Shown here: piece after piece, positions 1-32,000 of the stretch
Numbering within the stretch: position 1 is the stretch's first letter
How the letters are laid out: the number at the start of each line of letters is the position of its first letter
NCBI RefSeq assembly: GCF_900289195.1
Contig: NZ_OMOH01000009.1
Location: 30,001-62,000 of the forward strand
Direction: 5' to 3'
Source: Propionibacterium ruminifibrarum
Lineage (GTDB): Bacteria; Actinomycetota; Actinomycetes; Propionibacteriales; Propionibacteriaceae
Length of the DNA stretch: 32,000 nucleotides
The notes under the pieces: model-generated
Seen by the model: the letters and a program-made list of their open reading frames with translations, nothing else
What the model was told of the DNA's origin: nothing
The model's database searches: none
Made by a program: the position numbers and the translations under genes

Positions 1-312
1 CAGGCCCAGGCCGGCTCCGGCCAGCCATGCCGCGATGGCGCGGGGCAGCCGCTGGTCCAGCACGATGAACCGGTCGGTCTCGGAGCCGCCGCCGCGCAGG
101 ACCTCGATGACGCCGGCGAGGTCGAGGTCGTAGGAGCCGGTCGCGACGGCCAGCACGGCGATGAGTCCCGCGACGACGACCAGGGCCGCGGTGACGGCGG
201 CGGCTCGCGGCCGCACCGGCAGGCGGGCGCCGCCCGGCAGGGGCAGTGACGCCGTCGACGATTCGTCGTGCCAGAGGCCCGCCTGCGTGCGGGAAGCCGA
301 TGGCGTGCTCAT
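1..312 (-). CDS. Iron-siderophore ABC transporter permease, FecCD family (5' part only; gene continues past the window start)
   Basis: Hand translation of the minus strand from the ATG at 312: MSTPSASRTQAGLWHDESSTASLPLPGGARLPVRPRAAAVTAALVVVAGLIAVLAVATGSYDLDLAGVIEVLRGGGSETDRFIVLDQRLPRAIAAWLAGAGLGL. It shows an N-terminal TM helix followed by the RLPR...AG.GLG pattern typical of FepG/FecD-type permeases. The ATG overlaps the TGA of the upstream permease (ATGA at 309-312). Confidence 0.8.
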   Translation of the reverse strand, partial: MSTPSASRTQAGLWHDESSTASLPLPGGARLPVRPRAAAVTAALVVVAGLIAVLAVATGSYDLDLAGVIEVLRGGGSETDRFIVLDQRLPRAIAAWLAGAGLGL

Positions 313-1325
313 CGTCCCCTCCTGAGAATGACCAGGGCGAGCAGCACCGGCGCGCCGACGAAGGCCGTGACGACGCCCGCCTCGATCTCGTCGGGCCGGG
401 TCAGGACGCGCCCGACGATGTCGGCGGCGAGCACCAGGATCGGACCGCCGACGATCGACAGGGGCAGCAGACGGCGCTGGTCGGGGCCGACGACGAGCCT
501 GAGGACGTGGGGCACGACGAGGCCGACGAAGCTGATCGGCCCGGCCGCCGCGGTCGCCGCGCCGCACAGCAGGGTGATGGCGGCCAGCGAGGCGACCCGC
601 ACGACACCAAGACGCGCGCCGAGGGCGGTGGCCTGCTCGTCGCCGAGGGCCAGGACGTTGAGACTGCGCCCGCAGGCCAGCGCGAGGAGCAGACCGGACA
701 CCACGAACGGCGTGGTCCAGGCGACCGTGGCCATGTCGCGGTCGGCGAAGGACCCGAGGGTCCAGAACCGGTACGAGTCGAAGGCCGCGGTGTCGTACAT
801 GGTGACGGTGCCGGTCACCGAGTTGAGGGCCGCGGCGAGCGCGACGCCCGCGAGAACCAGGCGCGCGTGCCCCGCGCCGGGGCGGCGCCTGGCCATGGTC
901 TGTACGAGGACGGCTGCCGCCGCCGACCCGATGAACGAGAACCAGACGTAGCCGGAGACCGCGCTCACGTGTCCGACGGAGATGGCCAGGACGACGGCGA
1001 AGGAGGCTCCCGCGTTGACGCCCAGGATGCCGGGCTCGGCGAGCGGGTTGCGGGTGAGTGCCTGCATGACGACGCCCGCCGCGCCGAGCGCGGCGCCGAC
1101 GACGACGGCCACCACCGTGCGGGGCAGGCGCAGCTGCCAGACGATGATCGACGCGGCGCTCCGATCGCGCGCGACGAGCCCCTCCCACGCCTGGACGAGC
1201 GTGAGCTGACGCGACCCGATGGACATGCTGACGAGTGCCAGAAAGATGATGACGATGAGCCCGAGCAGCACGCCGAAAGCCGTTTGGCAACGTTTTTCAG
1301 CTGACGGCGCAAGGAACTGAGACAC
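309..1325 (-). CDS. Iron-siderophore ABC transporter permease, FecCD family
   Basis: 338-aa ORF with many TM helices and FecCD/BtuC hallmarks (WQLRLPRTVVAVVVGAALGAAGVVMQALTRNPLAEPGILGVNAGASFAVVL; C-terminal GVVTAFVGAPVLLALVIL). The GTG start at 1325 comes from the ORF track and is not certain. The overlapping plus-strand ORFs (246..1304, 268..951) are antisense shadows. Confidence 0.9.
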   Translation of the reverse strand: MSQFLAPSAEKRCQTAFGVLLGLIVIIFLALVSMSIGSRQLTLVQAWEGLVARDRSAASIIVWQLRLPRTVVAVVVGAALGAAGVVMQALTRNPLAEPGILGVNAGASFAVVLAISVGHVSAVSGYVWFSFIGSAAAAVLVQTMARRRPGAGHARLVLAGVALAAALNSVTGTVTMYDTAAFDSYRFWTLGSFADRDMATVAWTTPFVVSGLLLALACGRSLNVLALGDEQATALGARLGVVRVASLAAITLLCGAATAAAGPISFVGLVVPHVLRLVVGPDQRRLLPLSIVGGPILVLAADIVGRVLTRPDEIEAGVVTAFVGAPVLLALVILRRGR

Positions 1326-1344
1326 GCAATGAGGCTATCCGATC

Positions 1345-1363
1345 CAACCTTAGGCTTACCTTA
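1345..1363. promoter_or_regulatory. Candidate IdeR/DtxR-type iron box in the 37-bp divergent permease/binding-protein control region
   Basis: CAACCTTAGGCTTACCTTA matches the 19-bp IdeR consensus TTAGGTTAGGCTAACCTAA at 13/19 positions by hand alignment. The right half AGGCTtACCTtA is good and the left half is poor. The position fits iron control of a siderophore importer. Weak call. Confidence 0.25.
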
Positions 1364-2403
1364 TGAACACGCACATTCAGCGCCGCACGTTCGGTCTCGG
1401 CGCCCTCGCCGCGATCGCCGCCCTCGCCGGCTGCTCCTCCGATAACTCCGACGGCTCCGCGTCGTCCGGCTCGGGATCGTCCGCGTCCTCGGCCGCCGCG
1501 CAGGCCAGTTACCTCGTGCCCCGCGGTATGGCCGAGGGCATGGGCAGTGGCGTCGCCGACGGCGTCTGGCCGCGCACCGTCACCCACCACAAGGGGGAGA
1601 CGACGATCGAGGCCGAGCCGCAGCGGATCGTCGTCATCTCGACCGGCCAGCTCGACGTCGCCCTCACGATGGGGGTCGTGCCCGTCGGTTCCACCGGCGT
1701 CGACGGCTCCAGTGTGGTGCCGCAGTACCTCTACGACGCCTTCCCCGACGAGGCGTCCGGCCTGGACGCCATCACCTACGTCGGAAGCCGCACCGAGCCG
1801 AGCGTCGAGTCGATCGCGAACCTCGACGCCGATCTCATTCTCGTCAATTCCGCCGGCAAGAACATCGACACCCTCTACGAGAGCCTCACGGCCCTGGCAC
1901 CGACCATCGTCACGCAGGGCACCGGCCTGTACTGGAAGCAGGACTTCCAGCTCATCGCCGACGCCCTCGGCAAGCTCGGCCAGGCGCAGGACTGGCTCAC
2001 GACCTACCAGGACGATGCCGCCGACTGGGGCGCCGGCTTGTCGAGCACGCCGACCGTCTCGTTCCTCTACAAGACCTCGGACCGGACCCGCGTCTACGGC
2101 CTCGCCTCGTTCCCCGGCTCACTGGCCGAGGACGCCGGCCTGGCCCGCCCCGACAGCCAGAACTTCGAGGACACCTCCCAGGACATCGACGACGAGAGTC
2201 TCGACCAGGCCGACGCGGACTGGATCTTCTACGGCGTCCAGTCCGGCGACGGCGGTGAGGTCACCTCCTTGGCGCTGTGGAACACTCTCGGCGCGGTGTC
2301 GAACGACCAGGCGGTGCAGGTCGACAACGAGCCCTTCTACCTGAATGCCGGACCCACCGCGGCGGCCACCGCGCTGGCCGCACTGAAGGAGCACATCGGA
2401 TGA
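1363..2403 (+). CDS. Iron-siderophore ABC transporter substrate-binding lipoprotein (FhuD/FepB-like periplasmic binding protein)
   Basis: 346-aa ORF with a Tat-like RRTFGLG signal, a lipobox LAGC|SS and a Ser/Gly-rich linker. The body is a class III binding-protein fold (RIVVISTGQLDVALTMGVVPVG, ANLDADLILVNS). It sits next to the permeases and ATPase. Confidence 0.9.
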   Translation: MNTHIQRRTFGLGALAAIAALAGCSSDNSDGSASSGSGSSASSAAAQASYLVPRGMAEGMGSGVADGVWPRTVTHHKGETTIEAEPQRIVVISTGQLDVALTMGVVPVGSTGVDGSSVVPQYLYDAFPDEASGLDAITYVGSRTEPSVESIANLDADLILVNSAGKNIDTLYESLTALAPTIVTQGTGLYWKQDFQLIADALGKLGQAQDWLTTYQDDAADWGAGLSSTPTVSFLYKTSDRTRVYGLASFPGSLAEDAGLARPDSQNFEDTSQDIDDESLDQADADWIFYGVQSGDGGEVTSLALWNTLGAVSNDQAVQVDNEPFYLNAGPTAAATALAALKEHIG

Positions 2404-3257
2404 GCCAGGTCCTGCGGGGCGACAGGCCCGCCGGTGGTCCGGCCCCGCAGGACGGGCCGCCGGCCGCCCCCGAGCTGGGCGCGCGGGAGCTGGTCATGAG
2501 CTACCCGCGCGGCGCCCCGGTGATCGAGCAGCTCACCGTGGACATCACGCCCGATGCGTTCACCGTGATCCTCGGCCCGAACGCCTGTGGCAAGTCGACC
2601 CTGCTGCGTGCCCTGAGCAGGGTGCTCGCCCCTGCCGGCGGTCAGGTGCTGCTGGACGGGCGCGACGTGTTCTCGTACTCGCCGAAGGCGTTGGCCCGCC
2701 GGGTCGGTTTCCTGGCCCAGTCCTCGCTGGCCCCGGACGGCATCACCGTGCGCGAACTGGTGGCGCGCGGCCGCTACCCCCATCAGGGCCTGCTGCGGCC
2801 CTGGTCGGTCGAGGACGAGAAGCAGGTGCGCACCGCAATGGAGCGCACCCATGTGGCCGCCCTGGCGAAACGGCCGGTGACGACCCTGTCGGGCGGTCAG
2901 CGCCAGCGGGTGTGGATCGCCATGGCCCTCGCCCAGCAGACGGACGTCCTGCTGCTCGACGAGCCGACCACCTACCTCGATCTCGCCCACCAGGTGGACG
3001 TCCTCGACCTGTGCCGCGAGCTCAACCAGGAGCTCGGCACGACGATCGTCGCCGTGCTGCACGACCTCAACCAGGCCTGCCGATACGCCGACGAGCTCAT
3101 CGTCATGCGCGACGGCGCGATCCTGGCGAGTGGCGCCCCGGCCGAGGTCGTCACACCCGATCTGGTGGAGCAGGCCTACGGGCTTCCGGTCAGCGTCTTC
3201 ACCGACCCGATCACCGGCACTCCCCTGGTTCTGCCGCAGGCACCGGGACGGAGCTGA
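2400..3257 (+). CDS. Iron-siderophore ABC transporter ATP-binding protein (FepC/FecE-like)
   Basis: Walker A GPNACGKST, signature LSGGQRQR, Walker B LLLDEPTTYLD, H-loop VLHDLN. The ATG at 2400 overlaps the binding-protein stop (ATGA). The ORF-track start at 2277 lies inside the upstream gene and is rejected. Confidence 0.9.
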   Translation: MSQVLRGDRPAGGPAPQDGPPAAPELGARELVMSYPRGAPVIEQLTVDITPDAFTVILGPNACGKSTLLRALSRVLAPAGGQVLLDGRDVFSYSPKALARRVGFLAQSSLAPDGITVRELVARGRYPHQGLLRPWSVEDEKQVRTAMERTHVAALAKRPVTTLSGGQRQRVWIAMALAQQTDVLLLDEPTTYLDLAHQVDVLDLCRELNQELGTTIVAVLHDLNQACRYADELIVMRDGAILASGAPAEVVTPDLVEQAYGLPVSVFTDPITGTPLVLPQAPGRS

Positions 3258-3356
3258 GCGGGCGGCCGGGCAACACGCCGACCCGGGCGGCTCGGCAGGC
3301 GGGCAGCTCCCGGGACCGCAGCGGGTCCGGGCATCGACTCGCCCACGTGGCCGGGA

Positions 3357-3497
3357 ATGACGCCGCAGCCGCCCTCGCAGCGCAGCGTTCCCGACCTGCA
3401 CGCCGCGTGGCCTGGGACCCCACCCCTCGTGGGCGCCCTCATCGGCGAGGACGCAGTGCTCGTCCACGTGGTCGAGGATTACACTGCACAGTGTTGA
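3357..3497 (+). CDS. Candidate 46-codon ORF (or out-of-frame remnant of the ligase N-terminus)
   Basis: Hand translation: MTPQPPSQRSVPDLHAAWPGTPPLVGALIGEDAVLVHVVEDYTAQC*. 38 of 46 codons end in G/C, which is coding-like for this genome. The ligase frame over the same bases is rich in A/T third positions. The SD is weak. It ends inside the 29-bp inverted repeat. Confidence 0.3.
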   Translation: MTPQPPSQRSVPDLHAAWPGTPPLVGALIGEDAVLVHVVEDYTAQC

Positions 3498-3515
3498 ACA
3501 ACGTTCAACCCTGTG
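3487..3515. promoter_or_regulatory. 29-bp near-perfect inverted repeat (operator or 5' hairpin) upstream of the ligase-thiolase pair
   Basis: CACAGTGTTGAAC-aac-GTTCAACCCTGTG, with 12 of 13 arm positions complementary. The core is GTTGAAC-N3-GTTCAAC. A second small palindrome ACACTG-ca-CAGTGT (3481-3494) overlaps it. A TANNNT -10-like hexamer TACACT lies at 3480-3485. Confidence 0.4.
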
Positions 3516-3544
3516 GAATCGGTTTCCGGGACGAGGTGAACCAG

Positions 3545-4510
3545 GTGAGGACGGCACGACCGCTCGACGGCCCCGAGCCGACGGCCGCATTCTGGCGCGC
3601 CCACCGCGAGGGGGCGCCGATCGCGCTGCGCACCTCGGGCACCACCGGCGGGGCGCGCACCATCGTGCGCAGCACGTCCTCGTGGACCGGCTCCTTCGGG
3701 CCGCTGATCGAGCACCTGGGCCTGCATGCCGACGACAGGATGTGGGTGCCGGGGCCGCTCGACTCGACCATGAACCTCTTCTCGGCCTGCCTGAGCGAGG
3801 CCGCCGGGGCCGCCTGGAGCCCTCGCCCCGAAGAAGCGAGCTGGGCGACGCTGACCCCGTCCGCGCTGGCGAGGGCGCTGGGCACCCGTCCGCCGATGAA
3901 GGTCCTCGTCGCCGGGGACGGGCTGCCCCCGGCGCTCTGGGAACGGGCCACCGGCCTGGGCTGGAGCGTGGTGCACTACTACGGCGCCGCCGAACTCTCG
4001 CTCGTCGCGCTGGGCCGACACGGGCAGGACCTGCGCCCCTTCGAGTCCGTGGAGATCGACACCGTCGACGACCGCATCTGGGTGCGCTCGCCCTGGCTGG
4101 CCGACGGTTACCTCGACGCGGACGGACCGGGCGCGCTCCGGCGGCGCGAGGACGGCTTCGCCACCGTGGGCGACCGCGGCCGGCTCGACGCCGGGCTGCT
4201 GCGCGTGTGGGGCAGGGCCGGGGCGATCACCACCGCCGGTGCAACCGTCGAGCTGGCGCCACTGCAGGCCGCGCTCGCCGCGCACGCGCGCGGCGAAGTG
4301 GTGCTGCTCGGCCTCCCGCACCCCGAGCTGGGCCAGGTACTGGCCGCTGCCACGACCAGCCGAGATGACCTGGTCACTGTCAGGGGCTGGGCCCGCCGGA
4401 ATCTGTCCGGCCCCCGGCGGCCCCGCGTCTGGCGCGTCGTCCCCCGCCTGCCCAGAACGGCAGCCGGGAAGGTCGACCTGCACCGGCTGGCCGAGGAGCT
4501 GGCCCGGTGA
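3545..4510 (+). CDS. Short ANL-family AMP-dependent synthetase/ligase (MenE-like architecture; substrate unknown)
   Basis: Motifs: TSGTTGGART (a P-loop variant of TSGTTGxPKG), YYGAAELS (YGxTE-like), TVGDRGRLD (TGD-like) and a C-terminal PRTAAGKVD catalytic-Lys motif. High GC3 begins near 3536. The GTG at 3545 is preceded by GAGGTGA; the GTG at 3536 is an alternative start. The ORF-track start at 2912 runs through the ATPase gene and is rejected. Confidence 0.7.
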   Translation: MRTARPLDGPEPTAAFWRAHREGAPIALRTSGTTGGARTIVRSTSSWTGSFGPLIEHLGLHADDRMWVPGPLDSTMNLFSACLSEAAGAAWSPRPEEASWATLTPSALARALGTRPPMKVLVAGDGLPPALWERATGLGWSVVHYYGAAELSLVALGRHGQDLRPFESVEIDTVDDRIWVRSPWLADGYLDADGPGALRRREDGFATVGDRGRLDAGLLRVWGRAGAITTAGATVELAPLQAALAAHARGEVVLLGLPHPELGQVLAAATTSRDDLVTVRGWARRNLSGPRRPRVWRVVPRLPRTAAGKVDLHRLAEELAR

Positions 4511-5631
4511 CCGTGTACATCGTCGACGCCCGGCGCACCGCGATCGGCTCGGCCCGCGGCATGTGGCGCAGCGTGGACACCACCGGCCTGGCCGCCCCGG
4601 TGCTCGCCGAGCTGGCGCGGACCTGCCCCGCGCCGGAGCTGATCCGGCAGATCGTCATGGGCACCGTACGGGGCCCCGGCGGCAACATCGCCCGGGTCGC
4701 CGCCCTCGCCGCCGGGCTGGACGGGGTGCCCGCGCTGAGCGTCGACCGCCAGTGCGGCTCGGGGCTGGCCGCCGTCGAGGTGGGCCATCACTGGCTGGCG
4801 GCCGAGCCCGGATACGTCATCGCCGGGGGCGTCCAGTCCGTCTCGACCGAGCCGCTGACCTACTGGCCGCCGACCGCCGGGGAGCCGGCCCGGCGCTACG
4901 AGCGGGCTCCCTTCGCCCCGCCGGGATGGGCGGACCCCGAGATGGGTGAGGCGGCCGATGCGCTGGCCGCCGAGCGCGGTGTGGGGCGGGAGCGTCAGGA
5001 CGCCTACGCGGCGGGCTCCCACCGGCGGGCCGTCGCCGCGCAGGAGGCCGGGCTGTTCACCGCCGAGATCGTTCCCGTCCACGGCAGGAGCCGCGACGAG
5101 CGGCCCCGGTCCGGTTTCACCCCTGAACGGCTGGCCCGTTTCCGGCCCGCCTTCCGCGCCGGCGGCACGGTCACCGCGGCGAACTCGTGCGGCATCAACG
5201 ACGGCGCGGCCGCCGTGCTCATGGCCGACGAGGACACCTGGCGCCGTCACCGGGGCCCGGGGCTGCGCGTCCTGGCGCTCTGCTCGGCCACCTGCGACCC
5301 GGCCCGCCCGGGCTGGGGAATCGTCCCGGCCTGCCGGCTGGCCCTTGAGCGCGGCGGCGTCAGCGCAGACCAGCTCGACGTCGTCGAGTTCAACGAGGCG
5401 TTCGCCGGGCAGGTGCTCGCCTGCCTGGACGCCCTGGGCATCGACCAGGGGCGCAACTGCCGGCAGGGCGGCGCCATCGCGCTGGGGCACCCGTGGGCCG
5501 CGTCCGGGGCGATCCTGTTGACCCGGCTGTTCAGCCAGCTGGTCCGCCAGGGCCGGGGACGATACGGCCTGGCGGCCATCGCCATCGGGGGCGGCCAGGG
5601 CACGGCCGCGGTCGTCGAGGCGGTGCGCTGA
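4507..5631 (+). CDS. Thiolase-fold protein (acetyl-CoA acetyltransferase family) lacking the second catalytic Cys
   Basis: Motifs: VDRQCGSGL (nucleophile Cys), FNEAFAGQV (Asn), GGAIALGHPWAASG (His). The usual C-IGGGxG is A-IGGGQG (GLAAIAIGGGQGTA). The GTG start overlaps the ligase stop (GTGA at 4507-4510). Confidence 0.85.
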   Translation: MTVYIVDARRTAIGSARGMWRSVDTTGLAAPVLAELARTCPAPELIRQIVMGTVRGPGGNIARVAALAAGLDGVPALSVDRQCGSGLAAVEVGHHWLAAEPGYVIAGGVQSVSTEPLTYWPPTAGEPARRYERAPFAPPGWADPEMGEAADALAAERGVGRERQDAYAAGSHRRAVAAQEAGLFTAEIVPVHGRSRDERPRSGFTPERLARFRPAFRAGGTVTAANSCGINDGAAAVLMADEDTWRRHRGPGLRVLALCSATCDPARPGWGIVPACRLALERGGVSADQLDVVEFNEAFAGQVLACLDALGIDQGRNCRQGGAIALGHPWAASGAILLTRLFSQLVRQGRGRYGLAAIAIGGGQGTAAVVEAVR

Positions 5632-5682
5632 GCAGACGCCCGGCAGCGCCCCGACGATCGGCTCGTGGTGACGCGGGCCCTG

Positions 5683-5715
5683 CCGGGTGCCCCCGACAGA
5701 TCGGATGGCACCCGG
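5683..5715 (+). terminator. GC-rich hairpin downstream of the thiolase gene (possible intrinsic terminator)
   Basis: CCGGGTGCC-(15 nt)-GGCACCCGG, a perfect 9-bp stem 52 nt after the stop. There is no clear U-tract (followed by TATGAACC). Confidence 0.35.
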
Positions 5716-5808
5716 TATGAACCATCGGCGGGTTCGCGCCCCCTGACGTCAGCGTGGGTGGACGAGTCACCGCGCTCTCGGCCCGGCGCCGCCTGGACCG
5801 GTAGGCGT

Positions 5809-5847
5809 GAGGCCCGGACCCCTCCCATCGCTCAGGGGCCGGGCCTC
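5809..5847. terminator. GC-rich hairpin between convergent genes (likely terminator of the lacZ-symporter operon)
   Basis: GAGGCCCGGACCCCT-(10 nt)-AGGGGCCGGGCCTC, arms complementary apart from one bulged base. It lies 14 nt beyond the symporter stop (5861). There is no U-tract. Confidence 0.45.
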
Positions 5848-5860
5848 ACTGCGCCCCGGG

Positions 5861-7249
5861 TCAGGCCGGGGCGCCCTCGGGTGCGGCCGAGGCCGCCCGG
5901 AGCTCCTTGTTGGCCTTCTCGACGTCGAGCCGCCACAGCAGGAACAGGATGATCGCATTGGCGGCGGCCGGGATCCACAGGTACATGACGTAGAGCATGG
6001 TGATCACCGACTGCGCCTGTTCCGCGGCGTTGGCGATGTAGCCGCTGGCCGACAGCAGCCACCCTGCCAGCGCCGTGCCGAGGCCGCCGCCGATCTTCAC
6101 GCCGAGTGAGGTGCACGAGAACATGAGGCCGTCGATGCGCTTGCCGGAGCGCAGGAAGGTGTTCTCGGAGGCCTCGGCGATGAGGGCGTTGAGGGTGCCC
6201 TGCAGCGGGCTCATGCCGAGCGAGGCGACGCCCGAGAAGAACATCATGAGCGGGACGTTGCCGAGGTAGGCGGCGCCCGCCACGCCAAGCCGCCCGAGCA
6301 CGGCGATGATGTAGCCGATGATGTTCACCTTGTACATGCCGCCGAACTTGGCGACGACCGCGGGCGCGAAGAGCAGCCCGACGATGAGCGGAATGTTGAT
6401 GGCCCAGGCGAAGGGGCCCAGCAGGTTGGCATTGCCCAGGATGTACGTCATGAAGTAGATGCCCATGTTGAGGGTCGCGGTGAACATCTGGGTCATGATG
6501 AAGACGACGAGGATGACCAGGTAGTACTTGTTGTGCGCCAGGAGCTTGAAGGACTCGGCGACCGAGACCTTCTCGGCCTCCCGGGCGGCCTCGGCGTCGT
6601 CGATCTCGGTGAGTTCCTCGGGCGAGAGCTCCTTGACCGACAGCACGGAGATCGTGTTCACCGCCAGGCCGACGAGGGCGTAGATGATGGCGATGGTCCG
6701 CCAGCCCTCCGCGCCGCCGCCGAGCATCTTGACGCCCTCGACGGTGATCGTCTGGATCGTCAGGCTGGTGCCGAAGGCGAACATGAACCTGATGGACCCC
6801 ATCTGGACGCGCTCGGCGCTGTTCTTGGTGATGAGCGCGGTCAGCGAGGAGTAGGCGATGTTGTTCGCGGTGTAGAAGACGGCGTTGAGCAGCGTGTAGG
6901 CGATGAAGAACCAGGCGTACTTGGCGGTCTCGCCCAGGCCCACCGGGATCGCGAAGATGGCGATGATCATCGCGGCGCAGCCGAAGAAGGCCCACAGCAT
7001 CCACGGGCGGGCCTTGCCCATCCTGGTCTGGGTCTTGTCGAGGAGGGTGCCGAAGACGAAGTCGGAGAAGCCGTCGAACAGTTTCGAGACCATCATCAGG
7101 GTGCCGACGATGCCCGCGTTGAGACCGACGGTGTCGGTCAGGAAGATCATGACGAACGCCGACAGCAGGGCGTACACGACGTTCCCGGCGACGTCGCCGG
7201 ATCCGTAGCCGACCTTGTTGTACCACCTCAGGTACTTCTTCTCTGGCAT
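5861..7249 (-). CDS. Glycoside-pentoside-hexuronide (GPH):cation symporter (MelB/LacS-like sugar transporter)
   Basis: 462-aa, 12-TM-type ORF. The N-terminus YGSGDVAGNVVYALLSAFVMIFLTDTVGLNAGIVGTLMMVSKLFDGFSDFVFGTLLDKTQTRMGKARPW matches the GPH signature (D..G.l.D.t..r.GK.RPW). It lies 40 bp downstream of lacZ on the same strand, with GGAGAAAGG before the ATG. Confidence 0.9.
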   Translation of the reverse strand: MPEKKYLRWYNKVGYGSGDVAGNVVYALLSAFVMIFLTDTVGLNAGIVGTLMMVSKLFDGFSDFVFGTLLDKTQTRMGKARPWMLWAFFGCAAMIIAIFAIPVGLGETAKYAWFFIAYTLLNAVFYTANNIAYSSLTALITKNSAERVQMGSIRFMFAFGTSLTIQTITVEGVKMLGGGAEGWRTIAIIYALVGLAVNTISVLSVKELSPEELTEIDDAEAAREAEKVSVAESFKLLAHNKYYLVILVVFIMTQMFTATLNMGIYFMTYILGNANLLGPFAWAINIPLIVGLLFAPAVVAKFGGMYKVNIIGYIIAVLGRLGVAGAAYLGNVPLMMFFSGVASLGMSPLQGTLNALIAEASENTFLRSGKRIDGLMFSCTSLGVKIGGGLGTALAGWLLSASGYIANAAEQAQSVITMLYVMYLWIPAAANAIILFLLWRLDVEKANKELRAASAAPEGAPA

Positions 7250-7289
7250 GAGTTCACCTTTCTCCAGGGAACGAGTGGTTGGCGGATGG

Positions 7290-11630
<4,341 letters not shown>

Positions 11631-11684
11631 CACGCCGGCCCTCCACGGGCCCGAACGGCGCCATGACGGCGAGTGGGCCGACGG

Positions 11685-12122
11685 TCAGATGTCGGTGTCG
11701 ACCCTCGTGGCGCCCAGGGTGTGAAGGGTGGCCTCCAGAACCCCGACCGGGCAGGGCCGTTCGGACAGGACGATGCTCACCCAGCCGCGGTCCTCGTCCA
11801 GGACGTCGGCGTCCCACCAGCGCCAGGGGCGCTCGTCGGGGTCGGCCCAGGAAAGCCAGGCGTCGACGTCCCAGATCCGGTCGGAACCGGCCGGGCGGCG
11901 CCGGCAGGCCCTGCGGAACCAGCCGGGCAGGGTTGCCCGCGCCCGCCCGTCGGTGAAGGCCTCGTGGTCGAGGCCGACCACCGTCAGCCAGACCTGCCGG
12001 GAGCCGTCGATGACGTCCTTGGCCAGGCCCGGCACGACGAAGTCGATGCGGCCGAGACCGAGCCCGCCGGGCCGCTCTCCGGCGTCGGGTCCGGATCTGA
12101 GCCGTGACACCTCAGTTGACAT
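11685..12122 (-). CDS. Hypothetical protein, 145 aa, Trp/Asp-rich, no recognised domain
   Basis: The ATG at 12122 is preceded by a strong SD (GCAGGAGGtctgccATG). Codon third positions are very GC-rich by hand inspection. Sequence: MSTEVSRLRSGPDAGERPGGLGLGRIDFVVPGL...WDVDAWLSWADPDERPWRWWDADVLDEDRGWVSIVL... The ORF-track start at 12281 has no such signals. Confidence 0.55.
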   Translation of the reverse strand: MSTEVSRLRSGPDAGERPGGLGLGRIDFVVPGLAKDVIDGSRQVWLTVVGLDHEAFTDGRARATLPGWFRRACRRRPAGSDRIWDVDAWLSWADPDERPWRWWDADVLDEDRGWVSIVLSERPCPVGVLEATLHTLGATRVDTDI

Positions 12123-12232
12123 GGCAGACCTCCTGCGAAATGGGATTGCGGTAGGCCCATCATCGCGTACCGGCCAGCATCCCAGCGCTCCGGGGAGACC
12201 GTACGGGGAGACGAGCCGGCCCCGCGCAGCTG

Positions 12233-12244
12233 TCGTAACGATCA
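12233..12244 (+). repeat. Direct repeat copy 1 (TCGTAACGATCA) left of the ATPase module
   Basis: Exact 12-mer, followed by CCCGGG. The second copy is at 14009-14020. Confidence 0.4.
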
Positions 12245-12478
12245 CCCGGGAGGGCCCATCGGATCCCGCGATGGCTTGCACAGTCCTGCCCCGTCATGGG
12301 CCGGGGAACACGGGGTCATCGTGGTCACACGAAGACGCGGCGCATTGGACAGCAACTGTCTGGCGAGGCATCGCACCGGCCTTCGCGAGCCATGGATGAG
12401 TCGGGCGGCGCGGGGAGCCTCCGCTGTGATGAGCCGCGACTCCAATCGTTGCCACACTGGATCATCTAAGCTTGTCGC

Positions 12479-13666
12479 ATGGTGGTTCGTCTGGGCCGTC
12501 TCGTCGTCGAGGGGCTGGGGTCGATACGTCATCTCGAGCTGGACCTGACCTCGGACGTCACTGTGCTCATCGGCGCCAATGGTTCCGGCAAATCGAACCT
12601 CGTCAGTGCCTTGGAGCTCGTCTCCCGCATTTGGGACGACTCCTTCCAGGAGTACCTGAGGCAACGCGGTGGGGTGGGCAGCCTGCTCTACGCCGGCGAT
12701 GACGGCCGTGCCGAGCAGATCCTCATCGAGCTGCTGTCCGAGGTGGGCACAGCGGATTCGGACAGTGTGGCCATGCGCAATGGCTACCGAGTGACACTCC
12801 GGCCAGACGAGGTGGGCGACACGGAGCGGGTCGAGATCCGTGAGTGGCTGCTCTTCTGCGATATGGAAAATGACAAAGAGCCCTACGCGGAAGACATGGG
12901 TTCTGGGATTCACAGCATTATCCGCGACGTCACCGACCCCGGGCCTGCTGGCAAGTTCCGGAACTTCGCCGGCAACGTCCGCCCCATCGGAGCCGACTGC
13001 CGGGTCTTCCACTTCGATGACGTCTCAGCCAACGCCCCTGTCCAGGGCTGGTCAACGATCGGGGACGACGCGGCCCTCCATTCTGACGCAGAGAATATAG
13101 CCGCCTATCTGTACCGGCTCCGCGAAGAGCACCCGAAGAACTACCAGAGAATTGTATCCGTAGTACGTCATGTCACGCCCTTCTTCGATGACTTCGTCCT
13201 CAAACCCGACTCTGCGGAACGAATTCGCCTGCAGTGGAAGCAACGAGGCTTGGACCGCACCTTCCGGGCATCCGAGGCCAGCGATGGCACCCTGCGCTTC
13301 ATCTGCCTGACCACCTTGCTGCTGAGCCCAGACCTGCCGGCTACTGTCATCCTCGACGAACCCGAACTCGGACTCCACCCAGCAGCTATCGGACTCCTCG
13401 CGGAGCTGACCCGCATCGCGGGAAGAACCGGCCACAAGGTCATTCTGGCCACTCAGTCGGTACCATTGGTCTCTCATTTCGAGCTGGGTGAGATCGCGGT
13501 CCTCGACAGAGTCAATGGCACCACTCAGGCGACCCGCCCCAACGAGGAATTCCTGAAACCCTTCTTGGACGACTATTCCACCGGAAACCTCTGGGAGATG
13601 AATCTTCTCGGTGGACATCCCTCCGCGGGAGAGGCACCTAATGAAGGAGAGCATCGTTTTCGCTGA
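12479..13666 (+). CDS. SMC/ABC-type (OLD/AAA_15-AAA_21-like) ATPase, defence-island type
   Basis: 395 aa. Walker A GANGSGKSN near the N-terminus, ABC-signature-like SDGTLRF, Walker B/D-loop VILDEPELGLHP, H-loop position ILATQS, C-terminal NLWEMNLLGG. It is split by a long insert between Walker A and the signature, as in RecF/OLD-type ATPases. The gene is low in GC relative to the flanks. Confidence 0.85.
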   Translation: MVVRLGRLVVEGLGSIRHLELDLTSDVTVLIGANGSGKSNLVSALELVSRIWDDSFQEYLRQRGGVGSLLYAGDDGRAEQILIELLSEVGTADSDSVAMRNGYRVTLRPDEVGDTERVEIREWLLFCDMENDKEPYAEDMGSGIHSIIRDVTDPGPAGKFRNFAGNVRPIGADCRVFHFDDVSANAPVQGWSTIGDDAALHSDAENIAAYLYRLREEHPKNYQRIVSVVRHVTPFFDDFVLKPDSAERIRLQWKQRGLDRTFRASEASDGTLRFICLTTLLLSPDLPATVILDEPELGLHPAAIGLLAELTRIAGRTGHKVILATQSVPLVSHFELGEIAVLDRVNGTTQATRPNEEFLKPFLDDYSTGNLWEMNLLGGHPSAGEAPNEGEHRFR

Positions 13667-13868
13667 AGGATAAACAGAGGAGACCATCGGCACGAATGCT
13701 CTCGCACCAGCAGCACTGGGGCGCGGTCTCCTCCTCCAGCCATCCGAGGCAAAAACCTCACCAAACCCATCTGGAGCACGTCGCAGAATGTCACCCCAGC
13801 AAGACTCGGAGCTATTCTTGAACGCCCCCTCACTTTCGCTTCGTGGGCATTCCGCCCTAATCGAGTAA
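13641..13868 (+). pseudogene. TOPRIM-like (DUF4276-like, from memory) partner gene interrupted by an in-frame TAA after codon 10
   Basis: The ATG at 13641 overlaps the last 26 nt of the ATPase gene. Hand translation: MKESIVFAEG*TEETIGTNALAPAALGRGLLLQPSEAKTSPNPSGARRRMSPQQDSELFLNAPSLSLRGHSALIE*. A hydrophobic strand followed by EG-x-TEE is the first TOPRIM motif. The stop sits exactly at x, and TAA is one transition from CAA (Gln). The downstream sequence has further stops. Confidence 0.45.
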
Positions 13869-14008
13869 CCACAGGACGCACACGACTTGCCCTATATTAT
13901 GCTCATTTCCGACATGACCAGGCCAGAACAACGGCAGCCGCACCAGCCAAAAAGACAAATCGGACTCGAACCATCGATTCATCATTGACGTTGCTGATGC
14001 GATGAGCC

Positions 14009-14020
14009 TCGTAACGATCA
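14009..14020 (+). repeat. Direct repeat copy 2 (TCGTAACGATCA) right of the ATPase module
   Basis: Exact 12-mer identical to 12233-12244, followed by GCGATCCGGG (copy 1 is followed by CCCGGG). Confidence 0.4.
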
Positions 14021-14228
14021 GCGATCCGGGCTGAGAACTGTCACGGCCCTCATGACATGGGTGAAACAAGGTCGGCGAGCAGTCGAGTCCACCCGCCCCG
14101 AACGGGAGCGTTCTGCACACGAGAGGCGCCGCAACGGATCGTTGCGCCCATTCCTGTGAGGGTTGGCGGCCGATCCGTGGCCCGCTGGCTACTGTTGCCC
14201 CAGACCCGTGGAACAGGAGGCGAGCGGC

Positions 14229-15032
14229 ATGACCCCCGGTGAGAAGATACAGCGACTACGAAAACAGCAGGGGCTCTCCCAGGAGGCCCTGGCCGAGCGG
14301 ATCACAGTCACCAGGCAGACCATCTCGAAATGGGAATTGAACCAGTCATCACCGGACCTGTTCTTCATCGCCCAGCTCAGCGACATCTTCAACGTGTCCT
14401 CCGATTATCTGATCAAGGATGACATGGTCGAACCCGATGAGCTGCCCGTCATGAAGCGGAGCTACAGGCTGTCCGAGCGGAGCAGGCGCATTCTGCTGGT
14501 GAGTTTTTCGGCCGCGGCGTTGACCGCCATGTGCGTATGCCTGATCTGTGATTACTTCACTGCGGACGGGCTGTCCTGGTCCCTGACCGCCGCCGTCTCC
14601 ATCGTCGCGGGGTGGCTCGTGCTGCTCCCGAGCCTGACGGCCAGGTCACGACCGGTCGTGAAGACCCTGCTCATGGCCAGTATCATTCCCATTCCCCTGC
14701 TCGCACTGCTGTCGCTCCTCCTGGCTGAACCCGTCGTCCTCACCCTGGGCGCCTGCGTCTCGCTGGTCTCTATCGCGGCCCTGTGGGCGGTGTACGGGAT
14801 CTTCCGCAGGTTCTGGCCGAACTGGTATCGGGCGGCCGGCTTCTCCCTCCTCGTCATGATCCCCGTTCCGGTGGCAATCACTCACCTGGCGGCCGCGTTC
14901 CTGCAACAGGGCACCCGGGATCTCTCATCAGATGTCTTCAACAGCGCCATCACCCTCGTCCTCGCCCTTTCCTGCTTCGGGCTGGACTTCGTCCGCCACC
15001 GCGGGAAAGACGATGCGGTGGACCCGGCATGA
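14229..15032 (+). CDS. XRE-family HTH regulator fused to a polytopic (about 6 TM) membrane domain
   Basis: The ATG is preceded by ACAGGAGG. The N-terminus is a classic HTH_3: EKIQRLRKQQGLSQEALAERITVTRQTISKWELNQSSPDLFFIAQLSDIFNVSSDYLI. The rest contains six hydrophobic segments (ILLVSFSAAALTAMCVCLICDYF, WSLTAAVSIVAGWLVLLPSL, LLMASIIPIPLLALLSLLLA, LTLGACVSLVSIAALWAVYGIF, FSLLVMIPVPVAITHLAAAF, AITLVLALSCFGLDFV). Confidence 0.8.
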   Translation: MTPGEKIQRLRKQQGLSQEALAERITVTRQTISKWELNQSSPDLFFIAQLSDIFNVSSDYLIKDDMVEPDELPVMKRSYRLSERSRRILLVSFSAAALTAMCVCLICDYFTADGLSWSLTAAVSIVAGWLVLLPSLTARSRPVVKTLLMASIIPIPLLALLSLLLAEPVVLTLGACVSLVSIAALWAVYGIFRRFWPNWYRAAGFSLLVMIPVPVAITHLAAAFLQQGTRDLSSDVFNSAITLVLALSCFGLDFVRHRGKDDAVDPA

Positions 15033-15664
15033 GAACCGTTCTGCTGCACGGACTGGGCCAGACCGCCAAGGACTGGGAGGATGTGGTCTCGCGGATTCCT
15101 GCCGGTGAGGTGGACTGCCCGGAATTGTTCGCCGAGATGACCGGCGAGGTCAGCTATTCCCGGCTGCTGGCCGACTTGGAGCACCGATATGCGGGCACGG
15201 CGGAGCCGCTTCGCCTCTGCGGTCTCTCACTGGGGGCACTGCTCGCCATGGACTACACGATCCGGCATCCGGACGAAGTGGCTTCGCTGGTCCTCATCGC
15301 GACGCAGTACAAGGCGCCCCGCCTACTCATCGATTGCCAGAACCTCCTGTTCCGGTGCATGCCGGGCCGGTCGTTCAGTGGCATGGGGATCTCCAAGAGC
15401 GATGCGATCGCACTGGCCCGGTCCATGCGGTCCCTGGATTTCACGGCACGGTTGGGCGAGATCGTGTGTCCGGTGGTGATCCTGTGTGGCGAACGCGACC
15501 GAGTGAATCTGAGAGCGTCGCGCAGGCTGCAAGAGCTCCTACCGGATGCGACGCTCCATGTCGTGCCCGGGGCGGGCCACGAGCTCAACCGGGCCGCGCC
15601 GGATGCCATCGCTGACGCTCTCGACCCTGGAACGCCCGGGGCGCCGACGGGTCTCCTCGGGTGA
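15029..15664 (+). CDS. Small alpha/beta-fold hydrolase (211 aa), no signal peptide
   Basis: The ATG overlaps the XRE gene stop (ATGA at 15029-15032). Motifs: N-terminal LLHGLGQT, nucleophile elbow GLSLG, acidic CGERDRV, His in PGAGHELN. The ORF-track start at 14783 lies inside the upstream gene. Confidence 0.8.
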   Translation: MRTVLLHGLGQTAKDWEDVVSRIPAGEVDCPELFAEMTGEVSYSRLLADLEHRYAGTAEPLRLCGLSLGALLAMDYTIRHPDEVASLVLIATQYKAPRLLIDCQNLLFRCMPGRSFSGMGISKSDAIALARSMRSLDFTARLGEIVCPVVILCGERDRVNLRASRRLQELLPDATLHVVPGAGHELNRAAPDAIADALDPGTPGAPTGLLG

Positions 15665-15754
15665 GCATGGACCGGCACCAGCAGCCGGCCGGCGCCCTGC
15701 GGCGCGTGGCCACTCGGTGTGCCAGAGTGGAAACTGGCAGAACGGGGAGGGACC

Positions 15755-16546
15755 ATGGCGACCGATGACCTCGGCCACACCATCGGGCCGGCCGCGCCCC
15801 CTCGGCGTGTGGTCAGCCTCGTGCCCTCGCTCACCGAGGCCCTCGCGCTGAGCTGCCCCGAACGCATCGTCGGGGCCACCGATTTCTGCGTCCGCCCGGC
15901 CGACCTGGCCGAACGGGCCGGGCACCCCGTCATCCGGGTGCGCGGCCCGAAGAACCCCGACCTGGCGGCCATCACCGCCCTGGCGCCCGACCTGGTCGTC
16001 GCGGCGAAGGAGGAGAACCGCCGAGCCGACGTCGAGGCCCTGCGGGCGGCCGGCGTGGACGTGTGGGTCACCGACGTGGACAGTGTCGACGGCGCCCTGG
16101 CGCGCATGCGCCGGCTCCTCACCGAGGCGCTCGGTCTCGCCCCGGAGCCCACGTGGCTCGCGGCGGCCGGCCGAGCCTGGAGCGCACCGGACGAGGAGCC
16201 CGGCGCGCACGTCGTCGTGTGCATCTGGCGCGACCCGTGGATGGTCATCGGCCCCCGCACCTACGCCGCCGACCTGCTGCGCCGCGCCGGTTTCCCGCTG
16301 GCCCCGCTCGACGTCGAGGACTGGCGGTCGGCGCGCTACCCGGCCGTCACCGTCGAGACGATCACGAGGGCCGTGGCCGACGTCATCGTGCTGCTCGACG
16401 CGCCCTACCCCTTCACCCCCGGCGACGGGCCCGAGTGCTTCCCCGGCCGCGACGTGCGGGTCCTTCCCGAACGGCCGGTGGTCTGGTACGGCCCGGCCAT
16501 GGTCGACGCCCGTGCACGGATCCGCCGGCTGATGGGCGGCGAATGA
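15755..16546 (+). CDS. BtuF-like periplasmic-binding-protein fold protein without a signal peptide (cobalamin/metal-chelate binding family)
   Basis: RRVVSLVPSLTEALALSCPERIVGATDFCVRPADL...PDLAAITALAPDLVVAAKEENR is typical of class III binding proteins. Start set at MATDDLG (GGAGG 4 nt upstream); the GTG at 15719 is possible. There is no lipobox or signal sequence from either start. Confidence 0.75.
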   Translation: MATDDLGHTIGPAAPPRRVVSLVPSLTEALALSCPERIVGATDFCVRPADLAERAGHPVIRVRGPKNPDLAAITALAPDLVVAAKEENRRADVEALRAAGVDVWVTDVDSVDGALARMRRLLTEALGLAPEPTWLAAAGRAWSAPDEEPGAHVVVCIWRDPWMVIGPRTYAADLLRRAGFPLAPLDVEDWRSARYPAVTVETITRAVADVIVLLDAPYPFTPGDGPECFPGRDVRVLPERPVVWYGPAMVDARARIRRLMGGE

Positions 16547-16580
16547 GAGGGCCGGGCCTCGCCCGGCGTCTGGAGCCCGG

Positions 16581-17159
16581 TCAGCCGGCGACCGCGGCCA
16601 TGAGCATCGCGCGGCCCTGGGCCTCGTAGGCGGCCTCGTCGAAGTCGTCGACGAGGGCCCGCTGGGTGGCGAAGCCGAGGATCAGCCCGACGAGCATCTG
16701 CGCCAGGCCCCGCACCCGCTCCTGGGGCAGGTTCTGGTTGCGCGCCCACGAGCCGAGCGTCAGGTCGAGCCCGTCACGCAGCTGGCTGAACTCGGCGCGC
16801 AGCGCCCTGCCCAGTTCGTCGTCGCTGAGGCCGCCCGCGCCGAGCTGGACGAGCAGTTCACCCAGCTCCGGGCCGAAGCGCAGGGCCTCGACCGCGTAGC
16901 CGAACAGGTCCGCCGGGGACGCGGGGTTGTCGAAGTACTCGGCGATGGCGGTCATCGGCCAGTGGAGCGCCTGCCTGGCGGTCTCGACGATGATCTCCTG
17001 CTTGCTGCCGAAGTGGTGGTAGATCGCCCCGGTCGAGGTGCCCGAGGCCTTGATGATGTCCGACACCGAGGTGCCGCTGACGCCTTGCCTGCCGATGAGG
17101 TCGGCGGTCGCCTCGATGATCGCCTGGCGGCTGCGGATACTTCGAGGTTGTTCGGGCAC
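16581..17159 (-). CDS. TetR-family transcriptional regulator
   Basis: N-terminal HTH RQAIIEATADLIGRQGVSGTSVSDIIKASGTSTGAIYHHFGSKQEII. The GTG start lies 9 nt after the upstream acyl-CoA synthetase stop. Confidence 0.9.
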   Translation of the reverse strand: MPEQPRSIRSRQAIIEATADLIGRQGVSGTSVSDIIKASGTSTGAIYHHFGSKQEIIVETARQALHWPMTAIAEYFDNPASPADLFGYAVEALRFGPELGELLVQLGAGGLSDDELGRALRAEFSQLRDGLDLTLGSWARNQNLPQERVRGLAQMLVGLILGFATQRALVDDFDEAAYEAQGRAMLMAAVAG

Positions 17160-17168
17160 GCCGCCAGT

Positions 17169-19100
17169 TTACGCAGCAGGCCCCGGGCCGGCCTCGGCCG
17201 CGACGCGGCCCTGGGCGGCCCCGGAAACCTTGTCTCGCCGCTCGGAGAAGCGGGCGTACATCTGGTCGATGACGTCGGCGAACCGGCGCTCGACCTCCCG
17301 GCGTTTCACCTTCAACGTCGGCGTGAGAAGGCCGTTCGCGATGGAGAACTCCTCGGGGGACAGGTGCATCTCCCTGAACTGCTCGTGCTTGGGCAGCGAC
17401 CCGGTGAGCCGTGCCGCTCGGGCCTTGACCTCTTCGACGACGCGGGGGTTGGTGAAGAGCTCGTTGACGTGGCCGTACTGGATCTGCAGTTTCTCGGCGA
17501 TCTCGCTCATCGTGGGAAGCGAGGGCTTCACCAGGAGTGTCAGGAACGGCCTGTCGTTGCCGAGCAGGACCGCCTGCTCGAACAGGGGGTCGGCCTGCAG
17601 CAGCGCCTCGATGGGTTGAGGCGCGATGTTCTTGCCGCCCTTGGTGACGATGATGTCCTTCAACCGGTCGGTGATGAACAGGTAGCCCTTGTGGTTGATC
17701 CTGCCGGCGTCGCCGGTGCGCAGCCAGCGGGTGCCGTCCTCGTCGGTCCAGAAGGCCTCGTCGGTGGCCTCCTGGTCGCCCCAGTAGCCGTCCATGAGGT
17801 TGGGCCCGGTGTAGAGGATCTCGTTCTCGGGCCCGATGCGCAGCCGCCCGCCGGTCATGACCCGGCCGACGCTGCCGCGCTGCCAGTGGGAGTGGGAGTT
17901 GAAGGAGATGAGCGGGGCCGCCTCGGTCATGCCGTAGCCGTTGAGGATCTGCAGCCCGGCCGCGCCGAAGAACAGTGCGGCCTCGCGCGACAGGGGCGCG
18001 CCGCCGCTCACGAGCATCTTCTTCTGGCCGCCGATGGCTCCCCGGATCTTGCTCAGGACGAGCCGGTCGGCCGCGAGCAGCATCACGCGGTCGCCCGGCG
18101 AGGGGCGCTCGCCGTTGTTGTACGCGGCCTGCACCCTGGCGCCGACCCCGATCGACCAGTCGAAGATGCGTTTGCGCAGCCGTGAATCGGCGGCCTGGGC
18201 GCGGGCCATCGTCATGATCGTCTCGTAGAGCTTGGGGACGGCGACCACCATGGTCGGGCGCGCCAGGGGCATCAGCTCGGCGATGCTGCGGGTGTCGGTG
18301 ACGTAGGTGTTCATGCAGCCGAGCGACCACAGATAGGCCGTCCAGGCGCGTTCGAGGGCGTGCGACAGGGGCAGGAAGCACAGCGAGTGCTCGGCCGGGC
18401 CGATGTCGAACATCTCGTCGAGGGCCCGGAACTCGGCGATCATCGCGCGGTGGGCGAGCATGACGCCCTTCGGCTCGCCGGTGGTGCCCGAGGTGTAGAT
18501 GATGCTGTACAGGTCGTCGCCGGTGGCCGAGGCCAGGCGCGCGTCGACCTCGGCGGCCAGGGCCGGGTCGGCCGCCTCGTCGGCGGGTGCGAAATCGGCG
18601 AGGTGGCGCAGCTCGCCGCCCCAGGTGGGGCCGGCCGGCAGGTCGTCGCCGCAGGGGTCCATCGAGACGACCAGGCGCAGGCTCGGCGCAGCGGCGGCAG
18701 CCTCGATCATGGTGGCGGTCTCGGTCGGGCCGCCGGTGAAGGCGGCGACCATCTGGCAGTCGTTGGCGATGTGCGCGGTCTGTTCGGCGGTGTTCGTCGC
18801 GTAGACCGGCACCGGGACGGCGCCGAGGTACTGGCAGGCCAGGTCGGCCTGGGTCCACTCGGGGCGGTTGCGTGCGTAGATGCCGACGCGGTCCCCCGTG
18901 GCGATGCCCGCCCCGAGGAGGGCGCAGGCGATCTGGGTGGCGCGTTCGTCCAGCTCGCGGTAGGTGGCGATGTCCCAGACCGCGCCCTCGTCGCCGACGC
19001 GCACCCGGGTGGCCGGGCGGTGGCTGTAGCGGGCGGCGGCGGCCTTGAACATGAGGGCGACGTTGTCCTGCGCGTAGTGCAGCGGGCGGTGGTGGGACAT
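17169..19100 (-). CDS. Long-chain fatty-acid--CoA ligase (AMP-forming acyl-CoA synthetase)
   Basis: 643 aa. Motifs: IIYTSGTTGEPKGVMLAH, GYGMTE, LRTGDAG, ITDRLKDIIVTKGGKNIAPQPIE. The long overlapping ORF 16858..18858 is a frame shadow. Confidence 0.9.
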   Translation of the reverse strand: MSHHRPLHYAQDNVALMFKAAAARYSHRPATRVRVGDEGAVWDIATYRELDERATQIACALLGAGIATGDRVGIYARNRPEWTQADLACQYLGAVPVPVYATNTAEQTAHIANDCQMVAAFTGGPTETATMIEAAAAAPSLRLVVSMDPCGDDLPAGPTWGGELRHLADFAPADEAADPALAAEVDARLASATGDDLYSIIYTSGTTGEPKGVMLAHRAMIAEFRALDEMFDIGPAEHSLCFLPLSHALERAWTAYLWSLGCMNTYVTDTRSIAELMPLARPTMVVAVPKLYETIMTMARAQAADSRLRKRIFDWSIGVGARVQAAYNNGERPSPGDRVMLLAADRLVLSKIRGAIGGQKKMLVSGGAPLSREAALFFGAAGLQILNGYGMTEAAPLISFNSHSHWQRGSVGRVMTGGRLRIGPENEILYTGPNLMDGYWGDQEATDEAFWTDEDGTRWLRTGDAGRINHKGYLFITDRLKDIIVTKGGKNIAPQPIEALLQADPLFEQAVLLGNDRPFLTLLVKPSLPTMSEIAEKLQIQYGHVNELFTNPRVVEEVKARAARLTGSLPKHEQFREMHLSPEEFSIANGLLTPTLKVKRREVERRFADVIDQMYARFSERRDKVSGAAQGRVAAEAGPGPAA

Positions 19101-19101
19101 G

Positions 19102-19896
19102 TCAGCTCCTCGCTCTCAGCCAGGCGATGTCGGCGGCCTGGGCCTCTGCACCGCCGGGGGTCTCGACGACGGCGGGTGCTCCGGCCGTGGCGACGATGTG
19201 GGCGATGGCCTCGGCGTCGGCCCGCCCCTGGCCGAGATTGGCGTGCCGGTCGGCTCCGGTGCCCGGTTCGTCGCGGGAGTCGTTGGCGTGCACCAGGTCG
19301 ATGCGTCCGGTGATCGCCATGACCCGTTCGACGAGGCCGTCGAGCCCCAGCCCGGCGCCGTGGGCGTGGCAGGTGTCGAGGCAGAAACCGACCTTGCCGT
19401 CGGCGTCGACCTCGCTGATCGCCGTCCACAGCCGGTCGAGCGACTCCAGCCGGCGGGCCATGGCGTGCTGCCCGCCCGCCGTGTTCTCGATGAGGACCGG
19501 CACCGCGGCATCCAGCCCGTCCACGGCCTTGGCCCAGTTCGTGTAGCCGGCCTCGGGATCGTCCTTCGCCGTGACGTGCCCGCCGTGGACGACGACACCG
19601 ATCGCGCCGAGTTCGGCGGCCATGTCGACGTGCTTCTGCAGCAGGCGGCGGCTCGGCACCCGGATGCGGTTGTTGGTGCTGGCCACGTTGATGACGAAGG
19701 GGGCGTGGACGACGAGTGCCAGACCCGCGGCCTCGGCCGCGGCGCGCAGGGCCTGCGGACCGCCCTCGTAGGCGAGGGCCGGCCCCTTCCAGCTCTGCGG
19801 ATCGCCCAGGCTGATCTGGGCGATCTCGGCGCCGCGCGCGGCAGCCTCACCAACGGGGTCTTTCTCGTCGACGTGAGAACCGATCAGGACTGACAT
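19102..19896 (-). CDS. nfo: Deoxyribonuclease IV (endonuclease IV, AP endonuclease family 2)
   Basis: Motifs parallel E. coli Nfo: HAPFVINV, VVVHGG, VLIENTAGG, FCLDTCHAHGAG, VHANDSRDEPGTGADRHANLGQG, VVETP. Its stop is 1 nt from the start of the next gene. Confidence 0.88.
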   Translation of the reverse strand: MSVLIGSHVDEKDPVGEAAARGAEIAQISLGDPQSWKGPALAYEGGPQALRAAAEAAGLALVVHAPFVINVASTNNRIRVPSRRLLQKHVDMAAELGAIGVVVHGGHVTAKDDPEAGYTNWAKAVDGLDAAVPVLIENTAGGQHAMARRLESLDRLWTAISEVDADGKVGFCLDTCHAHGAGLGLDGLVERVMAITGRIDLVHANDSRDEPGTGADRHANLGQGRADAEAIAHIVATAGAPAVVETPGGAEAQAADIAWLRARS

Positions 19897-20169
19897 ACCG
19901 AGAGCCTAGTTGGATGCGGCGCGATTCCCCCCACTGCACGGGCCGCGCCCCTCCGATGAGGGGAACAGGCCGGGGCCGGTGTCTGCGCCAGGAACGACTC
20001 CACGTCGCCGCCCGCCGGAGCCGGGTCGCAGGGCATCGGGCCACGAGTCGTCCCGCGGTGGCCCCTGCCGTCCGCCATGGCGCTGCCCGCGCCCTGCCCG
20101 GTGTCCACTGCCGTCTGGCGACCCTGTTCCTGTTCGCCCCGTCCGGCGGCGGCGCCTAAGATTGCCCGG

Positions 20170-23100
20170 ATGAATGCGCACCTCGACTACGATCCCGCGG
20201 CCTCGGTCCAGCTGCGCTGGCTGGCGCGGTTGAGCGATGAGATCCTGCTCAACCACTACCCGCAGCGTTCGTTCGAGCGGGGTGCCGCCTACGCCGCCCG
20301 GGCCGGTGTCGTCACCGACGTCCGGCTGGACACCGAGACGCTGTCGGGGCATGTGCAGGGCACCCTGTCGTCCCCGTACGACACCTCGATCCGGTTCATC
20401 AGCGCGGGCCGGCGGGTCGTCACCTGGTCGGACGCGTGCACGTGCCCGAAGGGCAAGGACTGCAAGCACGCCGCCGCGCTGCTCATGAGCACCCGCTCGG
20501 CCGCGCAGCTCGTCCTCGAGGGCAGGGCCGCCGACGCGACACCGGCGCCGACCAGCTCGTGGGAGCGGGCCATGGCACGGCTGGCACCCGAGCAGGGCGG
20601 CTCGCGCAAACTGGCCGTCGTCTTCGAGAGCGCCGGCATGGCCGGCTACGACTACTCCTCGTCGGGGCGCTGGCACATGCACCTGCTGCGCACCGGCGTG
20701 GACGGCGACTGGGTGAGCAAGCGCGTGCGCTGGCGCGACCTCATCGACTCCCCCGCCGCGGTGCAGGCCCGTTCGGACCAGCGCGCCGCCGCCCTGGGCC
20801 TGGCGCAGTTGCTGAGCGCCGGAGACACCTACGCGATGAACCGGATGACGCTCGAGTCGCTGCCGGCCGAGGTCTGGGCGCAGCTGCGCAGGGCCGTCGG
20901 CGCGGGCGTCGAGCTGCTGCACGACCTGGGTGATCGCCGCCACGCCCGCGTGCACCTCGACCAGGCGAAGGCCTCGCTCGGTCTCGACCTCACCGCGTCC
21001 GGCGACGACTACGAGCTTCAGGTGCAGCTGCAGCACGACGGGCGCGCCGAGCCCTTCCGCCCCGGCTGGACCCTGCTCGGCGACCCGGCCCACGGCATCC
21101 TGCGCACCGAGCCGCGCGGTGAGCTGCGCCTGACCGAGCTCGACCACTCCGTCGACCAGGCGGTCCGTCCGCTGCTCGACGCGGCCCCCTCACTGACGCT
21201 GCCGGCCGCCGACCTGCCTCGTTTCCTGAGCCTGTACGCCCCGCAGCTGCGCGGGCACATGCGGTTGACGAGCAGTGACGAGGCGGTTGACATCAGCGAG
21301 CCGCCGGTCAGCGGCGTGTGGGTGCAGATCGACTTCAGCCAGATCGGCCGGGCTTCGCTGCGCAGCGGGGTCACGCTCGCCTCGGCCGGGCACAGCACCC
21401 GTCTCGAGCTGGAGCGCTGCCCCGCCGGCCTCATCAGCGACGAGACGCGCGAGCTGCTCGACCGGGTGCACGGCCTCGTCGGGGGCTCGTCCGCCGAGCT
21501 GTCCGGGCGGGCCCTGCTCGACTTCGTCGCCCACGGGCTGCCGGTGCTGGAGGCCGACCCCGGCGTGCTCGTCGAGTCCATCGGCGCACGGCCCGGCTAC
21601 ACCGAACTCACCGCGGCCCCGCAGTTGAGCATCGAGATCTTCGACGACGACCCCGACGGCCCCCTCGAGGCCACCTCGGCCATCGAGGACGCCACGCTGG
21701 CCCACTCGACGGACTGGTTCGGCCTGTCGGTCAGTGTCCGCGTCGGTGACCGGGAGGTGCCGGTGACGTTGCTGCTGACGGCCATGGCGGCCGGTGACGA
21801 CCACGTCATGCTCGATGACGGGGCCTGGATCGACCTCGAACGGCCCGAGCTGGACCCGCTGCGCCACCTCGCCGACGAGGCGTCCCGGCTCGTCGACCCC
21901 GACACCGGCCGGATGCGGCTGAGTCGCTGGGACCTGGGCGTGTGGCAGGACCTGCAGGCCTCCGGCGTCATCGCCGCGTCCTCGGCGCGCTGGCAGCGTT
22001 CGGTGGCCGCGCTCCTGAGCCTCGACGAGGCCGCCCCGCCGGCCGTGCCGGACACGATCGGGGCCGAGCTGCGCCCCTACCAGGTCGAGGGCTACCAGTG
22101 GCTGAGCGCCCTGTGGACTGCCGGGCTCGGCGGCATCCTCGCCGACGACATGGGCCTGGGCAAGACGCTGCAGACCCTGGCGCTCATCGCGCGGGCCAGG
22201 CAGGACGGCGAGCTGACGCACCCGGCGCTGGTCATCGCCCCCACCTCGGTCATGGCCGCGTGGACGGGCGAGGCCCGCAAGTTCGCGCCATCGCTGCGGA
22301 TCGTCGTCATCGACCAGACGGCCAGCAAGTCCGGTGTCCCCCTCGCCCGGGCGGTCGAGGGCGCCGACGTCGTCGTGGCCTCGTACACGCTCGTGCGGCT
22401 GGACGAGGCGAGCTTCACCTCGCTGGAGTGGGGCCTGCTCGTGCTCGACGAGGCGCAGTTCGTCAAGAACCACACCGCCAAGACCTACTCCATCGTGCGG
22501 CGCCTGCTGGCGCGCATGCGGCTGGTCATCACCGGCACCCCGCTCGAGAACTCCCTCATGGACCTGTGGAGCCTGCTGTCGATCGCCGCGCCGGGCCTGT
22601 TCCCCGAGCCGAAGCGCTTCCAGACCGGTTTCGCCCGCCCGATCGAGTCGGGCGAGCAGCCCGACCGGCTCGACGTGCTGCACCGCCGCACCCGCCCGCT
22701 CATGCTGCGCCGCACCAAGGAGCAGGTGGCGGCCGAGCTGCCGCCCAAGCAGGAGTTCGTCGTGCCGATCGCGCTCAGCCGCGCCCACCGCCGCATCTAC
22801 GACCGCGAGCTGGCCGCCACGAGGATGCGCGTCCTGGGCCTGCTCGACGACAACTCGCGCACGCACCGCATCGAGATCCTCGCCGCCCTCACCCGGCTGC
22901 GCCAGCTGAGCCTGCACCCGGGTCTGCTGGACACCGACGACCTGGCGGTCGGCTCGGAGAAGATCGACTCGCTGGTCGAGCAGCTGCACTCGCTCGCCCA
23001 GGCCGGGCACCGGGCCCTCGTGTTCAGCCAGTTCACCAGCTTCCTGCGGCTGGTCCGCGACCGGCTCAGTGAGGAGCAGATCGGCTGGGAGTACCTGGAC

Positions 23101-23457
23101 GGGCGCACCCGACGCCGCGAGGAGCGGGTGCGGGCCTTCAAGGAGGGCGACGCGACGGCCTTCCTCATCTCGCTGAAGGCCGGCGGCTTCGGCCTGACCC
23201 TCACCGAGGCCGACTACGTCTTCGTCCTCGACCCGTGGTGGAACCCGGCGGCCGAACGCCAGGCCATCGACCGCACCCACCGCATCGGCCAGGACAAGCA
23301 GGTGATGGTCTATCGTCTCGTGTCGGCCGACACCGTCGAGGAGAAGGTCGTGGAGCTGCAGCAGCGCAAACGCGACCTGTTCGACCAGGTGGTGGGCGAC
23401 GAGGCACTGAGCAGCGGCGCCCTCACCCTCGACGACATCCGCGGGCTGCTGGCCTGA
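20170..23457 (+). CDS. SWIM zinc-finger / SNF2-family helicase (HelZ/RapA-like)
   Basis: SWIM motif CTCPKGKDCKHAAALL near the N-terminus. SNF2 motifs ILADDMGLGKTLQ (I), LVLDEAQFVKN (II), LVITGTPLENS (III), VFSQFTSFL, and LDPWWNPAAERQAIDRTHRIGQ (VI). Start taken at MNAHLDY; the ATG at 20077 is an alternative. Confidence 0.9.
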   Translation: MNAHLDYDPAASVQLRWLARLSDEILLNHYPQRSFERGAAYAARAGVVTDVRLDTETLSGHVQGTLSSPYDTSIRFISAGRRVVTWSDACTCPKGKDCKHAAALLMSTRSAAQLVLEGRAADATPAPTSSWERAMARLAPEQGGSRKLAVVFESAGMAGYDYSSSGRWHMHLLRTGVDGDWVSKRVRWRDLIDSPAAVQARSDQRAAALGLAQLLSAGDTYAMNRMTLESLPAEVWAQLRRAVGAGVELLHDLGDRRHARVHLDQAKASLGLDLTASGDDYELQVQLQHDGRAEPFRPGWTLLGDPAHGILRTEPRGELRLTELDHSVDQAVRPLLDAAPSLTLPAADLPRFLSLYAPQLRGHMRLTSSDEAVDISEPPVSGVWVQIDFSQIGRASLRSGVTLASAGHSTRLELERCPAGLISDETRELLDRVHGLVGGSSAELSGRALLDFVAHGLPVLEADPGVLVESIGARPGYTELTAAPQLSIEIFDDDPDGPLEATSAIEDATLAHSTDWFGLSVSVRVGDREVPVTLLLTAMAAGDDHVMLDDGAWIDLERPELDPLRHLADEASRLVDPDTGRMRLSRWDLGVWQDLQASGVIAASSARWQRSVAALLSLDEAAPPAVPDTIGAELRPYQVEGYQWLSALWTAGLGGILADDMGLGKTLQTLALIARARQDGELTHPALVIAPTSVMAAWTGEARKFAPSLRIVVIDQTASKSGVPLARAVEGADVVVASYTLVRLDEASFTSLEWGLLVLDEAQFVKNHTAKTYSIVRRLLARMRLVITGTPLENSLMDLWSLLSIAAPGLFPEPKRFQTGFARPIESGEQPDRLDVLHRRTRPLMLRRTKEQVAAELPPKQEFVVPIALSRAHRRIYDRELAATRMRVLGLLDDNSRTHRIEILAALTRLRQLSLHPGLLDTDDLAVGSEKIDSLVEQLHSLAQAGHRALVFSQFTSFLRLVRDRLSEEQIGWEYLDGRTRRREERVRAFKEGDATAFLISLKAGGFGLTLTEADYVFVLDPWWNPAAERQAIDRTHRIGQDKQVMVYRLVSADTVEEKVVELQQRKRDLFDQVVGDEALSSGALTLDDIRGLLA

Positions 23458-23469
23458 GACTGGCCCGGC

Positions 23470-24159
23470 TCAGAGCCGGTGGTCGTGGGCCCAGATGGCG
23501 ACCTGCACTCGGTTCGTCATGTCCAGGCGGGTGAGGATCGAGCCGATGTGGGCCTTCACCGTGGTCACCTCGAGCCCCAGGCGGCGGGCGATCTGCTGGT
23601 TGCTCAGCCCCTCGGCCACCAGGGCGGCCACCTGACGCTCCCGGGGCGTGAGGGTCCGGGGGTCGGCACCACCCGAGGCGCGGGCCGGCCGGCGCCGGGC
23701 GAACTCGCCGGCGAGCCGGGCAGCGACCCCCGGTGACAGCCAGCAGCCGCCGCCGGCGACGGTGCGTACCGCCTCGGCCAGCTCGTCCAGGTCGAGGTCC
23801 TTGTTCGCGAAGCCGGCCGCGCCCAGGTCCATGGCCGCGAACAGGTACTCGTCGAGGTCGAAGGTGGTCAGGACGAGGATTCTCGCCGGGTCGGGTGACG
23901 CCAGGATCTGCTCGCCGGCCCACAGCCCATCGCCGTCCGGCATGCGCAGGTCCATGAGAACGACGTCGGGTCCGAGACGCGCGGCGAGTCGCACCGCTTC
24001 ACGACCCGTACCGGCCTGACCGATCACCCGGAGCCCGGGGGCATCGGACAGGAAATCGCTCAGCCCTCGCCTGACGATCTCCTGGTCGTCCGCGATGAGC
24101 ACGGTGATCGGCTCTGTGGCGTCGGGATCCGACTGGTCGTTGGCCGGGTCGCGCAGCAT
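23470..24159 (-). CDS. NarL/LuxR-family two-component response regulator
   Basis: Receiver domain ITVLIADDQEIVRRGL...VVLMDLRMPDGDG and LuxR HTH LTPRERQVAALVAEGLSNQQIARRLGLEVTTVKAHIGSIL. Strong SD (GGGAGGGAcgATG). Confidence 0.9.
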   Translation of the reverse strand: MLRDPANDQSDPDATEPITVLIADDQEIVRRGLSDFLSDAPGLRVIGQAGTGREAVRLAARLGPDVVLMDLRMPDGDGLWAGEQILASPDPARILVLTTFDLDEYLFAAMDLGAAGFANKDLDLDELAEAVRTVAGGGCWLSPGVAARLAGEFARRRPARASGGADPRTLTPRERQVAALVAEGLSNQQIARRLGLEVTTVKAHIGSILTRLDMTNRVQVAIWAHDHRL

Positions 24160-24403
24160 CGTCCCTCCCGTCCGTGCGACATGCCCTTGGCCCGCCCCGG
24201 TGCAGGGGCGGTGATCAGGTCCACGATAGGGCCGACCGGCCCGGTCCGGGAGGTGGGTTCACCGGCCAGGGGGCTCCCGGCCACGAACGACGGCACCCGT
24301 CACCGGCCACGATTCGACACCGATCCTGCGTATGGTTCCGGTTGTAGGGTCCGCAGGGCTGCCAGCGGACCCGGACACGCGATCACGACGAGGGGTGGGG
24401 CGC

Positions 24404-25597
24404 ATGGTCATGACCCGGGCGTGCCACGCCGACCCGGCCGCGCGCCACGTCGCGCTGGCGACGATGCTCGCCGGCGCGCTCACCGCACTCGCCGTGGTCG
24501 GCGGGTCGACCGGCCAGATCCTGGCCTGCGGCGGCGCGGCGCTCCTCGGCGTCATCTGCGCCCTGGCGCTGCCGGCCCACCCTCTGCTGGCACTCACCGT
24601 CTGCCATGCGACCTGCCTGACGATGGCATTCGTGCAACACAACCCCTTTGCGACGCAGGCCCTGATCTACCTGCCAGTGGCCTACTGGGCAGGGCGCCGC
24701 GCACCGGCCCGGGTCGCCTGGGGCGTCGCGGGCCTGTTCACCGCGACCACGGTCCTCGTCTTCGTCCTCACCCTGCGGGGCAGCGACTCCACGTCGGTCG
24801 GTGTGCGCGCGGTGATGGGGCTCGGCTCGGGAACCCTCTTCATCGCGGCGCCCCTCCTCGCTGGGGCGTGGCTGCGCGTCGCGGACGAGCGGGCATCCGG
24901 GGCGCAGGCGCTGTTGCGGGCCGAACGCGCCGAACGCGAGGCGCGGATCGCCAAGGCCCTCGAGACCGAGCGCGGCCTCATGGCCGGCGAGTTGCACGAC
25001 GTGGCATCCCACCACATGACCGCCGTGCTGCTCGACGCCCGGCTCGCCCGGCGCAAGTTGGCCGAGGACCCCGAGCGGGCAGGTGAGCTGCTCGACGAGC
25101 TGACCCGTGAGGCGACGGTCGCCAGCGAGAACCTGCACGAGGTGGTCGGCATCCTCCGGGCCGGCGCGCTGGCAGCCGTGACGCCCCAGCCGACACTCAC
25201 CGATCTGCCCGAGCTGTTGCACACGGCCAGGACCATCAACCCGGACATCAGCCTCGACATCCCCGCCGTCCCGGACGTCTCGCCCGCCGTGGGGCTGGCC
25301 CTGTACCGGGTCATCCAGGAATCACTGACCAACGCCCACCGCCACGCCCCCGGGGCGCGCATCGACGTGCGTCTCACCGAGGCGGACGGCTGGGTGAGCC
25401 TGTCGATCACCAACACCCGTGCCACCAGGCCCGCCCCGGGCCTGGGCGGGTCGGGGCTGGGCGTCGAGGGCATGCGCATGCGCTGCGAGCTGCTCGGCGG
25501 GCAGCTGACGGCGGGCCCGAACCAGGACGGCTGGCAGGTCCTGGCCCGGCTGCCGCAGCGCTCCGGGCAGGACGGTCACCGCCCGGGTGGGACTTAA
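24404..25597 (+). CDS. Sensor histidine kinase, HisKA_3 (NarX/DesK-like) with a polytopic N-terminal domain
   Basis: H-box LMAGELHDVASHHMTAV. HATPase_c N/G boxes QESLTNAHRHAPG and GSGLGVEGMRMR. There are four to five TM segments and no large periplasmic loop. Start uncertain (24332 or 24404). Confidence 0.85.
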   Translation: MVMTRACHADPAARHVALATMLAGALTALAVVGGSTGQILACGGAALLGVICALALPAHPLLALTVCHATCLTMAFVQHNPFATQALIYLPVAYWAGRRAPARVAWGVAGLFTATTVLVFVLTLRGSDSTSVGVRAVMGLGSGTLFIAAPLLAGAWLRVADERASGAQALLRAERAEREARIAKALETERGLMAGELHDVASHHMTAVLLDARLARRKLAEDPERAGELLDELTREATVASENLHEVVGILRAGALAAVTPQPTLTDLPELLHTARTINPDISLDIPAVPDVSPAVGLALYRVIQESLTNAHRHAPGARIDVRLTEADGWVSLSITNTRATRPAPGLGGSGLGVEGMRMRCELLGGQLTAGPNQDGWQVLARLPQRSGQDGHRPGGT

Positions 25598-25683
25598 GGA
25601 GGAGGTCCTCGGTGCCCTGATGGACGATGACACGCCGACGTGCCGCCGGGCATCGTGGGAGCAGTCCCACGAAGGAGCCCGTG

Positions 25684-26313
25684 ATGAACACCCGGCACCG
25701 CACCGTCCACCCCGCCGTCGGCTACGCCGTCACCGCGATCAGCCTGGCCGCGATGGTCTGCTACAGCCTGTGGTCCTGGGATGACATGCCCGCGCAGATC
25801 CTCACCCGGCAGGCCGCGGGACGCCACGGCGCCTCGGTGGTCTCGCGCGCCGTGGCGGCCGCGGCGATGCCCGTCGCGCTCGCGGCCAGTGCCCTGCTGC
25901 TCCTGCTCATGCCCGTGTGGAACCGCCTCACCCGGCCCCTGGCGCCGCGCACCGTAGCGGGCCGGCGACACGAACGGCTGGTCTGGACCGTCGTCTTGGT
26001 GATGCTCTCGGTGCTCATGCTCGCCCTGCACATCGGAATCATCGACATGTTCACCGGCAAGGGCCCGCAGCTGCCCCAGCTGGCCGCCTGGGCCATGGCC
26101 GCCCTGCTCATCGGCCTGGCGGTCATCTACCAAGTGCAGCGGGTGAGGGCCCGCCGGGCGATCACCGGCGTCCTCGTGACCGGCGGGGCGCTCGTGGCGG
26201 CGCTGGCCCACCCGCTGCCCGTGGCGGCCCTGATCGTGGGAGCAGTAGTCATGCTGGGCGCGATCGTGGCCGTCGCCGCGGCCCAGGTGCGCGACAGCGG
26301 CCTGCTGGGCTGA
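25684..26313 (+). CDS. Integral membrane protein (DUF1648/SdpI-like topology, tentative)
   Basis: GAAGGAG lies upstream of GTGATG. It has several TM helices, and the first is followed by WSWDDMPAQI, which resembles the W..lP..iP motif of DUF1648. It lies directly downstream of the kinase. Confidence 0.6.
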   Translation: MNTRHRTVHPAVGYAVTAISLAAMVCYSLWSWDDMPAQILTRQAAGRHGASVVSRAVAAAAMPVALAASALLLLLMPVWNRLTRPLAPRTVAGRRHERLVWTVVLVMLSVLMLALHIGIIDMFTGKGPQLPQLAAWAMAALLIGLAVIYQVQRVRARRAITGVLVTGGALVAALAHPLPVAALIVGAVVMLGAIVAVAAAQVRDSGLLG

Positions 26314-26346
26314 CGCCGCCGGGCCGGGCAACCAGCACACATCCTT

Positions 26347-26359
26347 GTTGACTGTCAAC
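26347..26359. promoter_or_regulatory. Perfect 13-bp palindrome GTTGAC-T-GTCAAC upstream of pta
   Basis: It contains a TTGACT -35-like hexamer. A TAACTT (TANNNT) element sits 6 nt before the pta GTG, which would be compatible with a leaderless transcript. Function not established. Confidence 0.3.
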
Positions 26360-26410
26360 CTTTTCTCGCCCGGTTCGGCCGGAACCGCCCTTGTGGCGTA
26401 ACTTTGTTCC

Positions 26411-27973
26411 GTGAGCACACGTGTATATGTTGCGTCCCCCGATGCCCAGGCCGATCTGAGCGCCGTTGCTCAGGCCATCGCCGAGGCCGCGGGCCGCCAG
26501 TCCGATCCCGTCGCAGTTTTCCACCCGCTGTCCACGCAGGCCGCCTCCGACGGTCTCGTCGGCGCCTCCTTCGAGGAATTCGCCAAGAATCCCGATGAGG
26601 CCAGCGCCGGCATCATCGAACGTTTCGAGGCCCTCGCCGCGAAGGGCCACGTCGTCGCCGTGGGCACCGACTACACCGGCGTCACCGCCCCCACCGAGCT
26701 GGCCCTCAACGGCCGGCTGGCCGCCGACCTGGCCGCCCCTGTGGTGCTGGCCATCGACGCATCCAAGGGGCCCGATCACACGCTCGGCGCGGCCCGCGTC
26801 GCACTCGACGGGCTGGCCGGCGAGTGCGCCACCGTTGCGGCGATCGTCGCCACCAACCCCTCGCACACCGACGCCACCCGCACACTGCTGGCCTCGCTCG
26901 GCGTGCCGGCCGCCGTGCTCGGCGACGACCTCGCCGCCGTGCTCGCTGCCGCCTCGGAGCCGGTCGCCACCCGCACCCCGGCCCGCTTCAGCTACGAACT
27001 CATGGCCCAGGCCAGGTCCGACCTGAAGACCATCGTGCTGCCCGAGAGCGAGGACCCCCGCATTCTCGAGGCCGCCTCGATCGTCGCGGCCCGCGGTGTC
27101 GCCAAGGTCGTGCTGCTCGGCGAGGCCGACGAGGTGCGGGCCGAGGCCGCCAGGCTTGGCTTCAACCTTGACGGCGTCGAGATCGTCTCGATGAACGACC
27201 CGGAGCGGATCGAGACCTACGCCGCCAAGTTCGCCGAACTGCGCGCCAAGAAGGGCGTCACCATCGAACAGGCCCGCGAGACCATGACCGACGGCGCCTA
27301 CTTCGGCACGATGATGGTCTACATGGGCGGAGCCGACGGCCTCGTGTCGGGCGCCAACCACACCACGGCCAACACCATCCGCCCGGCCCTGCAGCTCATC
27401 AAGACCAACCCGGGCATGAAGACCGTCTCGGGCGCCTTCCTCATGAGCCTCAAGGATCGTGTGCTGCTGTTCGCCGACTGCGCCGTCACCCCGAACCCGG
27501 AACCGGCCCAGCTCGCCGACATCGCCGTGGCCAGCGCCGAGACGGCCCGCATGTTCAACATCGACCCGAAGGTCGCCATGCTGACCTACTCCACGGGCAC
27601 CTCCGGCAGCGGCCCGGACGTCGACCGGGTCCGCGCCGGCTACGAGGACGCCATCTCGCGCGTCCCGGACGAGAAGATCGCCGGCCCGATCCAGTTCGAC
27701 GCCGCCATCGACCCGGTCGTCGGCAAGAAGAAGATGCCCGACTCCGAGGTGGCCGGCAATGCGACCGTGTTCGTGTTCCCCGATCTCGAAGCCGGCAACA
27801 TCGGCTACAAGATCTGCCAGCGCACCGCCGGCGCGGTGGCCATCGGCCCGCTGCTGCAGGGCCTGCGCCGCCCCGTCAACGACCTGTCGCGCGGCGCCCT
27901 CGTCGATGACATCGTCAACACCATCATCATGACCGCCATCCAGGCCCAGGGCACGAGCGGCCCGCTCGCCTGA
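26411..27973 (+). CDS. pta: Phosphate acetyltransferase (long form with N-terminal extension)
   Basis: C-terminal PTA_PTB domain motifs: TIVLPESEDPRILEAA, GANHTTANTIRPALQLIKT, FADCAVTPNP, VFVFPDLEAGNIGYKI. The N-terminal extension is about 190 aa. It is followed by ackA. Confidence 0.9.
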   Translation: MSTRVYVASPDAQADLSAVAQAIAEAAGRQSDPVAVFHPLSTQAASDGLVGASFEEFAKNPDEASAGIIERFEALAAKGHVVAVGTDYTGVTAPTELALNGRLAADLAAPVVLAIDASKGPDHTLGAARVALDGLAGECATVAAIVATNPSHTDATRTLLASLGVPAAVLGDDLAAVLAAASEPVATRTPARFSYELMAQARSDLKTIVLPESEDPRILEAASIVAARGVAKVVLLGEADEVRAEAARLGFNLDGVEIVSMNDPERIETYAAKFAELRAKKGVTIEQARETMTDGAYFGTMMVYMGGADGLVSGANHTTANTIRPALQLIKTNPGMKTVSGAFLMSLKDRVLLFADCAVTPNPEPAQLADIAVASAETARMFNIDPKVAMLTYSTGTSGSGPDVDRVRAGYEDAISRVPDEKIAGPIQFDAAIDPVVGKKKMPDSEVAGNATVFVFPDLEAGNIGYKICQRTAGAVAIGPLLQGLRRPVNDLSRGALVDDIVNTIIMTAIQAQGTSGPLA

Positions 27974-27997
27974 GACCCGGACCTGACAAGGAGAGAA

Positions 27998-29188
27998 ATG
28001 GCCAAGCCAATCCTGGTGCTGAACTGCGGTTCCAGCTCCCTGAAGTACCAGCTGATCGACCCCGAGTCCGAGGCCGTGCTGGCCAAGGGGCTGGTGGAGC
28101 GCATCGGCGACGCGAACGACGGCATCGTCACCCACGAGGTCGGCGACGACGAGTTCTCCGTCACCCCGAAACTGCCCGACCACACGGTGGCCCTCGAGGC
28201 CGTCTTCTCGATGTTCGCCGACCACGGCCCGTCCCTCGACGACGTCGCGGCCGTCGCCCACCGCACGGTGCACGGCGGTGACCGCTTCGCGGCCCCGACG
28301 GTGATCGACGACGAGGTGCTGGCGACCCTCGAGGAGCTCGTCCCGCTGGCCCCGCTGCACAACCCCGCGGGCATCAAGGGCATCCGCGCCGCCCTCGAGC
28401 TGCTGCCGGGCGTGCCGCACGTCGGCATCTTCGACACCGCGTTCTTCGTCAACCTCCCGGACGAGGCGTACACCTACGCCATCAACCGCGAGCTGGCGAA
28501 GAAGCACTCGATCCGCAAGTACGGCTTCCACGGCACCAGCCACCAGTACATCGCCGGCCTGGTGCCGGGCGTGCTGGGCGCCGACGCGGGTTCGCTGCGC
28601 CAGATCGTCTGCCACCTCGGCAACGGCGCCTCCATCTCGGCCGTCAAGGGCGGCCGGGCCATCGAGACCTCGATGGGGCTGACGCCGCTCGCCGGACTGG
28701 TCATGGGCACCCGCTCGGGTGACATCGACCCGGGCATCTTCGCCTACCTGCACCGCGCCGAGGGCTGGGACGTCGACCGGATCGACGCCGAGCTCAACAA
28801 GAACTCGGGCATGCTCGGCATGTCGGGCGTCACCGACATGCGGGACGCCGAGGCCCAGTTCGAGGCGGGCGACGCGGACACGATCAACGCCATGAACGTG
28901 TACACGCACCGGCTGGCCTTCTACATCGGCGGCTACGCCGCCCTGCTCGGCGGCCTCGACGCGATCACCTTCACCGCGGGCATCGGCGAGAACTCGTCGT
29001 TCGTTCGCAAGCTGGTCTGCGACAAGCTGGCCGGTATCGGCGTCGTCCTCGACGAGGAGTTGAACAGCAAGCGCGACAAGGCCCCGCACCTCATCTCGGC
29101 CCCCGACTCGGCGGTCAAGGTGCTGGTCATCAGCACCAACGAGGAACTGGCCATGGCGCAGCAGGCCGCGAGCCTGCTGGCCGGCTGA
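27998..29188 (+). CDS. ackA: Acetate kinase
   Basis: Motifs: ILVLNCGSSSLKY, HRTVHGG, FDTAFF, YGFHGTSH, CHLGNGASI, GTRSGDIDPG, FTAGIGENS. SD AAGGAGAG before the ATG. Confidence 0.95.
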   Translation: MAKPILVLNCGSSSLKYQLIDPESEAVLAKGLVERIGDANDGIVTHEVGDDEFSVTPKLPDHTVALEAVFSMFADHGPSLDDVAAVAHRTVHGGDRFAAPTVIDDEVLATLEELVPLAPLHNPAGIKGIRAALELLPGVPHVGIFDTAFFVNLPDEAYTYAINRELAKKHSIRKYGFHGTSHQYIAGLVPGVLGADAGSLRQIVCHLGNGASISAVKGGRAIETSMGLTPLAGLVMGTRSGDIDPGIFAYLHRAEGWDVDRIDAELNKNSGMLGMSGVTDMRDAEAQFEAGDADTINAMNVYTHRLAFYIGGYAALLGGLDAITFTAGIGENSSFVRKLVCDKLAGIGVVLDEELNSKRDKAPHLISAPDSAVKVLVISTNEELAMAQQAASLLAG

Positions 29189-29205
29189 TCGCCTCCCTCC
29201 TCCTC

Positions 29206-29246
29206 GTGCAGGGGCCGGCGGGTGCCATCCCCACCGGCCCCTGCAC
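29206..29246 (+). terminator. Strong hairpin after ackA (terminator candidate)
   Basis: GTGCAGGGGCCGG-(15 nt)-CCGGCCCCTGCAC, a perfect 13-bp stem 18 nt after the stop, followed by GTGTGT rather than a clean U-tract. Confidence 0.6.
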
Positions 29247-29372
29247 GTGTGTCACCAACCCCACTCCCCGGCCCGGCGGCGCATCGCCCCCTGCCCCGGC
29301 CGCCCCACGCGGACTCGCCCGCATGGTGCGTACTGGTGGAGCCGATGCTGGGGACCGACTAGATTGGCTGCC

Positions 29373-30149
29373 ATGTCTACCGCACTCGTCACCGGGGGAA
29401 GTAGTGGCATCGGGCTGGCGTTCGCCCACGCCCTCGCGGCCCGCGGTGACGATCTGGTGCTCGTGGCGCGCGACGCCGCGCGGCTGGAGGAGGCGGCGCA
29501 GCAGCTGCGGGCCCGGCACCGGGTGGGAGTCGAGACCCTGTCGGCCGACCTGACCGCGGAGGAGGGCATCCGCGCGGTCGAGGCCTTCATCGACGCCCAC
29601 GAGATCGACACCCTCGTGAACAACGCCGGTTTCGCGGCGCACACCGACCTGCTCGAGGCCGACTGGACCGCCCAGGCGGCGGCGCTCAACGCGATGGCGC
29701 TGGCCGTCCTCGTCCTGTCGGGCGCCGCCGCGCGCCAGATGGCCGGACGCGGGGCCGGCGAGATCATCAACGTCTCCTCGATCAACGCCCTCATCGACGC
29801 CGACGTCTACTCGGCGACCAAGCGCTGGGTGATCGGCTACACCGAGGCCCTGGCCGGCCGGCTCACCGGCACGGGGGTGCACGCCACCGTCGTCCTGCCC
29901 GGCTGGGTGCGGACGAACTACCACGCGGCGGCCGGCATGCGCCGCCCCCACCTACCCGGCTGGGCGTGGACCAGCCCCGAGCAGGTGGCCTCCGAAGCGC
30001 TCGCGGCGGCCGCGGCGGGCAGGGTCCAGGTGACCCCGAAGACCATCTGGAAGGTGGCGGGCTGGATGCTGCGTCACGGTCCGGCCTGGCTTCCCCGCCG
30101 CGTGGCAGCAGGGGTGCGTCGCGGCCATGACAGGCAGGGGGCCCGCTGA
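29373..30149 (+). CDS. Short-chain dehydrogenase/reductase (SDR) family oxidoreductase
   Basis: TGGSSGIG cofactor motif, NNAG, and the catalytic S...YSATK. Start at MSTALVTGG. The ORF-track start at 29247 is an Arg/Pro-rich extension and is rejected. Confidence 0.85.
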   Translation: MSTALVTGGSSGIGLAFAHALAARGDDLVLVARDAARLEEAAQQLRARHRVGVETLSADLTAEEGIRAVEAFIDAHEIDTLVNNAGFAAHTDLLEADWTAQAAALNAMALAVLVLSGAAARQMAGRGAGEIINVSSINALIDADVYSATKRWVIGYTEALAGRLTGTGVHATVVLPGWVRTNYHAAAGMRRPHLPGWAWTSPEQVASEALAAAAAGRVQVTPKTIWKVAGWMLRHGPAWLPRRVAAGVRRGHDRQGAR

Positions 30150-30919
30150 TGGATTTCGGACGCAACCCACGCCTGTACAAGTCGACGGTGGCGGCCATCG
30201 CCCGCGACTCGGTGCGTTTCGGTCTCATCAAGCCCGTGCTCAACCGCGCCGTCAAGGTGCACGTGCACGGCCTGGAGCACCTCGACGGGCTGCGGGCGCC
30301 GTTCCTCGTCACGCCCAACCACTCCGGTCACCTGGACGGCCCGCTCATCATGCTGACGATGCCGAACCGGCTCACCAAGGAACTGGCCACCGGCGCCGCG
30401 GCCGACTACTTCTTCGACAAGTGGTACACCGCCATGGGCACCCACCTGCTCATGAACGCGTTCCCCGTCGACCGCACCCGCAGCAAGGGCAAGAACCACC
30501 GGGGCATGGCCGGTGAACTGCTCGACGCCGGCGTCTCGCTGCTCATCTTCCCCGAGGGCACCCGTTCACGAACCGGCGGCATGGGCCGCTTCAAGCCGGG
30601 CACCGCGGCCCTGGCGATCGCCCACAACGTGCCGATCGTGCCGGTCGCGCTCGTGGGCTCGTGGGCGGCGTGGCCGCCCACCGAGAAGCGGTGGCTGCCG
30701 GGCCGTCCCGACGTGCACGTCGTCTACGGCGCCCCGATGACCGCCGAACCGGGTGAGATCGCCCACGAGTTCTCCGAGCGGGTGCGCCGCAAGATCATCG
30801 AGATGCACGACGGCGTGGCCCGGGCCTACGGCATGCCCACCCAGGCCGAGATGATGCACCTGGCGGCCATCGAGCGGGCCCGTACCACGCAGGAGAAGGA
30901 CAAGAAGAGGGACGCCTGA
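30149..30919 (+). CDS. 1-acyl-sn-glycerol-3-phosphate acyltransferase family (PlsC-like)
   Basis: HX4D motif NHSGHLD and FPEGTRS motif. The ATG shares one base with the SDR stop (TGATG). Confidence 0.85.
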   Translation: MDFGRNPRLYKSTVAAIARDSVRFGLIKPVLNRAVKVHVHGLEHLDGLRAPFLVTPNHSGHLDGPLIMLTMPNRLTKELATGAAADYFFDKWYTAMGTHLLMNAFPVDRTRSKGKNHRGMAGELLDAGVSLLIFPEGTRSRTGGMGRFKPGTAALAIAHNVPIVPVALVGSWAAWPPTEKRWLPGRPDVHVVYGAPMTAEPGEIAHEFSERVRRKIIEMHDGVARAYGMPTQAEMMHLAAIERARTTQEKDKKRDA

Positions 30920-30989
30920 CCGCGGCACCGGGTCATGTTCGCCTGGCACCGCGGCCGGGGCGTCCCCTCCCGGTCAGCGGCCCCGGGGT

Positions 30990-32000
30990 TCAGGGCTTCA
31001 CGGTGCCATCGGCGTAGCGCGTGATGGTTCCGTGCTCGAATTCCTGCGTGCAGGTGCCGTCCTCATCGCAGCTCGCGTCGCCCACCGGGGCACCGTACTG
31101 GCTCGACAGGCCACCTGCCGCGTACCAGGTCTCGTAAGTGGCGCCCTCCACGACGGATCTGCGGCCGTTGGAGTCGAAGTAGACGAAGCCGCCCTGGAAG
31201 TACTGGAACACCGTACCGTTGTCGAAGCCCGTGTCATCGAGCGGGTAGCCGAGGGGGCCGTCCCACCAGCCGTGGTCCTCCCAGTAGTTCGCGATATCGC
31301 GGAGGACGCCATGGGCACCGGTGCTGGGGCTCCAGGCGATCTGCCCGAACTGGAAGAGCTGGATGCAGCCCCCCTCCGGGGGGAGGCCGCAGACCTGATC
31401 GCTCACCGGGTACTCGAGGATGAGACTCAGGTCCTTCCCGTACCACGCATCCTTGATGGCACCGGCCATGATGTAGGCGAAAAACCCGTCCCTGTTCTGG
31501 CGGACGATCTGCCCGTACTGGAAGTCCTGGATGCAGCCGTATCCATCGACCTCGCAGTCCTCATCACCGGTGGGATAGCCGAGGGAACCCTCCTCCTTGC
31601 CGGCGAGTTCCCATGCCTGGGCGATCCTGCCGGAGGTGGGGTGGGAGCCGGTAGCCGGAGACCAGTGGATCTGCCCGCCCTCGAAGCTCTGGTAGCAGCC
31701 GCCGCCCTTGAGCCCGCAGACCTCGTCACTGGTGGGGTAGCCGAGGAAACCCCGGTGGGAATCCAACGAGACCCACTTGCCCCGGATGGACCCGACGCTG
31801 ACGTGGGCGCCGGTCGCCTCGGACCAGTAGATGGCCCCGCCCTGGAAGTTCTGGTAGCAGCCGCCCCTCCTCAGCCCGCAGACCTCCTTGCTGGTGGGCT
31901 GGCCCAGACGACTGGAGGCGCCGCCATAGGATTCGTACTTCGCGCTGATCTCAGAGGCGGCAACGGCCTGGCCGGTGGGGACCAGCTGGATCAGGCCGAC
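30990..32000 (-). CDS. LGFP-repeat protein (3' part; gene continues past the window end)
   Basis: Repeats of the form LGYPtsDE.CGL..GGC.Q.FQgG.I.WSp.TGah. The ORF-track TTG start at 31766 is not the real start. My hand translation of 31767-32000 stays open and adds another repeat (VGLIQLVPTGQAVAASEISAKYESYGGASSRLGQPTSKEVCGLRRGGCYQNFQGGAIYWSEATGAHVSVGSIRGKWVSL). Confidence 0.8.
   Translation of the reverse strand, partial: VGLIQLVPTGQAVAASEISAKYESYGGASSRLGQPTSKEVCGLRRGGCYQNFQGGAIYWSEATGAHVSVGSIRGKWVSLDSHRGFLGYPTSDEVCGLKGGGCYQSFEGGQIHWSPATGSHPTSGRIAQAWELAGKEEGSLGYPTGDEDCEVDGYGCIQDFQYGQIVRQNRDGFFAYIMAGAIKDAWYGKDLSLILEYPVSDQVCGLPPEGGCIQLFQFGQIAWSPSTGAHGVLRDIANYWEDHGWWDGPLGYPLDDTGFDNGTVFQYFQGGFVYFDSNGRRSVVEGATYETWYAAGGLSSQYGAPVGDASCDEDGTCTQEFEHGTITRYADGTVKP

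Follow-up and report, generated by a model that had tools for sequence, protein, structure and literature searches.

The ATPase gene and what is left of its partner

The window (the whole stretch of Propionibacterium ruminifibrarum DNA that was analysed, 32,000 nucleotides) carries on its plus strand an intact gene for an ABC-type (AAA_21) ATPase of 395 aa at 12479..13666, and after it the broken remains of a second gene. The ATPase belongs to the HEC-01A family. Its match to the PADLOC HEC-01A profile (PDLC04175) has an E-value of 1.3e-117 and a score of 391 bits, with residues 4-381 spanning profile positions 5-362/363, and its match to Pfam AAA_21 has an E-value of 1.1e-30. The motifs that an earlier reading of the sequence alone had pointed out are all present as described. 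The Walker A or P-loop motif GANGSGKSN is at aa 32-40 (12572..12598, plus strand), where G32, N34, G35, G37, K38 and S39 are invariant in our alignment A1. The ABC signature-like motif SDGTLRF is at aa 268-274 (13280..13300, plus strand), with S268, G270, L272, R273 and F274 invariant in A1. The Walker B motif and the loop after it, ILDEPELGLHP, which contains the DEPELGLHP of that reading, are at aa 291-301 (13349..13381, plus strand), and every residue from L292 to P301 (L292, D293, E294, P295, E296, L297, G298, L299, H300, P301) is invariant. Of 96 alignment columns with at least 95% conservation across 21 homologues, the protein deviates at a single one and keeps the conserved residue at the other 95. 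An identical protein is encoded by an independent assembly, L001.

The end of the ATPase is different from that of its close relatives, which are 382-387 aa long and have a 4-nt overlap with the partner gene. Here the open reading frame runs on to ...NLWEMNLLGGHPSAGEAPNEGEHRFR, and the last eight codons (13643..13666, plus strand) are a frameshifted extension in which the ancestral ATGA stop/start overlap has been lost. The spacing from the GGA codon of ..LLGG to the ATGA is 25 nt in the window versus 26 nt in L010 and L035. No relative of this allele above 69% identity was found in the databases searched. A sequence search of the PDB gave only marginal matches to the P-loops of UvrA and SMC, so there is no solved close relative. 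Scans of 12100-14300 found no promoter-like site and only two terminator-like hairpins, both on the minus strand and at chance frequency.

The ATG at 13641 that opens the second frame lies 26 nt before the ATPase stop codon ends. The frame starts with MKESIVFAEG, meets a premature TAA at partner codon 11 (13671..13673, plus strand) and continues as TEETIGTNALAPAAL..., just as had been noted. Codons 1-48 (13641..13784, plus strand), which include the interrupted motif EG*TEE, are the 5' remnant of a DUF4276/HEC-01B (TOPRIM-like) partner gene. The profile and tblastn searches proposed for this translation find it: tblastn aligns these codons to intact DUF4276 partners at 52% identity with an E-value of 8e-12, and PADLOC HEC-01B matches at 5.8e-6 when the stop is read as Q. 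A profile of our own, built from 20 intact partners, finds the remnant as its sole significant match in the six frames of the window (i-E 6.7e-7, positions 1-48). Pfam finds no match in the 75-aa conceptual remnant and NCBIfam has no model for the partner; the remnant is detected only by the PADLOC sub-family profile and by our own.

What follows codon 48 is not the rest of the gene. About 420 nt are deleted internally, and none of the six frames of the window contains the partner core (profile positions 49-190). The deletion removes the invariant D77, E122 and E124, and the remnant keeps only E9 and E13. The last 25 codons or so survive in another frame as a 3' remnant (13790..13868, plus strand) whose original stop was probably the TAA at 13866-13868. 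This piece, VTPARLGAILERPLTFASW, aligns with IAEA(G/R)LGAILERCPTFA(A/S)W of intact partners. By itself that is a weak protein match, and it is supported at the nucleotide level, where the piece aligns collinearly with the final ~57-77 nt of the partner genes in L035/L033, relative to which the remnant has a 7-nt gap. The sequence-only reading had proposed to translate 13641-14228 as the partner, but that frame is not the partner gene as far as 14228; the remnant ends at 13868. Altogether the gene has a nonsense codon, the large deletion and at least two frame changes, and it has been reduced by about two thirds of its length. It is a pseudogene. The TAA that had first drawn attention to it is a genuine lesion, but neither the only one nor the main one, as the deletion and the out-of-frame pieces weigh more. 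Its suggested origin from a CAA codon is plausible; at codon 11 the relatives have CAG (Gln) or CCA (Pro). We also considered whether the tail of the L001 contig might represent a less-deleted partner. It contains a weak frame-shifted match, TSSTGARRYASPWPH against TSATPAGARRGGGSWRH, with an E-value of 0.006 in a tiny database, which we find unconvincing; no other part of the window contains this tail.

The partner family and the chromosomal slot

The expectation of the sequence-only reading that this type of ATPase is paired with a small DUF4276 protein is borne out by the relatives. In nearly every one of them the ATPase is followed by a DUF4276 gene that starts ..VEG(Q/P)TEE.. (L002-L007, L010, L011, L014-L016, L018 and L033-L036), in most with an overlap of 4 nt, ATGA or GTGA. 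The intact partners match HEC-01B at 1e-58 and Pfam DUF4276 at 1e-29 to 1e-34, and both the intact orthologues and the remnant match the HEC-01B sub-model PDLC04188. The invariant residues of the intact partners are E9, D77, E122 and E124. That the partner is TOPRIM-like, another claim of that reading, agrees with a predicted structure of an intact homologue, P0127 (AF2, pLDDT 90.6). The four best PDB matches of this model are all C-terminal Toprim regions of OLD proteins (6NK8: E 9.3e-4, probability 1.0), at TM scores of 0.45-0.47, which are just below the usual 0.5. The model has the fold, the Glu after strand 1 and the acidic cluster after strand 3 that are expected of a Toprim domain. Judged by this model, the DUF4276 partner family is TOPRIM-like, and the literature agrees (PMC12065111; bioRxiv 10.1101/2024.01.29.577857).

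The module sits in a conserved slot, in the order beta-galactosidase, LacI, hypothetical gene, module, HTH gene, hydrolase. With identical synteny, the same slot holds an intact ATPase and DUF4276 pair in Propionibacterium australiense and in the metagenomic loci L035 and L036; the metagenomic strain of L035 has flanks 98-100% identical to those of the window. The syntenic partner genes of L033 and L035 are intact and encode 217-218 aa. Against L035 the window is 97-100% identical up to 12164, either unalignable or 60-75% identical from 12165 to about 14065, and at least 97% identical again from about 14070. The divergent cassette (12165..14065) thus takes in an upstream region, the ATPase, the partner remnant and ~200 nt downstream, and its GC content is 0.608 versus 0.70 in the flanks. 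The unique segment at its upstream end, 12165-12478, matches none of the loci we fetched at the nucleotide level, and its translated matches to them are no better than chance. Every relative of the window ATPase is 63-69% identical to it, while the ATPases of L035 and L033 are 94% identical to each other.

It is tempting to place the right-hand recombination junction inside the partner gene, where it would have created the deletion. We first read it this way from a blastn match that restarts at 13811 and is 94.5% identical overall. Sliding-window identity rules this out, as it remains at 58-75% between 13780 and about 14060 before it jumps to at least 97%. Hence the 3' remnant and the ~200 nt of intergenic DNA after it belong to the same divergent allele. 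From so deep a fall in identity between nearly identical flanks it follows that the ~1.9-kb module is a divergent allele of low GC content that was swapped into a conserved slot of the chromosome. It probably arrived by homologous recombination through the flanks. The profile of 98%, then 69%, then 98% identity makes this a clean example of the replacement of a defence-module allele at a fixed slot.

A degraded pair and a surviving ATPase

The locus is very probably what decay has left of a two-gene module of the HEC-01 type; its partner gene is a pseudogene and its ATPase is full length. The proposal that the nuclease has been knocked out beside an intact ATPase therefore stands, with the deleted core on one side and the almost complete set of conserved ATPase positions on the other. 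In its intact form the module consists of an ABC-type ATPase gene translationally coupled to the gene that follows, which encodes a DUF4276 TOPRIM-like nuclease of ~215 aa. The analogy of PARIS, OLD and Gabija suggests that the ATPase may act as both sensor and keeper, and the TOPRIM protein may be a nucleic-acid-cutting effector that is freed or activated on infection. With the partner core lost, the module as sequenced cannot provide nuclease-based defence through its own partner. The ATPase may persist because selection still acts on it, or it may simply not have been hit yet.

The first of these possibilities can be put more strongly, namely that the orphan ATPase has been domesticated as a single gene and is kept by selection; it might, for example, be a sensor that works with another effector in trans, serve as a decoy, or have a role outside defence. 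We regard this as possible but doubtful. In its favour, at least three indel events have hit the 228-nt remnant, which also has a nonsense codon, while 1162 nt of ATPase-only sequence are undisrupted and retain 95/96 conserved positions. The two strains differ by one synonymous change in 1296 nt (the upstream region and the ATPase), whereas the first 60 nt beyond the ATPase stop hold two differences (Fisher p = 0.006). These counts are tiny, though, and the two extra differences are close to where a short-read contig ends, a place often affected by errors and strain mixtures. The lesions of the remnant may also be one complex event, or older than the transfer. Other lineages too have intact ATPases, of 383 aa, beside core-deleted partners (P0176, P0162 and L012), P0176 being 120 aa long and present in 95 collection blocks. 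On the other side, the tail of the ATPase itself has lost 1 nt, no second effector is visible adjoining the ATPase gene, and in A. massiliensis (L013), where the partner is lost, the ATPase next to it has G in place of an E of the invariant DEPELGLHP motif, a sign that decay follows in the end.

A broader claim would be that members of the HEC-01 family repeatedly lose the TOPRIM core and keep the ATPase because selection favours this, and not through random decay. We think this unlikely. Independent internal deletions, whose end points differ, have removed the HEC-01B core beside intact ATPases in the window, in A. gerencseriae (L012), in P0176, in P0159 and in P0162/P0164. P0176 is a 120-aa in-frame 'mini-partner' that occurs in many oral metagenomes, and the in-frame deletion variants always keep the N-terminal ~50 and the C-terminal ~60 residues. 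If the claim were true, the nuclease would be costly enough to be disarmed repeatedly, or the ATPase, alone or together with a catalytically dead mini-partner, would itself have a function that selection can act on. Whole alleles would meanwhile be swapped at a fixed slot under diversifying selection.

The remaining alternatives fare much worse. A single stop in an otherwise well-conserved motif does look like a base-call error, and the sequence-only reading had suggested that an error might hide an intact system; programmed readthrough of the TAA would have the same effect. We consider a functional two-gene system hidden in this way very improbable. The deletion above all, together with the presence of the same TAA in the independent contig L001 from another run (ERR15338075), excludes a sequencing error. 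The 3' piece is out of frame, and readthrough would yield only a 75-aa product without the catalytic core. That the ATPase is a housekeeping repair protein of the RecF/RecN/SbcC/SMC type, with only coincidental similarity downstream, is almost certainly wrong. The N-terminal P-loop does match the SMC_N, recF and recN models weakly, as it does UvrA and SMC chains in the PDB, and some database records of relatives are titled 'chromosome segregation protein SMC'. But these matches span no more than about 40 residues at the P-loop, and their scores are far short of the curated cut-offs (NCBIfam recF 23 versus 172 bits, recN 20 versus 408, Pfam SMC_N 31.8 versus 40). The full-length match is to HEC-01A. 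The gene itself varies in presence and in allele, its GC content is low, and in relatives it is paired with DUF4276. Family scores and gene context together refute the housekeeping reading and place the protein with the AAA_15/21 ABC ATPases of the defence type.

The finding is real but fairly ordinary, since the family is a known, catalogued candidate defence pair. Automated tools would report nothing at this locus, or at most an unpaired HEC-01A match. Its value lies in the comparison. Near-identical Propionibacterium backgrounds with the intact pair (L035/L036, P. australiense) or with the ATPase-only allele form a natural experiment, and this is ready-made material for testing HEC-01 defence in a native host. 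The repeated deletions of the TOPRIM core beside intact ATPases suggest a costly effector, which fits an abortive-infection or toxin-like role.

Comparison with known systems

The closest system is PADLOC HEC-01 (Hma-embedded candidate 01), which combines the ABC ATPase HEC-01A with the TOPRIM-like HEC-01B/DUF4276. As in HEC-01, the window ATPase matches HEC-01A end to end and the genes are co-directional and overlapping. Unlike HEC-01, the B gene of the window is a pseudogene, so no intact HEC-01B is adjacent, and the locus lies between lac-type sugar genes and an HTH/hydrolase pair, without Hma or a defence island. In the one published test, HEC-01 gave no phage protection in E. coli (bioRxiv 10.1101/2024.01.29.577857).

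The MAD3-MAD4 pair of MADS, the methylation-associated defence system, is similar in joining an AAA_21-type ATPase to a DUF4276 homologue. The window ATPase matches PADLOC mad3 at 6e-18 and NCBIfam MAD3 (NF047739) at 3.8e-20, but the latter score, 72.4 bits, does not reach the equivalog cut-off of 420. The module is a stand-alone pair, with neither a methyltransferase nor any other gene of MADS next to it.

The sequence-only reading had spoken of an OLD/PARIS/AbiL-style module. The pairing of an ATPase with a TOPRIM protein stands, but the module is not PARIS, OLD or AbiL proper; its family is HEC-01. Like PARIS (AriA ABC ATPase and AriB DUF4435), it combines an AAA_15/21 ABC ATPase with a separate small TOPRIM effector, and this type of ATPase has been placed in the same ATPase tree as PARIS (PMC11464382). 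The AriA profile matches the window ATPase only partially (1e-29, with the best stretch at aa 237-330 only) and far below HEC-01A, and the partner family is DUF4276, not DUF4435. The supramolecular complex and the cleavage of tRNA are known from PARIS, not from this module. OLD (P2 Old, class 1) and Gabija GajA likewise combine an ABC ATPase with a Toprim nuclease, but in one polypeptide, whereas the relatives of the window module have two ORFs with the 4-nt overlap. The Old and GajA profiles match the window ATPase weakly (1e-11 to 1e-14) and in split pieces. The likeness to OLD is found instead in the intact partner, whose best structural matches are the OLD C-terminal Toprim regions 6NK8 and 6NJV/W/X.

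The truncated partner gene

The partner gene has lost its core. Reading the DNA alone, an earlier sequence-only reading described correctly an ATPase ORF of 395 aa (12479-13666, + strand) with its motifs, and a second frame that opens at ATG 13641, 26 nt before the end of the ATPase stop codon, starts MKESIVFAEG, meets a TAA at 13671-13673 and goes on with TEETIGTNALAPAAL. The frame ends at TAA 13866-13868. When the first stop is read as Gln the frame matches the PADLOC profile HEC-01B (PDLC04188) at 5.8e-6, though it has no Pfam match. Intact partners of related loci, searched against the window by tblastn, align over codons 1-48 (13641-13784; 52% identity, E 8e-12). A profile of 20 intact partners recovers positions 1-48 alone, and positions 49-190 are absent from all six frames of the whole 32-kb window. 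A C-terminal piece, VTPARLGAILERPLTFASW (13790-13846), lies in another frame and aligns with the C-terminal IAEA(G/R)LGAILERCPTFA(A/S)W of the partners.

From 13790 on, the nucleotide alignment to the partner genes of L035 (a metagenomic contig) and L033 (P. australiense) is collinear through the stop. A 7-nt gap in it restores the original frame, and the TAA at 13866-13868 is probably the counterpart of the ancestral stop. Of the original ~650 nt, 228 nt remain, and the ~420 nt deleted include the codons for D77 and E122/E124. Besides the deletion there are a nonsense codon and at least two further frame changes. The TAA at 13671 had been taken for the knockout; it is real, but judged from the alignments it is just one among several lesions, of which the large deletion is the main one. 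Its proposed origin from CAA is plausible but undemonstrated, the codon being CAG in Actinomyces-type alleles and CCA (VEGPTE) in the resident Propionibacterium allele.

An ABC ATPase paired with a TOPRIM-like protein

The ATPase carries Walker A GANGSGKSN (aa 32-40), the signature SDGTLRF (aa 268-274) and Walker B ILDEPELGLHP (aa 291-301). Its sequence is the same, residue for residue, as a database protein of Propionibacterium ruminifibrarum (P0001). It matches Pfam AAA_21 at 1.1e-30 and aligns end to end with PADLOC HEC-01A (PDLC04175; 1.3e-117, 391 bits); against this match the AriA (1e-29), mad3, AbiLi, GajA and Old profiles are much weaker or partial. It differs from MAD3, whose NCBIfam model gives 72 bits against a cut-off of 420. 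Membership of a housekeeping family is ruled out by scores far under the NCBIfam cut-offs (recF 23 vs 172 bits, recN 20 vs 408), and a PDB sequence search gave marginal P-loop matches to UvrA and SMC and nothing else. The proposal of an OLD/PARIS/AbiL-style module was right about an ATPase/TOPRIM pair, but the family is HEC-01, which has been described as an ABC ATPase with a TOPRIM protein that has the OLD metal site (bioRxiv 10.1101/2024.01.29.577857).

The pairing with DUF4276 proposed in the sequence-only reading is borne out by relatives retrieved by exact-protein look-ups and one genome scan. In oral Propionibacteriaceae MAGs and Actinomyces spp. the gene after the ATPase encodes a DUF4276 protein of 212-220 aa that starts ..(V/I)(L/V)VEG(Q/P)TEE.., and the same order occurs in an uncultured Propionibacterium and more distantly in Thermoflexus, Priestia and Saprospiraceae. 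An overlapping partner is the usual arrangement, with a 4-nt ATGA/GTGA overlap in most of these relatives. Intact partner proteins match Pfam DUF4276 (1.9e-29 and 8.1e-34) and the HEC-01B sub-model PDLC04188 (1e-58). E9, G10, E13, G49, D77, E122 and E124 are invariant in the alignment of 20 intact partners. One of them, P0127, was modelled with AlphaFold2 from this alignment with good confidence (pLDDT 90.6, pTM 0.87). When Foldseek compared the model with the PDB, OLD nucleases took the top four places, each through the C-terminal region that contains its Toprim domain: 6NK8 came first (E 9.3e-4, probability 1.0, TM 0.45-0.47), ahead of 6NJV, 6NJW and 6NJX. The invariant acidic residues and the predicted fold support a TOPRIM-type partner, as the sequence-only reading proposed. 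DUF4276 has been assigned to the Toprim superfamily, with Mad4 given as a homologue (PMC12065111).

Some of the relatives' pairs lie near defence genes, whereas the window locus differs. The BREX genes brxA and brxB are ~3.4 kb 3' of the intact pair at an oral Propionibacteriaceae locus (L002/L003/L005 10164-11152), and the pair of another relative, L007, has SLFN_AlbA_2 upstream and DUF4143/AAA_14 downstream.

A divergent allele in a conserved slot

The window's gene order is matched exactly in L033/L034 (P. australiense) and L035/L036 (two metagenomic contigs): GH2 beta-galactosidase, LacI, a 145-aa hypothetical (minus), ATPase, DUF4276, HTH_3/DUF6320 and alpha/beta hydrolase. It continues in L033/L034 through Peripla_BP_2 and TetR, and in L033 to AMP-binding too. 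All four have a 387-aa ATPase and an intact DUF4276 gene (217-218 aa) with the 4-nt overlap. Window and L035 are 97-100% identical to 12164 and at least 97% again from ~14070, but 12165 to ~14065 (L035 4712-~6850) is unalignable or 60-75% identical. The ATPase proteins of window and L035 are 67% identical, against 94% for L035 and P. australiense; across all relatives found, identity to the window allele lies between 63% and 69%. GC is 0.61 in the window allele, 0.57 in the L035 allele and 0.70 in the flanks.

This collapse of identity exactly over the module is a sign that one allele has replaced another at a fixed place in the chromosome. We infer that an unsampled donor supplied the entire ~1.9-kb module as a divergent allele, by recombination through the flanks. 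The ~200 nt 3' of the partner remnant keep ~74% identity with the Propionibacterium intergenic region, and the upstream 314 nt (12165-12478) have no match among the fetched loci. A right junction inside the partner gene, as a cause of the deletion, is rejected by the sliding-identity profile.

Two observations concern the neighbours. The 198-aa ORF at 11685-12281 (-) has no Pfam match and reaches into the divergent cassette through its mechanical extension; the gene itself probably spans 11685-12122 (-) and encodes the conserved hypothetical protein of 145 aa that is called in L033/L035. The window's alpha/beta-hydrolase gene is 636 nt (end ..GTPGAPTGLLG) against 651 nt in L035 (..ADGSPRASTSQ; ~15600-15680), and the blastn alignment breaks at 15667/15672, so the 3' end of the gene has probably undergone a small indel or rearrangement.

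Partner loss and the surviving ATPase

Full-length ATPases beside disrupted partners recur among the relatives, which were sampled starting from the ATPase, a bias against finding broken ATPases. The L009 partner has a frameshift at a GGGG run, although this locus is from a MAG and an assembly error is possible. Residues 52-137 are deleted in A. gerencseriae (L012). In A. massiliensis (L013, 4001-6070) the partner is reduced to its last 18 aa (~6017-6070), the gap holds a 227-aa membrane-protein ORF (minus strand, 5192-5875), and the ATPase has a shortened N-terminus and DEPGLGLHP for the invariant DEPELGLHP, an E-to-G change. Partners whose core is deleted in frame are also on record in the protein database: P0176/P0177 (120 aa, without residues ~59-152), P0159 (169 aa) and P0162/P0164 (164 aa). 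One oral Propionibacteriaceae locus is polymorphic, with either the full 214-aa DUF4276 (L002-L006 6149-6793) or the 120-aa P0176 (L037-L039 3001-3363), both beside an intact 383-aa ATPase. P0176 is indexed in 95 collection blocks, and P0162 also adjoins an intact ATPase. Because the deletions end at different points, they arose independently. Recurrent core loss would fit an effector that is costly and toxin-like, but does not prove one. Separately, P0192 (120 aa, ENA) looks like a deletion fusion, its ATPase C-terminus ...EDYSTG joined straight to partner at SWRHYD...; it has ATHS at the family's ATQS position.

The sequence-only reading was also correct that the ATPase is intact while the nuclease is knocked out. 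The ATPase departs at one of the 96 columns in which conservation across the other 21 aligned homologues reaches 95% or more, within the range of 0-11 for ATPases with intact partners. The 'ATQS' where the H-loop histidine is expected is family-wide and, on the alignment, no defect. At the 3' end (13616-13666) the spacing from GGA (of ..LLGG) to ATGA is 25 nt, against 26 nt in L035 and in another relative, L010. Being 1 nt short, the gene misses the ancestral TGA and reads eight more codons (NEGEHRFR) to TGA 13664-13666, in a region without conservation across the family. The two frames no longer share the ancestral ATGA stop/start and overlap by 26 nt, rather than by the 4 nt of most relatives examined.

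Either this ATPase has simply not been hit yet or it is under residual selection, a possibility we hold only tentatively. The remnant has several disrupting lesions in 228 nt and the ATPase none in 1162 nt. L001, an independent contig (1412 bp, run ERR15338075) with an identical ATPase, differs from the window at one position, a synonymous change, in 1296 nt of upstream and ATPase sequence and at two positions in the next 60 nt (Fisher p = 0.006), although these numbers are low and artefacts at the end of the contig are possible. This pattern hints at continuing constraint. Collinearity ends at 13727, with complete divergence after 13726; the 30-nt tail of L001 (1383-1412) is found nowhere in the window, perhaps because of structural variation or of an artefact at the end of the contig. 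A sequencing error masking an intact system is excluded because ~420 nt are deleted and L001 shares the TAA.

The domain families, the gene coupling and the lesions are established, and so is the TOPRIM-like fold that carries the invariant acidic residues. On the model of PARIS, OLD and Gabija, in an intact module the ABC ATPase would sense an invader and control the TOPRIM nuclease, which would cut nucleic acid and stop infection. The effector is gone in P. ruminifibrarum, and therefore the module is unable to work by that nuclease route. Two useful by-products are a natural pair of intact and broken alleles in near-identical backgrounds and the partner's recurrent core deletions. Defence was not found for HEC-01 in E. 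coli (bioRxiv 10.1101/2024.01.29.577857), and the AAA15/21 tree of the PARIS paper includes DUF4276-associated ATPases (MADS3-4) (PMC11464382). The window module belongs, in degraded form, to HEC-01, a candidate family already known.
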